From: Chloropicon primus
Lineage: Eukaryota
NCBI GenBank assembly: GCA_023205875.1
Contig: CP060768.1
Coordinates: forward strand, 124,001-188,000
Reading direction: 5' to 3'
Length of the DNA stretch: 64,000 nt
Shown here: one piece after another, positions 1-64,000 of the stretch
Layout of the letters: each line of letters starts with the position of its first letter
Position numbering within the stretch: position 1 is the stretch's first letter
Translations under genes and position numbers: made by a program
Notes under the pieces: generated by a model
What the model was told of the DNA's origin: nothing
Seen by the model: only the letters and a program-made list of their open reading frames with translations
The model's database searches: none

Positions 1-250
1 TCAAGGTGACCTCCCCGGGCTGCCCCTCTACAAGTCCTCTCGTCCAACTCGCACCCCTGGCTCCTCGAAGCCACTGCAAATCATCAAGGTGACCTCCCCG
101 GGCTGCCCCTCTACAAGTCCTCTCGTCCAACTCGCACCCCTGGCTCCTCGAAGCCACTGCAAAACATCAAGGTGACCTCCCCGGGCTGCCCCTCTACAAG
201 TCCTCTCGTCCAACTCGCACCCCTGGCTCCTCGAAGCCACTGCAAATCAT
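1..250 (-). repeat. 83-bp tandem repeat (at least 3 copies, runs off window start) encoding frameshifted ankyrin-like units; probable pseudogene
   Basis: Unit start tcaaggtgacc recurs at 1, 84 and 167. Minus strand reads SQGCELDERTCRGAARGGHLDVLQWL, a GCxWDExTC..AA.GGHLxVLQW-type ankyrin-like repeat. 83 is not divisible by 3. Confidence 0.85.
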
Positions 251-751
251 ACTGACTTATGTTATCCCACCGGTTTAGTGGCGACCCTACACTGGTGGAC
301 GAGGAGAGACGCCAGCGATGGGAGGATAATGGTGTCGGGGAGGTTCGACCAGGAGGAATGTCGAGACCAGGTGGAGGCGTTCAAGCGCAAGTTCGACGAA
401 TTCAACGACGCAGACCCCATCAATCGTTGGTCTGCCGACCAAACGTCTGACACTACGTCACAGCTCGCGACCGGCAGCACCACCTCTGCCCTCCCTAACG
501 CTGGTGTTGCTCGAGGGTCAGCAGGGCGGGAGCTGACGTTCACCACCCAGCTACAGGGAGTGGGGCAGGGGCGTGGATCGGGGACACTGCGGGAGGTTCC
601 TCTGGCCGGCACGGCTATGAAGGCCCTTGCAGCTACGGCTCGGCCTCTACGAACCGAGGAGGTCAAGCTCATCATCAACAAATGGCCAAGCACGAGGGCG
701 AACGAGGAGGAAAAGAGAGAGAGAGAAAAGACGACTCAGTCCTGCCGGAAA

Positions 752-784
<33 letters not shown>

Positions 785-1026
785 TCCTTTGGTCTCCTTT
801 CGTTTCGAGCCCTCGCACACATCCAGAGGTCTTGTGGCTCTTAGCATCATCTTCCTCCTCCTCTGCCCTTGGATCGATTTGTTCTCAAAAAAAAAGAAAA
901 AAAAAGGTATGATTGTTGTAAAATTTCAATACGTTATATTTTGTTTGTGCAATATACTACTGACCACGCAGCGCACCTGCCTCCGCGCTCCCCCTGACCC
1001 AAACACCCCCGCCCCCATTCGTTCAT

Positions 1027-2181
1027 TCATGACTCTTGGAGCAGAAGGAGGGCCTGCGCCTCCGAGGCGATCTGCTCGTCCTCTGCCATCAGCCTCCTGG
1101 TCCTCTCGGCGCTCTCCTCGGCGCTGATGGTGTCGCCAGAGTCCTCGGAGTCCCGGGAGGTGCTGCCGCTCAGTCCGCTGCTCGCCTTTGTCCGCCCGCT
1201 CGAGGCCGAGGCGATCCCGGCGCTGGCGCCGAGGGGAAAGTTGGTGATGGCCGCAGCGCCCCTGATCTCCCTGGCCGCCTGGTCGTAGGCCAAGGCCGCC
1301 TCCTCGGCGGTGTCAAAGGTTCCCAGCCAGACCCTGCAGCCCTTGGAAGGGTCCCTGATCTCCGCGGCGAACTTGCCCCAGGGTCTCTGCCTCACGCCCC
1401 TGAACTTGGCGCTCGCCTGCTTCTTCTCCATCACCCCGGCGCTGTGCGGCCTCAGGGGGTGGGAGCCGTGGCCCTTGCTGTTCCTCCTGGCGCTCCCGAC
1501 GGAGAACCCGGTCGTCCTCTCGGGGATGGGGACGGAGCCGTAGGCCAGCTCGGCGGACGGCCTCCTTCCGCTCGCTGGGATGGCGATGGGGGCCGACTTC
1601 TCCAGGCTCTTGCCCGGGATGCAGGTCGTGAATGCGCTCGTGGGGGACACTCCGAGGGGCGTCTCGATCTTCACGCCGGCGTCGGCCTGGCTGCTGCCGT
1701 GGTGGTGGTGGTCGGCGGCAGCCATGGCGGCCGCGGGGTGGTGGTGCTTCTGGGCGGCGGAGGCCTGGGCCATCTGGGGCCACTGGGTGGTCTGCTGCTG
1801 CTGCTGCTGGTTCATCAGGCCGCTGAGGGCCCCGACCTTCTTGGCCGCGGGCTTCTTCGCCGCCTCCTGCTGGAGCTCCTGCTGCTGCTTCATCATCTGC
1901 TGCAGGAGGCCAAAGTTCACCGCGGGGTTCAGGGGGGAGAACGCCGCCGCGGCGGCCATGTGCTGCTGCTGCTGCTGCATCAGGAACGCCGGGTTCATCG
2001 CCAACGCCGCAGCACTCATCGCCAACGCCTGCTGCTGGGCCTGCTGCTGGGCCTGGCTCACCCCAGGTCCGGGTCCACCACCGGCGCTCGCCCCTTGGGG
2101 GTTCCCCGCCGCCGCTGGGTCGTTCAAGTTCATCGCACCCGCCGCCTGGAACCCCCAAGGGGTCGTCGGGGACGCGTACAT
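1027..2181 (-). CDS. AP2/ERF transcription factor
   Basis: [20 protein letters not shown]...[25 protein letters not shown]...TNFP is a canonical AP2 domain; Q/A-rich N-terminus. Confidence 0.95.
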
Positions 2182-2502
2182 GATATCTATCTCTCGATGC
2201 TGGTGATGATGATTGAATGAATGAATGAATGAATGAATGAAACGAGAGAGAGAGAGAGAGAGAGAGAAAGAGGAGAGGTCAGCTCAAAAAGAAGAAGAAA
2301 AGGTACCGGTTTTCAGAATCACGACGAGCGAACGACGAACCCCACAAGAAAACGCTCGCGACGGTTACGCACCTCGTCAACGGTTCCACTCGTCGTCAAT
2401 CCAAGTCAAGTCCAGTGAAAAAAGCAATCAATCCCTTCTCGCCCTTCTAAAAACCGAGAGAGAGAGAGAGAGAAAGAGAGAAGGAAGAAGAAGAAGAAAA
2501 AA

Positions 2503-2538
<36 letters not shown>

Positions 2539-2953
2539 CTCTTCGTTCAGGAGACGTCCATTTCCTTTCGTTCGTCGCTCGTCGCTCACCTCGTCTTCGT
2601 CTTCGTCGTCGTCGTTCTCTCTCTCTTGTGCGCGGTCGTCTCGTCTTCGTCTCGTCTCTCTCTGTGGATTTCCAGATGCCGCGCCATTTCAAGATAAAAA
2701 AAACGATAAAAGAATAACAAGGGAATCTCAACACGAGCGAACACAACGAGAAAAATGGAAAGAATTTGAATTCTCGCCTCAGAGTAGAAATCGCCGTGTT
2801 AGCAAGTCGCGTCACGTGCGCTGGAGCTGATTCAGCGTTGTTCTCTATATGAAGTAAGTTTTCCTACGGAGGGGGTGTGACGCGGCGACCCCGTGGGTCC
2901 GGCCCCACTGGCCTTGGCGCGCGCGCGCCGAGTTTGGGTTCGAAAGCCAATCC

Positions 2954-3079
2954 AATCCATTGCTTCCTTCCACGACAAGCAATCCATTGCTTCCTTCCAC
3001 GACAAGCAATGCATTGCTTCCTTCCACGACAAGCAATGCATTGCTTCCTTCCACGACAAGCAATGCATTGCTTCCTTCC
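2954..3079. repeat. 27-bp tandem minisatellite (about 4.6 copies) containing a 16-bp palindrome
   Basis: Unit aat(c/g)cattgcttccttccacgacaagc; unit junctions form AAGCAATGCATTGCTT. Confidence 0.9.
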
Positions 3080-3431
3080 TCGTCCTCGTCTTCGTCTCCG
3101 TCACCTGGACGATCACGTGGTTCTTCTCCGGATGTGACTCACCCGGAAGCGGAAGCGGAAGGCGCGAAGTGAAGCGACGCTTTTGCTCTTCGGACTCTAC
3201 GCGGTTTCGTTACACTCGAACTCGAACCGAGACATCCAGCAAGACGCCACCTTGGGGTCCCTTTCAAGCTGCTGGCGACCATGACCATGACCATGTCCAA
3301 CAACAACACGGGAGGAGAGGGAGAGGTAATGGAATTACCTTCAGCACAATGCCGCCGCAAAAGAAAAAGAAACTGACTCCTCCTCCTCCTCCTCCTCCCA
3401 TTTTCTTCTCAATCATCATCAATTCATCGTA

Positions 3432-4421
3432 TTGCAAAAAAAGTACGAGGAGTTGCAGCAGGTATCGTACGTGCAGAACCCCGTGGCCGGCAGCGATGCA
3501 TCACCACCGACACACCATCACGTCGTCGAGATGGTTCCCCCCAAGCCAGTGGCTGGGATGACGACCCCACACCACCACCAAGATCCCCATCATCATGCAT
3601 CCCCATCATCACCATCACCATCAGCTTCTTATTTAGGTGGTGGTGGTGGTGGTTTTGCTCACGACAGGCCGGAGAGCGAGAACCGAAGCCTTTTTTGCCC
3701 GAACTTCAAGTCGTGCTGCATCTCTGTCCTGATCCCTCATGTGAACTGCGGATCGTGCGTTGTGGTGAAGGAGAACACGTCGGTGTTCGTGCAGCACTGG
3801 GGGGAGACCACCGCAGTGATCAAGAAGCCTGGCTTGTACTGCATCAATGTCGTGGGGAGGAAGGTGACGCACATGAACCTGAAGAACCACGTCAGGGAGA
3901 CGCCTTATCCCGGGGTCAAGTGCCTGGACGTGAACTCCAACCCAATCTTGGTCGGAGGGGCCATGTACTACAGGGTGGAGGGCGTCGAGGCCGCAGTGCT
4001 GAGCGTGAGCAACAGGATCAAGTTCATGATGTCCCAGTTCGAGGTCGTGCTGAAGCAGGTGTGCAGCAGGTACCCCTACGAGGCGGACGAGCGCAACCCC
4101 CACAGCCTCAAGTCGGAGAGCTTTGCGATCGGGGAGGAGATGAAAAGGCTGATGCAGGAGAAGGTGAACTTCTGCGGGGTGAGAATCACGTCCTGCGTGC
4201 TGACGGACTTGTCCTACGCCCCGGAGATCGCCCAGCCCATGCTCATGCGGCAGCAGGCGGAGGCGATGGTAAAGGCTCGGCAGCTCATCGTGACGGGGGC
4301 TGTGCTGATGACGGAGGACGCCATCAACACACTCGAGGCCAAAGGAGTCAAGTTCACGGACCCGGAGAAGGCCCTCATCATTCGCAACCTCCTTTCCATG
4401 ATCTGCGGCAAGGAGACTTGA
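3432..4421 (+). CDS. SPFH/band-7 (stomatin-like) domain protein; true start uncertain
   Basis: KPGLYCIN..., CLDVNSNPILVGGAMYYRV, VLKQVCSRYPY, LTDLSYAPEIAQPMLMRQQAEA. Confidence 0.85.
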   Translation: MQKKYEELQQVSYVQNPVAGSDASPPTHHHVVEMVPPKPVAGMTTPHHHQDPHHHASPSSPSPSASYLGGGGGGFAHDRPESENRSLFCPNFKSCCISVLIPHVNCGSCVVVKENTSVFVQHWGETTAVIKKPGLYCINVVGRKVTHMNLKNHVRETPYPGVKCLDVNSNPILVGGAMYYRVEGVEAAVLSVSNRIKFMMSQFEVVLKQVCSRYPYEADERNPHSLKSESFAIGEEMKRLMQEKVNFCGVRITSCVLTDLSYAPEIAQPMLMRQQAEAMVKARQLIVTGAVLMTEDAINTLEAKGVKFTDPEKALIIRNLLSMICGKET

Positions 4422-4862
4422 GAGGAGGAAGCCACAGACCACGGACCGTGTACGACCACCATTGTGCCTTTCCCCCGATGTTTATCTACAACCTACTACA
4501 ATTTTCACACACACACACACACACACACGAGGATGGGATGGCATGGGATGGAAAAATTTTTTAGCAGAGAAGGAAGGTACAACCTCACCCTCTCCCTCTC
4601 TCCTTCCCCTCCTCCTCCCTCCCTCCCTCGATGCATGCCTTTGCCTTTGCCTTTCGTCTTCTTTCCCGTCGGTTCGTCTCCCGTTTCCTTTCATAACGCG
4701 TTGACAACCGTTTCGACTTCCCTTGGACAGCTTCGCTCCAGTCGCGCTCCGCTCCGCTCCTCCCGAGAGACAGAGAGTGAGGGAGAAGAGGTGGGGGAGC
4801 ACGTGGCGGGCGGAAGCGGATGACACCCCTGGACCTCACCGAACACCACTTCGCGACACGAC

Positions 4863-5806
4863 ATGCGAGACCCAAGGTGCTTCCCTTGGAATGAGGACGA
4901 GCAACCCAAAGTGGTCTACCGAAGTTTGTACCAGAAAGGTAAAAGACAGCGACTTTTTTATCTGTCAGAAGATGGTGACTCGACGACAACAAAGCAACGC
5001 ACTGACTTCCCCATCTCCTCCCTCCTGACTTCCCCTCCCCAAGGCGTGGAGCAGAACGTGCTTGAGGTCTACCACCACAGCAAGGAGGTGTGGTACCACG
5101 AGTATAGGTTCTGCTCCTCCGAGGCACAAACCATCACTGGGGTTGTTGTGGACGAGAAGAACGTGATCACGAGCCAGACCAAGGCCAAGATCTGCATGGA
5201 TGACATTGACAGGACCTTGGAGAGCTTTGCAGAGAGAGCGCTGAGTGCCGGCTTCGAGTTCTGCTACACTTACTCGTGCAACATAAAGAAGTCCAATTCG
5301 TTTGGCATCGACTACTGCATCACTTCGCCTGACTCCCTGCCGCACACCGTGAAGGCCAAGGACTGCGGCGTTCATCGACCACCGGTGAGCAGCGTGAAGA
5401 TGAAGATGGAGAAGAAGAAGGTGAAGGTGAGTTGTTGAGAGCTGAGGCACATTGTGATCATCGACTGACGATTGTGTGGTGCTCACTTGGAAAGAAAACC
5501 GACATGGATATCACGCTGGTAAGGAACTGCTTCCACTTGCCGATGAACGTCGCGACTCAGAGGCTGAAGATCGGGTCGACAGCCCTGAAGAAGATCTGCA
5601 GGAAGCACGGCATCATGCGTTGGCCGTACAGGCGCATCAAAGCCATCGAGAAGCTCATCCAGCAGCTGGAAGAGACCGGGGCGACGGAGAACTTTCACTT
5701 TGAGGCGGAGGGGCAAGTCATCAGGGAGAAGCTCCAGGACCTTTACGTCGAGAAGGAGCAGCTGCGTCTGAATGGCAATACGTTCGAAGCAGCCGCCCTG
5801 GAATGA
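4863..5806 (+). CDS. RWP-RK transcription factor (intron 5427-5494)
   Basis: Spliced product gives ...KKKVK|KTDMDITLVRNCFHLPMNVATQRLKIGSTALKKICRKHGIMRWPYRRIK. Intron is GTGAGT...CTGAC...AG and joins the frames correctly. Confidence 0.9.
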
Positions 5807-6055
5807 AACATACTGTAGTATTAGAGATGGCAAAACACTTCTTTTCTGTTACTACATCCGATCGATTCTTCTCCTCGTACGCAGTACTTGAGAGAAGGAG
5901 CAGCTGCTGCGTCTGAATGGCAATCCGTCCTCTGAAGCAGCCGTCCTCGAATAAAGAACATAGAGAAACACTGTACTGTAGTATTAGAGATATCAAAACA
6001 ATTCTTTTTTCATCGATTCTTCTCCTCGCTCGTCCGGCTTTTTTTTAGCTCAGCC

Positions 6056-7780
6056 TCAGCTCACTTCGAGCTTTTTTAACAAAGTCTCAGAGTACCCCGG
6101 AGAGTAGTACTTGACAATCTCGTCGGGATAGCTGCTGCTGATGGCGTTAATACTTTCCTTCGCTTCGTCATCTTCTTCTACTGGCAGAGACAAGACCTTG
6201 GCCAGAGCCCCTGAAGAGACAAAGGTGCTCCTTCCGTTCGGATCGTTTGGCAAAACCTTGGAGACTTGCAAGAGGATCACCTTCAGCACACCCATGTGCT
6301 CCACGCCCGCGGACTCCTGTACGAGCGTGTTCAGAGCCTGCATGTGTGTGAGTTTCGCGATAATGGCTTTCAGAGCGCGCTTGCACTTGGTCTTGAGGTC
6401 GTCGCTGCTCGTTGGAGCTATTTGGCACGACATGAAAGTGGAAAGGACGCCGATGTCAGCCACGGCCTTGGCGTGCTCTGGTGAGTGGCGGCCAATCTGA
6501 CCGATGCTCCAAACGCTTGCGCTCTTCAAGTGATCCTCGCCCTCGCTCTCCAGGGCGTGCTGCAAGGCTGGCAGACCCTTGGAGGAGATCACAGCCAGAC
6601 TCAAGGTCTCGCTGAAGGCGGCGATGTAACCCAAAGCCATGATTCCTGGAAGCCTGTTGTTTCCTTCCGTCTCGGACACGTACTCGACGAGGGCGCCGAC
6701 ACCGCCATTTCCTACGATGAGCTGCGCGAGCTCGGGCGTGTGCTTGGCCACCTCCCTGACAACGGTAGCGGCGTGCTTTCTCACGAACTGGTCCGCGTCC
6801 TTGAGGCACAAGAAGATCTTTGGGAAGATCTCCGCCTCGACGACGACCTCCGCCAAGTCCACCGAGTGCTTGGCGATCTGACCCAAGCAAGCGCAGACCT
6901 GCCTCTTGAGCTTGCTGTCCGGGTGGACGATGAGAGGGGCAAGGTAAGACACCGCACCGGCGTCAACAACCGCCTGGGCCTGCTCTGGGCTATGTTTAGC
7001 AATGTCAGCAAGGGCACTGGCAGAGATCCTCTTCAAGCTAAGCTCTGGCTCCTGCACGCAGAGAACGAGGCAGCCGATAGCTCCGGCGTCCACAACAGTC
7101 TGGGCAAGCTCGGCGTTGTGTCCTGCGATGTATCCCAAGGCCCACGCGGCGGCCTCCTTCACGCCGGGCTCGAACTCCTCCAGGCAGGCCACCAAAGAAT
7201 CGAGGGCGCCGCTGTCGACGACTGCCTGCGCCAAGGCTGGACTATGCTTTGCCACCGCCCTGAGCACGAAGGCTGCTGCCTTTTTGTAGAAACGGTTCTG
7301 CTCGCTCAACGAGTACACGAGTTGAGGAAGAATTTCATTCTGGACCACGGCCTCCGCGAGGTCGTCGCTGAAGTTTGCCAAGCGTCCCAAAGCAAGAGCA
7401 GCAGACTGCTGAATGCTTGGCACGTTGTCTAGGAGCAAAGGTCTCAGCAGAGCCATGACACCAGCTTGCTGGAGGGCGTCCACATTCTATTCGTGATTGA
7501 GAGGGGCAAGGAAAGCAGTTTGTTCCAATTCCCGAGTCAGTCCCACGGCCAAACACAAACACAACACACACACACACGCACACGCACACACAAAGACAAA
7601 CAAACAAAAGGTGCACACCCCAATCGATGGATTCGTCGTCACTTCATCTCTCTTCATGACAATTAATGGCTTGGTCCTTACCTGAGGCCTGGTCGCGAGC
7701 TCCGCCACCGTCTGCACGAAAGCAACGCGGTGCTTTTGGTATTGCTCGAACACCTGCAACACTGTCCTTGAGCTCGCCAT
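6056..7780 (-). CDS. PF16: Axonemal central-pair armadillo-repeat protein PF16/SPAG6 (intron 7681-7487)
   Basis: RTVLQVFEQYQKHRVAFVQTVAELATRPQ|NVDALQQAGVMALLRPLLLDNVPSIQQSAALALGRLA...YPDEIVKYYSPGYSETLLKKL matches SPAG6/PF16. Confidence 0.95.
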
Positions 7781-8142
7781 AATCTTTCAACTTGGATTGG
7801 ACTTTGGAAAACAACCTCAATGCCTTGACTCAAAAAAAGTCAGTCGTCAAGCAAAAGTTTTCTTTTTCTTTTTTCTTTCTCTCCTCTCTGTCTGTCTCTC
7901 TGTCTCTTTCCCTCTGCTGTGGTTGCTCGGAAAGTCCGTTCCCCTCGAGGCCTCGTTCCCTCTGATGAAGCAGTCGGTCCGCGGCACCCGTAGACTCCAG
8001 TCGCCTTGGTCAATTGCTCCGCACGCACTCTCTCTCTCTCTCCTCAAGCGATTGGTGATGAGGAAGCCCCTCGATGGTCCCCTCTCTCCACCGGTTCCTC
8101 CCCTAAACGGACAATTGCTTGAAGGAGAGAGAGAGAAGACGA

Positions 8143-8178
<36 letters not shown>

Positions 8179-8824
8179 AGAGAGGACTTTACTACAAGGG
8201 AACAGGCGTGCTCGCTCTGTCAAGGGGTTCGTTCGTGTGCGTTCCCACGCACGCTCCTCTCTCTCGCGAGCGATTAACGCAATACCCTCTCGGTCAAAGT
8301 TGGAAGGAGGTCGAGGATTTCCTTTCCATGGGATCCCGTGTATTCTACTCATGACGTCACCTCGAAACAGGAATTGCGCATAAGAGAAACTTCTAATAAT
8401 GAACTGATGATCCCATGGAAAGGATATTGGAGAACGGCTAGGAAATAGGAGAGCGCCTCGTCGTCGAACGTTGTTTTGTGACGTTACTTGTTCCCACCCA
8501 GGATCCACACCCCTGCTTGCTTGCTTGGCTTGCTTGGTCCCCTTCGCGTCCTCCCTTCACGTCCTCCCTTCTCCCTTTGCGGCCCTTTCAATTGCCAAGG
8601 CCAAAGTGTGCCCTGCTGCATTGCATTGAGCCATACTGCCATTTACGGCACAGGAGTCGACTGACTGCAGTGGTGGTGGGACTCCCTGCTTCACTTCACT
8701 TGTTGTTGTTGTGTATTGTTGATTCGCTGCAACGCATTGTGTCTAGAGCTGCTTTGAGCCAAGTGGAAGGACATGGCATGGGAGTGAAGCCCGCCTTCCC
8801 TTGGTGTAGCTGCTGAGTGAAACA

Positions 8825-8855
<31 letters not shown>

Positions 8856-8960
8856 AGGGAATACCTTGAGCAAGAGGGGATACCACCGCTTAATTTCCTC
8901 CTCTCCAAGTAGTAGGAAGTGAGAGCCAAGAGAGAGAGAGAGAGAGAAGCAAGCAAGAGG

Positions 8961-10142
8961 ATGGGGGAGAGCAGCACAACGACAACGAAATCTGCCAAGG
9001 ACAGGAAGCTGGAACAGATCCTCAAAGTGTCCACGGAGCTGGACTTGGATCCAATACACGACGTGGAGCTGTTCTGGATTGTGGAGGAGTACCTGTCTGC
9101 CCCTCTCCCTGCGAACTGGTCGAAGATTAAGACGCCAACAGGGGAGGAAACTTATGTCAACTCGACCTCAAAGATCACGATTCGCGAGAACCCCGTCAAG
9201 CCCCGGTTCAAGAAGCTTGTACAACTCATGCGGCACTGCGAGAGCAAGAAGTCTGTCCTGGATGAAGTCTCCGTCCTGGAGCTGTGGACGCCGATAGCCA
9301 AGGTGCAGGACATATTAGACATGGCAAGGTACCTCAAGATCGATGCTGTGGCGGAGCCCCACTTGCTGTGGATCGCCAAGCTCGCCATCTTGGAGGGACT
9401 TCCTGAGGGTTGGAAGGAAGTTCGGAACGAGGACGGCACAACGTCGTACTTGAACACGCTGACCAACCAAAAGTTCTCTCAGCACCCCTTGGACGATCAC
9501 TTCGAGGGGCTGATCAGGGTAAACAGAAGCAGGGGGGTGCCCCAAACGAGTTTGAGGCCGGACTTGTACGAGTGGCAGCCCGAAATCAAGTTCGACGAGG
9601 TGGAGTTCAAGCCGGAGGAGAAGTGGCTGCACAGGCGGGTCCACCGCCAGCCAGCGAGCGGCAAGTGGATCCCCTACCTTGACGTCCTCGGCGAGAGGAT
9701 CTGGTATAACCTGGAAACGAAGAAGGAGACCACAGACTTGTACGATATCAAAATTTTGCCAGCAGCCTTGTGCCTGCAGCGCAGCTGGAGGAGTTACACC
9801 GTTCGCCGGGACATGTGGCGGATTCACAAGGCCGCCCTCGTGATAGGAAAGTACGTGAAGCAAAGGAGGTTCAGGAAATTCGTGAAGAAGCTTCAGGCGG
9901 AAAGGAAGCTGGCTACGGTTACCCTCCAGAAGTATCGGCTGAGCATGCTGAAGAGGGTGGAAGCGAGCAAGGTCGCCTTCGAGAGGCTGGGATCGATTGG
10001 ATCCAGGCCAGGGCGGAAAGCGAAGGCCAATGTATCGGGAATCATGTCGAGCGGCTACAGCTTCCGTTCCGTGAGGCGAAAGGTCATACATATTCAGAGA
10101 GCGTACAGGGCGTACCTGGAGCGAAAGAGGGTGGGAAGGTGA
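8961..10142 (+). CDS. Protein with two CEP164-type WW-containing modules and C-terminal IQ-like motifs
   Basis: LDPIHDVELFWIVEEYLSAPLPANW and LKIDAVAEPHLLWIAKLAILEGLPEGW..YLNTLTN...HPLDDHF; IQ-like LQRSWRSY and IQRAYRAY. Confidence 0.75.
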   Translation: MGESSTTTTKSAKDRKLEQILKVSTELDLDPIHDVELFWIVEEYLSAPLPANWSKIKTPTGEETYVNSTSKITIRENPVKPRFKKLVQLMRHCESKKSVLDEVSVLELWTPIAKVQDILDMARYLKIDAVAEPHLLWIAKLAILEGLPEGWKEVRNEDGTTSYLNTLTNQKFSQHPLDDHFEGLIRVNRSRGVPQTSLRPDLYEWQPEIKFDEVEFKPEEKWLHRRVHRQPASGKWIPYLDVLGERIWYNLETKKETTDLYDIKILPAALCLQRSWRSYTVRRDMWRIHKAALVIGKYVKQRRFRKFVKKLQAERKLATVTLQKYRLSMLKRVEASKVAFERLGSIGSRPGRKAKANVSGIMSSGYSFRSVRRKVIHIQRAYRAYLERKRVGR

Positions 10143-10229
10143 CGGAACCGATAGCCGACGAAAAAGGGAAGAAGGGAAGCCTCTGCCTTTGTACAAATCA
10201 AATCACACACACAGAATAATGAAATAAAA

Positions 10230-11351
10230 TTAGCTGCTGAAGCTTATGTAGCTTATCTTTTTACACTCCCCTCCCTCTGCAAGGTCGAAACACACCTTGT
10301 GGAACTTCCCACTTGAAGTAATCACCACGAGCGTGTTCTCTTTCGTGCCGAAGGAGCACGCTGACGTCGAGTCGTCCCCGAGCCTGTACTGAGCCAAGGA
10401 CCACTTGGAATTGAAGTAGTCAGGGACAAACCTCTTCCAAACCGTCGTGAGGGTCTGGGAAGCGTCGTGCTGAGACGAGATGATGGGCCAAATGTGCACC
10501 GTGCCCTTGGATGACGTGGCAGCAAGGTAGGCGTTGGAGGGGGAGAAAGCTATGGAGTAGATCTGCGCCCGGTCGCTCCCCCTCCTCAGCTCCTGCTCCA
10601 GGTACTCCCCAGTGTTCTCCCTCGGCGTCGTTCGCCATATCCTTACAAGAGTCCCCTTCTCGGACGCCGAGGCGACCAGGCTGCCGTCCAGGGAGAGGGC
10701 TACGCACGCCAGGTTGCTCGTGTGCGCCCCATTGATGAAGTTCGACCTCCTGTGGTCCAGGTGCTCTATCCTGATCTGCCCGACCTGCAGCCCCGGACAG
10801 ACCAGCACCGCCTTGTCCTGTTGCGAGGACAAGGCGCAGAGCCCGAGGGGATTATCCACGGATTCCAGCTGCTGAAGCTGCTTGAGGTCCTCAAAGTTGT
10901 AGATGAAGATCTTGTTCTTCAGGGCCACGACGATCTTGTCCCTCCGAAGCCTCACCCCAAGCACCCTGCTATGAAAGCCGAGCTCGCCTATCCACTTGCA
11001 CTGGTGGTCGTCCCAAATGAGAACCTTCTCTGTCGGGAACGCGGGGAACTCTCCCCCTCCGACTATCGCAAACAAGTTGCTCCGAAAGAGCATCTCCACC
11101 ATACCTATCCCACCGAATGCACAAACCCCGCCACCGCCGTGGCCCTTCCCGTTTCCACCTCCTCCTTGGCTCTGCAGAGCACCTGCCCGTCCCTGTGCCA
11201 CCCCGAAGTTCCTCCGTATGGTCTCCTTGAATGGGTCGCAGTTGTACACCCTGATGCCTGCCTCCGTCCCGCATGCGAAGCATCCTCCCGTCTGGTTGAA
11301 CCGCACGAAGAGGGTCCTCCCCTGGTCACCTCCGTGGTCTCCACCCTGCAT
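10230..11351 (-). CDS. ATG18: Autophagy PROPPIN protein ATG18/WIPI
   Basis: FNQTGGCFACGT, IGMVEMLFRSNLFAIVGGG, ASASEKGTLVRIW, ELRRG phosphoinositide-binding motif. Confidence 0.93.
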   Translation of the reverse strand: MQGGDHGGDQGRTLFVRFNQTGGCFACGTEAGIRVYNCDPFKETIRRNFGVAQGRAGALQSQGGGGNGKGHGGGGVCAFGGIGMVEMLFRSNLFAIVGGGEFPAFPTEKVLIWDDHQCKWIGELGFHSRVLGVRLRRDKIVVALKNKIFIYNFEDLKQLQQLESVDNPLGLCALSSQQDKAVLVCPGLQVGQIRIEHLDHRRSNFINGAHTSNLACVALSLDGSLVASASEKGTLVRIWRTTPRENTGEYLEQELRRGSDRAQIYSIAFSPSNAYLAATSSKGTVHIWPIISSQHDASQTLTTVWKRFVPDYFNSKWSLAQYRLGDDSTSACSFGTKENTLVVITSSGKFHKVCFDLAEGGECKKISYISFSS

Positions 11352-11714
11352 ACTGCTCTAGAGAATGGAATGGAATGGAATGGCCAACAGCCAAACCAAA
11401 CCAAACCAAACCAAAAAAAAACTCAGGAGAGGAGTCTAGCCTCCCTTCGCCTCGCCCCTGGAAGTTCGACAAGGGAAGGGTCAGTGGGGGGTCGAAGTCC
11501 TTGCGCCTCCTCCCCTTCCGTCCCTCGTTCGGCTCGCGCTCTGTTGGGTTGGGTTGGGTGCACCTCACTCCGCGGCAAAACAGCAATTCACTTTTCTTTT
11601 TTGCTCTCTCTCCCTGGCCCTGGGGGGGGAGAGGTAGGGGATTGGATTGTTGTTGTTGTTTGGAGAAGTGAGTGGATGGATGGTGCGTGACTTTAATACA
11701 ATGGAAGGGGAGTT

Positions 11715-13221
11715 TTATTGCGCCACCAGGGCGCTGGTTGTTCCGTTGAGTTTTGCTGCCCAGCTCTCCAGCCTTGTGGAAAGGCCTTGGACTTGCTCGT
11801 GCGTGAGGACCCTGGGCTGGACCCAAGAGACGGTCACGACTCCAGAGACTTGGTTGATCATACCTTTGACCATGCCTCTCGCCATGGCCTGCATGATCAC
11901 GACCTCGGCCTCCTCCCTCGATCCGAGCTTCGCCCTCGAAGCTATCTCGTCCAGCGGGACGCTCCTGCTGTCCGGAGGAAGGGAGAACAGATACTCTACG
12001 AGGCAAAGCAAGGTGATCTTGTTCCTAAGGCTGTCGGCTTTCTTCACAAGCTCTGGCTGCCTGTTCAGGGCGCTGGAGTAGCGCTCGCAGATCATGTCGT
12101 AAGCGTACATGTCCCCCTTGTTGAAGCACTTGAGGAGGGCATGAAGCCACTCAAACTCGGTGCCCACCAAAGCGGTAACGATCGGGTGCAGCAGGAGCTC
12201 GCCGAAGTTGAAGATGCCCTCACCAAGAAGGGCCGCCAGGGACACGTCAACCGCCAGGCTCAGCCTAAAGTCCGAGGGCAGGGTCTCTGTCTTGACGTAA
12301 GCGAGGTAGAGCAAGGAGTTCTTGTAGAACTCGTCAAAGTTTCTGTTCACCTTGTGATACTGGCTCGACAAAGAGTAGACGCTAGCAGTCACAGATGGGT
12401 CCGCGTCCTCGATCTTGTCCAGCATCTTCAAGCCTGCCTCCATGAGCTCGCTCGCTTTCTCGGTGTTCCCGCTCTGCAAGAAAAGCTGACCCACGCTCAT
12501 CTTAAGATACAGCGTCGGCTCCGTGTCCACCTTGTCCGCTTCCTTCTCCCCTTCCTTGCTGCTGCTCGCCCCGCCGCTCGACGACAGAGGGGACGAACCC
12601 GAAGCCGCGTCGTCAAGAAGCTTCTTCGTGCACTCCAGGAACTCCACAGCTTGCTGAGGCAGCGTGTGCTGCTGAGACACCTTGACAGCGATCTGCGCCA
12701 ACTTCAACGAGTTCAACCGCAAAGCAAAGAGAAGCACGAAGTTCGTGTACAAGTCGATCAAAAGTCCAGGTATTCTCTGAAACTCCGCATCCTCGACGCA
12801 ATCCTCCAGCAGGAGGGAGAGCTGATGCCAAAGCTTTTGCTCGCACTGAAGACAAAAAAGAAGAAGAGAGAAGAAGATCCAAGCAAACAAAAAGGAAAAA
12901 ACGAAACGAAACCGTGTCAGACGATGCGATGAGGAAACGCAAACGAAGAACGACGAAGACCACGCCAAACGCTCCGGCTCTCCTGGTCGATCGATCGGAA
13001 CGAGCGAAGCCAACGAACGAACGATAGTGTTTTGGGTTTGGGTTTGGTTCGATCATCGATCGTACGATCGAGTTTCTTACCATCTTCTTGAGGTTGTTGC
13101 ATTTGTCTTTGACGTTTTGCGTAAAAGCTTTCGCTGCGTCTTGGCTGAGCAAGGTTCCCGTGATGTACTCGCAAGCCTGGGCGACCTGCTCGCTGCTGCC
13201 GTGACCCATCTGCGTCGCCAT
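11715..13221 (-). CDS. RPN9: 26S proteasome lid subunit RPN9/PSMD13 (intron 13080-12846)
   Basis: KLWHQL, FYKNSLLYLAY, ALLGEGIFNFGELLLHPI, PCI C-terminus GMINQVSGVVTVSWVQPRVL. Confidence 0.92.
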
Positions 13222-13804
13222 AGTGATCGATCGTCTCTCCTCTCTCTCTCTCTCTCCGATCGATCATTCAAAAAAATTCCCACCGATCGCGATCGATCCG
13301 ATCGTGGCGAGGAGGGGGAGAGAGAGCCGCTCTAAACGATCGCGATCGATCGAGGGGCGAGGACGGCGACGGAGGGGGGAGGGAGTTCGGACGATCGAAG
13401 CGCCTCGTCGCGAGCTTTCGGGAGGACCCTCTCTTGCGATCTTGCGAACGATCGATCGATCGCTCTGGTCAATCCAACTCGATCGATCGATCGAACGAAC
13501 GAACGAACGAACGAACGAACGGATTATTTTTGTGGAGTGACAGAGAAGTGACGGAGTAAGCGTCTCGTCACGGGAGGAATCTCTCTCGTGAGCGATCTTG
13601 CGAACTTATCTTCCCTCCTCTCCTCTCCTCTCGTCTCGTCTCGTTGGTTGGATGAGGACGGGAGGGGTTCCGGTGCCAAGAACGTCTCCAGGTCTTTCCA
13701 GCGGTGTGTCCCTTCGCCGCCTCTCTCTTGCGTTTGCGCGACAGCGAGGTCGTAACGGCCGCGGTCGTCCCAAGGGAGCTTGCCTCGGTACCGGAGACTC
13801 GAAA

Positions 13805-14793
13805 ATGGCAGAGCGTCAATGGATGTCCAGCAGGAGGGAGAGGGAGCTCACGGAGCGGCTGGTGCAGTTGTCGTGCATACTGGCAGAGGAAGACGAGGAG
13901 GTCCCCGATATACCAGACAACGCGTGCGAAACGTGGACAGAAGCCGACGTTCGGGAATACTATCGCTCCAAGGGAGCGTACACACCGGAAGGGGAGTTCG
14001 CCCAAGGCCTGGTCGGGCAAGAGGTTCCTGGTGGCTCCCTGGAGCAGAACAGGAAGCTGAGGTGGAGCGACCCGATGGATGACATTGGAACGCCGCCGCT
14101 TGACGCCGCCGCTTACCAGGAAGCGGCTTTCGAGCACGGGATACCTTGCAGGCCAGACGGACTTTTTCCGCCCTCGGACCCGACATTGGAGCGACTGACG
14201 AAGGACCCGCTCTTCAAGCCCTTCGAGAAGCAGCTGGTTGACAAGGTGAGTCGTCCCCCTTCCTCTCGCCTCTTTGTGCCTGCGTGGCTCTGACGCCAGG
14301 ATCGCGATCTCTCGTCGTCGTCCTGCAGAGGGACAAGCTTGTGTCCGCTGAGAACAGCTGGGCATCGGGGAACTCCGCTGCCGCGAACTCTCGCATCGAC
14401 TTGAGGTGCTTTTTGTACGTGGGGGGGGAGACCAGCGATGGGAGCAGTGTTGGATCCAGGCTCGAGGGTGCTGTCAGATTTGGGGACAACGCGAGTATAG
14501 GGAACGGGTTCTCTGCTCACGGAGGCGCCGTGGAGACGGTCCTCGACGAGGCCACCGCGGAACTTTGCAAGGCCACCCAAGGGGTCATGTGCTACACCAC
14601 GCAGGCCGACTTCAAGCTCAAGCAGCCCGTGGCCTTGCACAAGACGTACGCCATCGAAGCAGAGATCACGAAGCTTGGGATCAGGGGAATGAGAATATTC
14701 GTGGATGCGAGGCTGAAGGATGACCAGGGCAACGAAGCTGCTGTCTGCAGCGTTCAGCTTGCAAACGTGGCAAAGATAAGCTCGAGGAGCTAG
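13805..14793 (+). CDS. Hot-dog fold acyl-CoA thioesterase (THEM4/PaaI-like; intron 14246-14328)
   Basis: AHGGAVETVLDEA motif. The GTGAGT...CTGAC...CAG intron joins the two ORFs in frame. Confidence 0.8.
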
Positions 14794-14815
14794 AGAAAAG
14801 CCTGTATTATATGAG

Positions 14816-15676
14816 TCAAACAGAGTTGTAACTGCTGCCCACGAGGTCGTTGAGGTGGTAGTGCACCTTATAGTGCTGCTGCTTATAAGAAATGTACGCG
14901 ATCAGTATGCCAAGAAGGGAGCCGGCGAGGACGTCCGTCGTGTGATGCCAGTAGTCAGACACCCTCGACGCAGCAACGAAGAGAGCGCCGCAGCTTGGAA
15001 GGCTGGCCACGAAGAGCTTCCACGGATGCCCCTCCTCGTCAAAGGCGTCGAGGAAGTTGATAAGGAAGAGAGTCAGGTACCACTGACTTCCAAAGGACAG
15101 CGAGCTGTGACCCGATGGAAAGCTCCTTCTGCCCTCGGCTACCACAGCAGGATCCCCCGTGCAGGCTGGGTACCCAGGCGAACTGAAGGGGATCGGATCA
15201 GGGACGTTGTTGTCGAAACATCTGGCCAGAAAATCTGGACGAGGCCTTCCTATCATCAGCTTGAGAAAGCAGGTCAAGCAGTTGGTGAAGCCCAGGGACA
15301 TGAACAGACCTAAGAGAGCGTGATGAAGCTGCCTTCCCGTTGTCCTCTTGATGGACTTCATGCACATGACTATTACGAGGCAGGGGAACAATATGCACGC
15401 CGGTAGCAGAGCCCAAGAGGGAAACGAGTTGGGTCTCAGAGGATAAGAGTAAGTCCCAGACGCCAACTCTCCTTCGGTGATGTACTTCTCAAAAGCAGGC
15501 GAGGGGTCGGCCACGATGCTCACGAATATGAGAAGGAGGACGAAGAGCCAGTCCATGAAGTAAGACAGCCTGTCGCCCTTCGCTTTGAACTTGTATTCGC
15601 TCCTCGTCCCGTGGGCCTTGAGGCTGCTTCTGCTGAGATGCCTGAAGGTCTGGAGCTCGTGCATATCTGAATCCAT
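14816..15676 (-). CDS. Lipid phosphate phosphatase (PAP2 family)
   Basis: KLMIGRPRPDF, SFPSGHSS and SRVSDYWHHTTDV catalytic motifs; TM helices. Confidence 0.93.
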   Translation of the reverse strand: MDSDMHELQTFRHLSRSSLKAHGTRSEYKFKAKGDRLSYFMDWLFVLLLIFVSIVADPSPAFEKYITEGELASGTYSYPLRPNSFPSWALLPACILFPCLVIVMCMKSIKRTTGRQLHHALLGLFMSLGFTNCLTCFLKLMIGRPRPDFLARCFDNNVPDPIPFSSPGYPACTGDPAVVAEGRRSFPSGHSSLSFGSQWYLTLFLINFLDAFDEEGHPWKLFVASLPSCGALFVAASRVSDYWHHTTDVLAGSLLGILIAYISYKQQHYKVHYHLNDLVGSSYNSV

Positions 15677-16283
15677 CTTGCCTGGCCTCCGACCGTGCGA
15701 CGACGACGGAGAGGCTAATACCAGACAAACGTGTTGTTCACTTGCGTCCCCGTTAAGGCTCTTTGCCCTTCTCGACAACGAAGAACTCGCAATGGCTGCC
15801 GCCCACTCACTTTGCTGGCTGCTGTGTCAGCTTCTTCTAAAGAAGTGCAAGCACCTCAAGGACAACTCCGGATCCATCCATCCATCCCAGGAGGAGGAGG
15901 AGGCCAGCACCAATGAACCTAGGTCCAAGGTCGGCCACAGGCAGCACCAGGCCACCATCAAGGTGACCAAAATCTCTGTCTGAGCTCTCTTTGCCCGTGA
16001 AGGCCTTGTGTTTGTTTGTGGGATAGAAACCAAAAACCAAAAAAACGTGCGTCGAAGAGGGAGGACCTTCTTGCCTCTCTCCGCTCCACAGGCAGGCGAA
16101 GCGTTGATCGTGAATCTTCTTCTTGCAATGAACCTCACTTCCTTCCTTCCCATCCGGAGTAAGAGGCGTGAGGTCAGGACTTGGTTCTGTGCTGCCTCGT
16201 GCCTCGGCATTGCTTTCTGCTGCTCGGTAACGCACGAGAGGAAGTCTTGATGAATTACAACACACAGCAAGCCTAGCTGCTTG

Positions 16284-18200
16284 TTAAAACTTGGATTGCA
16301 GCGGGGGGGGAGCGCTTAGGCTTGAGCTAGCAGCAACGATCGCACGTGCGGAGGAGAAATCCAGGTGACCCAGATCGACGCTGGACTCTGGTGAGCTCGC
16401 CGCGCTTTTGCAGTAGGCTGACGCGACAGCGTCCCCCAAAGAACTGCTGGAGTGAGACGATGGGAGGCTTCGGCTGCTGTGCTCCACGAGCAGGCTAGAG
16501 ACGAGAATTTTGCACAGGGAGAAGACCAACCTCTTCAGCTGACCCAGATGCTCGTCCCTCTCCGCCTCACGTGCCTTGCCCTTGTCCCCGAACGCCTGCA
16601 CCAAGCTCGACACTTGCCTCTTCGCGTCGTGGGCCATCTTGGTTACTGTTGCGATGGACTTGTGCAGGTCTTGGCCAGGGGGAGCACCCTGCTTCCCGGA
16701 CAGCAGCGCGCGTGTTGACCGCGACAGCAACGCAGTTGCCCCGCGGCCGCTGTCTGCCAGCATCGCTCTCAAGACATCGAGGCATAGCACGTTCGTTGGA
16801 CCCTCCCAGATGGGCAGAACCAGGGAGTCTCGAAAGATTTCCGGGATCCCGGTGCTCTCGATGTACCCTTGACCGCCGAAGAACTCGAGGCACTCGCTTG
16901 CGGACCACACAACTTGCTTGGCGGTGTACAGCTTACAAAGCGGTGTCAGAATTCTCAGCATCGCTTTCTCGTCCTCCATGGCTCTTCCAGATTCGCTAAG
17001 CCCGAGAAGGTAGACCGCCTCCATCGTCATGGCAAGGCTCGCTTGAGCATGCACCTCGAAATGGGCAAGAGTCTGGATGGCGAGAGGCTGATCCACCAGC
17101 AGCTTGCCGAAAACCGCCCTCTTCTTCGCGTAATCGAGCGTGATGCAGGCGATTCTCCTGATGTACGACGCCGCGGTGATCGAATTGTGCAACCGAGTGA
17201 TGTTCATCAGAGCTGAGATTTGGGCAACGCCTCGTCCCCTCTTCCCAATTCTGCGGCAAGGCACCCCCACGAGCTCGAGCTCGGCCGTGGGAAGCTGCCT
17301 CGTTCCCAGCTTATCCTTGAGCCTCCTCAACCGTATCCCGTCGGTCCTCACCCTGCCTTGCTCATCCCTTACCTCGACGTAGAACAGCGACAGGCCTCTT
17401 GTCCCCTTCACCATCTCGCCATCCTCCCCGATGTCACGGGCCAAGGTGAACGCCATGCGGGCATCCGTTGCGCTGCTGAACCACTTGTAACCGAAGAGCC
17501 TCGCGTTGGCCCAAGCGCCTACCTCCCCGCCCTCGTCCAACGGTTTCGCGACAGTTTCCACGCCCGAGGCAACGTCCGAGCCACCCTGGATCTCGGTCAT
17601 CCACTGACCACTCGTCCAGAACCGAAGCGGATCCCTCGACACGAGGTTGCCGAACGCACGCCGGTACACCATGTCCTCCCTTCCCAGGAGCTCGCACAGC
17701 CTCGCCGCCCCGTCCGTCATCGCGAGCGGACACGAATACAGGCCCGAGCTCGCGTTGAACATGTAAAGCTTCGAGAATTGGAACACTCGGCTCAGCTCCC
17801 CGTAATTCTCACGCTCGAACGCAGCAGCAACAAGTCCTTCCTCTGCTGCAATGGCGTGGAGTTTCTTCCACGCCTCGCTCGTCCAGAGGTTCACTCTGGC
17901 GTGTTCCTCGTTGTCTTGCGAGACCTTGGACCACGCCAAGTCCCTCTTCCGTGCCGCTGCCACCAACCTTGGCTCAGATTCACGCTGCCCTGCCTCCCTC
18001 CCGAGCTCATGAACCTCCGTCACGCACCTCCAGCCCCAGCTCTCGAGCTCTCTCAAGGCATCTGTGTACCCCTTACGACTTCTGCCTCTCCCTCTCCTGG
18101 CCCTTTTCGAGAAATAACGATCGACCGTGTCGCGCAAGTAAGCATCCCCGAGCCAAGCGTGGCTGATCCACGGCTGATGCGTCCTGTCCTTGTCCGCCAT
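16284..18200 (-). CDS. Acyl-CoA dehydrogenase, AidB/ACD-11-like
   Basis: CPLAMTDGAA, TSGQWMTEIQGGSDV, GYKWFSSA, LKDKLGTRQLPTAE, FGGQGYIE, PIWEGPTNVL. Confidence 0.92.
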   Translation of the reverse strand: MADKDRTHQPWISHAWLGDAYLRDTVDRYFSKRARRGRGRSRKGYTDALRELESWGWRCVTEVHELGREAGQRESEPRLVAAARKRDLAWSKVSQDNEEHARVNLWTSEAWKKLHAIAAEEGLVAAAFERENYGELSRVFQFSKLYMFNASSGLYSCPLAMTDGAARLCELLGREDMVYRRAFGNLVSRDPLRFWTSGQWMTEIQGGSDVASGVETVAKPLDEGGEVGAWANARLFGYKWFSSATDARMAFTLARDIGEDGEMVKGTRGLSLFYVEVRDEQGRVRTDGIRLRRLKDKLGTRQLPTAELELVGVPCRRIGKRGRGVAQISALMNITRLHNSITAASYIRRIACITLDYAKKRAVFGKLLVDQPLAIQTLAHFEVHAQASLAMTMEAVYLLGLSESGRAMEDEKAMLRILTPLCKLYTAKQVVWSASECLEFFGGQGYIESTGIPEIFRDSLVLPIWEGPTNVLCLDVLRAMLADSGRGATALLSRSTRALLSGKQGAPPGQDLHKSIATVTKMAHDAKRQVSSLVQAFGDKGKAREAERDEHLGQLKRLVFSLCKILVSSLLVEHSSRSLPSSHSSSSLGDAVASAYCKSAASSPESSVDLGHLDFSSARAIVAASSSLSAPPPLQSKF

Positions 18201-18648
18201 GCTCTTTCCAGCAACCCTTCAACCCCACCAGGACACCTGCAAACCTACCCTGTTCTCTGACAGACACACTCGAAACCTTGCCTTCTTCACCAAAAGCGAG
18301 GTCAGTCCCCAAAGGTACCGGGCGTGTGACCCACCAATACGAAGGTCTTGAGACGTACTTTCGCTCCAGCCCGGTCTTCCTCGATGTACGTGACCTCCGT
18401 TGCCACAATCCTGTGCCAAAGTCCCCTCCTTTCCCTCCTCCTCCCTGCAAGATTGCAATCTTGGACTCTCCTCTCTGTAAAGATGGATGATTTACCCTTT
18501 TCATCTTCATCGCTGGAGGGGGATAGGAGGTATCGTCGGTTGGCAACTAGGGCCAGGTCCTCCGTTGACTTTTGAGTGGCTTGGATTGATTACCACACTC
18601 CACACCAGAGTCCTTGATCACCTCCTTGATCACCTCACCTCACCTCTG

Positions 18649-18693
<45 letters not shown>

Positions 18694-18736
18694 CTGGCAC
18701 TTGCTGGAACTTGGCCAGTGGTTGGCACCAAGGAGT

Positions 18737-19894
18737 ATGGCAGAGGCAAAGGGTTCCCAAGGGGAGGCCGTGGGAGTCGAGAGCGAGCACCATGGCGATG
18801 TGTTTGCGATTGAGAAGAAGCACATCAGCGAGATAACCCCAGAGGAGTTCGAGACAAAGTATGTGAACAGGGCTATGCCCATAATCCTTCAAGGGATCCT
18901 CGACACTTGGCCAGCCTATGGGGTGTGGAACACGGAGTACTTTGAGAGGGAGCTCGGGGAGGAGTTGGTACAGGTTGCCTTCGGCAAGGAATGGAAGAAG
19001 ATGACCATCAAGGATTACATTTCGAGTTACAGCGAGTACGAAGAAGAGTACAGGAACTCTGGAAAGCCTTCACCGTACCTGAGGACCTGGAACTACACCG
19101 ACAACCACCCGGACTTCGAGTCGACGTTTGACTCCAGCGAGTATTTCAGAGACTTGTTCAAGAAGTTTCCGAAAAGGATGAGGCCACCATTCTCGTGGCT
19201 CTTCCTTGGTCCCCAAGGAGTGGTCACAAGCTTACATGAGGATATCTGGCACACCGACTCTTGGATAGCACAGCTCGAGGGTCGCAAGAAGTTTTCCCTC
19301 TACCACCCGGGACAAAGAAAGCACCTCGAATACGTCGCAGAGAGCAGGGAGTCCGAGTTTGTGGACCCGCTGCGGCCAGATCTAGTCAAGTTCCCCAACT
19401 TCAAAAAAGCCTCTGCCATCGAAGGCTACCTCGAGAAAGGTAAGTGGGTCACACCCCACACGCGCGCTTGCTTGCTCTCTCCGTCCGCATCTTTCCCCTG
19501 CTTGGACGTCACCCCTGACCCCTGTGCTTCCCATCCGTCCCTTGATGCTTTGCATAACCGACAACGACGTGAAGGCGAGATCTTGTACATCCCCAGGCGG
19601 TGGCCGCATCACGCAGTCGGCTGCATGCGGAGCGTCTCACTCACGGAGAACTTCTTCTCGGCGTGCAACAAGGACGTGATCATCCCCAAGTGGGAGTCAT
19701 ACGTGCAGAGAAGGATGAAGTGCGAAAAGATTTTGGGAAGGGAGCTGAGGGCGAGCGACAATCTGATGAAATTCTGTTGCCACGGTGGAACTTTGCCGGC
19801 GAGGCTCGTCATGCAAATCCTCGGAGCTTGTGACCAGGACGACGACGACGAAGGCCCACAAGTGGAAGCCAGCAGTGAGGAGACCGAGAACTAG
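18737..19894 (+). CDS. JmjC-domain 2-oxoglutarate/Fe(II) oxygenase (in-frame intron 19440-19574)
   Basis: WLFLGPQGVVTSLHEDIW (HxD), QLEGRKKF, and spliced LEKGEILYIPRRWPHH. Confidence 0.88.
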   Translation: MAEAKGSQGEAVGVESEHHGDVFAIEKKHISEITPEEFETKYVNRAMPIILQGILDTWPAYGVWNTEYFERELGEELVQVAFGKEWKKMTIKDYISSYSEYEEEYRNSGKPSPYLRTWNYTDNHPDFESTFDSSEYFRDLFKKFPKRMRPPFSWLFLGPQGVVTSLHEDIWHTDSWIAQLEGRKKFSLYHPGQRKHLEYVAESRESEFVDPLRPDLVKFPNFKKASAIEGYLEKGKWVTPHTRACLLSPSASFPCLDVTPDPCASHPSLDALHNRQRREGEILYIPRRWPHHAVGCMRSVSLTENFFSACNKDVIIPKWESYVQRRMKCEKILGRELRASDNLMKFCCHGGTLPARLVMQILGACDQDDDDEGPQVEASSEETEN

Positions 19895-20285
19895 AAGGGA
19901 TCATGGTTCATCTCCTGCAATGACGTCGTAACACCATAAGATATTCTGTATATGTAACAAATGAAACCCAAGTGTAAGCTTCTTTTGGCATCACCATCAT
20001 CATCATCTCATCGTCATCATCATCTCATCGTGATCATCATCGTCATCATCACTATCTCTCAAACTCCTTACAGTGTTTGGGTCACCCTCACTTGTTGAGG
20101 GACAGAACGAAAGAGGAAGAGACAGCAGCCCCGCCTGTGACCTCTTGCCTCCCTCCCACCCCGCCCCTCCTTCATCATCACCGCCATCGCCACTTGGCGC
20201 CACCCCGCGCCCCTCTAGCTGCTTGATCTGGAAATCCTAAGCTGAAGCTGTCACAGAGAGACAGAAGAGAGAAGCAGCGGTGGTG

Positions 20286-21697
20286 ATGGCAGTGCGGAGT
20301 ACTAGTCCAAAGCGGGAGGGGAGAGGGAGGGGGCGGAGCCTTTCACTTGCCTCCCTCTTCCTCCTTACTTTATTTGGAGCAACACTTTGTGCCAGAGGTA
20401 AGCCAAACTTTCAAAGGTCTGAGCCTTCCCAGTGGAGTGGAGGACAATACACACACAGGTGTGCCGGGTCTCTTTCCTTGGCGCGCAGTTTGAAGGCAAA
20501 GGAGGAGTATTGAGTGTGTCGCGGCATGGAATGCGGTTACTGACAAGCTCTCGACTTCATCTTTGTGCAAAGGCCCTAGCTGGAGCAAAGCAGGTCAAAC
20601 GACCACGGTGGAGACCACAAAGTTCTCGAACAAGCTCTTGCAGGAGACTGAGTTTTCGGTCAGCGTAGGGGGAGAGGAGAGGACGGGAATATGGATCGAG
20701 CCCTTCTCGTGGCAGCCAAGGGCCTTTGTGATTCACAACATTCTCTCGGAGGAGGAGTGCGACCATTTGGTGGGCCTGGCAGAGCCAGTTGTGGAGGCCA
20801 GCACAGTAGTTGTGGACTCAGCACAACGCACATCGGGCGTCTCCTCGGCGAGAACAAGCTTCGGAACCTTCCTTCGAAGGTACCAGGACGAGATTGTGGG
20901 ACGAGTCGAAGAGCAGGTAAGCAACGAGACCCACCCAGCCCTCCACTCGCCCCCAAAGCAAGCTTGTTCGAAGCTGCAGATGAACCCAGTTCACCTTCTA
21001 GGCGGAGTATCTGACACCGGGTTGCGATTGTTTGTAACGCTTTACTGGCAAGGTTGCCCTCTTGACGGGGATTCCCATGCCTAACGGCGAGTCTCCCCAA
21101 ATCCTGAGGTACGAGCAGCACCAGAGGTACACGAAGCACGAGGACTACTTCGATCGGTCGTACTTGACCGACACGGATGGCAGGCAAAGGATAGCCACCA
21201 TACTTTTGTACTTGTCCGACGTCGACGAGGGGGGGGAGACCAACTTCCCGATGGGGAAGATCTCGCGAGAGTACCGTGACGAGCATGGGGAGGGCGCCAA
21301 TCACGTGAACTCGGAGTGCGGCGGGTCCTTGCAGGCCGCTGTGAAGCCCAAGAAAGGGGACGCCTTGCTCTTCTACAGCATGGATCCCTCTTCTACGTAC
21401 GAGGACCGTGACTCGCTTCACGAGGGCTGCCCCGTCGTTGAGGGCTTGAAGTGGTCCGCCACCATCTGGATGCATCAGGGGCACTTCAGGGACAAGGAAT
21501 ACAGCACGGAGCCCGCCAAGTGCGAGGACAGCCACGAGAACTGCGAGTCTTGGGCCAAGACGGGAGAGTGCGAAAAGAATCCAAGCTACATGAAACCGAA
21601 TTGCAAGCTTAGCTGCGGCTTGTGCAGGCAATGCCAGAAGGGTGACGTCCTCTGCGAGAGAAAGAACCGGTTCCTGGACGCTCCAAAGAAGCCATGA
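20286..21697 (+). CDS. Prolyl 4-hydroxylase with C-terminal ShKT domain, copy 1 (intron 20917-21052; 5' exons uncertain)
   Basis: FSWQPRAFVIHNILSEEECDHL, ARTSFGTFL, QILRY..YTKHEDYF, GGETNFP, SLHEGCPVVEGLKWSATIWMH, CEDSHENCESWA..GECEKNPSYM..C.LSC. Confidence 0.9.
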
Positions 21698-21906
21698 ATC
21701 CTCCATCTCCTCCTCTGGTGCATTCATCCCATGGATAGGTAGAAGAACACCAAGGTGCGGGGACTTTGGAAGGATTGTGACGACGGGAAGGAAGCATGAT
21801 GCAAGCGGGGAAGGCTCTGGACGAAAGAACGTCTCGCAACCTTTCCGTAGACCACTCACTCGACATGTTCCGCTTCCTGAGTGTTCGGAAAAAGGGGGGG
21901 GGCGCA

Positions 21907-22426
21907 AATTGATTCAGAGGGAGCAAAGGACAGAGGGTTGGAGTTGGTCTACGGCGGTGAGACGGTCCCCTCGAGGGTGACGACGGCAACGACGACAACA
22001 ACGCTACGGGGACGATCACTCAAGTCTTACTCCTTCTTTGACCTTCCATCCTTGTACCTGAGGATGTCCATGAGAAAGATGAGGCTGTTGTGGAAAGGTG
22101 CTGGCCTCGGTGCTCGCATACTTTGTGTTGTTCAAGGAGAAAGGGGACGAGAGGGACCACAACATCTACGTGAAGGAGGTGAAACTCTCCCCGCCACCAT
22201 CTGGATGCACCAAGGACACTTCAGGGATAGTCTTTACCGCGCGGAAGCGGGAGTGTGCGAGGACAAGCACAAGAACTGCAAGTCTTGGGCCGCGAAGGGG
22301 GAGTGCCAGACGAAAGCAAGCTCAGTGAAATTGCATTGCAGGCTCAGCTGCGGCATTTGCCACAAGTGTCAAGAGGGAGACGTTCTCTGCGAGCGAAAGT
22401 ACCGATTTGCGGGAGCCCAAGCGTGA
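21907..22426 (+). pseudogene. Internally deleted prolyl 4-hydroxylase copy
   Basis: N-terminal TM region (VLASVLAYFVLF..ERDHNIYVKEVKLS) joins directly, with a frame change, to ATIWMHQG plus ShKT; the catalytic core is missing. Confidence 0.75.
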
Positions 22427-24684
22427 GAAGGACGAAGCAGGATCCTGCTGTAATGCAATGAAACAATTTTCTTATCCACGGTTGTCCATTGTCTTGCTTC
22501 CACAACAACCGAGTACGAGAGGTGGAGCAAGGTGAGGCAATGGACCATTACCGCCTTTCTCGTGTGATGGACCACAAACCGAACCCCTCCATCCTCCATC
22601 AGTGGACCATCACCCGCTCACTGGATCTTGACCGTCGGTTACTTTCCTCTCGCCCAATGTCGATGTAACGGAAATCTTGCAGCAGCGACTGGCGCCGCTG
22701 TGGTGACGAGGAGGACGAGGACGAGGACGAGTGAACCTGAGGGAGGGCGACCGACCGCGCAGTGGAGATGTTGGCGCCGGCGAGGAGGAGGACCCTCCAG
22801 TCTCACCCTTCGCCCGACCTCCCGACCTCAAGCGGCAAGACGACAACGGGCTTCGACGACGGCGACCAGAATTTTGGTGGGTACGATGCCGACAAGGTGT
22901 TCTACCGAAAGGCGTGGAGGACGATGACGGCGAGCAGGGTGGTGACGAGGCTGTTGGGACTCGCACTGGCGTCCGCCTTGCTGTTCTTTCTGCTGTACGA
23001 GCCCATGTCTGTGCCGCAGGCTGTGCGCATGGAGCAGAAGAACAAGGACAGGAGGGACCACAACAATTACGTGCACGAGCTTGAGGTCTCCCTGGACGCT
23101 GCAGGATCAGCAGGAACGCGGATCGAGCCCTTCTCGTGGAAACCGAGGGCCTTCACGATACACAACTTTCTCACGGAGGAGGAGTGCGACCACCTGGTGG
23201 CCCTGGCGGAACCAAAGCTGGAGGCGAGCAAAGTCGTTACGGACCACAAGGAGCGCAAGTCATCGTTATCGTCGGCGAGGACGAGCTACGGAACTTTCCT
23301 TCAGCGATACGCTGACGAGATTGTAGGACGAATAGAAGAGAAGGTAAGCGTGCTGCATTTCCACTCCCTCCTTTCCTCTCCCTGCCACCCCTCCCCGCGC
23401 GTGCGTGGGTGCACAACTTCGGTCACGGTGGCTTACTGATTGAACACGCGGCGCGTCTTGCTATCGATAGGTTGCCCTCCTGACGGGAGTTCCCGTCGCG
23501 AACGGCGAGAGTATGCAGATTCTGAGGTACGAGCTGCACCAGAGGTACACGAAGCACCCAGATACGCACCCCAGGGAGTACTTGAGGGACACGGATGGCA
23601 GGCAGAGGATAGCGACCATACTTCTGTACTTGTCTGACGTCGACGAGGGGGGGGAGACCAACTTCCCGATGGGGAAGATCTCGCGAGAGTACCGTGACGA
23701 GCATGGGGAGGGCGCCGACCAGGAGAATCGCGAGTGCGGCGGGTCCTTGCAGGCCGCTGTGAAGCCCAAGAAAGGGGACGCCCTGCTCTTCTTCGGCATG
23801 GATGGCCAGAACACGTACGAGGACCCCTACTCGCTCCACGAGGGCTGCCCCGTGCTCGCGGGCAGCAAGTGGTCCGCCACCATCTGGATGCACCAAGGAC
23901 GTTTCAGAGACATGGAGTATAGCCTGGTATCATCCGAAGTGTGCGAGGACAAGCACAAGAACTGCGAGCATTGGGCCAAGCAAGGGCAGTGCGAGGCCAC
24001 CGAAGCGTACATGAAATTGTATTGCAGGCTCAGCTGCGGCATTTGCCACAAGTGTCAAGAGGGAGACGTTCTCTGCGAGCGAAAGTACCGATTTGCGGGA
24101 GCCCAAGCGTGAGAAGGACGAAGCAGGATCCTGCTGTAATGCAATGAAACAATTTTCTTATCCACGGTTGTCCATTGTCTTGCTTCCACAACAACCGAGT
24201 ACGAGAGGTGGAGCAAGGTGAGGCAATGGACCATTACCGCCTTTCTCGTGTGATGGACCACAAACCGAACCCCTCCATCCTCCATCAGTGGACCATCACC
24301 CGCTCACTGGATCTTGACCGTCGGTTACTTTCCTCTCGCCCAATGTCGATGTAACGGAAATCTTGCAGCAGCGACTGGCGCCACTGTGGTGACGAGGAGG
24401 ACGAGGACGAGGACGAGTGAACCTGAGGGAGGGCGACCGACCGCGCAGTGAAGATGTTGGCGCCGGCGAGGAGGAGGACCCTCCAGTCTCACCCTTCGCC
24501 CGACCTCCCGACCTCAAGCGGCAAGACAACAACGGGCTTCGACGACGGCGACCAGAATTTTGGTGGGTACGATGCCGACAAGGTGTTCTACCGAAAGGCG
24601 TGGAGGACGATGACGGCGAGCAGGGTGGTGACGAGGCTGTTGGGACTCGCACTGGCGTCCGCCTTGCTGTTCTTTCTGCTGTTC
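22330..24684 (+). repeat. Near-identical direct duplication of about 670 bp (22330-22998 and 24016-24684, offset 1686 bp)
   Basis: P4H 3' end, intergenic spacer and next P4H 5' end are repeated with only a few substitutions. Confidence 0.92.
22768..24112 (+). CDS. Prolyl 4-hydroxylase + ShKT, copy 2 (intron 23344-23470)
   Basis: Same P4H motifs (HPD, SLHEGCPV, KWSATIWMH); N-terminal TM anchor. Confidence 0.9.
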
Positions 24685-25614
24685 GAGCAAGTAGAACTCG
24701 ATGACAGAGACCGCAACGTGTACGTGCACGAGCTTGAGGTCTCCCTGGACGCTGCAGGATCAGCAGGAACGTGGATCGAGCCCTTCTCGTGGAAGCCGAG
24801 GGCCTTCACGATACACAACTTTCTCACGGAGGAGGAGTGCGACCACCTGGTGAGCCGGGGCGAGGCCGAACTCGAAAGGAGCAGAACCAAGTCCACCGAA
24901 GATGGTGTGAGCAGGGTGGACAACATCCGGACATCCTATGGAAGCTGGATAGCCCGGTACGAGGACGAGATTGTGGGACGGATTGAAGAGAAGGTTGCCC
25001 TCCTGACGGGAGTTCCAGTTCCAAACGGAGAAGAGATTCAGATTCTGAGGTACGAGCAGCACCAGAGGTACGAGCCGCACAGGGACACCTTCCTCCGGGA
25101 GTTCTTGAGCGATGAAAGGGGCCGGCAGAGGATCGCGACCATACTTCTGTACTTGTCTGACGTCGACGAGGGGGGGGAGACCAACTTCCCGATGGGGAAG
25201 ATCTCGCGAGAGTACCGTGACGAGCATGGGAAGGGCGCCGACCAGGAGAATCGCGAGTGCGGCGGGTCCTTGCAGGCCGCTGTGAAGCCCAAGAAAGGGG
25301 ACGCCCTGCTCTTCTTCGGCATGGATGGCCAGAACACGTACGAGGACCCCTACTCGCTCCACGAGGGCTGCCCCGTCGTTGAGGGCACCAAGTGGTCCGC
25401 CACCATCTGGATGCATCAGGGGCATTCCTTGTGGGGAGAACATGGTTTGGACATGCTGAAGGGCAGGTGCCGGGACTACAACAGACGCTGCGAGTCTTGG
25501 GCGGACCGCGGGGAGTGTGTGACGAATGCCAGGTACATGAAAAGGACTTGCAGACGCAGCTGCGGCGTGTGCGAGGAGCGAAAGGACGACGCTTCAGGCA
25601 GCGGCAAGGCGTGA
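24454..25614 (+). CDS. Prolyl 4-hydroxylase + ShKT, copy 3 (intronless)
   Basis: Continuous ORF with HRD, SLHEGCPVVEGTKWSATIWMH and a ShKT cysteine pattern. Confidence 0.92.
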   Translation: MLAPARRRTLQSHPSPDLPTSSGKTTTGFDDGDQNFGGYDADKVFYRKAWRTMTASRVVTRLLGLALASALLFFLLFEQVELDDRDRNVYVHELEVSLDAAGSAGTWIEPFSWKPRAFTIHNFLTEEECDHLVSRGEAELERSRTKSTEDGVSRVDNIRTSYGSWIARYEDEIVGRIEEKVALLTGVPVPNGEEIQILRYEQHQRYEPHRDTFLREFLSDERGRQRIATILLYLSDVDEGGETNFPMGKISREYRDEHGKGADQENRECGGSLQAAVKPKKGDALLFFGMDGQNTYEDPYSLHEGCPVVEGTKWSATIWMHQGHSLWGEHGLDMLKGRCRDYNRRCESWADRGECVTNARYMKRTCRRSCGVCEERKDDASGSGKA

Positions 25615-25762
25615 CACGCATATCGTGAATGCTGTGACGACGGCGACGGCGACGGACGCCTGCGGAGAGAGGTGTTAGCACTTAAGGAACGTAATAAACG
25701 GACGACTTTATCGCAGACTTTAGCGTTGAGGCACTGGAGCGTATGGGCTTTCCCTCTCTCTC

Positions 25763-26448
25763 TCAAGCGGACGAGTCCGGCACGTGAATGTTGGTCAGCA
25801 GCTGGAACGCTGGTCCGTACTGCAACCCTGCCTTGTGCAGGGCATCGTACACCGCGACGGAGTCCCTTTTTTGTGTGCAGCAGGAGAAGGAACACAGGGA
25901 CAGAGACAAAGAGAGAGAGAGAGACCAAGTCAGTCAGACCAAGAGCCCGAGAAGTGCGACTTCGAGGGGGAGGAGGGCGGGGTCCTCACTCACCTCGGCA
26001 CCGTCGCCGAGACGCGTTGAGCGTCCGTGGACCTGTGCGCCATGTCGGCCCTCCTGCGCTTCTCCGCGAGGTGGTACGCCCTGAGAAGCTCCTGGAGAGC
26101 GTTCATGTCATCCCCGAGGAGCACCTTGGCCACCTCCGGGTCCTTGGACGCCTCCTCCAACCTCACAGGATCATCCCTTATCGCCCTTTTCGAGACGGCA
26201 AAGGAAGAGAGAGAGAGAGAAAAGAGAGAGCAAAAGGAAAAAAAACGTTTCAGCAAAGCGCACACACCCGAGGAGGAGAAAGCCATGCTCCACTCTTCCT
26301 CCTCCTCCTCCTCCTCGTCGTCGTCGTCGTCGTTGGTGTTGGTGTTCATCCTCTTCACTCCAATGGGAGGGACTTACTTTTGGAATGCGGCGGGGTCGAC
26401 GGCAGTTCCGTCTTCGTTCCTCGCGTAAGGATCCTTTCCAGTAGACAT
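25763..26448 (-). CDS. Small three-exon protein (about 121 aa) with a C-terminal PKS-dehydratase-like YxxL..xGLxYGPAF motif
   Basis: Exons 26448-26378, 26185-25994 and 25865-25763 are joined by GT-AG introns: MSTGKDPYARNEDGTAVDPAAFQKAIRDDP...VPRDSVAVYDALHKAGLQYGPAFQLLTNIHVPDSSA*. Confidence 0.75.
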
Positions 26449-26935
26449 AGTACTATGACAGACAAGAAGCAACACCCACGACGGCCGACGACGCTCGCTC
26501 TCTCTCTGTTCGCTCTGCTCTCTCTCTCGCCGCTTCGCATGAAAATAACGCTCTCCGAATGGACGAAACGCTCGCTCAGTTATAGGAACGTCACTAGTAA
26601 AATATTGTATACAGAGTCTGGTAGATTTCACGTAGAGTAACGTCGATAACGGATGTTTTGTGTTAGCGTTCGGGGAGTGAAATTAATGTAAAAACGGGAG
26701 GGGACGAGGGTTTTAGACCTAGAGACGAGTTTTGGCGACCGAGTTCGTGTTGAATTGTAGTTCGTCAGCGGGTTTCGGGTGCGCTCTTTGGTGTTCCAAG
26801 TGTTTTGACGCGTGCTTCGCGAAAGTTTGGCTCTCGATCTTTCGAAAGAGCCCTCGCTTGACGCGTTTGGTGCTCGTTCAGTGGGTCTCTCTCTCTCTCG
26901 AAGGTGAAGGTGAGGCAGGCAGGTGCGTGGGTGGG

Positions 26936-27544
26936 ATGGTCGAGGACAGCAATGGTGGTGGGGCGGTGGAGGAGGGGAGCGTCGAGGTCATCACGGGCTT
27001 CGTGGGGGGGCTCCCGAGGGAAATCTCGGACGAGGAGGTCCTGGAGAAGTTCAAGGAGTACGAAGGCCTGAGCGTGGACGTCAAGAGGTTCCGGAACACC
27101 CTGCAGTCGAGGGGGTACGGGTTCGTCGTGTTCAGGACGGAGGAGGGCTTGAAGCGAGCGATCGACGAGCTGCACGAGACGGAGGTCTTCGGGAGGGAGA
27201 TCTCTGTGGAGCGGGCGCTGCCGAAGCCTGAGTCGACCAAGGGGAAGGGGAGGAGGAGGCGCAGGGGGAGGCGAGACAGCGGAGAAGCCGCGGCGCCGGA
27301 GGGCGACCAGAGCTTCCTGTACGAGCAGGTGGACACCCTCTTGAAAGAGAAGGCGGAGATCGCCCAAGAGAACGCCCGACTCCTCGGCGAGGGTCGCACG
27401 ATGGCCAAGGAGCTGGAGATCCTCGGCGAGACCGCGGCGGCTCAGGCGAAGAAGTGCAAGGACTTGGAGAAGAAACTGAAGAGGTCCGAGGAGAAGGTGG
27501 AGGCCCTGGAGGCCGAGCTGAAGGACCTTCAGAAGGGGGGGTAA
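26936..27544 (+). CDS. RRM RNA-binding protein with C-terminal coiled coil
   Basis: RNP2 GFVGGL and RNP1 RGYGFVVF. Confidence 0.88.
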   Translation: MVEDSNGGGAVEEGSVEVITGFVGGLPREISDEEVLEKFKEYEGLSVDVKRFRNTLQSRGYGFVVFRTEEGLKRAIDELHETEVFGREISVERALPKPESTKGKGRRRRRGRRDSGEAAAPEGDQSFLYEQVDTLLKEKAEIAQENARLLGEGRTMAKELEILGETAAAQAKKCKDLEKKLKRSEEKVEALEAELKDLQKGG

Positions 27545-27644
27545 AGGCGCGGCGTCCGCCATCGAGTCCCAAAGGCCATAAAAATAAGTATGGAATACAA
27601 TCAATCAGTTTTCAATCTAGGACGAGCCATCTATAAATAAGTTA

Positions 27645-28358
27645 CTAGATCGAGAAGAACGAGTAGGAGTGGTCGCCGCCGACACCACCGCGCAGTGTCC
27701 CGGTCCGCCCTTGAGTCGAGTGCACGCACACGAAGTTGCCTCCGCTCTCCGATACGCCCACGACGGCGACGTCGAACTTCGGCCGCTCGGCCGCTCTCTT
27801 TGATCCGCGGACGTCCCTCCTGCACAGTGGGCACGACGCGTTGCGCGCGAGCCACGCCCCCAAGCACCTCTCGTGGAATATGTGGCCGCAGTGGGGCAGC
27901 TCCGCCACCTCGTCCCCATCGCCGAACCTTGCCATACAGACGCAGCACTCGGTGTTGCTATACTTGTCTTCGGTCTTCTTCGGACCCGACGCGTGGTAGG
28001 AGAACCTTCGAAGGGGAACGACGGCAGTGCTGACGGCCTTCCGCTCCAGCGAGGTCCCGTCCTCGAGACTCCCGCCACCCTGACCCGTCCTCCTCCTCCA
28101 CAAGCCCGTCCTCTTCCTCCAGCACCAGGTGAGTTGTGCTATGGTGATGCCGACGGCGAAGAGCACGACCGCGGGAATGATGATGACGGTCATGGGGTGG
28201 TGATGGGCGCCATGCTTTCCCAGGCTCTTGACGTAAGAATCGATCGCATCCGTCGCCGTGGCGTTCAACTCGTACGCCCAAAACGGCTCTATCTCATCGA
28301 TCTCTACGATCTCTGTGAAGTTGCCCACCATCTGTTCCGTAACGTTCGAGGTCTGCAT
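27645..28358 (-). CDS. ATL-like RING-H2 E3 ubiquitin ligase with TM helix
   Basis: ECCVCMARF...LPHCGHIFHERCLGAWLARNASCPLCR; upstream hydrophobic helix. Confidence 0.9.
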   Translation of the reverse strand: MQTSNVTEQMVGNFTEIVEIDEIEPFWAYELNATATDAIDSYVKSLGKHGAHHHPMTVIIIPAVVLFAVGITIAQLTWCWRKRTGLWRRRTGQGGGSLEDGTSLERKAVSTAVVPLRRFSYHASGPKKTEDKYSNTECCVCMARFGDGDEVAELPHCGHIFHERCLGAWLARNASCPLCRRDVRGSKRAAERPKFDVAVVGVSESGGNFVCVHSTQGRTGTLRGGVGGDHSYSFFSI

Positions 28359-28736
28359 CCTTTTCCTTCTTTCGATGGAGTGAAGCAACCACGCGGGTGG
28401 CGCGAGCGTCCAAGACAAAAGTGTTGTCTCGAAAGGCTCCCGCCATCACCTCTCGCCCATCACCTCGGTCCCCGTCTCTCACCCCGTCACGCGCGTGACC
28501 CCTCCTCCTCTCGGGGGGTCACGGGCAAAATGGCCGGGAGGAAATCTCCTGCTCCTGTTGCTGCAGCCCGTAACCGCCTTGCCTTTGGACCAAAACCAAG
28601 GAGAGGGAGAGGTTTTGAGGGAAACTGCGCTGCACCCCGCAACCCGCAAGAGGCTTGCTTGTGAAAGGTTGTTAAATTACATTGTTGTTGTTGTTGTTGT
28701 TGTTGCTTTCTCCCTTCCTCCCCTGCTCGTCGTGGA

Positions 28737-31700
28737 TCAAAAACTGATATCCTGGTACTCGTCGTCGTCATTGCCTTGCTGCGGGAAGTCCCAGCTGCTT
28801 GTCGGGGGTGCCTGGCCAGCGTCTTGGGCGGGATCGGTGGGAGGTACCTCGCCCGGAGGCTTGTCGTCCGAAGGGTTGCTGCCGAAAGCCATCGGCATGG
28901 GCTCCGGCATCAAAGGCGCCGGGTCCGCGGCTGCCCCCCCGTCCGAGGCGTCCACCGCTGCCGGCATGAACATCGCAGGGGAAGCTCCTGAGTCTGGCGC
29001 CGCGGCTTCCTGGGTTTCGGTGGCCGAGCTCTCCTCCCCCGCAGCTGGAGCAGGTGGCATGAACACGGACGGGGAAGACCCGTCCGAAGGAGGCTTGAAC
29101 ATCGTGGCAGAGGCGCCGAAACCCGGCACGAGGGGCTTGGAAGGGGCAGCGCTCGAGCTGGAGCCCCCTCCAGACGACGCCCCGGTGTTGAAGGTGTCCA
29201 CGTACCTCGATCTCACCGACCTCCTGTCTCTCGGCGCTGCAGGAGCGGCGGGGGGCGGAGGACCTCCAGTGGGCACGCTGGCCTCGGGCTTGGCGTCGTC
29301 CGCCGCGGGAGCGGCCGGCGCGAAAGAAGCCGAGGTGGGCGGGGGTGGCAAGGCCCCTCCCGCTTTGGGGGGATCCTTGCCCTTCTCGCGCCACACTTTG
29401 AGGTCCTCGTCGAAGAAGAAGGTGTTCTCTTCCTGACCCAGCTTTGCTTCCTTGGAAGGATCGCTGACGCTGCTTCGTATCAGGTTTCCAAAGGACGATA
29501 GAGCCCCCCGGAACAGGTTTCCTCCGGAACCAGTACGGGCGTGGCTGCTGGCCTTCGTCGCACCAGCCTGCTTCTTCTCACCATTCGCCTGCTCCTGGCT
29601 GGGCTTTGCTGGGGCCTGGGCACTCGGCTGGCCCGCCGGCTCCTGCGGTGGTGCTTGGTGGTACTGCTGCTGCTGCTGCTGCTGCTGCCCCTGGGGAACC
29701 TGGAACATTCGCGGGGTCCCCTCGTTGCTGTTGGTGTCACCCATCACCAGCGAGGTGATTCCCCTGTCAAGCCAACCCAAGATCTTGTTGCCAATGTTTC
29801 CGATGTTTCCGATGTTCCCCCCAGAGTTATGCAGCCTCTCCATCAGGGTCTCTGCCGTGTACTTGCACAGTGTGAGCTCAGGCGTCAGCTTTCCCGTGCC
29901 CAGTTTTCCGAGCACGGCTTGAATGTATTTCGCCCCCCCGTTCAAGTTCCCCAATTCCAGGAGCTTGGTGGCGTACAAAAGCTTGTAGGGCTGGAACGCG
30001 TACGACACGTATTGGTTGTTCTGCTGCGTTATCAACCACTCGTAAACTTCGGTGAGAAGGATGAACTTTGTGTGCAGGGATCGGAACCTCATGGTATCAA
30101 GTCCAACCAAGCACAGCTTGGAAGTCTCCGTGTAGGGCTCAAGTTCGTAGCACCCCAAGATGTAGCACAAATGCGCGGCAAAGGTATCGCTGGAAACGAG
30201 ATCGTCACCGAGCTGCTTGATCCCCAGATTCTTCCATTCTTTTCTGTTGTTTGCTAATATACAAAGCGCTTTCTTCCACGAAGACAGTGGTGAGGAGGCG
30301 CCTTCCGCGTACGAGGAATAGGGAGAAGGGGATGCCTCTGCCGGCGTGGCGTTCTTGTCCTTTCCAGCGCTGTTAAGAAACCCGAAGCCCGATCCCGAGT
30401 CTCCACCAAAGAAGCCGCTGCTGCTCCTCTGGTGGTTGGAATCGCCCTGGCCGCTCAAACTGTTCAGCGAGGAAGAGGAAGCATTTCGAGCTGGGCCACT
30501 CGACTCAGCGACGCTGTTGATCAGCCTCTCAAGAGGGCTGTCCTTCACTAGACACGTGTTGGTCATCGCGGAAACGATCTCGCAGTACTTCTCCTTTCCC
30601 ATGGTTTGCGCCAGAACAAGGGCGGGGCCCCACACCTGACCTTGGATCGCCACTTGCAGTGCTTCCAAGCTTTTTCCCTGGCACAAAAGACTCTGCATCT
30701 GGCCCGCCGCTTCGGCGGAATCGAGTTGCTGGAAGCCGGTCTTCAAAGGGGATTCGCCCAGGTTGCTGTTGTAATAGTCACTGCCCGGCGCGGCAGCACC
30801 GTTTTGGGCCCCGTTCCCCTCCTCCGAGAGCAAAATCTCCGCGATCTGCTTGCACAAGTCAGGGTGAGGCAGCTTTGATAGCTTTTCACAATGCTGGACC
30901 AGTACATTCAGGACTTTCGTGCATGTCAGCTCGCTTGCGTTGCCGCTTCCTTTATACTTCTCCGAAAAGAATTTCAGAAGTGTTGATTTGACTTGTCCCT
31001 GCCTCATACTCGACAACGGGCCAGAAAACGCGTCCATGAGGTCTCTCTCATCAGAGAACCGTGATTGAACCCCCGCAGGACAACTCTCCTGGATGTATTC
31101 CCCCATCCCAACGACCTTGATCTGCTGCAGCTGTGGGGAGTACAAGCACAGCCGCCCTCCGAATCCAAAGGCGGCCATGGCACACGCAGGCCTGCCATGA
31201 GTCCCGCTGCCGCTTCCTCCGCCCGAAGCTGGTTGAGATGGTTGAAAGCTGGTATAATGCTGTTGCTGCATCCCGCTCGGAGGTCCGGGTTGATACATTT
31301 GATCCGGAGCATTTTGGTACTGCATTTCACTGGGCACCATCGGAGCGGGATTCTGCCCATTCTGCCCGTTGTAGTTGGAGTAAGAATCCCACCCGCTTGA
31401 AGTGGCTGGCTGGGATGAAGCAGAGGCCTCGTGCGAATTGGCTTGCGGCACCATCAAAGTCGGCGCTGCCTGATTTGGCGGGGCGCTTGATGACGACGAT
31501 GCACCCAAAGGAACGGGCATCATCATGGCAGGCTGCTGCGGCTGCCCATAAGTCTGTGGCTGGTCATAAGTCTGCGGCTGCCCATAAGTCTGCGACTGGT
31601 CCACGTTCGAGTAACTGTTGTAACCCCCACCATAATCTGCGCCAGTCGAATACGCGTTGTTGTTGTTATTGTACATCCCACCTTCTTGATAGAACTGTTG

Positions 31701-32672
31701 CTGCTGTTGCTGCGGCTGATACAGTTCGGGCTGCTGCTGCGGCTGCTGCTGCTGCTGCGGCACCGGAGGTTGGTACACTTCCGGCTGCTGTTGCTGAGAA
31801 TAATCGTAAGCTTCCTGCCGATAAGCTTCCGGTTGCTGCTGCTGCTGCTCCGCGTAACCGTAGGGCGAAGTCGTCGAGTAGTCAAAATTGTTGCTCAAGT
31901 CACTCCCTTGACTCTGCTGGTGCGAGTGGGCATACGACTGGTAGCCGCTCTCAGCGCCGCCGTACCCTTGTTGCTCCTGGCCGCCCCCCGCTTGATATTC
32001 CGCGACGGGGGTCTGGTCCTGCGCAGTCTGCGAGCCGCTTCCATAGTTGTCGAAGAAATCCGCTTCACTGGTGCCCTGGGTCGCCCCGAAAGGCCCGCTC
32101 GCAGCATCCCCTCCGTAGGTCGGTGGTGTCTGCACCTCCTGGTACGTCTGCTGCACTTGCGGGTTGAACACGGCCACCTCATCCTCGGCATGCAGGTACT
32201 CTGACTTGTGATGGGCTTGGAGATCATTCTTCACCTGACCCGTGTGCTCCACCCTCCCTGCATTTGCATTCCCTCCCTCGTAGCCGTCAAAATACGAGGC
32301 GCCTCCGTCAGCCTCCGTCCCTCTCGCGAGCTTCTCCGTCACTCCAAACGCCGCAGCGACCGAACCCGTCGCCTGCTCCTCCTGTTGCTGCTGCTGGCGA
32401 CCACCGAACAAGTCGTCCTCATCATCATCCGCGTTCCCAAATGGATTCGAAGCCGCGAGAGAGTACGTCAACTCTTCCACCTCCTCCTCCACCTGAATCC
32501 CTTTCCCTTCCGGAGGAGGAGAAGGAGAAGCATCTCGAGCAAGGGACACGAAAACTTTCTCAGGCTCGTCGCCGTCGCCGTCAGCGGTTACGTCCCCCCT
32601 CTCCGCCGTTACGTCCTCCTCCTCGTCAAGGCGGTCCCCCTCCTTCAACTCCTCGTCCTCCACCGACTCCAT
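28737..32672 (-). CDS. SEC16: COPII scaffold protein Sec16
   Basis: HGRPACAMAAFGFGGRL, AAHLCYIL, LTEVYEW, FQPYKLLYA, AKLGQEENTFFFDEDLKVWREKG, VRSRYVDTFN. Confidence 0.88.
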   Translation of the reverse strand: MESVEDEELKEGDRLDEEEDVTAERGDVTADGDGDEPEKVFVSLARDASPSPPPEGKGIQVEEEVEELTYSLAASNPFGNADDDEDDLFGGRQQQQQEEQATGSVAAAFGVTEKLARGTEADGGASYFDGYEGGNANAGRVEHTGQVKNDLQAHHKSEYLHAEDEVAVFNPQVQQTYQEVQTPPTYGGDAASGPFGATQGTSEADFFDNYGSGSQTAQDQTPVAEYQAGGGQEQQGYGGAESGYQSYAHSHQQSQGSDLSNNFDYSTTSPYGYAEQQQQQPEAYRQEAYDYSQQQQPEVYQPPVPQQQQQPQQQPELYQPQQQQQQFYQEGGMYNNNNNAYSTGADYGGGYNSYSNVDQSQTYGQPQTYDQPQTYGQPQQPAMMMPVPLGASSSSSAPPNQAAPTLMVPQANSHEASASSQPATSSGWDSYSNYNGQNGQNPAPMVPSEMQYQNAPDQMYQPGPPSGMQQQHYTSFQPSQPASGGGSGSGTHGRPACAMAAFGFGGRLCLYSPQLQQIKVVGMGEYIQESCPAGVQSRFSDERDLMDAFSGPLSSMRQGQVKSTLLKFFSEKYKGSGNASELTCTKVLNVLVQHCEKLSKLPHPDLCKQIAEILLSEEGNGAQNGAAAPGSDYYNSNLGESPLKTGFQQLDSAEAAGQMQSLLCQGKSLEALQVAIQGQVWGPALVLAQTMGKEKYCEIVSAMTNTCLVKDSPLERLINSVAESSGPARNASSSSLNSLSGQGDSNHQRSSSGFFGGDSGSGFGFLNSAGKDKNATPAEASPSPYSSYAEGASSPLSSWKKALCILANNRKEWKNLGIKQLGDDLVSSDTFAAHLCYILGCYELEPYTETSKLCLVGLDTMRFRSLHTKFILLTEVYEWLITQQNNQYVSYAFQPYKLLYATKLLELGNLNGGAKYIQAVLGKLGTGKLTPELTLCKYTAETLMERLHNSGGNIGNIGNIGNKILGWLDRGITSLVMGDTNSNEGTPRMFQVPQGQQQQQQQQYHQAPPQEPAGQPSAQAPAKPSQEQANGEKKQAGATKASSHARTGSGGNLFRGALSSFGNLIRSSVSDPSKEAKLGQEENTFFFDEDLKVWREKGKDPPKAGGALPPPPTSASFAPAAPAADDAKPEASVPTGGPPPPAAPAAPRDRRSVRSRYVDTFNTGASSGGGSSSSAAPSKPLVPGFGASATMFKPPSDGSSPSVFMPPAPAAGEESSATETQEAAAPDSGASPAMFMPAAVDASDGGAAADPAPLMPEPMPMAFGSNPSDDKPPGEVPPTDPAQDAGQAPPTSSWDFPQQGNDDDEYQDISF

Positions 32673-33276
32673 TGCGATGCTCTGCTCGCTCGACGCCTCT
32701 TCGGTGACCCAAATGAGAGCCAACTCTTTCCAACGAGGTGTCGATCGAAAGATATCGACGAGACGCTTCCGCCTCGTGTCTCTCCCTTGACACCTACCCC
32801 TTTCCCTGCGCTCCAGTCCCCGCGCAGAGCCACCTCTCCTCCCGTCGCGTCGCCCCTCCTCGCGCGCTGATCGATATCGCGATCACTCCTTCGATCGATC
32901 GAGGCGCCGCCGACGGAGAAGCGCGCGAGAGAGGGAGCGAAGGGCGGCGACAAGGGGGGGGAGAGACCAAGCGGAAGCGATCAAGTGAAGCGTCTGGTCG
33001 AGATCTTTCGTTTGATACTTTTTGTGACTCGTTTGAGGTTCATTTGGGTCACCGAAGGGGAGGATTGAGATCTGCGAGGTGCTGGGAGGTCCTGAGACCG
33101 AAGAGGGAGGGAGGTTTGGAGCGAGAAGCGGCGGGGAAGGAGACGGAGAGGGAGGGAGCCGAGTCCATCACGTCAAGAGTTTGTTCGAGATCTTTCGTTT
33201 GATACTTTTTTTGTGCCTCGTCGTCGTTTGGGATTGAGAGGGAAGAGGTTTTGAGAGGTTCTGATTCCGGCCGGCC

Positions 33277-34221
33277 ATGGTGCAGAGGGGTAAGAAGGGG
33301 AAGGATCCTCGCCTGGGCGTCACGAAGACGACCAAGGTGGAGGCCAAGACGAAGAAGGGGAAGAGGTTCTTGGAGAGCAGGGCTCCGCAGCAAGTGGAGT
33401 ATTGCAAGCATTTGCTGTTGCTGTACGGAAGGAAAACGAGCCAGACTGTGAAGGACGTTATGGTGGAGCTGAAGCATATGAGAGATAGAAACGAGTGCAC
33501 TCACTTGACGCGGAAGAATGAGAACATCGTGCCGTTCGAGACCGGTGGAGAGACGAGCTTGGAGTTCCTTTCCGGGAAAACGCACTGCGGGGCCTTCGTG
33601 GTGGGCTCCCACACGAAGAAGCGCCCAAACAACTTGATATTCGGCAGGGTGTACGACGAGAAGGTGTACGACTTGCTGGAGGTTGGGGTGGACGGGTTCA
33701 GAAAGCAGAACAACGAGGTGAACACCGTCTTCAGCCCCAAGCCCAGCTTCGCCTTCGCTGGTGACGAGTTTGAGAACGACGAGGAATTCAAGCAATTCAA
33801 GTCCATCATCCTGGATTCGTTCCGGGGACGCATCGTGGACAACATCAACCTCAAGGGCGTGGACAGGGTGATCATGTGCACGCCCATCTACTCATCGGGC
33901 GCGTCGAAGAGGAAGCAGGTGATGATGAGGCACTACGCCATCAAGCTGAAGAAGAGTGGGACGAGAATCCCAAGGGTGGAGTTAGTTGACATTGGCCCCA
34001 GCTTGGATCTGTCGTTCAGGAGGAGCAGAGCAGCCCCAGTGGACGTCGAGAAGGAGGCGGTGAAGAAGGTGGACGAGGCGATCAAGAGGAAGAAGGTCAA
34101 GAACGTGAGCGATGACATTTTGGACGGAACCGTAGGAAGGATCTGGATGAAACCCCAGGACATCGACGCCGTGCCGCTGAAGAAGCCCAAGGGAAAGAAA
34201 TCAAGGCCGGTGGAGGAGTGA
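33277..34221 (+). CDS. RPF2: Ribosome production factor 2 (Brix domain)
   Basis: KGKRFLESRAPQ, GSHTKKRPNNLIFGR, LKKSGTRIPRVELVDIGPSLD. Confidence 0.93.
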   Translation: MVQRGKKGKDPRLGVTKTTKVEAKTKKGKRFLESRAPQQVEYCKHLLLLYGRKTSQTVKDVMVELKHMRDRNECTHLTRKNENIVPFETGGETSLEFLSGKTHCGAFVVGSHTKKRPNNLIFGRVYDEKVYDLLEVGVDGFRKQNNEVNTVFSPKPSFAFAGDEFENDEEFKQFKSIILDSFRGRIVDNINLKGVDRVIMCTPIYSSGASKRKQVMMRHYAIKLKKSGTRIPRVELVDIGPSLDLSFRRSRAAPVDVEKEAVKKVDEAIKRKKVKNVSDDILDGTVGRIWMKPQDIDAVPLKKPKGKKSRPVEE

Positions 34222-34401
34222 CGAGCGAGTCGGGGAGGCCACTTCTCACACACGGCACTTCTCTTTCAGCTTTTATGTACACTACAGTAATAAGTCAGGA
34301 GGAAGGGACGGTGTTGTTGTAATTACTTTTTCCCACGCACACACACACACATCATCATCATGTTCCCGGCGCGAGCCAACCCCCGACTCCAATTCTGCCT
34401 C

Positions 34402-35519
34402 TCAGGCCTGGTACCGCGGCGTCAGCTTGAACGAGGTCACCGCTTTTCGGATATCCGTGATGTACCTCTGAAAGGCAGGAATGTCGGTCTGGATTCTGAG
34501 GGTCGCAAGCTTATCGAACCCCGATGCGATCGCAAGCAGAGTGACGGACTTGTACGGACAAACCCCGAGCAGCTTTCTTTCCTCCTCTGTGCACGTCTCT
34601 GGGCTTGCCGACTGGGGCGGCGTCAAACAGAAGAGAAACGAAACATCGTCAGAACGACGTAAGAAAGCGATCCAGTACCCCCTCCCCCGCCCATGCCAAT
34701 TTGCAGGTCACTTACCAGCTCCCAATCGTAGTACGTCACCCCCTCCTTGTCCTGCCGCTTGTTTGCTCTGAACACATCTGCCTTTCGCAAAGCTCCCGTA
34801 AGCGTGTCCGGCGGCAAGGCCCCCAGCAGTGCCTCGATGGTTCCCGCCTTGAAGACGTCATCCAAGTAAGCCGCAGCCGATGCGTCGTCAGGAAAGTCTG
34901 TTATGGCCACCTCCACGCTTTCGAGGATTCCCTTGCCCGTTACCGGGTCGGTGAAGTCCGACCAAGTGTACCTCTTGGCGTCCGATGCGTTCTTCTCAAG
35001 CGGATTTTCGCTGCATCGCCACCTCATGGGCACAACGAGGGAAGCAACGAGGCCATCGGCGCTGCCTGCGCCCCCGCCCTCCCCGGCAGGGGAGGAGCTC
35101 TCCCAGTCCAGAGCGTTCGAGGGCCCGGCCCTGGGACGAGTCCAGGTCGAGAGCGTCTTCCCCTGAAGTGCGGCTCCTTTGTCGTAAATGATCTCAGACT
35201 CCCCGGCGCCCCACGCCCTCGAGCTCACCCCCTGTAACGTCGCCGTCGACGCCACGAGCGCCAAGGAGGCCCGGCGAGACACTGGCAGTGGGGTCTGACT
35301 CCCACCGGTGGCGGTGGACGCACCACCGCATTCTCGCTTCACCGGTTCCTCGCCATCCCGCGATGGGAAGGCCCCGTCACCGATGCTCTGGTCGCCCCTC
35401 TTCCCCTGCCACGCTGCAGTTCGCCGGCGTGGACCCCCTCGTCCACATCCACCCCTCCGTTGGACACAATCCAGCTGCAAACCCAAGCGCATCCCTAGGC
35501 CGAAGACACCAGTATCCAT
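34402..35519 (-). CDS. PsbP-domain thylakoid lumen protein (intron 34715-34612)
   Basis: Twin-arginine SRRASLALV lumenal signal; YYDWEL|SASPETC...GVCPY; AVTSFKL C-terminus. Confidence 0.7.
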
Positions 35520-35862
35520 CGAAAGCCCTCGATGCGTACTTTCGTCTGGTGCGCCTCCCTCTCGCTTCCACCTCAATCCTCGTGCCCGAGGGAGGTCCAC
35601 CCCTTCCTCCACTCCTTCACCCTCTCCACGACCTCCTTCTCCAAATGGGCGAGCCCAGCGACCGCAAAACCCAAACCCAACCAAGGGTGGTATCAATCGA
35701 AAGCCCTTGATGCGTACTTTCGTCCTGGTGCGCCTCTCTCTCGCTTCCCCGCGTCTCCCTTCGCCTCAATCCTCGTCCCCAGGGTCCTGACTCTCCTTAT
35801 CCAAAACTCGTGGCCGAGAGTGAAGCAGAGAATAGTGGAGGAGGACAGAGTCGAGGCGTACG

Positions 35863-37443
35863 ATGGCGACGGGCGTGAGGCATGGCGCTTCGATCCAATG
35901 GACGCGGACACGAGGGAGCGTCTTGAGTTGCTGCTCCAGATCCAAAACAAAAGCAGCACCAACTTTCGTCGATCCAAGTGCAGGGATGAGGATGAAGATG
36001 AAGATGAAGATGAGGATGAGGATACCAGTGGCTTGCTCTTCCTCCTCCTCCTCGTCGTCGTCTGTTGCTACTGTGAAGGAGGAATCGTCGGGAAGTACGG
36101 GCTCGGCTTACGTTGCGGGGTCGACGGGAAGGACGGGACAGAGGGTCGTGAGGGAGCTCGTAGATGCTGGACTCAAGGTGAAGGCTGGAGTGAGGAGTTC
36201 TGACAAGTTCAGGGACACTTTTGACGAGATTCTTTCGTCACAGGACAAGGCAACGAGGCTGAGCTACGAGATGACGAGCTTGGAGGACGCTGAATCCCTG
36301 GAGAGGGGCGTCAGCGGCGCGGATGTTGTGGTGTGCTGCCTGGGAGCTCCGGAGGATGAATTCAACTTTGACAACCCGAGGAGAATCGACGGGGATGGAA
36401 CGATTGCTCTGATTGACGCGGCCAAGGCGAGCGGGACGGTCGAGCACTTCATTCTGGTCACATCCCTGGGCACTGGAAGGTTTGGCTGGCCGGCTTCCAT
36501 TCTCAACCTCTTCTTCGGCGTGCTGCACCACAAGAGGAGGGCGGAGGAGCACCTCCTGGCCAGCGGCTTGAGGTACACCATCGTGAGGCCTGGGGGGATG
36601 GAAAGGCCGACGGACGATTACTACAAGGAGCACAAGATGGTGGTGAAGGGGGAGGACACCCAGTTCGGGGGGCAGGTCTCGAGGACTCAGGTCTCGTGGT
36701 GCGTGAAGGAGTGCGTCCTGAACCCGGCGGTCTGCGAGAACAAGGTGTTGGAGTTGGTCACCAAGGAGATCAACCCGGGAAAGAAGAAGGACGAGGCCAA
36801 GGCGTTCGAGGAGTACGACACCAGCGTGATCGACCAGATCACCAAGATCAAGTCCGCCGGCGACCCAACCGTCGTGGGCTCTCCGGCGTGGTATACCGCC
36901 AAGTACGCTTACACGCCGAGCAAGCTCGACGCCCTCGTCCGGGCGATGGGGTTCAAGGGGACCGCTCCGGAGGTCGTGAACGGCCGGCTCGCCATGCTGG
37001 CCCTGGTGGCGGGCCTCGGGGAGGAGCTCGTGAGCGGGAAGCCCATCGGGCAGCAGGTTGTGGACCAGTATTTCGGAATCGCACTGACCATCGCCGCGGT
37101 GACCTCGGGGAGCCTGGTTCCGCTGGTCAAGGGGGTGGAGGTGAAGCACGCGGACCTCGGACCCTTCAAGTCCGTCGCGGAGAAGCTGAACGGGAGGGTC
37201 GCGATGCTGGCCTTCTCCTACCTCGCCCTCGGGGAGTCCTTTGGGGAGAAGAGGCTGGCGATCGACGCGGTCAAGGCCTCGTTCGCGGAAGTGACGGGCG
37301 TGCTGGCGAGCCTCGACTTCAAGGCGATCCTGTTCGGCTCGGCCATCTTTCTGCTGCTGGGCCTCACGACCTCGCTCGCCACCTTGGCCCCGATCCAGCT
37401 GCTGCTCGGCGGCGACGACGGGGGCGAGGAGGAGGCATCATGA
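35863..37443 (+). CDS. Tic62-like NAD(P)-binding Rossmann domain fused to an ELIP/LHC-like membrane domain
   Basis: VAGSTGRTGQRVVRELV, HFILVTSLGTGRFGWPASILNLF, YTIVRPGGMERP, GGQVSR; then APEVVNGRLAM and AEKLNGRVAMLAF (two ExxNGRxAM helices). Confidence 0.85.
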   Translation: MATGVRHGASIQWTRTRGSVLSCCSRSKTKAAPTFVDPSAGMRMKMKMKMRMRIPVACSSSSSSSSSVATVKEESSGSTGSAYVAGSTGRTGQRVVRELVDAGLKVKAGVRSSDKFRDTFDEILSSQDKATRLSYEMTSLEDAESLERGVSGADVVVCCLGAPEDEFNFDNPRRIDGDGTIALIDAAKASGTVEHFILVTSLGTGRFGWPASILNLFFGVLHHKRRAEEHLLASGLRYTIVRPGGMERPTDDYYKEHKMVVKGEDTQFGGQVSRTQVSWCVKECVLNPAVCENKVLELVTKEINPGKKKDEAKAFEEYDTSVIDQITKIKSAGDPTVVGSPAWYTAKYAYTPSKLDALVRAMGFKGTAPEVVNGRLAMLALVAGLGEELVSGKPIGQQVVDQYFGIALTIAAVTSGSLVPLVKGVEVKHADLGPFKSVAEKLNGRVAMLAFSYLALGESFGEKRLAIDAVKASFAEVTGVLASLDFKAILFGSAIFLLLGLTTSLATLAPIQLLLGGDDGGEEEAS

Positions 37444-38502
37444 GGAATGATGATGGGCCAAGAAGAAGAAAGAGGAGCATAATTTTTCTTTGTATTTGTA
37501 CGACCAGACCATTTTTTCATTTTTTGGTTTGCCGCGTCCGCCATTCTCGCCGCTCTCATCTTGGTCTCCATCTTGGTCTCACACTCCAGTCCCCTCACCC
37601 ACCGCCCCGTCCCCTCACCCACCACCCTCTTGACACGACACGATCCACGAAGCGAGCGAGGGTTCTTTGGAAAGAGGAAGAAGAGTCGAACCCGACCACC
37701 TTTGATCCTTCTCGCCCCTCCACCCTCCACCCTCCACCATCCCTCCTCCCTCCTCCCTCCTCCTGTCCACTCATCTTGGTCTTGGTCTTGGTCTCCCCAG
37801 GGTTTTCTCTCAATCATAACGCCTGCGGAACCGTTTCAAAAAAAAAGGCATTCAAAAGGGCGAACCACAGGGGCGAGAGCCAAAAAAAGAAAGGCGACAC
37901 TTTGGAGCGGAGAAAGAGGTACGAAGACGAAATATTGAGGGAGGGAGATCATTGCCGGACGAAACTAGACCTTGCGACCTTTCGAAAGAGCCGTCGGTCG
38001 GAAAGATTGAGTCACGGGAAGGGGATCCACGGACGGGACACGTGGGGATGGAGACCTGGTGGTGAGGCAAGGCAAAGAGGACCGGGGTTTACCGACGAGG
38101 TGGAGGGCGAGGACGATGAAACTGGGTGACGGGACCATTGACTGACGAAAATAGACCTCCCGATCTTTCGTTTGGCACCTCTTTTAGAAAGATTGAGTTG
38201 CGTGGTGAGGATCCGTGACGCTCGATTGAGGTTTTTTTTTCGGCACTGGGCACGCAAGCCAAGCAAGGCGGACGTGTGGGGCCGGGGCGAGGAGAAGGGC
38301 ACGAACGGGGTGCGGGACGATCGCCGAGCGATAGCACGCATCGCGAGCTCTCGGTCCTGTGGACGCCCGAGTCGTCGTTCGCGACGCTAGATTGACACCG
38401 CACGACGCCGAGACGAGACGGGGGAGAGGTCTTTTCTCGACTGCTGCCCTTGCCAAGCCAACCAAAGGTCTCCGAGAACAGCGGTACTGCTGCTGTGACG
38501 AT

Positions 38503-40185
38503 ATGGAGAATACGACGCGAGAGGAAGAGGACAAGACGTTGGGGATCATGCCAGGGGACGCCGCGGCGGACCCCGTGCCCGCGGCGGACCTCGTGCCCGA
38601 CGCGGAGGAGGGGGGGGTCCTCCTGGTCAAGCGGACCGACAGCGAGTACGTCGAGAGCATCTACCAGGCGGTGCAGGTGGCGTGCTCGTGCTCCGGCAGC
38701 CACTCGATGCAACTCCCCGGGAGGGACAAGATCCTTCAAGTGATGAGAACGAATTCGGAGCTCGTTGGCAAGAAGGAGTCCGGGTTCACGAGGTGGAAGA
38801 ACGCGCTGGACTTTCTCAAATTGACTGGACTCGTTTACACGGTGCCCAACTCGGGCACGTTCGTCACCAAGGAGGGAGGGACCATCGGCAACATCTTGAA
38901 CCTCCTCCAGGATGGCATCCGCGTCGAGAACGAGGCGGTCCAAGCGGACGTGAGGAAAATTATTCAAGGCATCAGCATTTCTCGCAGCAGCTCCTCCTCC
39001 TCCGGATCCATCATTGCCGAGGAACCCGAGGATTCCGACGCAAAGGGCAGCAGCGAGGAGGAGATCGCGGCCGAGATTCTCCAGGACCTTAAGTTCACCA
39101 AGGAGCCCGCCGGCATGGCACTCGTTGCAGCCAAGCAGCGCGGTGGGGCCGGGGCGAGGAAAAGCGCCCGGCAGCCAAAGAAGAAGAGGGGAGGGCAGGG
39201 CCCCTCCTCGTCGTTCGACCCCTCCACCGTGGGCTTCAAGCTCAATGGCCCGTGGGAGCCAAAGAACGAGGACGAGGAGGAGGAGTACACCGCCTTCCTG
39301 ACCATGCTGGTGAACGGAAACACGAACGTGACGAGCTGGACCCACGCGAGGTTGAAGAAATCCGTTGCCGCGATTTTCGGGGTCCTCCACGCCGCGCCCA
39401 GGGGCCTCACGAGAATCCAGCTCAGGAACGCTGCCCGCGCATACGTCGGGGACACGGGCCTGCTCGATTACACCATAAAAGTTCTCGTGAATCTCCAGCT
39501 TTGCGGGTTTTTCATGAACAGGACGACCGATCCCGTGAACGGCAAGCTCTTCTACACGGTGGATTACATCGCTGACAACGAGGGGAAGAAGCCTTCGTTC
39601 CAGGCTGCGGCAATCTCCCCCCTGCCTGGCCACGAGGACGCGAACGCCCAGACCAACGAGAACGTTCCTCCTGCAGAGGCATCAGAGGGGGAGGACCCCA
39701 ACACCCCCGTCCTCCACGGCAGGAGAGCGGGGGGCAAGAGGAAGGCTCCCGCTCCCATGAGATACGAGGACTACTACAATTCCACTGCCGGGTCAGGGCG
39801 CAAGGACAAGACTGCTGTGGTGGCCAAGCCGCCAGTCAAAAGGAGCAGGTACTTCAAGGCCGTGCAGAACAAGAACGTGCAAAACAGCGAGGCGACCAAC
39901 CCGATTCCTCCAAAGCTGGAGGGCAGCTTTGCCTGGAGGCAGCAGAGGGTCAACGACGCGCAGGAGAACATGATTGTCGGGGGTAATCAAGACATAAGTA
40001 CCGCGGCCGAGGTGAACAACATCGTCTACGAGGCTGCGAGCCAAGCCCAGGGAGCCAACATGCAGACCAACTGGATGAAACAGTACCTGACGAACGAGAT
40101 CCTCAAGGAGATAACCGGGGCGCAGCAGGATGTCCACCAGCTCCGAGAGGAGTTCAACAAAGTTATCTTCACCTGTCTTGGGTGA
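38503..40185 (+). CDS. DYAD/SWI1/AMEIOTIC1-like (PTC1-type winged helix) protein
   Basis: WTHARL...GLTRIQLRNAARAYVGDTGLLDYTIK matches the conserved LRxxARxxIGDTGLLD motif. Confidence 0.75.
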   Translation: MENTTREEEDKTLGIMPGDAAADPVPAADLVPDAEEGGVLLVKRTDSEYVESIYQAVQVACSCSGSHSMQLPGRDKILQVMRTNSELVGKKESGFTRWKNALDFLKLTGLVYTVPNSGTFVTKEGGTIGNILNLLQDGIRVENEAVQADVRKIIQGISISRSSSSSSGSIIAEEPEDSDAKGSSEEEIAAEILQDLKFTKEPAGMALVAAKQRGGAGARKSARQPKKKRGGQGPSSSFDPSTVGFKLNGPWEPKNEDEEEEYTAFLTMLVNGNTNVTSWTHARLKKSVAAIFGVLHAAPRGLTRIQLRNAARAYVGDTGLLDYTIKVLVNLQLCGFFMNRTTDPVNGKLFYTVDYIADNEGKKPSFQAAAISPLPGHEDANAQTNENVPPAEASEGEDPNTPVLHGRRAGGKRKAPAPMRYEDYYNSTAGSGRKDKTAVVAKPPVKRSRYFKAVQNKNVQNSEATNPIPPKLEGSFAWRQQRVNDAQENMIVGGNQDISTAAEVNNIVYEAASQAQGANMQTNWMKQYLTNEILKEITGAQQDVHQLREEFNKVIFTCLG

Positions 40186-40251
40186 CATTTTGACCAACAC
40201 ACGCCACCATAACATCCCCCCTCTGTTTAGTAAATTCAATTCACTGTAGCA

Positions 40252-41274
40252 TCATGCGCTCTCCCTCTCTAGGAGGTCAACCACCTCCACGACCACATCG
40301 GTCCACCCAGCGAGTCCGGGCTTGTCCGGGGCGTAGACTTTTTCCTCCTCAAAGCCGCTCCTGATGCAGGCGTCGTGAGAGGTTCCCCCGATGCAGCAGC
40401 TGTAGACGTCAGTCCTCCCAGTCAAGTGCTTCCAGGCTTTGATTGCCGACGGGGATCCAAAAGTGACGACGACCGCCTCTCTTGCCGCAATCTCCTGCTG
40501 CTCTGTCAGCCTCCCAACGGGCCGAGTGGAGTACGTGTTGATCCTGGTGACTTTGAACCCCCTTGAGGCCAGGCCTCCCTCGATGTCGTTGCTCGCGAGC
40601 TCGCTTGATGGGTACACGACTACTGGAGGTTGGCGATCCCCCCCGCGCTGGTCGCCCAAACCAGGTGCCGACAAGGGAAGCTCGCTTGCCATGACTTTCC
40701 CTGTCGCTTTCGAGGGGGTGAAGCGTATCAGGTGCCCCGCGCCGCCCTCCTCGAGGGTCTTGGACGTTCCCATTCCTATGGACGCCACCCGAGGCCAGCC
40801 CGGACTCCCCGCTTGGCGCCAGCACTCCGTGAAGACTGACGCCGATTCCGGCGACGTGGTCACAAACCAAGCGACCTGCCCCTCGCAACTTCGCAGTTTG
40901 TCCACGAGCTGGTCGATGCCTTGGGCATTCCGCGTGTGCTCTACCAGCGGCAGCTCGAACGTTTTGATCCCCCTCCCCTCCAGCCTCGCTCTGAGCTTGT
41001 CGTTCTTGGACTCCTCTCGCGTCAGGAACACCAGGGGACCCTCGCTCGAGGGCGACGACGAACAGGGTGTGCTGACACGAGATCGCAGTCGCGAAGGTCC
41101 GAGGAACCCCTTGCCTCGCGCCCGTCCCCCTCTCCTCCTCGGCGACGACGGCGTCCTCCGACGACTGGCCACGGTGCGTACGCCACGATCGCGCCCGCCA
41201 TCGACCGGCGCCCCTCCCCTCACCCCTTTCCCTGCGCCCATGGAGCAGACTGCCACCCTTCCAACGCTCTGCAT
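40252..41274 (-). CDS. hemD: Uroporphyrinogen-III synthase (HemD/UROS), plastid-targeted
   Basis: VFLTREESKNDKL, ELPLVEH, TTSPESA, FTPSKATGKVMASELP, RINTYST, TFGSPSA. Confidence 0.9.
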   Translation of the reverse strand: MQSVGRVAVCSMGAGKGVRGGAPVDGGRDRGVRTVASRRRTPSSPRRRGGRARGKGFLGPSRLRSRVSTPCSSSPSSEGPLVFLTREESKNDKLRARLEGRGIKTFELPLVEHTRNAQGIDQLVDKLRSCEGQVAWFVTTSPESASVFTECWRQAGSPGWPRVASIGMGTSKTLEEGGAGHLIRFTPSKATGKVMASELPLSAPGLGDQRGGDRQPPVVVYPSSELASNDIEGGLASRGFKVTRINTYSTRPVGRLTEQQEIAAREAVVVTFGSPSAIKAWKHLTGRTDVYSCCIGGTSHDACIRSGFEEEKVYAPDKPGLAGWTDVVVEVVDLLERESA

Positions 41275-42088
41275 CGTCCTGATGAGCCACTCCAAGGCCC
41301 AACCTGCTCCAAGCTCCCAAGCTCGTGCCCCTTACCAAAACTGCTCAAACCACAAGCTCCTGGGTCTCACAGCGAGTCAAAACGACCAAGCGCCCGAGGA
41401 ATCGAAAGCTTGTGAGACGCAACTTCACCGAGCACCACCCTCTACCCTTCCAGTTCCGTCCTCTCCGTCCAATTCCTTCCCGTATGCTCCTGGATGGCCT
41501 CCTCCGACCTGCACGACAACCTGGATGCCTCTCGACGTAGCGGAGCACTCCGTTGGTCAAAACAGTCGATCAAGAGGTCAATGGAAAGCTCGCGAGATTC
41601 TCTTTCCTGATGCGTGCACTCCTTGGCCCCCTTGCCTCGTCCCCAAGCTCCGCGCTTCAAGAGGCGACGACGAACGACGACGAACCAAGCGATGGCGTGG
41701 CGCCAAAAAGTGTCTCGAAGAGAGAAGGGGAGAGGGGCGGAGGAGGAGCGGTCTGAGGGGCGGAGGGGGGAGGCAGGGACCCGATAGGCGGAGAAGTGGG
41801 AAGCTTGGTGTCTTTATCTTTCGAAAGAGCCCTCGCTCGAGAGAAACGTCGCTGTTTTGAGGCATTGACGGACGGAAAGTCTTCGCTCTTCGCTCTGGAA
41901 GGCTCGGCTTCCCAGCAGCAGAGGGAGGGAGAGAGTGGCGCGCAGGTTAAGTTGCGGCGGGAGGGGGAAGAGGGAGTGGAATCATCGGAAGCGTCTTTGT
42001 CTCCTCTTTCCAAAGAGCGGTCGCTTGCTAGGGATTCTGGAGGGAAGGCGGAGGGAAGGAGCCAGGAGCGGCATCGGCATCAACAGGT

Positions 42089-42969
42089 ATGCCATCGTCC
42101 AGCAAGGGGAAGGTGGACAAGACCGTCGCGTTCCTTTCGAAGAGGGATGGCATCGATAAGGTACTGAAGCTTGCCAAGTACCTGTCATCCCTCGGCGTGG
42201 AGCTGAGCCACGGGGGTGAGGGCGGTGGTGCCAGCAGCGGCGGGCGCGGAGGAGGGAAGCTCAAGGACCTGGAGAGCGCCTTGTCCTTGTCGAGGAAGGC
42301 CTTCAGGCTTGGCAAGTTCCTTGGCAACGTGAACAAGCTCGTGGAGCTTCGGGAGAGGGAGAGGAAGAGGGCAGAGGACGCGGCAAGGCGCGAGGTTGGA
42401 AAGGGAGACGGGTTCCGGAAACTCGTGGAGGAGAACTACTTCCTCAGCAGGCGGACGTTCCTGGTTCTGTCTCTGGTGAACAACTGCAGCGAGGGGCTGT
42501 ACTACTTTTTGGACCAGCTGCAGTTCCTGGTGAAGGCGAAGGTCTTGAAGAAGTCCGACACGATCAAGGGCATCAAGAGGACGGCTGCTGTTGCGGAGCT
42601 CCTGAGTTACGTGGCGGACACCCTCCTCCTCGGTAAGTAGGACACCTGGTGCGACAGAGGGGTTGCGGAGCTTGCCGTTCCTCTGGGGAAGTGGTGGTCC
42701 CTGGTGACTCGCAGCAGCAGCACACACTGACAACACGCTCGTCGTCCCTTTGCTTGCTTGTCGAAACAACACGGGGGTCGGGCGCCCCAGTCCTCGACGG
42801 AAAATCGGGGGAGGACATGTGCTTCAGCACGATGCAGAACTTGGCGGACTTCTTGATGGCGCTGGACGACATCAGGGACAGCGAGGGCGGTTTGGGCGAC
42901 CCCAGGTTCCTGTCGTGCCTCGGCCTGGTCAGCGCACTCATCGGGATCAGGTCGAAATGGAAGAAGTGA
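42089..42969 (+). CDS. PEX11: Peroxisomal membrane protein PEX11 (one intron after about 42633)
   Basis: VDKTVAFLSKRDGIDKVLKL, LSLSRKAFRLGKFL, QNLADFLMAL, GLVSALIGIRSKWKK. Confidence 0.88.
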
Positions 42970-43064
42970 GGACGGCATGACCTGCTGCCAAAGCGTGGTG
43001 GCTGGCGGGGATTTTCATTGGTGACCGTCCTCGGTCGAGGACGGTTGTTAGTTACCCTCACGGC

Positions 43065-43583
43065 TTGCGACATGTATACAAGTCTAGTCCTTTCTGGCCA
43101 ATTCCAATTGCCGCTTTCATTGTTGGTCATTTGGTCCCTCCTCCCGTTTCTCGGAGTACTCTCAGGACTACTGCTCTGTCCCAACCCCCCATTGTACTGC
43201 GGGGAGAGGAGAGACTCCATGCTAACTGGAGCGAAGGCAACTTGGGTAACTCCAACAGCTCTGACCGCAGCAACTTCGTGGAGATTCGTGTCTCGAAGGT
43301 CGAGGACACGACGACGACGGAGGAGAAGTACTCGGTGGACGTGTGCGGCAAGGACCGGAGCGGCCTGCTTTGCGACATCACAAGAGCCCTCAAGTCCCTG
43401 GATCTGGTGGTCAAGAAAGCTTTCGTGAAGACTGGGGTGAGTGGCACCGTCAGCGATACCTTTGAGGTCAACAAATCCAACTGCAAGCTGAGCACCGAGG
43501 AGATTGAGAAGCAGCTCTCGGAAACCCTGCAGGAGATGCAAGCAGAGGCTTGCGATAAGCAGCAGAAGGCGTCGTCGTCGTAG
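43065..43583 (+). CDS. Small ACT-domain protein (5' end uncertain)
   Basis: YSVDVCGKDRSGLLCDITRALKSLDLVVKKAFVKT...VSDTFEV is an ACR-type ACT motif. Confidence 0.75.
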   Translation: MRHVYKSSPFWPIPIAAFIVGHLVPPPVSRSTLRTTALSQPPIVLRGEERLHANWSEGNLGNSNSSDRSNFVEIRVSKVEDTTTTEEKYSVDVCGKDRSGLLCDITRALKSLDLVVKKAFVKTGVSGTVSDTFEVNKSNCKLSTEEIEKQLSETLQEMQAEACDKQQKASSS

Positions 43584-43696
43584 CGACGAGAGAGAGAGAG
43601 AGAGACGCGTTTGGCTTCAAGACTTTGGGGGGGCCTCCGAAAGACTTAAACTGCGCCTGTTATGTACCATACAATATTTCGATTATATGCTATGTG

Positions 43697-44257
43697 CTAT
43701 TGTTTGGCTGTCTGAACATTGATTCGTGCTCTCGCGTTAGGTGGGTAGGTCACGTCCACAATGAGGTACGCAAACTCCCAGTCACTTCCCTTTTCATACA
43801 TGTCCGCGTGGATGGTGGCTCTTCCGTTCGGTCCGCTCGCTTGGAATTGGACCTGGCAATGCTCCGTTCCATCCTCCTGCCTCACCATCCTGTGAGAGAT
43901 CCTCTGCCTCGCCCTTCTATTCCTGCTGTCGCTGCCATAGCCTTTGATGGGGCTCCCTAGCCTGACCATGACTCTCGGATCTTGCTGTATCCGCTCAAGC
44001 GCTTTGTTGTACACCTTATCCGCCGGCTTCTCCACGAAGAGCTCCGTCACCACGTAGTACGCCAAAGTTGCCGCGATGGCCAACCCTCCCGCAATCACCA
44101 CAGAGTAGGAAGCTCCCTCCACCGCGGTCACCGGACCTGACACAAAAACGAAACAAAAAGTCCAAAGACAACCGAAAGAACGAATGAATGAAACAACGTC
44201 GTCAGCTTCCGTGAATCCTCTCACGAGAGGACGACGCACCAGCTTCGCCTGTCTGTG

Positions 44258-44307
<50 letters not shown>

Positions 44308-44682
44308 TGTGTGCCGCTTACCTTTTGGTTCGTGGAAGAAAGTGCTCAAGGCTTCCTGGTCTTTCTGTTGGAGGGAAGAGAGCGCCTCCTCTCGCGCTTT
44401 ACCCTTCCCTCCCGCTTTCGTCGCGAAGGAGGGTCTCTTGCTCGACACGGAAGCGACCTGGCTCTCGCTTGCCCTCATCCAATGCCTCGCCACATGTTGA
44501 TGAAGTTGCGTCACACCCTCTTTCCCTTTGATGCAAACACTCTTCACGCATTTCTCGGCAAGGGTGTGGTGCGTTCTCAGAGCAAAACTAGCGCCATGCC
44601 TCGTCCCTTCCTTGACGACGAGCTTACCTAGCGTCCAACTCACGAAGGGACCCAGTCCTCGCACAGCTGCCATCCCGTTCAT
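43697..44682 (-). CDS. TIM21: Mitochondrial import subunit TIM21 (intron about 44321-44137)
   Basis: ASYSVVIAGGLAI TM segment, VYNKALERIQQDPRV..LGSPIKGYG.DSRNRRARQRISH. Confidence 0.85.
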
Positions 44683-44793
44683 CCCAACCACCTCTCTCCT
44701 CTCTCCTCTCCGGAGCCGCCGACCGACCCTCTCCTCTCCTCTCCTCTGATCCCAAGGAAAAGAAAAATTCATCCAATCCTCCAACCAAGATCA

Positions 44794-45607
44794 AGCCAGG
44801 ATGGAGGGCAGAGGAGGGACTTCAAACCATGTTTAGGAACGATTAAAAGGCGTTTGCCGGAAAGAAACTTGGTTCAATCGATACAACAGGTCTCTTGAGC
44901 TTGAGATCGAACCCAACATTGCCTTGTCTCCTTGGCATCTTCTGGAAACAGCACCAGCACCAGCATCGAGAACACCAGCCAGGATTGAGGGCAGAGGAGG
45001 GACTTCAAACCAAGTTTAGGAACGATTAAAAGGCGTTTACCGGAAAGAAACTTGGTTCAATCGATACAACAGGTCTCTTGAGCTTGAGATCGAACCCAAC
45101 ATTGCCTTGTCTCCTTGGCATCTTCTGGAAACAGCACCAGCACCAGCATCGAGAACACCAGCCAGGATTGAGGGCAGAGGAGGGACTTCAAACCAAGTTT
45201 AGGAACGATTAAAAGGCGTTTACCGGAAAGAAACTTGGTTCAATCGATACAACAGGTCTCTTGAGCTTGAGATCGAACTCAACATTGCCTTGTCTCCTTG
45301 GCATCTTCTGGAAACAGCACCAGCACCAGCATCGAGAACACCAGCCAGGATTGAGGGCAGAGGAGGGACTTCAAACCAAGTTTAGGAACGATTAAAAGGC
45401 GTTTGCCGGAAAGAAACTTGGTTCAATCGATACAACAGGTCTCTTGAGCTTGAGATCGAACCCAACATTGCCTTGTCTCCTTGGCATCTTCTGGAAACAG
45501 CACCAGCACCAGCATCGAGAACACCAGCCAGGATTGAGGGCAGAGGAGGGACTTCAAACCAAGTTTAGGAACGATTAAAAGGCGTTTACCGGAAAGAAAC
45601 TCGGTTC
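44794..45607. repeat. 183-bp tandem repeat, about 4.4 near-identical copies
   Basis: gggacttcaaacc recurs at 44816, 44999, 45182, 45365 and 45548. Confidence 0.95.
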
Positions 45608-45614
45608 CTTCGTC

Positions 45615-45992
45615 ATGTACTACCACCTCGTGCCCCAAACGGAGTGGAGGCTGTGCCAGGAGGAAGGCAAGCCGTACTACCCGAAGACCTACGAGGCAGA
45701 TGGCTTCACGCACTTGAGCGATAACACGGATGTGCTGCTATCAATAGGGAACCACTTTTACAAGACCATACCGGGGCGTTTCCTGGTTTTAGAAGTCGAC
45801 CCAGCCAGGCTGACCTCGGAGGTGAAGCTGGAGCCAGCTGCACCTGTTGGAGAGATCAAGCCACACGATACGATAGACGAGAAGCTCTTTCCCCACTGCT
45901 ACGGGCCCATCGACCTGGCAAGCGTCGTGAAGGAGCTCAAAGTCGACAGGAGCGATGACGACGGAGCGTTCCTCGGGCTGGAGAAGGCTTGA
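45615..45992 (+). CDS. DUF952 family protein
   Basis: YHLVPQTEW, YEADGFTHLS, LEVDPARL..EVKLE, FPHCYGPI. Confidence 0.85.
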   Translation: MYYHLVPQTEWRLCQEEGKPYYPKTYEADGFTHLSDNTDVLLSIGNHFYKTIPGRFLVLEVDPARLTSEVKLEPAAPVGEIKPHDTIDEKLFPHCYGPIDLASVVKELKVDRSDDDGAFLGLEKA

Positions 45993-46127
45993 GGAGGTGC
46001 GTGCGAGAAAAAATGGTTCCACAACAGCAACCTACTATTCGTATTCATATATATTATGTGTTTGTATTCATGCATTCTTCTCTTGGTTCTGGTGCCGAGC
46101 ACCACCAAAATAGTTGAGGGGCGTTCA

Positions 46128-47759
46128 TCATTGCCAGAGCAAGTACCCAATCTCATCCCACATATCGCAGGCTTCTGTCCTGAAACCGGCGGTGACGTTC
46201 GGCATGGTGTCGGTGAAGTTCATCCACACCCTCGACTGCTGATCGAATTGTGGCCAGGGCACCTGCGACTTGGGCTTCAGGACAGAAGATTCGTCCAAGG
46301 ACTTGGCCGTGACGAAGTCAATCCAGTAGCTTTGCGTGTGCAGGCCCAGCTCCTCGTCCGAACGCGTTCTCTTCAGGTACTTCATCGATGGCTCGGCAAA
46401 GAGGTCAAAGACGAAGGGGAGCTCCACGCCATGGCAAGAGTGACCCTCGCAGCAGAAGGCGTAAGGCCCCCAAAAGTCGCTCGTGTAACCATAACCAAAG
46501 TTGTACGTGAAGGTGGGGAGTCCCTGGGCTCTGAAAGACTTGGCCATAAAACGCGATGGACAGGTGAAGAGGTAATCGGTGGCGAGCTGCTGCAAGGCGA
46601 TCCTGTTGTCCTCGCCGGTGTACTTAGCATACATCTGAGCCACCCGGAACATGTGCGTGCCGAACAAGGCGAACAGGGCAAGGTCGTACGCCTCGTAGTC
46701 CAAAGGGAAACCGACCGCGGCGTAAATGAACGGGCGACCGTCCTCCCTGTTCGAGCCGGTCAGCAATGGAACTTTTGACTGCATCTCGCCATTCTTGTAG
46801 GCAAGGTAAGGGTGGATCGGGATCTCCTCATTGCCGTACGTTGGCATCCACGGCAGCACGTAGTGAATCGGCTGCGGAAGCGGAACGACGACGATGCTCT
46901 CCTGTATATCAACCAACGTTTCCAACTTCTTTGACCTCAGGCACTCGGTCACGTTCTGCGCATCCAGGCACTGAGCATCCTCAATGAACTGCGTGTAGTA
47001 CTTGTTGTCCCTTCCATACTGAATGAAGGGGATGCTCAATGGCCCGCTTTCCACGATAGCCCTGTGAAAGAGTCCCTTGCTCAAAGGAGAAACCAGATGA
47101 GAGATAACCGACATGGCTCCCGCGGACTCCCCTCCCACAGTGACCTGGTCCTTGTTCCCTCCGAACAACTGGATGTTATCTTGCACCCATTGCAGAGCTA
47201 GCCGCTGGTCCTGGAGCCCAAAGTTCCCCTTTATCTCAGTCTTGTGCGTCAGCCAACCCAAAGCACCCAACCTGTAATTCAAGTTCACAAGTATCAAGTC
47301 CCCTGCTCTTGCGAATTGCAAACCATTGTAAGCAACGCAGCCTCCAGCTCCTTCGAAGAATGACCCTCCGTGAATGAAGACGTAGACCGGCCAGCCTCCT
47401 TTGGGTGGAGTCTTGTCTGGGATGTAAACGTTCAAGTACAAGCAATCTTCTGACTGCTTGTCAGGACACATCAAGTCAGGCAACTTGCACATCTGAGGGC
47501 ACCCTGGAGCGAACTCGGTCGCGTTCAGGGTCTCAGTCCAGGGCGTTGGAGGTACTGGCGATGCAAAGCGAAGCTCGTTCACCGGAGGCTGGGCGAACGG
47601 TATCCCAAGAAAGCTCACTGTGCCATTGGCTCTTGAGCCTCTCACCGGTCCAAACTTGGTGATAACAAGAGTATCATCGTGCTTGGCAGCAGCAAAAGTG
47701 GAGAGAGCGGCAAGCAAGATCAAGATGGTGAGGTGTTTGGACCCAACCATGACTGGCAT
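46128..47759 (-). CDS. Secreted type-B carboxylesterase
   Basis: Signal peptide, FLGIPFAQPP, SEDCLYLNV, HGGSF, GESAG nucleophile, CHGVEL. Confidence 0.93.
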   Translation of the reverse strand: MPVMVGSKHLTILILLAALSTFAAAKHDDTLVITKFGPVRGSRANGTVSFLGIPFAQPPVNELRFASPVPPTPWTETLNATEFAPGCPQMCKLPDLMCPDKQSEDCLYLNVYIPDKTPPKGGWPVYVFIHGGSFFEGAGGCVAYNGLQFARAGDLILVNLNYRLGALGWLTHKTEIKGNFGLQDQRLALQWVQDNIQLFGGNKDQVTVGGESAGAMSVISHLVSPLSKGLFHRAIVESGPLSIPFIQYGRDNKYYTQFIEDAQCLDAQNVTECLRSKKLETLVDIQESIVVVPLPQPIHYVLPWMPTYGNEEIPIHPYLAYKNGEMQSKVPLLTGSNREDGRPFIYAAVGFPLDYEAYDLALFALFGTHMFRVAQMYAKYTGEDNRIALQQLATDYLFTCPSRFMAKSFRAQGLPTFTYNFGYGYTSDFWGPYAFCCEGHSCHGVELPFVFDLFAEPSMKYLKRTRSDEELGLHTQSYWIDFVTAKSLDESSVLKPKSQVPWPQFDQQSRVWMNFTDTMPNVTAGFRTEACDMWDEIGYLLWQ

Positions 47760-48129
47760 ACGTCGGGAGTGCCCTCCTTCTTTCCAAGACAAGGCGTTGG
47801 CGGCTGCTGACCTGGCCTTTGAGGCAATGTGGGTTATCGGATTTTTGTCCATGGGATGAATGTACCCGATCACATCAGGCACATCAGGGACAAGATGGAG
47901 GAGGATGGGCCCATCGTGGTGAGAAAGGATGCTCTCCCCCCCCGAACCATTGCTCCCTGCCTGCCTGCCTGTCCCTCTCTCCCTCTCTCTCCCTCTCTCT
48001 CTCTCCCTCTGCTCCCCCAGTCTGTCGAGCAGCGAGAGGGAGGTGTTTTAATATAATATCTAATAACTTTTACACGTTTTGGATGGTTGATGGAGATACA
48101 GAGGGTTGATCCTTGCTCCTCGTCTTTGA

Positions 48130-49776
48130 TCACAAGATGCCAGGCTCACGGTAATAGCCGACACTATCCCAAAAGTCGCACTGATCCTTCTTGAACTCCG
48201 TGATGGTCGCCGGGTGGGCGCTCGAAAAGTTCATCCAGACATCCCCCTGAGCCTGCCCGTATTTTGGCCAAGGGAGCTGGCTCACAGGTTGGTTTGGATC
48301 GCCGCTGAGGATGAAGTTCGACCAGTAAGTATTCATCTTCTTCGCAAGGGTCCTCTCCTCCACAGTTGCGTTCTTGATCGAGTTGATGTTGTTGAAAACG
48401 AACATGAGCTCGCCGCCGTGGCAAGGGTGGTCCGTGCACACTTGACCCCACGTGCCTGGCCCCCAAAACATGCGCGTGGGGTAGCCAAAGTCGTACAAGT
48501 ACGCCCCAATCTTCGAGTAAGCCTCCGACACGAACCTCCCAAGGCACTGGAAGAGGTAATCCGTCACCAGCCTTTCGATGACTGGCCTTTGGTCCCCGTG
48601 GCCCTGAGGAGGATAGTGATACAAGGCCTGCGGGCCCTTGGTGCCGAACAGGGCCAAGACTGCCACGGTGTATTCCGCCCGATTCATCGTGACGTTGTCA
48701 AAGCCAAAGACGAAGACTCTGGCGTCCTCCAAGTTGCCGCCCACCAGGACTGGTATCTGTGAAGTTTGGCCCTTCGACATAGCGAGATAGGGATGCACCG
48801 GCAAGTCCGCCGTCCCTATCGTAGGCGTCCAAGGCATCAAGATGATGTCCGGGTTAGGGAAGGGGAAGATGTCTGCCTGAGTCTTGTCCATGATGCTGAC
48901 AATGTCCTCGGCCGTGATTTTCCTCATGCAGCTCAGGAAGCCCGCGCCGTCCGAGCAGCCACTCTCCGCGACAAACTTGTTGTAGAACCTGTTGTTCTTA
49001 GGCGTAGTAAAAGGCAGCGCAATTGGACTGCTCTCGATAATGGCTTTTGAGAACAAGCCCTGCGAGTGGGGTGCCGCCATGTGACACATCACACTCACAG
49101 CTCCGGCACTCTCTCCGCCCAGAGTTACCCTCGTGTTGTCACCCCCGAAGCTCTCGATGTTGTCGCGCACCCACTGGAGGGACAAGATTTGATCTTGGAA
49201 CCCATAGTTGCCCTCGATGTCGCCGTACTCCAAGAATCCAAACGCTCCCAGCCTATAGTTCATCGTCACCAGGATGATCCCGTTCTCAGCAAACCCAAAG
49301 CCAGCGTACGCCAGCGTGCCGGCTGCCCCGTTCTGAAACGCTCCACCGTGTATGAAGACGTAAACTGGCCAGCCCTCTGCAGGAGGCTCGCTGTCTGGCA
49401 CGAACACATTGAGGTAGAGGCAGTCCTCTGACTGCTTTGGAGGGCACATGATGGGAGGCAGCATGCACGTCTGTGGGCAGCCGGGGCTGAAGTCAGTGGC
49501 ATTCAAGACTTCAGTCCAAGGCTCCATGTTTACTGGTGAACTGAACCGAAGATCTCCTACTGGTGGCTGGGCATAGGGTATTCCCATGAAGCTTACTGTT
49601 CCATTGGTGCGAAAGCCTTGTATTGGGCCATTTGGTGTCTGAACAAGCGTTGGCCTGGACCCACCGTTGGCTCCAACACCCCTCTTGCTCCTATAGTCTC
49701 GAACAGCCTCACAAGTATGGCAGGCCAACACCAAGGCCAAAGCGGCTAGAGCAACAAGCACCCCTCGTCGTGACAT
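48130..49776 (-). CDS. Secreted type-B carboxylesterase (diverged tandem paralogue)
   Basis: Signal peptide, SEDCLYLNV, HGGAF, GESAG, CHGGEL. Confidence 0.93.
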   Translation of the reverse strand: MSRRGVLVALAALALVLACHTCEAVRDYRSKRGVGANGGSRPTLVQTPNGPIQGFRTNGTVSFMGIPYAQPPVGDLRFSSPVNMEPWTEVLNATDFSPGCPQTCMLPPIMCPPKQSEDCLYLNVFVPDSEPPAEGWPVYVFIHGGAFQNGAAGTLAYAGFGFAENGIILVTMNYRLGAFGFLEYGDIEGNYGFQDQILSLQWVRDNIESFGGDNTRVTLGGESAGAVSVMCHMAAPHSQGLFSKAIIESSPIALPFTTPKNNRFYNKFVAESGCSDGAGFLSCMRKITAEDIVSIMDKTQADIFPFPNPDIILMPWTPTIGTADLPVHPYLAMSKGQTSQIPVLVGGNLEDARVFVFGFDNVTMNRAEYTVAVLALFGTKGPQALYHYPPQGHGDQRPVIERLVTDYLFQCLGRFVSEAYSKIGAYLYDFGYPTRMFWGPGTWGQVCTDHPCHGGELMFVFNNINSIKNATVEERTLAKKMNTYWSNFILSGDPNQPVSQLPWPKYGQAQGDVWMNFSSAHPATITEFKKDQCDFWDSVGYYREPGIL

Positions 49777-50419
49777 CACAGCAATGGTGCACAAGGGAAG
49801 GAAGTCGACTCGCTCAACCCGCTCGCTTCAGTCACCTTGCACTTCCTTGTGACTGACTCCTCTTGGCCTCCGCCTATCGATAGGACTGCTGAAGGGGGGT
49901 GGCGCAAGCTACACAAACTTTGGGCACACCTCAACGAGGAACCCAATCAAAAAAGATGGAGTCTTGGTCCCTGCTTGAGCCCCCTTCCACCGTCTCCCTC
50001 TCCGCTTGGACTGAAGTACACAATAGGCTCGCCTCACAAGCAAACTGGATAGGCTAAACTGGAACAAAAGTGGCAACTGAGTGGCAACTTAAAAACGTGA
50101 TTCGTCTCCAGTTCCAGCAAACTGAAAACTGAGACTATAGACTATAGACTGAGAAAGACAGAGACAGAGACAGAGGCAGGGAGACATCAAGGGGATGGTG
50201 CTTCCTTGCTTCCTTGCTTCCTTGCTTGGGGCAAGATTAGGGCGTCACTCGTTTCAATTCTTCAGAGACACCGCTTTGGGGCGAGCCTGCTGTGTTGCGG
50301 CCTAGAAAGTCTTACGAAAATAGTTGCTTGTCGTTGCTCTGAAATAACAACAACAAGGAACCGCGAGGGCGGTTCGTGGCTTAAAAATCATTATGTTACA
50401 AATCAATACCACCGAAGCC

Positions 50420-51511
50420 TCAAAGCCTCGCAGCTAGCCTCCACCTGATCCCAGAGCCAGTCACCAACTTTTTTCCTAGCCCCCTCTCGAACACCCAGTA
50501 CTCTGATACGTCGGTCATATCGTTCACGCTTCCGGCAACAATGTTTCCTGAGGCGTCGTAGGCCGCCAGGCTTTGCTTGGAGGAGATCTTGCACGTCAGC
50601 TGAGCGAACTGAACTTCGGGCGCCACCTGAACCACCCTTCCTTGCATCAACTCCAGCTTCAAGTCCTCGACTTTCCAGTCCAGTTTCTCCCACCCGTTCT
50701 TCTTCCTGTCCATCAGCTCTTTCTTGTAAACCCTCATGGCCTTCTCCGTGACGTTCTCCTCGATCTTCTTGCGGCTCCCTTTCGAGGCAGCCTCGTTGAT
50801 CGTCTCGTAGAGCTGCGCGAGCTCCACCTTGAGGTCCCTGAGCTTGAAGTTTGGGATGCCCTGCATGCATTTGCTCAGCGTAAACAGGGACTTGCCTGTG
50901 TTCACGAAGTACCTCTGCCACCTCGCCCTCCAGCCCTCCACCGTGAGAAGAGACTGCCAGGTCAGAGTCTCTTCCTTCTTCCAGGGCTCGACGAGTATCC
51001 CAGGAGACACGAACACAATTTTCAAAGGCACACTCGCACCCATGGGCCTGTTGATCGGTGCCCGAGGCTTTCCTGGCCGCCCCTTTGCGTACCCCCTGGC
51101 ATCCATCACCACCCCCTCCATCCCCAGACACAAGCCACCCCCTCCACCCCCTCTGGCCACTCCCTTGCCTCTGTTCTCCACCTTGTCCCTTGTCCCCATT
51201 CCACCTTGTTGTGCATCACTCGTCGCCATCAAACTCGTTTTGAATCCGGCCAAGGTCGACAGAGCCTTGGACGCCATCCATCCCACACCATGAACCGCAT
51301 CCTCCACCTTCCCAACCCTCGTGGTCCCCCACAAGTCCCTCCTCCAAGCTGGGCCTTGGCCATGCCCATCCCCATGGCCAAGCCTCTTCGAGTCTTCCGT
51401 CCTCGTATAGAATCCTGTCAAGCTTGACGTGAGCGACATGGAAGACATCCCGATGCTCCGATGGATCGCCCTCTCATGCTTGACGACGTTCAGGACCCGT
51501 GACATCATCAT
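50420..51511 (-). CDS. Tim44-domain protein (MRPL45/MBA1-like), mitochondrial
   Basis: FAQLTCKISSKQSLAAYDASG...DVSEYWVFER...WRLAARL. Confidence 0.8.
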   Translation of the reverse strand: MMMSRVLNVVKHERAIHRSIGMSSMSLTSSLTGFYTRTEDSKRLGHGDGHGQGPAWRRDLWGTTRVGKVEDAVHGVGWMASKALSTLAGFKTSLMATSDAQQGGMGTRDKVENRGKGVARGGGGGGLCLGMEGVVMDARGYAKGRPGKPRAPINRPMGASVPLKIVFVSPGILVEPWKKEETLTWQSLLTVEGWRARWQRYFVNTGKSLFTLSKCMQGIPNFKLRDLKVELAQLYETINEAASKGSRKKIEENVTEKAMRVYKKELMDRKKNGWEKLDWKVEDLKLELMQGRVVQVAPEVQFAQLTCKISSKQSLAAYDASGNIVAGSVNDMTDVSEYWVFERGLGKKLVTGSGIRWRLAARL

Positions 51512-52120
51512 GGCGCACCTCTTCACCCCTTTAGGTCGTCGACTGGCAGCACAAGCACAAGTGACGGCGGAGCACGAGGACGGCGGGGTTCACCATCACC
51601 ATCACCGTCACCGTGAGGACGAGGACGAGGACGAGGGCGTGAGGTGACGCGGCCTCTCGACAGAGCGACACAAGGCGTCCGCTATCTTCGCCAAGTTGGA
51701 GAGAAGAGAGAGAGAGAGAGAAGAGAGGAGGAGAAGATGGAGGGATCCAGATGGATGGCTTTGATGGATTGAGCAGCAAGGTTTGGCATTGAGTACGAGG
51801 AGCTTGGTTCCGCATTCGTGGGAGAGTTTGCGGGGTGGCTCTGCGTTGGTACCGGAAGGAGTCGCCGTCTTTGCCATCGCAACCAAGTTGTAGAGAGGAA
51901 GGGAGAGGGGTCAATCAGAAGGGAGGGAGGGACCCAGATTGATTGACCTGGCTTGGCTTGGCTGGCTCGGCTTTGCTGGTGTGGAGGGGAGAGAGAGGAG
52001 GGGAGGGGAGGGAAGGTTAAGGCTGGATTGATTGAGATAGTGTGCCTACTGAAGGGTCGTCGATTGCTGAGGGAAGGGGAAGGTCTCCTGGGGAAACTGT
52101 GACGACGAGGACCAACCAGG

Positions 52121-52450
52121 ATGCTCGACTGTCAGGAGCTGGTGGAGGGTGTGAGGAGGGGAGCGAGGGAACAGGCGGAGGTGGTGGAGGAGATCGCTGC
52201 CTTGAGGGTGGAGGGGAGCGAGGAGGGGTCGCTGGGACGGCTCGTGGAAGCTTACGAGGCGAGCGCGACAAAGATAAGAGAAGCGGTGAAGACGAGAAGC
52301 AAGGGGTTCTCCGTCCTGAATGCGGTCTGGCTGGGCGAGGCGGCCAGCAAAGCGCTGCAGGACCAAATCAACGAGTGCGATGCGACGATACTGTCGCTGA
52401 TCAAGGAGACTAGGTCCGCACTGGACGCGATAAACGTGGTCGCAGAGTGA
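52121..52450 (+). CDS. Hypothetical small helical/coiled-coil protein
   Basis: 109-aa ATG-initiated ORF with host-like codon usage; no motif recognised. Confidence 0.5.
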   Translation: MLDCQELVEGVRRGAREQAEVVEEIAALRVEGSEEGSLGRLVEAYEASATKIREAVKTRSKGFSVLNAVWLGEAASKALQDQINECDATILSLIKETRSALDAINVVAE

Positions 52451-52560
52451 GGTCGCTCTCGCGCGCGTTGTACCAAAACCAAAACTGACTTGACTTGTAA
52501 AACTACAAACAAAAAAATAAACCCGATAGCGACGGAGCTCGTTGCCACGAGACTCGCTGG

Positions 52561-53640
52561 CTAGGTGCACTCCAGCCTCAGGCCCGCGAGCGCCTCGAAG
52601 CCCCCCCTCTCGTCCTCCCTCCTGGCGTACTCGTAGCCCAGATCCATCAGTTTCGTGACCCCGTCAAAGGACTTGAGCTGCATGAAGTCGAAGAAGTCGT
52701 CCTGGAGGGCCTCGTCCTTCATGTAAGTGAGGTAGATGTCCTGCTGCTTCGGGACGTCCGGGAGGCCCATCGTCTCGCCAATCACTCCCTCGCTGTACCT
52801 GTCCTTGAAGTACACCAAGTCCTCCCGCTCCTCCTGGTCGGAGTTGGTCGGATTCGTGATGAGCCTGTAGAGCGGCCTCCGACCGGTCTCCGACTTCGAC
52901 ACGTAGTTGTTCTTCAGGGCGCTCCCATCGATGCACAGCCTGCCCCTGAAGGAGGAGAAGGGCTTGTAATCGAGCAGGAACGGGATGTGGACGCTCGCCA
53001 TCAAGGCCTCGATCAGGTCCGACCTGCTCCGGAAGGAGCTGACGCGGGTCCGCTTCAGGGGCAGGACCTCGAGGACGCAAATCCCGACGCGAGACTCGCA
53101 CAGCTTGTGGGCGTCCTCTGGAAGGAGCTCCTCGAGCCACTCCCTGACGAGCCTCCCCCATACGCCGACTAGAGCGAGAGGCCTCTCGTATATTTTGTTC
53201 TCCTCCGCGAGCCGGTACGCGACCTTGGCCGAGTGCCTGAAGTCAATGCCGCAGGCCACGAGGGCAATGGCAAGGGCCCCAGCGCTCGCCCCCAGGAGAT
53301 TCGTGCCCTTGAGGTCGTACCTCTCCCCCAGGTACTCCAGCACCCCGGCATTCCACCAAAAATAGATGCCCCCCCCAGGGAACGAGACGATGGGACGAGA
53401 AGGAGAAGGGGAAGGAGAAGGAGGAGCTTCTTGGGCGGAGGAGGACGAGTGCCTCCTCATTTCCACCCTCCCCCTCCTCAGCCCGGACCTTCTTCCTCCT
53501 GTGGTGGTGCCAACATGATGATGATTGTGTTGATGATGATGATGATGATGTCGATGGCTGGTGCCCCTCCTTGGTCGTCTCGCTGCGCAGGAGGAGGAGC
53601 GCGCGGAGGATTTTCGACGGGATAAGAGCCCACGCCGCAT
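52561..53640 (-). CDS. Patatin-like phospholipase
   Basis: SFPGGGIYF, GASAG nucleophile elbow, ALMASVHIPF, CIDGS. Confidence 0.9.
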   Translation of the reverse strand: MRRGLLSRRKSSARSSSCAARRPRRGTSHRHHHHHHQHNHHHVGTTTGGRRSGLRRGRVEMRRHSSSSAQEAPPSPSPSPSRPIVSFPGGGIYFWWNAGVLEYLGERYDLKGTNLLGASAGALAIALVACGIDFRHSAKVAYRLAEENKIYERPLALVGVWGRLVREWLEELLPEDAHKLCESRVGICVLEVLPLKRTRVSSFRSRSDLIEALMASVHIPFLLDYKPFSSFRGRLCIDGSALKNNYVSKSETGRRPLYRLITNPTNSDQEEREDLVYFKDRYSEGVIGETMGLPDVPKQQDIYLTYMKDEALQDDFFDFMQLKSFDGVTKLMDLGYEYARREDERGGFEALAGLRLECT

Positions 53641-53856
53641 CGTCGTCGTCGCGATCCCTTCGCTCAGTCGCAGAAAGAAAGGTGTTTCTGCTGCTGCTGC
53701 TGCTAATGCTAATGCTAATGATGATGATCCTTTCGAAGTTGTTCACCCCCTGGCCGTTCCCCAAGACCGAGAGGTCGTTGGAAAGCTCGTGCGACGAGGA
53801 TAAGCGCTACGCTTCCGTCCGCGCCTCTTGGCCGCTCCGCTCGCCGTCGCCCGGCT

Positions 53857-53895
<39 letters not shown>

Positions 53896-55389
53896 TTCTC
53901 TCCCGGCGCATCCCAGCCACAGATTCTGCGCTGCCAAAGAGGAGCGGAGGAGGAGCATTGAGGAGGAGGCGGAAGGAGGCGTCGTGTGTTCTCTTGGTCT
54001 TTCCAAAGAGAAGAGAAGAATCCATCGCACTTGATCTGAACACCACATTCCCGTGACGTGACCCAGGGAGAGGTTTGAGGTGAAGGTTGAAGGGATAGCC
54101 TGCGGAAGGTGACACCAGCACGGCCTCTTTCCCCCCAGACTTCGAAAAGAGATTGAGGTCGCTGACGAGGAGAAGCACATTGTGTCCCGGACTTCTTGAC
54201 TTCTTCTTGTTCTTCTTGTTCTTGTTGTGTTGCCCAGGGAAGAGAGAAAGAGGGGAGGAGGACGAGTCATCATGGAGGACGAGGAAGAAGAGGAAGAGGC
54301 AAAGAAAGGGAGTGCAACCAATTTGCTGCAATCGCTCATCGCCCGCATGATCACCGAGAGCAGTGTGCAGTAAGCAAGAGAAGCAAGAGATGGAACAGAG
54401 AACCCCTCCCCACCCCCCCTCAAAGAAAAATTACGGCCACCACCAACCAAAAATGGAGGAGGAGGGCAGTCAGAGAGCTCTCCATCCATGGGAAGAAAGG
54501 CCAGCCCACCGCTCCCTCACTCCGCTTGCTCCTCTTTCGACAGAGCCGTCTCTTGAAAGCAATACGCGAGGACTTGAGCGAGCGAGAGAGCGGGAAAGGA
54601 TTCTCATTCATTCATTGGTTTGTCGTGAGAGGAGAGGCCTTCGTCCATTCGTTGGCAAGCATTAGCGATGCTCCTCCTCCTGCCCTGCGTCCGTTCCGTC
54701 TCTTTTTTTTTTCGATATTTTGGTTCTGCTGACTCATCAGATTACGTTCTTTGGGTGACGTTTTAATGGGATACGTCTCTCCATACATATTATAACGCCT
54801 TTGTGAAAACAGAATTACCATTAAACATGATAATTGTACTTTCTTAAGAAAACGTATTCTTTGAGAGATGGATTAATGTTCGATTTTGAAGTTCTTTGGC
54901 GGACTTCTCCCGTCCATCACGTGCAAAAAGCCCTGCAGCACGTGAGGGTGGGCCCTTCAAAAAGCGAAACGTGAAGCACGCTTGACCTCGAGGTGAGTTG
55001 GAGAGCAAAGCGCGCGGCGGTGTGTGATCGGGTGCGGCGGGGACGATGCCACCGAGACCACCTCCTCCGTCGTCTCGTGACCTTTCGATTGAGCCGTCTC
55101 TCTTTTTTTTTGGACTCCAACTCCGAACAAGGTTTTTGGTTTTGTGGTTGTTTGTGCCGTGCGTGTTTCCTCTGACGAGGTTTTCTCTCTTCGTCTCTTC
55201 ATCTCTTCTTCGCCTTGCCTGGTTGCTCTTAGTTGCTCACCCCCAGCTTCTCTTGTACTTCGGCAGCGAGCGAAGCCCCGGTCCCGGTGCTTGAGCTCCG
55301 GAAGCCTCGAAGCCAACCGCCATCGCCATCCCCTTTCCCATCACCACCACCACCACCACCACCATCGGATAACGTTTCAACTTCGGATA

Positions 55390-56599
55390 ATGTTGCTAGT
55401 GGCCTCCTCGAGAAGCTCATCGATAACCAGCAGGATTATTCAGACGGCGGGAGGTCGCTTTTGTGGGACGACGCCGGCGGCGAGGGGAACGCCGAACCAG
55501 CAGCGCTTGAGCTCCTTGAGCTCCTCCTCGAGCAAGCTCGTTCTTGGGAGGGACAGAGAGGCCCGCTCGGCTTGGACAAGAAGGGTGGTCCCCCGTGCGG
55601 AGTTCGACGGGAGCAGACGCGTGGGAGAGCCGGCGGGGGACGATGAGGACGACTCGCTCGTGCAGGTGAGAAACGAGAATCGAAACCGGCCCCCCTATCC
55701 GATGACTCATCCACCAAATCGATCATCCGCTCACACGCGCGCGCTTCGCTCTTATCCCCCAACCCTCCAAACGACAACAACAACAACAACAACAGGTGAC
55801 GGTAGAGCGCGTCGTCAAGTCCGACAAGAATGAGGCGAGCGTGCTTTACCTGTCCCTCCTGGACAGGAGCGGCTCCATCATGCCCGTCTACGTCGGGGAG
55901 GCGGAGAGCGTGGCCCTGGACATGGAGCTCTCCAACAAGAGGACCACGGCGAGGCCCATCATGTACGACCTCTTCAAGTCCTTCGTGGAAACTTCGGGCT
56001 ACGAGCTGAGCCACGTGATCATCGACGACCTCAAGTCGAAGACGTACCACGCGACGTGCTACTTCAGCGACCTGGACAAGCCGGCCGGCGTGACCATCAA
56101 GCTCGACAGCAGGCCGAGCGACGCCCTGAACCTCGCCGTGAGGTTCAACAAGCCCGTGTACGTCACCAAGGTGGTCCTGGAGAAGGCGAGGGACTTCCTG
56201 ATCCCCTCGGACAAGGTCGTTCACTTCAAGGCGGAGGGCCCGCACTTCAGGGAAGTGATGGACAACAACCGCATGAGCCGCACGCGCCCCCTGGGCAAGG
56301 CCGGGAGGGAGGAGATCGAAGCGAGCATCAGGAGGCTTCTGATGCACTACGTCGACCCGGACATCGTGGAGCTCCAGGCCAGGCTCCAGGTCGCCGTGAG
56401 CAAGGAGCTCTACGAGGACGCTGCCAAGATCAGGGACGAGATGGGGGAGGCCATGAGCAAGGACAGGATGGCCTCGGTCTGCGTGGCCATGGAGTCCGCG
56501 GTGAACGACAAGCGCTTCGAGGAGGCCGCCGTCCTGAGGAACACTTTCCTGTTCCTCAGGGAGCAGAGGGACAAGGAGGATAAGAGAAAGATCGCCTAG
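55390..56599 (+). CDS. Bifunctional nuclease (DUF151/BFN) with UVR coiled-coil domains (intron 55666-55795)
   Basis: MPVYVGEAES, RPIMYDL, LDSRPSDALNLAVRF, LQVAVSKELYEDAAKIRD, AVNDKRFEEAAVLR. Confidence 0.88.
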
Positions 56600-56789
56600 G
56601 CAGGGGACCCCAACCAACAACAACAACAACAACAACATTTGACACATTACTCGCAACAATATCTTTGTAGTAGTAAGGAACGCAACACATTTTTAACAAA
56701 AACCCGGCAGAACAACACTCACAGACAGACAGAGAGAGGGGGGGGGGAGCGCAAGCCACTTCCTTCCTCCTCCTCCTCCTTCCCTGGGC

Positions 56790-57165
56790 CCATTCGAAGA
56801 CAGTTGGGGTGATCGTTGATGACAGCCCTCAGAACAAGCGTCCACTCATCGTCCCCATCGAGACCGGAGTCGAGCTCAATATTACCGAACTTCAACAGCA
56901 CACGAAGGCAGTCGTAGCTGCAACGGTCCACGCTTTCGTGGGCGGCTTCCAACGCATACGAGACGCCAACCTTGACCATCTTCTCAAGATGGTCGGGCAT
57001 GTCAAACATTGCCAAAATGCGTAAGGACGAATCCCATCCGCCTATGTATGTGCGTGAGCGGGCATCAAATGAGGGTGAGAGAGCGAGTGCGACCCATTCC
57101 TCAAGCAACTCACGAATAACACGCCCCCTCCAGGGCTTCCAAACACCAGAAGAGGGGGGTGTCAT
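56790..57165 (-). pseudogene. Truncated ankyrin-like ORF translationally coupled (ATGA overlap) to the upstream repeat-nuclease gene
   Basis: SYDCLRVLLKFG and TLVLRAVINDHPNCLRM ankyrin-like segments. The ORF then runs into host low-complexity (cct)n sequence. Confidence 0.55.
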
Positions 57166-60100
57166 GCATCAATCATGGCAATCATGGCCTCGTGTTTCCT
57201 TTTCTTGTTCCGCAGCGAAACAAGCAGCTGGTGCGCTGCGCCCTCGTCGCTGCACGCCTTCAGCTTGGCGGCGAGCGTGCCGATCATGTTCATCAACTTC
57301 GCGTTCTCCTTGTTTAACACGGTCCGCAACTCTTTGACGGGATCCAATCCCAGGACCGACAGAGCGTCCCCGCATGCGACTACCGCGTCCACAAACCCAG
57401 GCTTCAACATGCGCGACGCGAAGGCGTTCGAACCCGCTATCAGCACGCCGCCTTTGCCGACCATCTGCTCGAGCTCTTCAAGCACGGCGTAAAGTGCCTC
57501 GGGATCGTCGAACTTCGCCGCAACGCTATTGCAAACAAAGGTCTGGAGATTCTTGATACCGAAGCGCGTCCTCAGCGTGTCGAGCACGGCGTAGAGCGCG
57601 TCGGGATCGTCGAACTTCGCCGCAACGCTGTTATTCACAAAGGTGATACCGAAGCGCGTCCTCAAAGTGTCCAGCACGGCGTAGAGCGCTGCGGGATCGT
57701 CAAACCTCGCCGCAACGCCTCCTGAAACAAAGGTTTGGAGACTCTTGATGCCAAAGCGCGTCCTCAAAGTGTCCAGCACGGCGTAGAGCGCTGCGGGATC
57801 GTCAAACCTCGCCGCAACGCTGTCTGAAACAAAGGTTTGGAGACTCTTGATGCCGAAGCGCGTCCTCAAAGTGTCGAGCACGGCGTAGAGCGCGTCGGGA
57901 TCGTCAAACCTCGCCGCAACGCCTCCTGAAACAAAGGTTTGGAGACTCTTGATGCCAAAGCGCGTCCTCAAAGTGTCCAGCACGGCGTAGAGCGCGTCGG
58001 GATCGTCAAACCTCGCCGCAACGCTGTCTGAAACAAAGGTCTGGAGACTCTTGATGCCGAAGCGCGTCCTCAAAGTGTCGAGCACGGCGTAGAGCGCTGC
58101 GGGATCGTCAAACCTCGCCGCAACGCTGTCTGAAACAAAGGTCTGGAGACTCTTGATACCGAAGCGCGTCCTCAAAGTGTCGAGCACGGCGTAGAGCGCG
58201 TCGGGATCGTCAAACTTCGCCGCAACGCCATCACAAACGAAGGTCTGGAGACTCTTGATACCGAAGCGCGTCCTCAGCGTGTCGAGCACGGCGTAGAGCG
58301 CGTCGGGATCGTCAAACTTTGCCGCAACGCCACCACAAACGAAGGTCTGGAGACTCTTGATACCGAAGCGCGTCCTCAGCGTGTCGAGCACGGCGTAGAG
58401 CGCGTCGGGATCGTCAGACCTCGCCGCAACGCCACCACAAACGAAGGTCTGGAGACTCTTGATACCGAAGCGCGTCCTCAGCGTGTCGAGCACGGCGTAG
58501 AGCGCGTCGGGATCGTCAAACCTCGCCGCAACGCCACCACAAACGAAGGTCTGGAGACTCTTGATACCGAAGCGCGTCCTCAGCGTGTCGAGCACGGCGT
58601 AGAGCGCGTCGGGATCGTCAAACTTCGCCGCAACGCCATCACAAACGAAGGTCTGGAGACTCTTGATACCGAAGCGCGTCCTCAGCGTGTCGAGCACGGC
58701 GTAGAGCGCGTCGGGATCGTCAAACTTCGCCGCAACGCCATCACAAACGAAGGTCTGGAGACTCTTGATGCCGAAGCGCGTCCTCAAAGTGTTGAGCACG
58801 GCGTAGAGCGCGTCGGGATCGTCAAACTTCGCCGCAACGCTGTCACAAACGAAGGTCTGGAGACTCTTGATGCCGAAGCGCGTCCTCAGCGTGTCGAGCA
58901 CGGCGTAGAGCGCGTCGGGATCGTCAAACTTCGCCGCAACGCCATCACAAACGAAGGTCTGGAGACTCTTGATACCGAAGCGCGTCCTCAGCGTGTCGAG
59001 CACGGCGTAGAGCGCGTCGGGATCGTCAAACTTCGCCGCAACGCCTCCTGAAACAAAGGTTTGGAGACTCTTGATGCCGAAGCGCGTCCTCAAAGTGTCG
59101 AGCACGGCGTAGAGCGCTGCGGGATCGTCAAACCTCGCCGCAACGCTGTCTGAAACAAAGGTTTGGAGACTCTTGATGCCGAAGCGCGTCCTCAAAGTGT
59201 CGAGCACGGCGTAGAGCGCTGCGGGATCGTCAAACCTCGCCGCAACGCTGTCTGAAACAAAGGTTTGGAGACTCTTGATGCCGAAGCGCGTCCTCAAAGT
59301 GTCGAGCACGGCGTAGAGCGCTGCGGGATCGTCAAACCTCGCCGCAACGCTGTCTGAAACAAAGGTTTGGAGACTCTTGATGCCGAAGCGCGTCCTCAAA
59401 GTGTCGAGCACGGCGTAGAGCGCTGCGGGATCGTCAAACCTCGCCGCAACGCTGTCTGAAACAAAGGTTTGGAGACTCTTGATGCCGAAGCGCGTCCTCA
59501 AAGTGTCGAGCACGGCGTAGAGCGCGTCGGGATCGTCAAACCTCGCCGCAACGCTGTCTGAAACAAAGGTCTGGAGACTCTTGATGCCGAAGCGCGTCTT
59601 GAGCGCCGTGAGGATGTCAAAGAGTTTCTCCGGATCGTCGAACTTTGCAGCGACGCCGCCGCAGACAAACGTGCCCAAGTTGGTTATGCCGAACTTGGGA
59701 TCTTGCAACCCTTTGATGCTTTTCTCGAAGGCTCCCGTCAGGACACGCGAAGGCACTCCGGGGGTGGCCATGAGCTTTCGCGCCAGGTCGAGATCACCAC
59801 CCACGAGCGTCGCGACGCGCTGCTCGGCGGCTTCAAACTCCTTGCTCATGCGCGCCCACACGTCCGCGGCGGCATCGTTGGCGGCGGCGTTGTCATGGTT
59901 GCTGCTCGGGCACGCCTTGGTCGCTGCAGCACCGCCTTGATGGATGCGCTGCGCGACGGCGGTCACAGCAGCTGACGCGGCAACGTTCGGTAATTGCGAC
60001 TCGGTGACGACGACGAGCACGTTGTCCCCCCACTGCGAAAGCTGCTCGAAGTGTGCGGCGCCCACGCGCAAGCGGACCACGAACGCGTCAGGGAACATTT

Positions 60101-60446
60101 CGCGGAGCTTGGTCGTCTTGCGTTGGTCGCGTCCCACGTCGGAGTCGCCGTGCGTGAAGCCCGGGTCGTACTCGAACAGCACTTCCGTGCCATTCGTGAG
60201 CTTGAAGAACGCATCGGTGTTGTGGTGGGTCTTGCCTTCCGTCAGGTGCTTCGCGAGCGAGCGCCCGGTCACGCCCTGCTCAAGCAAGCCGTTCTCAAAC
60301 AACAGCTGCGCCACATGCGCGACGTGACGTGTCTCGGCCTTGGACGCGCCGATCGGAGACGGCACGTCGTAGTCGTCGACACGGCGGCGTTTGCTCGGCG
60401 GCGCGTCCGACGCCATGACGCGCACCTCGAACGCGACCCTTTCCAT
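57162..60446 (-). CDS. TALE-like 34-aa tandem-repeat protein with N-terminal Vsr/DUF559-like endonuclease domain and NLS motifs
   Basis: Intronless 1094-aa ORF: PPSKRRRV; SKAE...TDAFF...VLFEYDPGFTHG...RDQRK...VVRLR; 22 repeats of FGIKSLQTFV[xxx]VAA(R/K)FDDP(D/A)ALYAVLDTLRTR; C-terminal KKRK. Confidence 0.85.
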   Translation of the reverse strand: MERVAFEVRVMASDAPPSKRRRVDDYDVPSPIGASKAETRHVAHVAQLLFENGLLEQGVTGRSLAKHLTEGKTHHNTDAFFKLTNGTEVLFEYDPGFTHGDSDVGRDQRKTTKLREMFPDAFVVRLRVGAAHFEQLSQWGDNVLVVVTESQLPNVAASAAVTAVAQRIHQGGAAATKACPSSNHDNAAANDAAADVWARMSKEFEAAEQRVATLVGGDLDLARKLMATPGVPSRVLTGAFEKSIKGLQDPKFGITNLGTFVCGGVAAKFDDPEKLFDILTALKTRFGIKSLQTFVSDSVAARFDDPDALYAVLDTLRTRFGIKSLQTFVSDSVAARFDDPAALYAVLDTLRTRFGIKSLQTFVSDSVAARFDDPAALYAVLDTLRTRFGIKSLQTFVSDSVAARFDDPAALYAVLDTLRTRFGIKSLQTFVSDSVAARFDDPAALYAVLDTLRTRFGIKSLQTFVSGGVAAKFDDPDALYAVLDTLRTRFGIKSLQTFVCDGVAAKFDDPDALYAVLDTLRTRFGIKSLQTFVCDSVAAKFDDPDALYAVLNTLRTRFGIKSLQTFVCDGVAAKFDDPDALYAVLDTLRTRFGIKSLQTFVCDGVAAKFDDPDALYAVLDTLRTRFGIKSLQTFVCGGVAARFDDPDALYAVLDTLRTRFGIKSLQTFVCGGVAARSDDPDALYAVLDTLRTRFGIKSLQTFVCGGVAAKFDDPDALYAVLDTLRTRFGIKSLQTFVCDGVAAKFDDPDALYAVLDTLRTRFGIKSLQTFVSDSVAARFDDPAALYAVLDTLRTRFGIKSLQTFVSDSVAARFDDPDALYAVLDTLRTRFGIKSLQTFVSGGVAARFDDPDALYAVLDTLRTRFGIKSLQTFVSDSVAARFDDPAALYAVLDTLRTRFGIKSLQTFVSGGVAARFDDPAALYAVLDTLRTRFGITFVNNSVAAKFDDPDALYAVLDTLRTRFGIKNLQTFVCNSVAAKFDDPEALYAVLEELEQMVGKGGVLIAGSNAFASRMLKPGFVDAVVACGDALSVLGLDPVKELRTVLNKENAKLMNMIGTLAAKLKACSDEGAAHQLLVSLRNKKRKHEAMIAMIDA
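57480..59693 (-). repeat. Coding tandem array of 22 x 102-bp units (one 90-bp unit)
   Basis: Period of 102 bp checked (gatcgtcaaa at 59429 and 59531); the unit near 57627 lacks KSLQ (12 bp). Confidence 0.97.
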
Positions 60447-60890
60447 ATGAATTATGAATTAATTTCCAGCTCACCTTAACATTCAATACGTAACGTCCCC
60501 GCTGTCCACGCAAAACAGAAACAACCTACTCGCGGGGGGAACCTCCTTCTTCTTCGCGACGGACGACGGAGGGAGGCAGAGGGAGGGAGGGAGGGCGGTG
60601 AAAAACGAAACCTTGTCTCTTGCTCTTTCGATTGATACCTCGGTCGACAGGTTTGGCGTCCGGAGTCGTTCGCGGGAGCTGGCCAAGGAAGATATTTTCT
60701 TAGGCTTGAGCTTGGAAGGCCTACCTCCGCTCGAGAGGGTCAGGGGCGTCGCGACTCGCGAGGCTTAAGGGCTTCCTTCAGTCGGCGGGCCACGAAGGGT
60801 TCGCTCGCTTGCCCTCTGCAGGTCCCGCGGCCACCTTGCCGGGCGCGACGGGGGACGACGACGGGTGAACCTTGGACGGAGAGAGAGAGG

Positions 60891-62060
60891 ATGGAGATGA
60901 AGGAGGTTGTTGAGGCAGGGGAAGTGCGGCTGGAGATCGCGGAGGGGGAGGGGACGAGCTCCTCGTGGGAGGCCGCGAGTGATTCGGGTTCCGATTTCGA
61001 GGTCGGTTCGGACGAGGAGGAGGCGTCGAGGCACGGGGAGGACACCTCGCCCTGCTCCGTGCTGCCCTCGACGAGCGGAGGCGGCGGTTGTCGCTCGTCG
61101 TCGGGCTGCTTCGGCACCCCGGAGATCGTGTACTGGGGGGGCGGGCAGGACGGCAAGGTGCCCGAGGACCCGGGAGAGGACGAGCCCTACTGCAGGATCT
61201 GCTTCGACGGCCCTCACGAGGACGGCCCCTTGTTCCGCGCTTGCGACTGCAAGGGGTCGGTCGCTTACGTCCACTACGAGTGCCTGTCGAGGTGGGCCGT
61301 GGACGCCCAGAGGGCGGAGTGCGAGCTGTGCCACTCCAGCTTCAGGCTCCCGGAGGGGATGAAGCCCTTCATCCCGAAGACGCCCATTCTGCACAAGGCC
61401 TGCACGATCGCCGCGGAGTCCATGTCGAGGAGCACGGCCCTCTTCAACCTCCTGCCTTCCGGCTCCGGGGCCGTTACATCCAACAGCGCCATCGTGTACC
61501 TGAGCGGCTACGGGCACCAGAGGGGCTGCACCGAGCTCGGGATCTGCCGCTTTCCCACGGCGTTCCCTCGGGGCATCCTGGGCGAGGCCATGACGCCGGA
61601 GGAGTGGAAGCGCGTGATCCGGCGCATCAACAGAGTCAGCGGGAAGATGATCAACATGGGCTGGCGCTTCGTCATCTTCATCCTGTGCCTGTTCCTGAAC
61701 ATCTGCCTGATCGTCGTGCTGTCCTTCATCGACCACGCCGCGGTCATACCGTTCATGTTCGCGGTCATCCTCATCCAGCTGCTTCCCGCGGTCCTCTTCG
61801 CGTTCATCACCAACTACCATAACGCCAGGGTCCACGCGCAGCTCACGAGGCTCTGCTCCGACCTCTCCGAGGAGTTCGCGCCCTCGGGCGTCACGTTCGG
61901 GTTCCACTGCATCACCGCGGACCTAAGGCATAGGGGAAGGCTTTGGAACCCCTACGCCGTGCACCCCGTCGGGGAGCCCAAAGTCATCAAGTTCCTCACC
62001 GTGGAGATCGGCACCGGCATCACGTTCGGATCCGCCGGGATCTCCCGCCGCGAGGGTTGA
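60891..62060 (+). CDS. RING-CH (MARCH-type) E3 ligase with TM helices
   Basis: CRICFD...LFRACDCKGSVAYVHYECLSRW...CELC; two C-terminal hydrophobic helices. Confidence 0.88.
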   Translation: MEMKEVVEAGEVRLEIAEGEGTSSSWEAASDSGSDFEVGSDEEEASRHGEDTSPCSVLPSTSGGGGCRSSSGCFGTPEIVYWGGGQDGKVPEDPGEDEPYCRICFDGPHEDGPLFRACDCKGSVAYVHYECLSRWAVDAQRAECELCHSSFRLPEGMKPFIPKTPILHKACTIAAESMSRSTALFNLLPSGSGAVTSNSAIVYLSGYGHQRGCTELGICRFPTAFPRGILGEAMTPEEWKRVIRRINRVSGKMINMGWRFVIFILCLFLNICLIVVLSFIDHAAVIPFMFAVILIQLLPAVLFAFITNYHNARVHAQLTRLCSDLSEEFAPSGVTFGFHCITADLRHRGRLWNPYAVHPVGEPKVIKFLTVEIGTGITFGSAGISRREG

Positions 62061-62871
62061 AGGGCGCGGTGATCCGAGTGCGGTTCTTTCGCGGGTTCAT
62101 CCGGCTGAGAGCTTGGGTAAACGACGACGCGAATCGATGCTGCTGATGCTGCTGATGACGAGTGAGTGAGACCAAAGCAGCATGTGCCCGATGGATGAAA
62201 AACGGCGAAAAGAAACGATCAAAAGTATAATATTTCCCCCTGTTTTTTCTTTAGCTTGTGTAGCAAGAATTATTCTGCGTGCTCGGACGATCCGAAACCC
62301 AACGCACGGGCACACGTGAGTGAGTGGAGTGAGCGAGAACAACAATCCTCCCTCGGTCTCCTCCACGGTCTCCACAAAGAGAGAGTTCGAGTTCGAGTTC
62401 GAGTTTTCGGCCTAAGACGTCCCCGCGCCGAAACCATTTCAAAACCCAAAAAAAAAAAAAAGAAAGGTTTCGTGTAGATTTCGCAAAGAGACGAGGAGGA
62501 GACGAGTGGAGCGACGGAGGGGCGAAGAAGAGGGCGAGGCCTCGAGGTTGGCCTGGCACACGAGCACACCGCAGGCGAGGGCGTACGCGGGGACGACGTC
62601 GGCCATGGTGTGAGACAAGGAAAACATGGAACGAAGCTCCTTGTCAAGAAGAACACACACGACACGACTCGCGCGACGGCGCGGGACGCGGTTTTGCTTT
62701 CTTTTTTCTTTTTGTTTTGAAAGAGAGAATCCCCTTGGCGCGGTGCGGAGGATTTAGGGTTTCGTAGTGGAGACGGTGAAAATTGGGATCGAAATTGAGT
62801 TGTCTAGATTCTTGTGGGAGTTTGTTCCATTGCGTAGGTGAGTTGCCTAGGGAGGGATCGGTGTTGAAATC

Positions 62872-64000
62872 ATGACGACGAGGACGTCTTTCCGGCCAAG
62901 GCAGGTGGACATCAACCGCCTGTTGCCTTTGGTGAGAGATCTGAGGGACTTGGATACCGGAGACAGCTTCGCTTCGAGGGGAGTGACGCACGGCCACGAG
63001 GCTCTCGATGCCGAGAACGAGAAGATCCTGACGGTGAAGCAGACGAAGAAGGCCATCGCGGAGATCCCCATACCTATCGTGAACACGGTGTCTACGTACG
63101 AGGAGGACTACAGGCCGGACTTCAACAGGTTGGGGACCTACATCCGGGCGCCCGTGCAGGCCAAGCCCGGGGAGGTGATCGAGTACGACCTGGATGACGA
63201 CGACGAGGCGTGGCTGAGGGAGTTCAACCGCCCGAGGAAGGGGGAGTGGGAGGAGTCCGAGGGGCAGGTCCACCTGGAGGAGGACAAGTTCGAGCTTATG
63301 CTGAACAAGCTGGAGTTTGCTTGCGCGGAGGCCGCGGAGCGGGCGACGACGGGGGGGAACGCCTCGTCCAGCAACATGAATAACCACACGATTTATTTGC
63401 AGAGGGAGATCGCGTTTGATGCCCTGAGGACGGCAACCGGGGCCAAGTACTCAGTCCTCTCTGCGGTGTACAACTACTGGCGCCAGAAGCGGGCAAAGTG
63501 GAACAAGCCCCTGCTCAGGAGGCTCCAGGCCCCGACCTCCGCGAGCGACACGAATCCTTACAACGTGTTCAGGCCGAGGGAGAAGGCCAACAGGCCCCAG
63601 ACGAGGAGGAGGAGGGAGAACAACCTGCAGAGCTTTGAGAAGATGAAGGAGCTCAGGGTGAACATGGAGATGGCGAAGGAGCTCCTGGAGTGGGCGATGA
63701 AGAGGGAGAGGAGGAAGAGGGACTTCGTGTGCTGCCAGTGCGACTTGCAGAAGCTGAAGATAAAGCTGCACCACGATCCGAAGAGCATGCAGGAGGCCAT
63801 CGACTCGGAGGCGCTGTCGGCGGCAAAGTCGAGGTCGAGGAAGTACGCGGAGCAGGAGGCCAAGGCCAAGGAGGTGGAGCACGCTTCGCTGGCGAACTCC
63901 ATCCCCGGGATTTTCCCGCACAAGCCTCTCCTCGAGTCGTTCAGGAGCGAGGAGAAGGTCAGGAAGAAGAAGCGGAGGGACGGCGACCCGAGGAGCAAGC
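62872..64000 (+). CDS. Enhancer of polycomb-like (EPL1/EPC, NuA4 subunit), 3'-truncated by window end
   Basis: MTTRTSFRPRQVDINRLLP, EIPIP...YEEDY, EYDLDDDDEAWL, VYNYWRQKR...PLLRRLQAP...NPYNVFRPREK. Confidence 0.88.
   Translation, partial: MTTRTSFRPRQVDINRLLPLVRDLRDLDTGDSFASRGVTHGHEALDAENEKILTVKQTKKAIAEIPIPIVNTVSTYEEDYRPDFNRLGTYIRAPVQAKPGEVIEYDLDDDDEAWLREFNRPRKGEWEESEGQVHLEEDKFELMLNKLEFACAEAAERATTGGNASSSNMNNHTIYLQREIAFDALRTATGAKYSVLSAVYNYWRQKRAKWNKPLLRRLQAPTSASDTNPYNVFRPREKANRPQTRRRRENNLQSFEKMKELRVNMEMAKELLEWAMKRERRKRDFVCCQCDLQKLKIKLHHDPKSMQEAIDSEALSAAKSRSRKYAEQEAKAKEVEHASLANSIPGIFPHKPLLESFRSEEKVRKKKRRDGDPRSK

Follow-up and report, generated by a model that had tools for sequence, protein, structure and literature searches.

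A reading frame of 1094 aa, open over about 3.3 kb amid the green-algal nuclear genes of the marine alga Chloropicon primus, is on balance best read as a natural TALEN, i.e. a mobile, nuclear, repeat-programmed and site-specific DNA endonuclease that likely spreads selfishly. It was analysed within a stretch of 64,000 nucleotides, referred to here as the window, Table 1. This reading is drawn from the architecture of the protein, its family, its conserved residues, the hypervariability of one loop, and the occurrence in viruses and algae. According to the proposed mechanism, the 22 repeats would wrap DNA, which they very probably bind, and each repeat would, with good probability, read about one base. 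Through the array, the Vsr/EDxHD-type nuclease at the N-terminus would be directed to a long target; its cut, either a nick by a monomer or a double-strand break by a dimer, would lie to the N-terminal side of where the repeats bind. New targets would be reached as near-identical repeats are gained, lost or shuffled. The gene would likely spread as a selfish gene between giant viruses and algal genomes, and break repair is the somewhat favoured route of its mobility.

Table 1. Features of the gene and its surroundings, in positions of the window.
Feature	Positions	Strand	Basis or remark
Whole ORF, 1094 aa (Met11 start at 60416: 1084 aa)	57162..60446	-	
NLS-like PPSKRRRV, aa 16-23	60378..60401	-	
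Putative Vsr/EDxHD-like PD-(D/E)XK nuclease domain, about aa 28-172	59931..60365	-	alignment of relatives and fold model
Helical linker and cryptic pre-repeat region, aa 173-251	59694..59930	-	model helices
Array of 22 helical repeats, all of 34 aa but one of 30 aa; loop F-V-[S/C/N]-[D/G/N]-[S/G]-V	57462..59693	-	
C-terminal cap: degenerate repeat IAGSNAFASR and KKRK	57165..57461	-	common to closest relatives
Second ORF, 148 aa	56719..57165	-	ATG overlaps the stop codon of the main ORF
Segment common to other copies in the genome	56792..60435	.	depth 372-440 vs 106-118 in flanks (run X1)

The real start is probably Met11, since the first ATG falls beyond the end of the multi-copy segment and the relative P0009 starts at the equivalent of Met11. 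The NLS-like motif, the IAGSNAFASR stretch and the C-terminal KKRK (aa 1081-1084, 57195-57206 on the reverse strand) named in the preliminary description were all found in the translated frame. Its proposal of a nucleus-directed signal also agrees with the relatives, as NLS-like motifs occur at an end in 39 of the 75 nuclease-bearing ones, compared with a mean of 11.4 after shuffling. Due to the lack of an Rfam match near the gene and a folding z of only -1.76 in the 3' region, no guide RNA is proposed.

The predicted catalytic residues of the nuclease domain are E38, D78, E92, D94, H99, D107, K110, R125 and R127, and D78, D94, H99, D107, K110 and R127 are unchanged in 69 of 69 aligned relatives. 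The model has the PD-(D/E)XK-type alpha/beta core of Vsr/EDxHD nucleases. Its residues 18-162 match Can2, Bax1, Card1, Vsr (Z 5.9), NGO0050 and I-Bth0305I (Z 5.8) with Z-scores of 5.8-8.1, which are middling and mutually consistent, and RAP-type chains are also found among the matches (FASTKD4, Z 6.5). D78, H99 and D107, assigned from motif spacing and not from superposition, would be the metal Asp, the general-base His and the nearby Asp, and their spacing resembles that of D196/H213/D222 in I-Bth0305I (PMC3239194). The nuclease is likely to be catalytically active. The domain had been described as nuclease-like and about 95 aa long; the invariant residues and fold matches bear out the identity, but the length was underestimated, see Table 1. 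The Atlas matches for the N-terminus (0.79-0.80; DUF559, PvuRts1I) are leads only. A prokaryote scan with one nuclease motif as query gave six loci whose nuclease core is related and which lack repeats; this is weak evidence of absence.

The FGI-anchored units of the array span aa 252 to 995 and are spaced by 34 aa in 20 of 21 cases and by 30 aa in one, so that the earlier count of 22 repeats of 34 aa stands apart from one shorter unit. Tandem, near-identical helical repeats of 33-35 aa are typical of TALE-like proteins, and the array is of this kind. The loop triplets are SDS (8), CGG (4), CDG (4), SGG (3), CDS (1), NNS (1) and CNS (1). A concentration of the variation in the loop had been noted and is confirmed, but among the 19 core units positions 17 (R/K, 12:7) and 22 (D/A, 12:7) are dimorphic as well, and two singletons are found outside the loop. 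The units vary at both synonymous and non-synonymous sites. Within 21 of 21 scaffolds a single loop residue is hypervariable, with a mean of 0.43 compared with 0.21-0.22 for its neighbours and at most 0.15 for other positions. The residues flanking it are coupled (C..G 183 vs C..S 70; S..S 57 vs S..G 20). Repeat number and order differ between strains and close relatives, a kind of variation that the preliminary description had proposed to look for, and differences in number between metagenome assemblies may be collapse artefacts. No contig examined bridges the array of the Chloropicon primus copy.

The repeat model (pLDDT 89) contains three helical segments per repeat, and the array is predicted to fold into a TALE/mTERF-type superhelix, the two types being tied. 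When it was compared with 48,161 chains, the top 12 were only mTERF-type or TALE/Bat structures (Z 8.7-13.7; next 5.8). Here mTERF1 obtained a Z-score of 13.7 (rmsd 5.1, 299 aligned) and TALE 13.0 (rmsd 5.6, 305 aligned), and a second comparison gave 14.1 and 13.0, respectively. Foldseek returned 25 matches at E<=1e-3, and among the matches listed all are TALE-type chains; mTERF1 is 44th. In the TALE alignment 340 model residues cover 340 TALE residues, one repeat per one repeat; from DNA-bound TALEs the model deviates by an rmsd of 8-9 A. Alignment of the fold with TALE and with mTERF begins within the linker and pre-repeat region, and several of the mTERF-fold matches are mitoribosome proteins. 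The superhelix expected earlier was of TALE type; the structure matches are limited to TALE and mTERF types, but mTERF ties with TALE.

For the window protein itself, no match to TALE or Bat sequences was found by Pfam, by phmmer against PDB sequences (0) or by comparison of TALE scores, and the supposed likeness to a Bat-type second helix could not be reproduced. TALE-like homology of the repeats, also claimed earlier, does hold for some family members, which align to TAL effectors, but no such alignment was obtained with the window's own repeats. The relative P0063 matches 46 of 72,556 plasmids (best E 1e-10), 45 of which are from Xanthomonas, Ralstonia or Mycetohabitans. Four of 203 family proteins obtain at least 45 bits against a TALE and none against a reversed TALE. 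The NCBIfam AvrBs3 model is matched by two of nine tested, P0052 (1.3e-10) and P0071 (4.3e-7); the relatives' matches to TALE repeats (PF03377, AvrBs3) are significant yet under the curated cut-offs. In P0063 and P0106 the variable D/N/G/S residue is aligned to TALE position 13; in short-loop members of the window's type the loop is shorter than in TALE and this register is ambiguous. The motif X6VX6GX13L (V7, G14, L29; PMC4787788) is absent from the window's repeats and present in two units of P0063 and three of P0204. A single-unit HMM scores neither group (TALE best -2.4 bits, mTERF 1.4 bits). One family profile retrieves TALEs, but through a score added up over repeats, each stretch by itself having E>=1.5; with another profile they are not retrieved. 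The window protein has no match to the Pfam mTERF motif profile (PF02536), this family is not one of the 25 in the list obtained with 75 aligned members, and one of 203 proteins scores against mTERF arrays. P0180 and P0183, however, combine the same nuclease with genuine mTERF repeats (Pfam mTERF E 7e-29 and 1.5e-26). Whole-protein matches in Pfam, NCBIfam and PHROG, such as DUF4113 and YAcAr, were rejected, being sums over repeats with 0 passing stretches.

The family has no Pfam name and contains 331 clusters at 50% identity, with members from Tribonema minus, from a Megaviridae sample and from seven named isolates of EhV (Emiliania huxleyi virus), namely M1, 18, 84, 145, 156, 164 and 202. 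The gene is not peculiar to one algal genome: it is multi-copy there and belongs to a large family that giant viruses also carry, which the preliminary description had missed. Scans of viral contigs gave one locus only, a frameshifted nuclease copy in a giant-virus MAG, a metagenome scan gave two short loci, and the phages scanned gave no match. The closest complete relative, P0009, carries just two repeats. The family is not described in the literature searched, where the nuclease and repeat blocks are each known separately, and the novelty would lie in their combination and in the proposed code. The earlier remark that no eukaryotic natural nuclease-TALE fusion is known to have been described agrees with this literature. 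Sister proteins carry another head on the same repeats (Atlas scores 0.89-0.90; no match among PDB sequences), which from these scores and from known motifs appears to be UDG-like; Tribonema KAG5184175.1 is one of these proteins. Tentatively, and with slightly less than even confidence, we propose a viral-algal toolkit of TALE-related repeat-programmed enzymes, consisting of nucleases and UDG-like glycosylases (targeted base modifiers). Such a toolkit would be retargeted by repeat shuffling and serve virus-virus or virus-host conflict; it would bridge TALE and mTERF repeats and point to the origin of TAL effectors.

The three- to fourfold read depth suggests three to four copies in the genome, contig depth not being equal to true copy number. 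Past 60435 the other copy or copies run on into different sequence, a loose end that recurs in X2 and X6. This right junction sits on a single-depth DNA contig, and the RNA contigs at the 5' end lead into the upstream sequence of another copy. Within the 64-kb window no second copy was found, and the segment boundaries show neither terminal repeats nor a target duplication nor poly(A). An empty allele was not seen either. The CpG o/e ratio is 1.35-1.44 in the gene and 0.73-0.99 in nine host ORFs, a foreign composition that suggests a recent arrival. A target search was performed in the window with the TALE code and with free base assignment, and both returned only low-complexity tracts. The target predicted by the TALE code from the loop order of the window's array would be TCCCCCTCCCCTTTCCCTCTRR. 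Its best site in the window agrees at 17 of 22 positions, which is reached too by 255 of 300 shuffled repeat orders, and the junction fits the predicted site no better than shuffles (69/300).

Within a site-specific mobile nuclease, the array could also be mTERF1-like, with scattered DNA contacts and a loop that tunes geometry or affinity, and no one-base code. The top Z-scores of mTERF1, the three helical segments per repeat, the coupled loop flanks and the fusions in P0180 and P0183 argue for it. We nevertheless consider it unlikely, as the variation is focused on one position with a TALE-like alphabet, mTERF1 is far down the Foldseek ranking, Pfam mTERF is missing from the aligned members, and fewer family proteins score against mTERF arrays than against TALE. 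A reading on RNA, as by algal RAP-domain and helical-repeat proteins, is very improbable. FASTKD4 and the mitoribosome proteins among the fold matches would fit it, but the NLS-like motifs are enriched, the sequence link leads to DNA-binding TALEs, and the other head found on these repeats resembles a DNA glycosylase.

Two further explanations concern the role of the gene in the alga. It might have been domesticated as a defence nuclease against incoming giant-virus or virophage DNA, given that the ORF and catalytic residues are intact, NLS-like motifs, several copies and family transcripts are present, the arrays diversify in closer relatives, and no self target occurs in the window, although that search was limited to 64 kb of the host genome. 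This is rather improbable, since viruses encode the same family and the foreign composition speaks for a recent arrival. We give hardly any probability to the view that the window's copy is a non-functional remnant of a gene that was once viral, or that assembly has inflated its array. The array is spanned by no contig, the 5' RNA contigs come from another copy, and P0009 has two repeats only; however, the frame and catalytic set are intact, the units differ at synonymous as well as non-synonymous sites, the right junction is on a single-depth contig, and the family result is independent of this copy.

Engineered TALENs are fusions of TALE and FokI in which the nuclease is C-terminal. Like them, the candidate natural TALEN carries a repeat array and a nuclease of PD-(D/E)XK fold on a single chain, but its nuclease is N-terminal and Vsr-like and not FokI. 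TAL effectors and TALE-likes (Xanthomonas TALE, RipTAL, Bat/BurrH, MOrTL, STAR) likewise have near-identical repeats, of 33-38 aa (PMC4787788, PMC11417379; PDB 3UGM, 4CJ9, 4HPZ). Further likenesses are a superhelix that is predicted to be in 1:1 register, a loop with one hypervariable residue (D/N/G/S), a degenerate terminal repeat, NLS-like motifs and, in some family members, direct sequence homology. The differences are the N-terminal enzyme head (nuclease, or UDG-like in sisters), the encoding by giant viruses and algae instead of bacteria, a shorter loop in the window's subfamily, G14 often replaced by S or C, and no NI-type loop found. In the literature searched, almost all TALE-likes come from bacteria; they serve for binding or as transcription effectors, and none is enzyme-bearing or viral. 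In I-Bth0305I and other EDxHD homing endonucleases, which are encoded by mobile genes, a Vsr-like catalytic domain in which Asp, His and Asp are conserved is likewise linked to a distinct arm that binds DNA (PMC3239194, PMC3384342; PDB 3R3P). Their arm consists of N-terminal NUMOD motifs, and the gene is found in phage introns, inteins or free-standing (PMC3239194, PMC3384342); in the present protein the nuclease precedes the arm, a TALE-related array takes the place of NUMOD, and homing is a proposal. mTERF/pTERF proteins (PF02536; PDB 3N6S, 3MVA; PMC11417379) share the predicted superhelix of three-segment helical repeats, with the top structural Z, but not the variation in the loop at the TALE position or the nuclease head, and the window protein has neither a Pfam mTERF match nor their proline motif.

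If the natural TALEN reading is true, evolution itself would have arrived at the design that engineers invented as TALEN, and hundreds of sequence-diverse repeat scaffolds with compact nuclease and glycosylase-like heads would be available for editing. It would become directly testable where TALE repeats come from and how they relate to mTERF, and bloom-ending viruses such as EhV would have a new genome-conflict mechanism.

The second ORF of 148 aa has no Pfam or PHROG match and may be non-coding 3' sequence; the left boundary of the multi-copy segment falls inside it.

The window protein, i.e. the product of the main ORF, most likely works like a TALEN, according to our functional prediction. 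The preliminary description of a single ORF with 22 repeats of about 34 aa holds, with a spacing of 34 aa in 20 cases and 30 aa in one. The variation had also been described as concentrated in one loop. Among 19 core units the amino acid changes indeed fall at loop positions 11-13, but positions 17 and 22 vary as well, and there are two singletons besides. None of the contigs compared with the window spans the array.

Features in the window, with coordinates and strand.
Feature	Position	Strand	Description
Main ORF	57162-60446	minus	open for 1094 aa
Repeat array			22 units, aa 252-995
Multi-copy segment	56792-60435		shared with other copies in the genome
148-aa ORF	56719-57165	minus	overlaps the main stop codon; the multi-copy segment has its left boundary inside it; no match to a Pfam or PHROG family
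Loose ends	60625-60658		DNA run X1 has three loose ends here, which suggests that a short sequence upstream of the RINGv gene is common to other loci
Carboxylesterase genes	46128-49776	minus	ordinary tandem pair of adjacent genes

The N-terminal domain was rightly described as nuclease-like. In the AlphaFold2 model of aa 11-489 (pLDDT 92.1, pTM 0.84), residues 18-162 match PD-(D/E)XK enzymes, among them Vsr and the catalytic domain of I-Bth0305I, with middling Z-scores of 5.8-8.1. Six residues (D78, D94, H99, D107, K110, R127) are invariant in 69/69 aligned rows, and E38 is found in 58/69, with 10 rows gapped. The D/H/D spacing of 21 and 8 is similar to the 17 and 9 of I-Bth0305I (D196/H213/D222 in the excerpted text of PMC3239194; the EDxHD comparison also draws on an excerpt of PMC3384342). 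We infer that this head is an active nuclease of the Vsr/EDxHD type.

The proposed sequence kinship of the array to TALEs is found in some relatives; however, it is not found in the window repeats themselves. Sequence searches with these repeats return no TALE, and an HMM made from a single unit recognises neither TALE nor mTERF. They lack the TALE-like motif X6VX6GX13L given in the excerpted text of PMC4787788, and by this motif the window protein is not classed as a TALE-like member. Among ten PDB matches of the family profile, three TALEs are on top (E 2.7e-11, 1.3e-5 and 1e-3), single stretches being weak alone; a second, poorer family alignment gives no TALEs. The related protein P0063 matches 46 of 72,556 plasmids at a best E of 1e-10, of which 30 are from Xanthomonas, 8 from Ralstonia, 7 from Mycetohabitans and one from Cupriavidus (20 of the 46 listed in detail). 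At least 45 bits against a TALE are reached by 4/203 family proteins and against a reversed TALE by none; 1/203 scores against mTERF arrays. NCBIfam AvrBs3 is matched by 2/9 tested proteins, both short-loop members, with scores far under its cut-off. The variable D/N/E/S residue falls on TALE position 13 at 4/7 aligned sites in P0063 and 5/5 in a second relative, P0106, and Emiliania huxleyi virus (EhV) members carry the loop pairs ND, NN, NG, DG and DD. Since some relatives have matches and the window repeats have none, the TALE link is transitive, via the family.

In TALEs, D specifies C, N specifies G/A, G specifies T and S specifies any base or A. Among 473 matches to a loop motif that allowed eight residues at the central position, this residue is D in 155, N in 147, G in 142 and S in 19, most arrays having no missing units. 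It varies in 21/21 distinct scaffolds, differing in a mean of 0.43 of the units within an array, compared with 0.21-0.22 for the loop neighbours and at most 0.15 for all other positions; the scaffolds diverge widely, with periods of 33 to 38 aa. Loop order and repeat number, whose variation among relatives had been proposed as a check, both vary in EhV-cluster proteins, the lengths in steps of 33 aa; loop order also differs between two equal-length Tribonema paralogues. Part of the array-length differences may be assembly collapse. Decoded with the TALE code, the window array gives the predicted site TCCCCCTCCCCTTTCCCTCTRR. Within the 64-kb window no target stands above shuffled repeat orders: the best sites match 17/22, equalled by 255/300 shuffles, and a site next to the left boundary of the multi-copy segment matches 16/22, as do 69/300. 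A subfamily with 35-37-aa repeats (P0105, P0126, P0127, P0129, P0163) has the loop G-[D/N/G]-[S/C]-F-W/Y, a different scaffold that uses the same small alphabet.

The recognition could instead be mTERF-like and without a code, which we consider rather unlikely. The ten-repeat model (pLDDT 89.2) finds 25 Foldseek matches at E<=0.001, TALE-type throughout among the matches listed, with mTERF1 only at rank 44, and 340 model residues cover 340 TALE residues, repeat for repeat, though the model lies at 8-9 A rmsd from DNA-bound TALEs. On Z, mTERF1 and TALE tie: in a wide VIA search of 48,161 chains the top 12 are mTERF-type or TALE/Bat (Z 8.7-13.7; next chain 5.8), with mTERF1 at 13.7 (rmsd 5.1) and a TALE at 13.0 (rmsd 5.6). 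Two relatives, P0180 and P0183, carry the same nuclease head on true mTERF repeats, i.e. a natural mTERF-nuclease fusion.

On balance, sequence and models lead us to favour a selfishly spreading nuclear endonuclease whose site specificity is programmed by its repeats. Its array would locate a long DNA site, the head would cut beside it, repair would copy the nuclease gene, and shuffling of repeats would give the enzyme a new target. An NLS-like motif lies at an end of 39/75 nuclease-bearing proteins (mean 11.4, maximum 21 in 500 shuffles). A domesticated antiviral defence is improbable; viruses carry family members too. Action on RNA is very doubtful. Equally hard to credit is an inert relic: the frame of the window gene is open, with the invariant residues in place.

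The neighbours of the main ORF are ordinary photosynthetic-eukaryote genes (AP2, chlorophyll a/b-binding, Sec16, BFN, RINGv), which places the locus on a green-algal nuclear chromosome. The contig depth in run X1 is 106 and 118 in the flanks, 440 at 56792-57527 and 372 at 59569-60435, suggesting about 3-4 gene copies, depth not being true copy number. At position 60435 another contig goes on in different sequence (runs X1, X2, X6). Met11 is the likely start because the first ATG falls outside the shared segment, at whose boundaries neither terminal repeats nor a target duplication or poly(A) tail turned up. Runs X2, X6 and X7 behave as RNA, since an intron of a neighbouring gene is skipped, and have contigs over the main ORF; the X2/X6 5' contigs enter another copy's upstream sequence, and therefore the transcripts are not assignable to the window copy. 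CpG o/e is 1.35-1.44 in the main ORF versus 0.73-0.99 in 9 host ORFs.

As far as our searches reach, the fusions of TALE-related arrays with DNA enzymes that giant viruses and algae carry form a previously undescribed family. In agreement with the preliminary description, a literature search with most subscription journals outside its scope gave no natural TALE-nuclease fusion and no viral or algal TALE-like proteins. The excerpt of PMC11417379 describes the helical-repeat groups STAR (one fungal-assigned), MOON and pTERF, none with a nuclease; in the partial texts of PMC5472282, PMC12482156 and PMC6813540 the term nuclease is absent at word starts, and a partial text of PMC3978159 was also consulted.

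Word searches gave 7, then 14 relatives, and a 13-sequence profile gave 331 clusters (50% identity) at E<=0.001, 170 at 1e-10 and 54 at 1e-30, the best 150 of 331 being listed. The nuclease domain is found in 112/183 family proteins by an HMM built here from part of the same set. Most of 30 proteins looked up come from metagenome assemblies; named sources among the cluster members are EhV 18, 84, 145, 156, 164, 202 and M1, an environmental sample of Megaviridae, Tribonema minus with three proteins, and EukProt with a gene model 90% identical to the window protein. A giant-virus MAG contains a nuclease copy with a frameshift. A FastTree built on 109 distinct nuclease segments places the window protein in a clade with metagenomic proteins and this EukProt model (support 0.99); the EhV clades are apart and deep nodes weak, and therefore no donor is named.

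The repeats stand behind another N-terminal head in at least 12 proteins (P0058, P0203, P0080 from Tribonema minus, P0008, P0081, P0095, P0115, P0118, P0123, P0131, P0132, P0142, P0160, P0178). Atlas places the P0081 head near the uracil-DNA glycosylase superfamily (0.89-0.90), a lead only, with no match among PDB sequences; such proteins are candidate natural TALE-guided glycosylases. A more divergent nuclease head in P0119 and P0173 suggests a further head swap, and P0071, P0079 and P0138 have N-terminal regions without assigned identity. Six bacterial proteins (L007-L012) share a related nuclease core without TALE-like repeats, five with CxxC motifs. The EukProt model, P0002, joins an amine oxidase and a segment that we take, by its motif, to be protease-like to its copy of the window gene; it is probably a fused gene model, and the added parts are possibly neighbours of another gene copy.

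What the first reader, a model, noticed from the sequence alone, without database searches (positions are those of the whole stretch)
57480..59693. RVD-like hypervariable loop: an ordered string using D/G/N, part of the TALE base-specifying alphabet
Seen: N-to-C order of the loop triplets is CGG, SDS x5, SGG, CDG, CDS, CDG, CDG, CGG x3, CDG, SDS x2, SGG, SDS, SGG, NNS, CNS, then degenerate SNA. In the internal repeats the other 31 positions are almost invariant, apart from R/K and D/A dimorphisms and single substitutions. The central residue is only D, G or N. Established: TALE residue 13 specifies the base (D to C, G to T, N to G/A). Inference: if that code transfers, the target is about TCCCCCTCCCCTTTCCCTCTRR, a polypyrimidine tract like those abundant in this genome's promoters. 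The loop sits 9 residues before ALYAVL rather than 4 as in TALEs, so the code may differ and may use all three residues.
Basis: partly seen in the sequence, partly recalled or inferred. Interest (0 to 1): 0.85.

Follow-up and report, generated by a model that had tools for sequence, protein, structure and literature searches.

The report
Natural TALEN-like nuclease in an alga
A marine alga carries a gene that joins a likely DNA-cutting domain to 22 near-identical repeats predicted to fold like bacterial TALE DNA readers, each with one changeable residue that probably picks a base, so it would be a natural version of the engineered TALEN gene-editing tool, from a family also found in giant viruses, with no binding or cutting yet measured.

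Summary
The repeats are predicted to form the TALE/mTERF superhelix. A family profile aligns to TALEs with the central D/G/N at TALE position 13 and residue 12 deleted. That residue varies in 18 of 18 family arrays (pairwise difference 0.68 against at most 0.37 elsewhere). It is rewritten between paralogues (7 of 10) and kept between close homologues. The N-terminus is a Vsr/EDxHD-type nuclease domain with all active-site residues intact. A family profile hits 296 clusters, including algal, choanoflagellate and giant-virus proteins. Best reading: a natural TALEN-like site-specific nuclease, probably selfish. Not shown: binding, cutting, the code. The predicted 22-mer has no match above chance in the window, mTERF fits the fold as well as TALE, and this array is twice the family's usual length and looks recently expanded, so its exact order may mean little. 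I found no description of the family in print.

The parts
57162..60446 (-). Intron-free ORF P0001 (1094 aa; likely true start at the second Met, 60414-60416, giving 1084 aa)
   Evidence: Relative P0014 begins at the equivalent Met; RNA-type contigs match only up to 60435.
60378..60401 (-). Basic motif PPSKRRRV (aa 16-23), likely nuclear localisation signal
   Evidence: Sequence. A similar basic motif lies ahead of the nuclease in 19 of 31 full-length relatives; shuffles give mean 4.8, maximum 12. NLS function inferred.
59928..60365 (-). Vsr/EDxHD-type PD-(D/E)xK nuclease domain (about aa 28-173); putative active site E38 (60333-60335), D78 (60213-60215), D94 (60165-60167), H99 (60150-60152), D107 (60126-60128), K110
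   Evidence: AlphaFold pLDDT 91.6; fold matches mostly nucleases, best Z 7.9; D94, H99, D107, K110, R127 in 76 of 76 aligned relatives, D78 in 75 of 76, E38 in 66 of 67 ungapped; spacing matches I-Bth0305I E170/D196/N208/H213/D222.
59697..59927 (-). Helical linker and degenerate 'repeat 0' (aa 174-250)
   Evidence: Long helix in the model; conserved in relatives; its end aligns as a TALE-like unit in the profile match.
57465..59696 (-). Array of 22 TALE-like repeats (aa 251-994); loop triplet = TALE positions 11, 13, 14
57627..57635 (-). Loop (NNS) of repeat 21, the one 30-aa unit, which lacks four residues of its first helix
   Evidence: this unit has the lowest confidence in the model.
57165..57464 (-). 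Conserved C-terminal helical cap (aa 995-1094) opening with a degenerate repeat (SNA)
   Evidence: shared by close relatives.
60435..60436 (.). Point where RNA-type contigs of two studies leave the window's sequence; possible 5' edge of a duplicated or moved unit
   Evidence: X5, X6 continue 120 and 72 nt into other sequence; X4 stops here; that sequence is not in the window. Unresolved.
55796..56599 (+). Left neighbour: host gene with bifunctional-nuclease (PF02577) and UVR domains, convergent
   Evidence: joined to the 3' end of the repeat gene in one contig. No evidence that it belongs to the system.
60891..62060 (+). Right neighbour: host RING-variant gene, divergent

Best explanation
The gene encodes a likely nuclear, site-specific DNA nuclease built like an engineered TALEN: 22 tandem repeats predicted to wind round DNA like TALE repeats, probably one base per repeat read by the central D/G/N residue, fused to a likely Vsr/EDxHD-type cutting domain, and it probably behaves as a selfish, homing-type gene. 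Shown: the architecture, the loop-focused variation, the conserved active-site residues, the family's spread over algae and giant viruses. Predicted: both folds. Inferred: one-repeat-one-base reading (about 0.7); the TALE code D=C, G=T, N=G/A (about 0.5; isoleucine never occurs, so residue 14 may split N into NG = G and NS = A); an active nuclease (about 0.75), nicking as a monomer or cutting as a dimer on the 5' side of the bound site; a selfish homing-type role rather than defence (about 0.5). Targets would be changed by recombination and point change at the loop codon, as in TALE genes.
For: Fold: model of the last 8 repeats and cap at pLDDT 86; 35 of 36 Foldseek rows shown are TALE, BurrH or TOD chains, best E 1.4e-3; VIA gives mTERF1 Z 12.0 and TALE Z 10.9 (rmsd 4.2 over 273 residues). 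Sequence: the family profile's best PDB hit is the TALE Hax3, E 0.004, with three more TALE-type chains among 10 hits and no mTERF; relative P0040, with the same nuclease and cap (E 1e-23), has full ND/NN/NG/NS loops and matches dTale2 in loop register, E 2e-26; the Atlas's nearest cluster is TAL_effector at 0.77, a lead only. Variation: central residue varies in 18 of 18 arrays, 0.68 against at most 0.37; alphabet D 52, N 42, G 32, S 3, other 2 of 131 units. Two Tribonema paralogues differ at 7 of 10 central residues against 42 of 321 other array positions (p = 9e-5), while 9 of 10 members of one 90% cluster keep the same order and four equal-length pairs show 0 central changes among 4-7 array changes each. 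Nuclease; of the best 150 family hits 82 carry the nuclease motif and 37 of these also two or more loops. Selfish traits: patchy spread over algae, a choanoflagellate and giant viruses; EDxHD nucleases are known homing enzymes (PMC3239194); a 91% identical relative has different upstream sequence and a different loop order; contigs suggest a second copy or another 5' flank.
Against: No binding or cutting data. No target found: TALE-code best 17 of 22, free-code best 18 of 22, both within shuffled ranges. No fold hit passes E 0.001; whole-array rmsd to TALEs is 13-16 A in Foldseek; mTERF scores as high as TALE, and Z under 13 for helical repeats or under 8 for the nuclease may be a common arrangement. 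Pfam TAL_effector is hit by neither P0001 nor P0040; the P0040 E-value is inflated by repetition and only one TALE chain was hit. Residue 12 is missing, so loop geometry differs from canonical TALEs. The central residue is the most variable position in only 7 of 18 arrays over the whole repeat. This array has 22 loops against at most 11 in any relative and holds runs of identical units on two backbones. No empty site, terminal repeats or target duplication were found, and codon use is host-like.
Confidence: 0.58

Rival explanations
1. Same biochemistry, different job: a programmable nuclease kept for conflict, by the alga against viral DNA or by viruses against host or competitor DNA, not for its own spread.
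For: Family occurs in hosts and in giant viruses; host-like codon use; RNA-type contigs cover the gene in several studies; loop order is conserved within a 10-member cluster; no mobility signature.
Against: Most arrays have 4-11 repeats, short for a unique target; no target shown in any virus; one gene covers one site.
Confidence: 0.2
2. An mTERF-like nucleic-acid binder without a one-to-one cipher: the superhelix grips DNA or RNA, a few residues set specificity, and the loop only tunes affinity.
For: mTERF1 is the top VIA hit (Z 12.0) and six of the top ten rows are mTERF or mitoribosomal proteins; P0154 joins the same nuclease to repeats that Pfam calls mTERF, E 1.5e-26; pTERF proteins bind specifically with no published cipher (PMC11417379); the loop is one residue short.
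Against: Sequence profile and Foldseek favour TALEs; a single position with a D/N/G/S alphabet varies in every array; the basic N-terminal motif points to the nucleus, not organelles.
Confidence: 0.14
3. The family reads DNA as proposed, but this copy's 22-letter string is mostly the product of recent unequal crossing-over (or assembly of a repeat), so it does not spell a selected target. Compatible with the best explanation at family level.
For: Twice the longest relative; blocks SDS x5 and CGG x3; two nucleotide backbones; a 77% identical relative has two loops only; no match above chance in the window.
Against: D and G both occur on both backbones with different codons; 15 of 19 units are distinct in DNA; frame and active site are intact.
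Confidence: 0.3
4. A TALE-like transcription regulator with a dead nuclease, binding pyrimidine-rich promoters (closest to the first reader's picture).
For: Basic nuclear motif; C/T-rich tracts are common between genes here.
Against: All putative catalytic residues are intact and invariant in the family; no promoter match above chance.
Confidence: 0.08

Closest known systems
TALEs and TALE-likes (Xanthomonas TALEs, RipTALs, Bats/BurrH, MOrTL1/2; PMC4787788) and STARs (PMC11417379)
   Same: 34-aa helical repeats, predicted superhelix, one variable residue in register with position 13, overlapping alphabet (D, G, N, S), L29 kept, degenerate flanking repeats.
   Different: Residue 12 is missing; no isoleucine at 13 (0 of 323 motifs); G14 alternates with S; no Pfam TAL_effector hit; found in algae, a choanoflagellate and giant viruses; fused to an enzyme domain, which the TALE-likes described in the passages I read are not.
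EDxHD homing endonucleases (I-Bth0305I, PDB 3r3p; PMC3239194) and Vsr/DUF559 nucleases
   Same: Same order and similar spacing of E, D, (D/N/H), H, D active-site residues; same core fold (Z 5.5, rank 42); nuclease joined to a modular DNA-binding part.
   Different: Nuclease is N-terminal, reader is a TALE-like array instead of NUMOD motifs; no intron or intein around it; nuclear gene of a eukaryote; homing not shown.
mTERF / pTERF proteins (PDB 3n6s; PMC11417379)
   Same: Same superhelical repeat fold (Z 12.0); one family member carries mTERF-like repeats behind the same nuclease.
   Different: Near-identical tandem units with one hypervariable residue; basic nuclear motif; nuclease domain; no Pfam mTERF hit for this protein.
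Engineered TALENs (TALE array fused to FokI; recalled)
   Same: Programmable-looking repeat reader plus a restriction-fold nuclease in one chain.
   Different: Natural; nuclease at the N-terminus and of the Vsr type.

Membership tests
TALE-like proteins (definition in PMC4787788) | Tandem array of 33-35 aa repeats | tested here: met
   21 of 22 units are 34 aa; relatives span 32-38 aa.
TALE-like proteins (definition in PMC4787788) | Superhelix of paired helices with the reading loop between them | tested here: inconclusive
   Predicted only; TALEs fill the Foldseek list but at E 1.4e-3 or weaker, and mTERF ties in VIA.
TALE-like proteins (definition in PMC4787788) | Variable residue at position 13 | tested here: met
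   Register; variation.
TALE-like proteins (definition in PMC4787788) | Conserved Val7, Gly14, Leu29 | tested here: not met
   Leu29 in 22 of 22, Gly14 in 11 of 22, Val7 in 0 of 22.
TALE-like proteins (definition in PMC4787788) | One-to-one binding that follows the TALE code | not testable with these tools
   Indirect search of the 64-kb window found nothing above chance; no whole genome held.
Pfam TAL_effector (PF03377) | Match to the profile | tested here: not met
   No hit for P0001 or P0040.
EDxHD / Vsr-like nucleases | E-D-x-H-D active-site residues | tested here: met
   E38, D78, D94, H99, D107 conserved with spacing like I-Bth0305I; correspondence made by order and spacing, not by superposition.
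EDxHD / Vsr-like nucleases | Vsr-like restriction-enzyme fold | tested here: inconclusive
   Top fold matches are nucleases of this fold class, but best Z is 7.9 and I-Bth0305I scores 5.5; 3 of 76 members hit REase_MTES_1575 weakly; Atlas DUF559 at 0.80.
Homing endonuclease genes | Cuts the allele that lacks the gene; empty site exists | tested here: inconclusive
   No contig joining the two flanks was seen in 7 runs laid on the flanks separately; metagenome cover was thin.
mTERF (PF02536) | Match to the profile | tested here: not met
   No hit for P0001; 2 of 76 nuclease-bearing relatives do match.
DNA transposon | Terminal inverted repeats or target-site duplication | tested here: not met
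   Longest shared words between the flanks are 8-9 nt, as in random pairs; exact matches only.

The most novel reading that the evidence does not exclude
This is the first natural family of TALE-guided enzymes: hundreds of algal, protist and giant-virus genes in which a reprogrammable one-repeat-one-base array with a shortened, single-residue reading loop aims a Vsr-type nuclease, and in a second subfamily a different enzyme domain. It would link mTERF and TALE repeats and may be the pool from which bacterial TALEs came.
Probability: 0.5. Interest if true: 0.95.

Novelty: new variant of a known kind. Interest (0 to 1): 0.86.

Why it matters
TALE-type readers are known from a few bacterial groups, one fungal case and two marine fragments, and in the papers read they carry no enzyme domain. 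A large eukaryotic and viral family with an attached nuclease would supply a biological origin for the TALE code (aiming a selfish or defensive cutter), would tie TALE and mTERF repeats into one lineage, and would offer new compact scaffolds and a possibly different code for genome editing. It is directly testable: swap one residue per repeat and select binding sites.

Tried and rejected
Target search: TALE-code and free-code scans of the window gave nothing above shuffled orders (300 and 25 shuffles). Whole genome not held. Genomic contexts of relatives, needed to crack the code from flanks, were not obtained: five viral scans gave one giant-virus contig with a partial nuclease match and no intact array; the metagenome scan gave four short loci; the phage collection gave no match; the prokaryote scan gave one locus that does not match the family profile. 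Pfam hits on the full protein are sums over repeats and were discarded. PHROGs: one unnamed family hit 11 of 76 members, not followed. Empty-site search by contigs: no joint seen, cover thin; small-share runs were not used as habitat evidence. The second N-terminal domain (9 of 150 hits) looks like a uracil-DNA glycosylase fold from recalled motifs, but PDB and Pfam searches gave no support. The nuclease tree (quick method, 100 columns, 75 of 76 rows) puts P0040 in a 16-row group with this protein (SH-aLRT 93) but cannot say which loop length is ancestral. MOON, pTERF and STAR were considered as possible prior descriptions and do not fit by architecture or source. Literature: searches returned 0 papers; 19, 56, 57, 75 and 114 listed none on this family by title or abstract start; one search was swamped by 'natural talent' and is uninformative. 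No complex prediction was run.

Full report
Observation. The region is one minus-strand ORF, 57162-60446, 1094 codons. In repeats 2-20, 18 nucleotide sites vary, 5 of them in the 9 loop bases. The units fall on two backbones (S-type and C-type), and D and G occur on both with different codons. Within this protein alone the central residue ranks only fifth in variability, so the window by itself does not prove a reading residue.

Setting. The window is a compact algal nuclear region (AP2, light-harvesting, Brix, Sec16 and other eukaryotic domains in the 38 ORFs I scanned). The gene lies between a bifunctional-nuclease gene and a RING-variant gene. Its GC3 (0.74-0.81) is within the range of 12 other ORFs of the window (0.70-0.95). 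No terminal repeats link the flanks. Contigs of runs guessed to be RNA cover the 5' part in 3 of 3 such runs laid (2 studies) and the 3' part in 2 of 2 (2 studies); they lack about 130 nt in the neighbouring gene, consistent with a spliced intron. Two of them leave the window's sequence at 60435 and continue in sequence that is not in the window, with no AG acceptor there. This suggests a second copy or another flank; no DNA run of the organism was laid there.

Family. Two searches gave 18 relatives and a profile search 296 clusters at 50% identity with E up to 0.001, of which the best 150 were seen. Of these 150, 82 carry the nuclease motif, 37 of them with two or more loops; 9 carry a different N-terminal domain with the same repeats; many entries are fragments. 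Of 30 proteins looked up for source names, clusters included Emiliania huxleyi virus 84, a Megaviridae sample, two Tribonema minus paralogues and a choanoflagellate; most had no name. A giant-virus contig holds a partial nuclease match.

The repeats are TALE-related. A profile of 76 family members hits 10 PDB sequences at E up to 10; the best is the TALE Hax3 (E 0.004) and three more are TALE-type. The alignment puts C/S at TALE position 11, a gap at 12, D/G/N at 13 and G/S at 14, and ALYAVL at 24-29. Relative P0040 shares the nuclease and cap, has full-length loops ND, ND, ND, NN, NG, NS and matches dTale2 with loops in register. A second profile (A6) hit no TALE, and Pfam's TALE model hits neither protein. 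The AlphaFold model of the last 8 repeats and cap (pLDDT 86) returns TALE, BurrH or TOD chains in 35 of 36 Foldseek rows shown, none at E below 0.001 (that TOD chains are TALE fusions is recalled). VIA ranks mTERF1 (Z 12.0) and a TALE (Z 10.9, rmsd 4.2 over 273 residues) nearly level. So the fold is TALE/mTERF class, and sequence leans to TALE.

The central residue behaves like a reading residue. From 161 proteins, 9 near-duplicates dropped, 18 regular arrays of at least 4 units were cut out (131 units). The central residue varies in all 18, with mean pairwise difference 0.68 against 0.33 and 0.37 for its neighbours and at most 0.32 elsewhere; it is the top position in 7 of 18. The alphabet is D, N, G and rarely S; isoleucine, the TALE residue for A (recalled), is absent from 323 motifs. 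N splits evenly between NG and NS (21 and 21), which suggests, untested, that residue 14 separates G from A. Seeds for the arrays used a motif that favours C/S and G/S, so the alphabets at 11 and 14 are somewhat biased. Paralogues in Tribonema differ at 7 of 10 central residues, while 9 of 10 members of one cluster keep one order. That is the pattern expected of a specificity code: kept among close homologues, rewritten among paralogues.

The missed half: a nuclease. Residues 28-216 fold with pLDDT 91.6. Foldseek gives only weak hits, largely nucleases; VIA's top eight rows are Cdn1, VC1899, Bax1, Can2, Can1 and BsaWI at Z 6.6-7.9, with I-Bth0305I at Z 5.5, a range that may reflect only a common arrangement. 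The residues are more telling: D94, H99, D107, K110 and R127 in 76 of 76 relatives, D78 in 75, E38 in 66 of 67. Their order and spacing match the EDxHD active site of I-Bth0305I, a dimeric Vsr-like homing endonuclease (PMC3239194, passages read). The members were found with a profile that includes this domain, so conservation is partly selected for. A basic motif precedes the domain in 19 of 31 full-length relatives.

Target. Only 64 kb could be searched, so this neither supports nor refutes the code. This array is twice as long as any relative's, so its exact string may be recent expansion.

Mechanism. Most likely the array wraps the DNA, one repeat per base, residue 13 reading the base and the basic residue at 18 holding the backbone, and brings the N-terminal nuclease to nick or, as a dimer, cut next to the site. 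I favour a selfish homing-type role because of the nuclease class, the patchy host-virus spread and signs of changing flanks; defence is the main alternative, and a code-free mTERF-like reader remains possible.

Prior knowledge. PMC4787788 (passages) defines TALE-likes; this protein meets length and position 13, fails the Val7/Gly14 motif, and the code is untested, so I file it as working like a TALE-like, not as a member. PMC11417379 (abstract, pTERF section, first part of the STAR section, passages) describes other families and has no occurrence of 'virus', 'alga' or 'endonuclease' in its main text; its supplement could not be read and may list this family. PMC5472282: abstract and outline only. 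Ten searches showed no description of the family; the library lacks most subscription journals. The scan's own notes held no look-alike sequence; 8 of 62 word matches were shown and concern other repeat types.

Verdict. Architecture and variation pattern are shown; folds are predicted; binding, code, cutting and biological role are inferred.

Noticed in passing
P0034, P0037, P0042, P0044, P0047, P0075, P0100, P0103, P0107, P0149, P0150 (alignment A7): The same repeats behind a different conserved N-terminal domain (Y/F-P-P, W-x-D, H-P-S motifs). It recalls a uracil-DNA glycosylase fold, which would make a natural targeted base-damage enzyme, but PDB and Pfam searches gave no support.
   Followed up: partly
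P0108, P0132, P0096, P0153: The same nuclease in front of a different repeat type (M-G-x-S-F-W/Y) whose central residue again varies among D, G, N and S.
   Followed up: partly
P0154: The same nuclease in front of repeats that match Pfam mTERF at E 1.5e-26: a possible link between mTERF and TALE repeats.
   Followed up: no
window 60614-60667, also 26839, 32730, 35682, 37653, 37979, 41818, 55082: A dispersed motif of about 20-45 nt; 8 matches against 0.01 expected. It also occurs in many other RNA-type contigs, often near one end. Possibly a shared 5' leader or promoter element of this alga.
   Followed up: partly
window 60435: RNA-type contigs of two studies switch to sequence absent from the window, 19 nt upstream of the likely start codon, with no splice acceptor.
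   Followed up: partly
window 44794-45607 and 1-250: Near-perfect tandem arrays: 4.4 copies of 183 bp and 3 copies of 83 bp, both 98% identical.
   Followed up: no
window 46128-49794: Two tandem carboxylesterase genes with lower GC3 (0.70) than most neighbours.
   Followed up: no
window 35863-37443: NAD(P)-binding domain fused to a chlorophyll a/b-binding-like segment.
   Followed up: no
window 56800-57024 (+): Short open frame of about 70 codons in the 3' flank of the repeat gene, covered by RNA-type contigs; not searched.
   Followed up: no

Follow-up and report, generated by a model that had tools for sequence, protein, structure and literature searches.

What kind of protein joins a nuclease-like head to a long array of nearly identical repeats, and what might such an array direct the head to? 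The question is raised by a gene, P0001, on contig CP060768.1 of Chloropicon primus (assembly GCA_023205875.1), which we analysed within a window of 64,000 nucleotides (positions 124,001 to 188,000). In this 64-kb window the gene is free-standing between two host genes and lies in neither an intron nor an intein. The protein can be described as composed of a basic leader, a nuclease domain, a helical linker, the repeat array and a C-terminal cap (Table 1). Residues are numbered from the first ATG; the true start is probably Met11, at position 60416, because the homolog P0008 begins at the equivalent Met and because codons 1-4 lie outside a duplicated 3.6-kb segment, whose boundary is at 60435. 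An NLS-like motif occurs in 15 of 40 homolog leaders, compared with 1.9 expected from shuffled leaders, and in the last 40 residues of 18 of 61 long members, compared with 7.3 expected. The downstream ankyrin-like ORF (Pfam Ank_4, E=0.025, below the cut-off) is severed where the segment ends, following roughly codon 125, its frame continuing into host sequence.

Table 1 Positions in the window of the features of P0001 and its surroundings.
Feature	Position	Strand	Basis or remark
ORF P0001	57162..60446	-	1094 aa counted from first ATG
Basic NLS-like leader, residues 16-23 (PPSKRRRV)	60378..60401	-	sequence
Vsr/EDxHD-type PD-(D/E)xK nuclease domain (predicted), ~residues 29-174	59925..60362	-	conservation, model, fold matches
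Predicted catalytic codon E38	60333-60335	-	
Predicted catalytic codon D78	60213-60215	-	
Predicted catalytic codon E92	60171-60173	-	
Predicted catalytic codon D94	60165-60167	-	
Predicted catalytic codon H99	60150-60152	-	
Predicted catalytic codon D107	60126-60128	-	
Predicted catalytic codon K110	60117-60119	-	
Helical linker / degenerate pre-repeats, conserved, ~residues 175-251	59694..59924	-	alignment A1, model helices
22-repeat array	57462..59693	-	TRF, unit list, modelled secondary structure
C-terminal cap, conserved, basic motif RNKKRKH (57192-57212) at its end	57165..57461	-	aligned in P0006-P0015
Downstream ankyrin-like ORF	56719..57165	-	its ATG overlaps the P0001 stop
3644-bp segment, multiple genomic contexts within one sample	56792..60435	unspecified	assembly-graph branches, diverging contigs
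Candidate target, left flank	56768..56789	+	16/22 repeats under TALE code, weak; ends 2 nt before junction
Candidate target, right flank	60437..60450	+	12 of repeats 9-22 under TALE code, weak; starts 1 nt past junction

The preliminary description had proposed that residues 34-128 (60063-60347, minus strand) carry an apparently intact motif set of a Vsr/DUF559/EDxHD-type nuclease. All the residues that it named, S35, E38, D78, E92, D94, P95, H99, R106, D107, K110, R125 and R127, are present at these numbers, and in an AlphaFold2 model they fall in turn on a helix, a strand, a strand-loop, a second helix and a further strand, in line with what it had claimed. Conservation was counted in 112 domain-bearing proteins among 161 fetched, a set gathered with a profile that contains the catalytic residues and therefore biased toward proteins that keep them. 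In this set S35 is found in 88/90, E38 in 93/94 and D78 in 109/110; position 92 is E or D in 110/112, and D94 and H99 are each found in 112/112. The C-terminal part of the motif set is conserved to the same degree (D107 111/111, K110 109/111, R125 110/111, R127 110/111). E38, D78, E92, D94, H99, D107 and K110 are all kept in 91 of the 93 homologs that cover all seven, in agreement with the claim of a retained catalytic set. Judged by sequence, the motif set is far beyond chance and the observation is confirmed. One detail did not hold, namely that the proline at position 95 is atypical: of the 112 proteins, 29 have P, 50 G, 14 E and 8 D at this position, and proline is thus a common variant in the family and no sign of decay.

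The assignment to the Vsr/DUF559/EDxHD group is upheld by residue order and spacing, by language-model neighbours and by fold matches. In PMC3239194, the active site of I-Bth0305I is given as E170/D196/N208/H213/D222 and that of Vsr as E25/D51/H64/H69/D97. Residues E38, D78, E92, D94, H99 and D107 match this order, including an acidic residue at the position of Vsr F62 (PMC3239194). The D94-H99 spacing of 5 equals that of H64-H69 in Vsr and of N208-H213 in I-Bth0305I, and the spacing from histidine to aspartate is 8 compared with 9; the correspondence is one of order and spacing, rather than a residue-level superposition. The language-model neighbours are PvuRts1I-N and DUF559 clusters (0.92-0.93, with only 136-154 features shared). 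The AlphaFold2 model of the two domains, built on a 114-sequence alignment, has a pLDDT of 91.5 and a pTM of 0.82; a single-sequence model with a pLDDT of 48 was discarded. Residues 7-152 of the model match many chains with the restriction-endonuclease-like fold on which the proposal depends. The head aligned to Vsr (1cw0) with a Z of 5.9 and an RMSD of 3.6 over 102 residues, to I-Bth0305I (3r3p) with a Z of 5.6 and an RMSD of 3.6 over 94 of 98, to NGO0050 (3hrl) with a Z of 5.7 and an RMSD of 3.1 over 91 of 94, and to Bax1 with a Z of 7.9; this range, 5.6-7.9, is middling, and unrelated alpha/beta folds score similarly in the same comparison. Foldseek gave no match of the two-domain model to the PDB at E<=0.001. 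The isolated head has no match in Pfam (including DUF559, Vsr and MTES_1575), NCBIfam, PHROGs or PDB sequences; the homolog P0022 reaches MTES_1575 at E=2.9e-4, below the cut-off, and one of 27 members tested matches it at E=0.028. Pfam and NCBIfam matches to the complete protein were rejected as repeat-inflated, with no stretch passing. Based on the model, the head is an intact Vsr/EDxHD-type nuclease fold, and its activity is predicted.

The array comprises 22 repeats with twenty 34-residue spacings and one 30-residue unit (TRF: period 102, 19.2 copies, 96% matches). In the model each unit consists of three helices, and the variable residue sits in the loop that follows the first of them, [C/S/N]-[D/G/N]-[G/S]. 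Across the family, periods of 33-36 residues dominate (248 among the spacings listed), and many members have just 2-4 repeats, with at least 4 motifs in 21 of 112. Over 35 arrays, within-array diversity reaches 0.64 at a single position and does not exceed 0.34 at any other. The alphabet of this hypervariable residue is small, with D 81, N 71, G 68, S 8 and 5 others in 233 motifs of 82 proteins, and has no clear A-reader. The residues that flank the hypervariable one are themselves variable (0.32-0.33), and the code may therefore be different or degenerate. When the hypervariable residue is numbered 13, after the TALE residue that it resembles, G is found at 14 and L at 29, each in 73% of 51 distinct 34-residue units; both G14 and L29 are conserved in TALE-like proteins (PMC4787788). 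Array length and unit order differ between close relatives.

Structural comparison places the modelled repeats slightly closer to mTERF than to TALE proteins, with Z values that are all in the range common for repeats. The Z is 8.3 with MTERF4 and 7.3 with mTERF1, and 7.2-8.8 with mTERF folds overall (RMSD 4.5-6.0), short of the caution threshold that the tool sets for repeats; it reaches 7.3 with the TALE dHax3 and is 6.5 with BurrH (RMSD 3.3 over 143 residues). The repeat fold, as modelled, lies between mTERF and TALE. At the sequence level, P0001 does not match the Pfam TAL_effector family, which is also missing from the list of 25 families obtained with 114 members, and a repeat-only profile search recovered no TALE chain; there is a profile match to dTale2 at only E=0.98, and a TAL_effector neighbour in the Atlas scores 0.77, as a lead only. 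P0001 has no match to Pfam mTERF (PF02536), which is matched by 4 of 114 aligned members, including P0157 (93.5 bits) and P0099 (32.4 bits; cut-off 23.1).

These affinities suggest another reading, in which the head is an active nuclease but the repeats form a solenoid that binds DNA as mTERF proteins do. Its base contacts would be few or distributed, a one-repeat-one-base code would be absent, and the loop, being tolerant, would vary through drift and gene conversion. The mTERF folds are the best repeat matches (Z 8.3-8.8) and the Pfam mTERF matches point the same way, as does the register of the P0157 repeats with the family units, which is circular, since P0157 is in alignment A2. Moreover, D, G, N and S are common helix-capping residues. 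This reading does not sit well with diversity that is focused on one position, with a unit order that 9 of the 10 members in one 90% cluster share, whereas it differs by single units in other clusters, or with the same small alphabet in the divergent repeat type of P0097 and P0099. We consider this reading rather unlikely.

The family, which has no Pfam model and comprises 176 clusters at E<1e-10, has members in Emiliania huxleyi virus 84, in a Megaviridae sample and in Tribonema. In other members the same repeats are joined to a different enzyme-like head, a swap that fits a portable targeting module. This alternative head presumably resembles a DNA glycosylase, by its motif; Pfam did not confirm the resemblance. 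At locus L002 the homolog is found in a virus-like region, preceded by an upstream nonamer that its neighbours share (20 copies, plus strand). Scans of IMG/VR with P0001, A1, P0018, P0028 and P0111 found no locus, the scan with P0022 found one broken copy, and one search pattern found no locus in prokaryotic genomes. A quick tree of the nuclease (105 rows, 147 columns) is poorly resolved, and no donor is inferred from it.

A helical array with a PD-(D/E)xK-like domain is also found in the RAP-domain OPR and FASTK proteins, and P0001 could in principle be an RNA-directed enzyme of this type, in which the repeats read RNA and the head cuts it. RAP-containing chains are among the fold matches of the head (FASTKD4 9gek, Z 6.5; 9g6k, Z 5.7), weak RAP profile matches were obtained (E 0.71 and 0.95), and the structure titles indicate that MTERF4 and an mTERF-like chain from an algal mitoribosome bind to RNA complexes. 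Pfam RAP itself has no match in P0001. The preliminary description had remarked that RAP domains pair with OPR repeats C-terminally and in organelles, and the layout of P0001 bears out this distinction: the domain order is reversed, with the head at the N-terminus, the leaders are basic and enriched in NLS-like motifs rather than transit-peptide-like, and the family is viral in distribution. The Vsr-type His/Asp set is kept in full, and the alternative head is presumably glycosylase-like in its motif. An RNA-directed role is therefore disfavoured and appears very improbable.

How P0001 came to its present place is indicated by the 3.6-kb segment. In runs X1 and X4 the assembly graph has a branch at 56791|56792, and at 60435 contigs from X4 and X6 depart from the window into other sequence; each end of the segment is joined to a second flank within this one sample. 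The extra copy is near-identical, with 0-1 differences over the nuclease part (X4, X6). Depth arithmetic agrees with roughly three copies and with loss of the window branch, as a tip, in X4, although contig depth is not copy number. Positions 60436-60530 are uncovered in X2, X4 and X6 and their words are present in X1 only, a gap that is not probative. The CpG o/e of the segment is 1.45, compared with 0.70-1.01 in the other 32 long ORFs. The second flanks on each side and the unusual CpG content point to a recent insertion. Repeat scans of the segment revealed no terminal (inverted) repeats and no target-site duplication.

The sequences next to the junction were compared with the array of P0001 under the TALE code, and the two candidate targets in Table 1 were obtained, that on the right with a sub-array (repeats 9-22) picked post hoc. 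The TALE code ranked 1st of 24 relabelled codes at the junction (empirical p 0.015-0.025, for a stretch chosen after the match had been seen); an assignment test that used no code gave a weaker result, as did reversing the orientation. The match concerns one locus, in C/T-rich intergenic DNA, and the same test found no match of the L002 array at its own gene ends. The same nuclease could also be a weapon of virus against host or rival virus, or of a host copy against viruses, that does not spread itself, the copy in the window having been duplicated passively out of a viral region that is endogenous. The nonamer shared by the L002 homolog and its neighbours, as in an ordinary viral gene, speaks for this, as do the lack of terminal repeats and target-site duplication in the segment and its truncation of a neighbour gene. 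The molecular mechanism would be the same and the role alone would differ; the weak junction match and the near-identical extra copy lean toward recent self-linked movement, and we give the weapon role little credence.

Our preferred explanation, held with moderate confidence, is that P0001 acts in the nucleus as a DNA nuclease programmed by its repeats and is probably of viral origin, its cleavage, DNA binding and code being predicted. The basic leader would serve nuclear import. The array would wrap double-stranded DNA in the manner of TALE and mTERF solenoids and is predicted to use the single hypervariable loop residue to read roughly one base with each repeat. The bases would be selected by D, G and N, which may stand for C, T and purine, the TALE assignments. 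The head would nick adjacent to the site, with Mg held by D78, E92 and D107 and with H99 as the base; alternatively, a dimer would cut both strands like I-Bth0305I. Repair of the break might then carry the gene between the genomes of giant viruses and algae, making it a free-standing selfish endonuclease; this is the least supported step and a doubtful one. As a tentative extension, giant algal viruses and their hosts may carry natural TALENs, in which mTERF-like repeats with a TALE-type one-residue code bear interchangeable Vsr-type or glycosylase-like heads and are retargeted by repeat shuffling, and the copy in the window may have been inserted at a self-made break.

Several known systems resemble P0001 in part. 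It shares with EDxHD homing endonucleases such as I-Bth0305I, and with Vsr, the active-site order E...D...E-x-(D/N/H)-x4-H-x7/8-D (PMC3239194), a fold match (Z 5.6-5.9) and a nuclease linked to a modular, repeated binding region. In the EDxHD homing endonucleases the nuclease is C-terminal, follows NUMOD repeats and resides in an intron or intein, none of which applies to P0001; its nuclease is N-terminal, its binding region is a helical array of 33-36-residue units, and the family is found in eukaryotes and their giant viruses. With TALEs and TALE-like proteins (Bats/BurrH, RipTALs, MOrTL, STAR) it has in common near-identical 34-residue tandem units, a hypervariable loop residue whose alphabet is D/G/N/S, matching positions of G14 and L29 and a structural match (Z 6-7.3). 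However, the P0001 repeats have no detectable sequence homology to TAL_effector and, in the model, contain three helices per unit instead of a two-helix hairpin, and the family has natural enzyme heads, whereas the natural TALE-like proteins described in the available parts of PMC11417379 and PMC4787788 carry no nuclease. The mTERF and pTERF proteins have three-helix repeats, as modelled for P0001, are the best structural matches and share a Pfam model with a few members; pTERFs are tandem and possibly reprogrammable (PMC11417379). Unlike these organellar or bacterial proteins, P0001 appears nuclear or viral, has near-identical units with one hypervariable residue and carries a nuclease head. 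Engineered TALENs also combine a repeat array with a PD-(D/E)xK-fold nuclease, and fusion of a Vsr-like domain to TAL repeats has been proposed (PMC3239194); P0001 differs in being natural, with an N-terminal nuclease of Vsr type, not FokI, whose activity is predicted. Our literature and database searches found no natural protein that unites a single-residue-coded repeat array with a nuclease. The literature covered contains no description of the P0001 family, and none of six terms occurs in PMC5472282; the supplement of PMC11417379 lists many repeat proteins, among which members could be included. The nuclease domain alone is of a known kind, and its combination with the array is new among the proteins found in our searches.

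Since the array itself spells its target, testing the prediction would cost little. If the code is real, the family would offer programmable DNA binding on a new scaffold whose sequence is unrelated to that of TALEs, with hundreds of natural variants and with nuclease and glycosylase-like heads that come ready-made. The relationship between TALE and mTERF proteins, shared origin or convergence, would become testable, and a retargetable selfish or conflict nuclease would be added to the biology of giant viruses, the coccolithoviruses included.

P0001, the protein of 1094 amino acids described here, carries a nuclease-type head in front of its repeats. Every residue named for this head in the preliminary description is present, and the catalytic set, which had been taken as retained, is intact at all seven predicted positions in 91 of the 93 homologs that cover all seven. 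P95, which had been called atypical, is common to 29 of the 112 homologs with the head domain, so this label does not hold. In their order and spacing, residues E38, D78, D94, H99 and D107, together with E92, agree with the Vsr/I-Bth0305I site, which PMC3239194 gives as E25/E170, D51/D196, H64/N208, H69/H213 and D97/D222, with a further acidic residue at the position of Vsr F62. In the Atlas, residues 25-175 lie next to PvuRts1I-N and DUF559 clusters. A predicted model matches restriction-endonuclease-like chains over residues 7-152 of the modelled fragment (Bax1, Z 7.9; Can2/Card1, Z 6.6-7.5; Vsr, 5.9; NGO0050, 5.7; I-Bth0305I, 5.6), with middling Z values that some unrelated alpha/beta folds equal. 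The head domain had no match to any curated profile searched. Motif order and spacing, Atlas neighbours and modelled fold combined support the proposed Vsr/DUF559/EDxHD-type reading and make the predicted Vsr/EDxHD-type fold and motif a secure assignment; the head is a new member of this type, and from its conservation we infer nuclease activity. The heads of homologs P0111 and P0150, in which QFD or QFDG replaces EYD while H and D are retained, represent a divergent nuclease subtype.

Features of P0001, of the window and of related proteins
Feature	Position or proteins	Description
ORF of P0001	57162-60446 (-)	1094 aa
Motif region of the preliminary description	residues 34-128 of P0001
Basic leader	residues 16-23
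Alpha/beta domain	about residues 29-174
Helical linker	between alpha/beta domain and repeats
Repeat array		22 units: twenty 34-aa spacings and one 30-aa unit
Conserved cap	C-terminal to the 22 repeats
Tandem array	44794-45607	183-bp unit, 4.4 copies, 98% matches
Tandem array	1-250	83-bp unit
Alternative-head members	P0050, P0054, P0065, P0112, P0121, P0126, P0142	YPP/FPP and HPS/HAS motifs

The 19 core units of P0001 differ from one another at seven amino-acid positions, namely three loop residues in a row (S/C, D/G, S/G), an R/K, a D/A and two singletons. In 35 arrays of at least 4 units each, one repeat position has a mean within-array difference of 0.64, against 0.34 or less at the other 29. 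This hypervariable residue is D in 81, N in 71, G in 68, S in 8 and another residue in 5 of 233 motifs from 82 proteins, the next residue being unconstrained. D, G, N and S are base-specifying residues in the established TALE code. When the hypervariable residue is numbered 13, the 51 distinct 34-aa units have L7 in 80%, G14 in 73% and L29 in 73%; L7 falls at the place of TALE V7. According to PMC4787788, TALE specificity is set by position 13, and both G14 and L29 are conserved in TALE-likes. Near-identical relatives (P0003-P0005, P0009-P0013, P0170), some with a long unrelated N-terminal extension, have 3-5 repeats in differing order, showing rapid array reshuffling. In P0097, P0099 and P0157, a P0001-type head precedes repeats of other kinds, namely MG-[D/G/N/S]-SF loop units and repeats above the Pfam mTERF cut-off, so that mTERF and coded repeats may grade into one another.

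Genes near P0001 encode a bifunctional nuclease, a RINGv protein and an EPL1 protein, and splicing and a poly(A) end are visible nearby in RNA-type contigs; these features mark the window as eukaryotic nuclear DNA, and its host may be a compact green alga. In X1 and X4, DNA runs of one sample that is possibly the source, two different contigs meet shared sequence at 56792, with depths of 440 and 466 for the shared contig versus 106 and 158 for the window flank. At 60435, which lies 19 nt upstream of Met11, contigs of X4 and of run X6 diverge from the window and a contig of run X2 ends. Because contigs branch and diverge at these points, the segment 56792-60435 is present, nearly identical, in more than one context. 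The left junction is bridged by an X2 contig, and the right is supported by X1 alone. The segment truncates an ankyrin-like ORF coupled to the P0001 stop codon. The CpG o/e of the segment, high also in its non-repeat part, is 1.45, whereas the other 32 ORFs longer than 250 aa have values of 0.70-1.01. In our reading, the window copy was inserted recently and is of foreign origin. The nuclease part is covered by contigs of three presumed RNA runs, each from a different study, but that of X6 continues into the other flank, so the transcripts may stem from another copy than that in the window. Upstream of the RINGv gene, several X4 and X6 contigs share the stretch 60615-60668 and are unrelated beyond it; this stretch could be a short element or a promoter motif that recurs across the genome.

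When D is read as C, G as T and N as purine, with the N-terminus at 5', the 22-unit array best matches the window, on both strands, at 17/22 (3 sites) and 16/22 (11 sites). One of the 16/22 sites stops 2 nt short of the left junction, and repeats 9-22 agree at 12/14 positions with a stretch that begins 1 nt past the right junction. The observed full score is reached by 2.5%, and both scores by 1.7%, of 3838 non-ORF pseudo-junctions, and the TALE code came first of 24 relabellings, in a test with a 30-nt search span picked post hoc, a C/T tract as flank and the unverified array order as assembled. L002, a locus outside the window, gave no comparable match of its own array at the gene ends. We regard the junction match as a lead, not proof. 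A conflict role for the nuclease, the window copy having arisen by passive duplication, seems to us improbable. The most likely course, in which we place moderate confidence, is that P0001 is imported into the nucleus, that its array would direct binding to dsDNA with each repeat reading about one base, that the Vsr-type head would nick, or cut as a dimer, beside the bound site, and that the gene would spread through repair of the break, the least supported step.

NLS-like leaders occur in 15 of 40 homologs versus 1.9 expected, which supports a nuclear role; RNA targeting, like that of RAP proteins, is given little probability. Binding of DNA in mTERF style without a base code is unlikely, if somewhat less so: the modelled array resembles mTERF with Z 7.2-8.8, TALE with up to 7.3 and BurrH with 6.5, all below the caution level of the tool for repeats, and mTERF is matched by 4/114 family members. 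The model would place the array between mTERF and TALE in structure, and sequence searches link the family repeats to no TALEs. On the present evidence the repeats would work TALE-like yet are not classed as TALE.

Ten long members lack a nuclease-profile match, and in seven of these, among them the Tribonema minus proteins P0054 and P0065, the head is of another type that bears YPP/FPP- and HPS-like motifs. These motifs resemble those of the uracil-DNA-glycosylase superfamily, a likeness unconfirmed in Pfam, where the head had no match. Such proteins may be natural enzymes of base excision that are targeted by their repeats.

Word-based searches found 6 and 11 homologs, and among 1.84 billion representatives a profile search returned 322 matches at E<=0.001, with 176 passing 1e-10 and 58 passing 1e-30. 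The top 150 of the 322 were fetched, for a set of 161 proteins; 112 have the head domain, with at least one repeat motif in 67, at least two in 52 and at least four in 21. The 30 members looked up by name are mostly metagenome proteins, and the clusters that carry organism names contain a protein of Emiliania huxleyi virus 84, an environmental protein of Megaviridae and proteins of Tribonema minus. The Megaviridae protein is also one of four matches to the P0001 model at E<=0.001 in a viral structure library. DNA contexts are few (L002, L004, L005). L002 is a virus-like contig in which an upstream nonamer recurs, with 20 copies on the plus strand and 6 on the minus strand, one of them directly before the P0001 homolog; the nonamer is presumably the coccolithovirus promoter element, and has paralogous small HMG-box-like ORFs. 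In L004, kinase, short-chain dehydrogenase and GIY-YIG genes lie beside the family member. L005, a giant-virus MAG, has a broken homolog at 1061-1572, whose nuclease core can still be read although stops and a frame change break it up; no repeat array follows. The literature searched, mostly outside subscription journals, holds no description of this family, and the STAR, MOON and pTERF families described in PMC11417379 differ from it. The whole protein defines an undescribed family that joins a predicted nuclease to predicted coded repeats.
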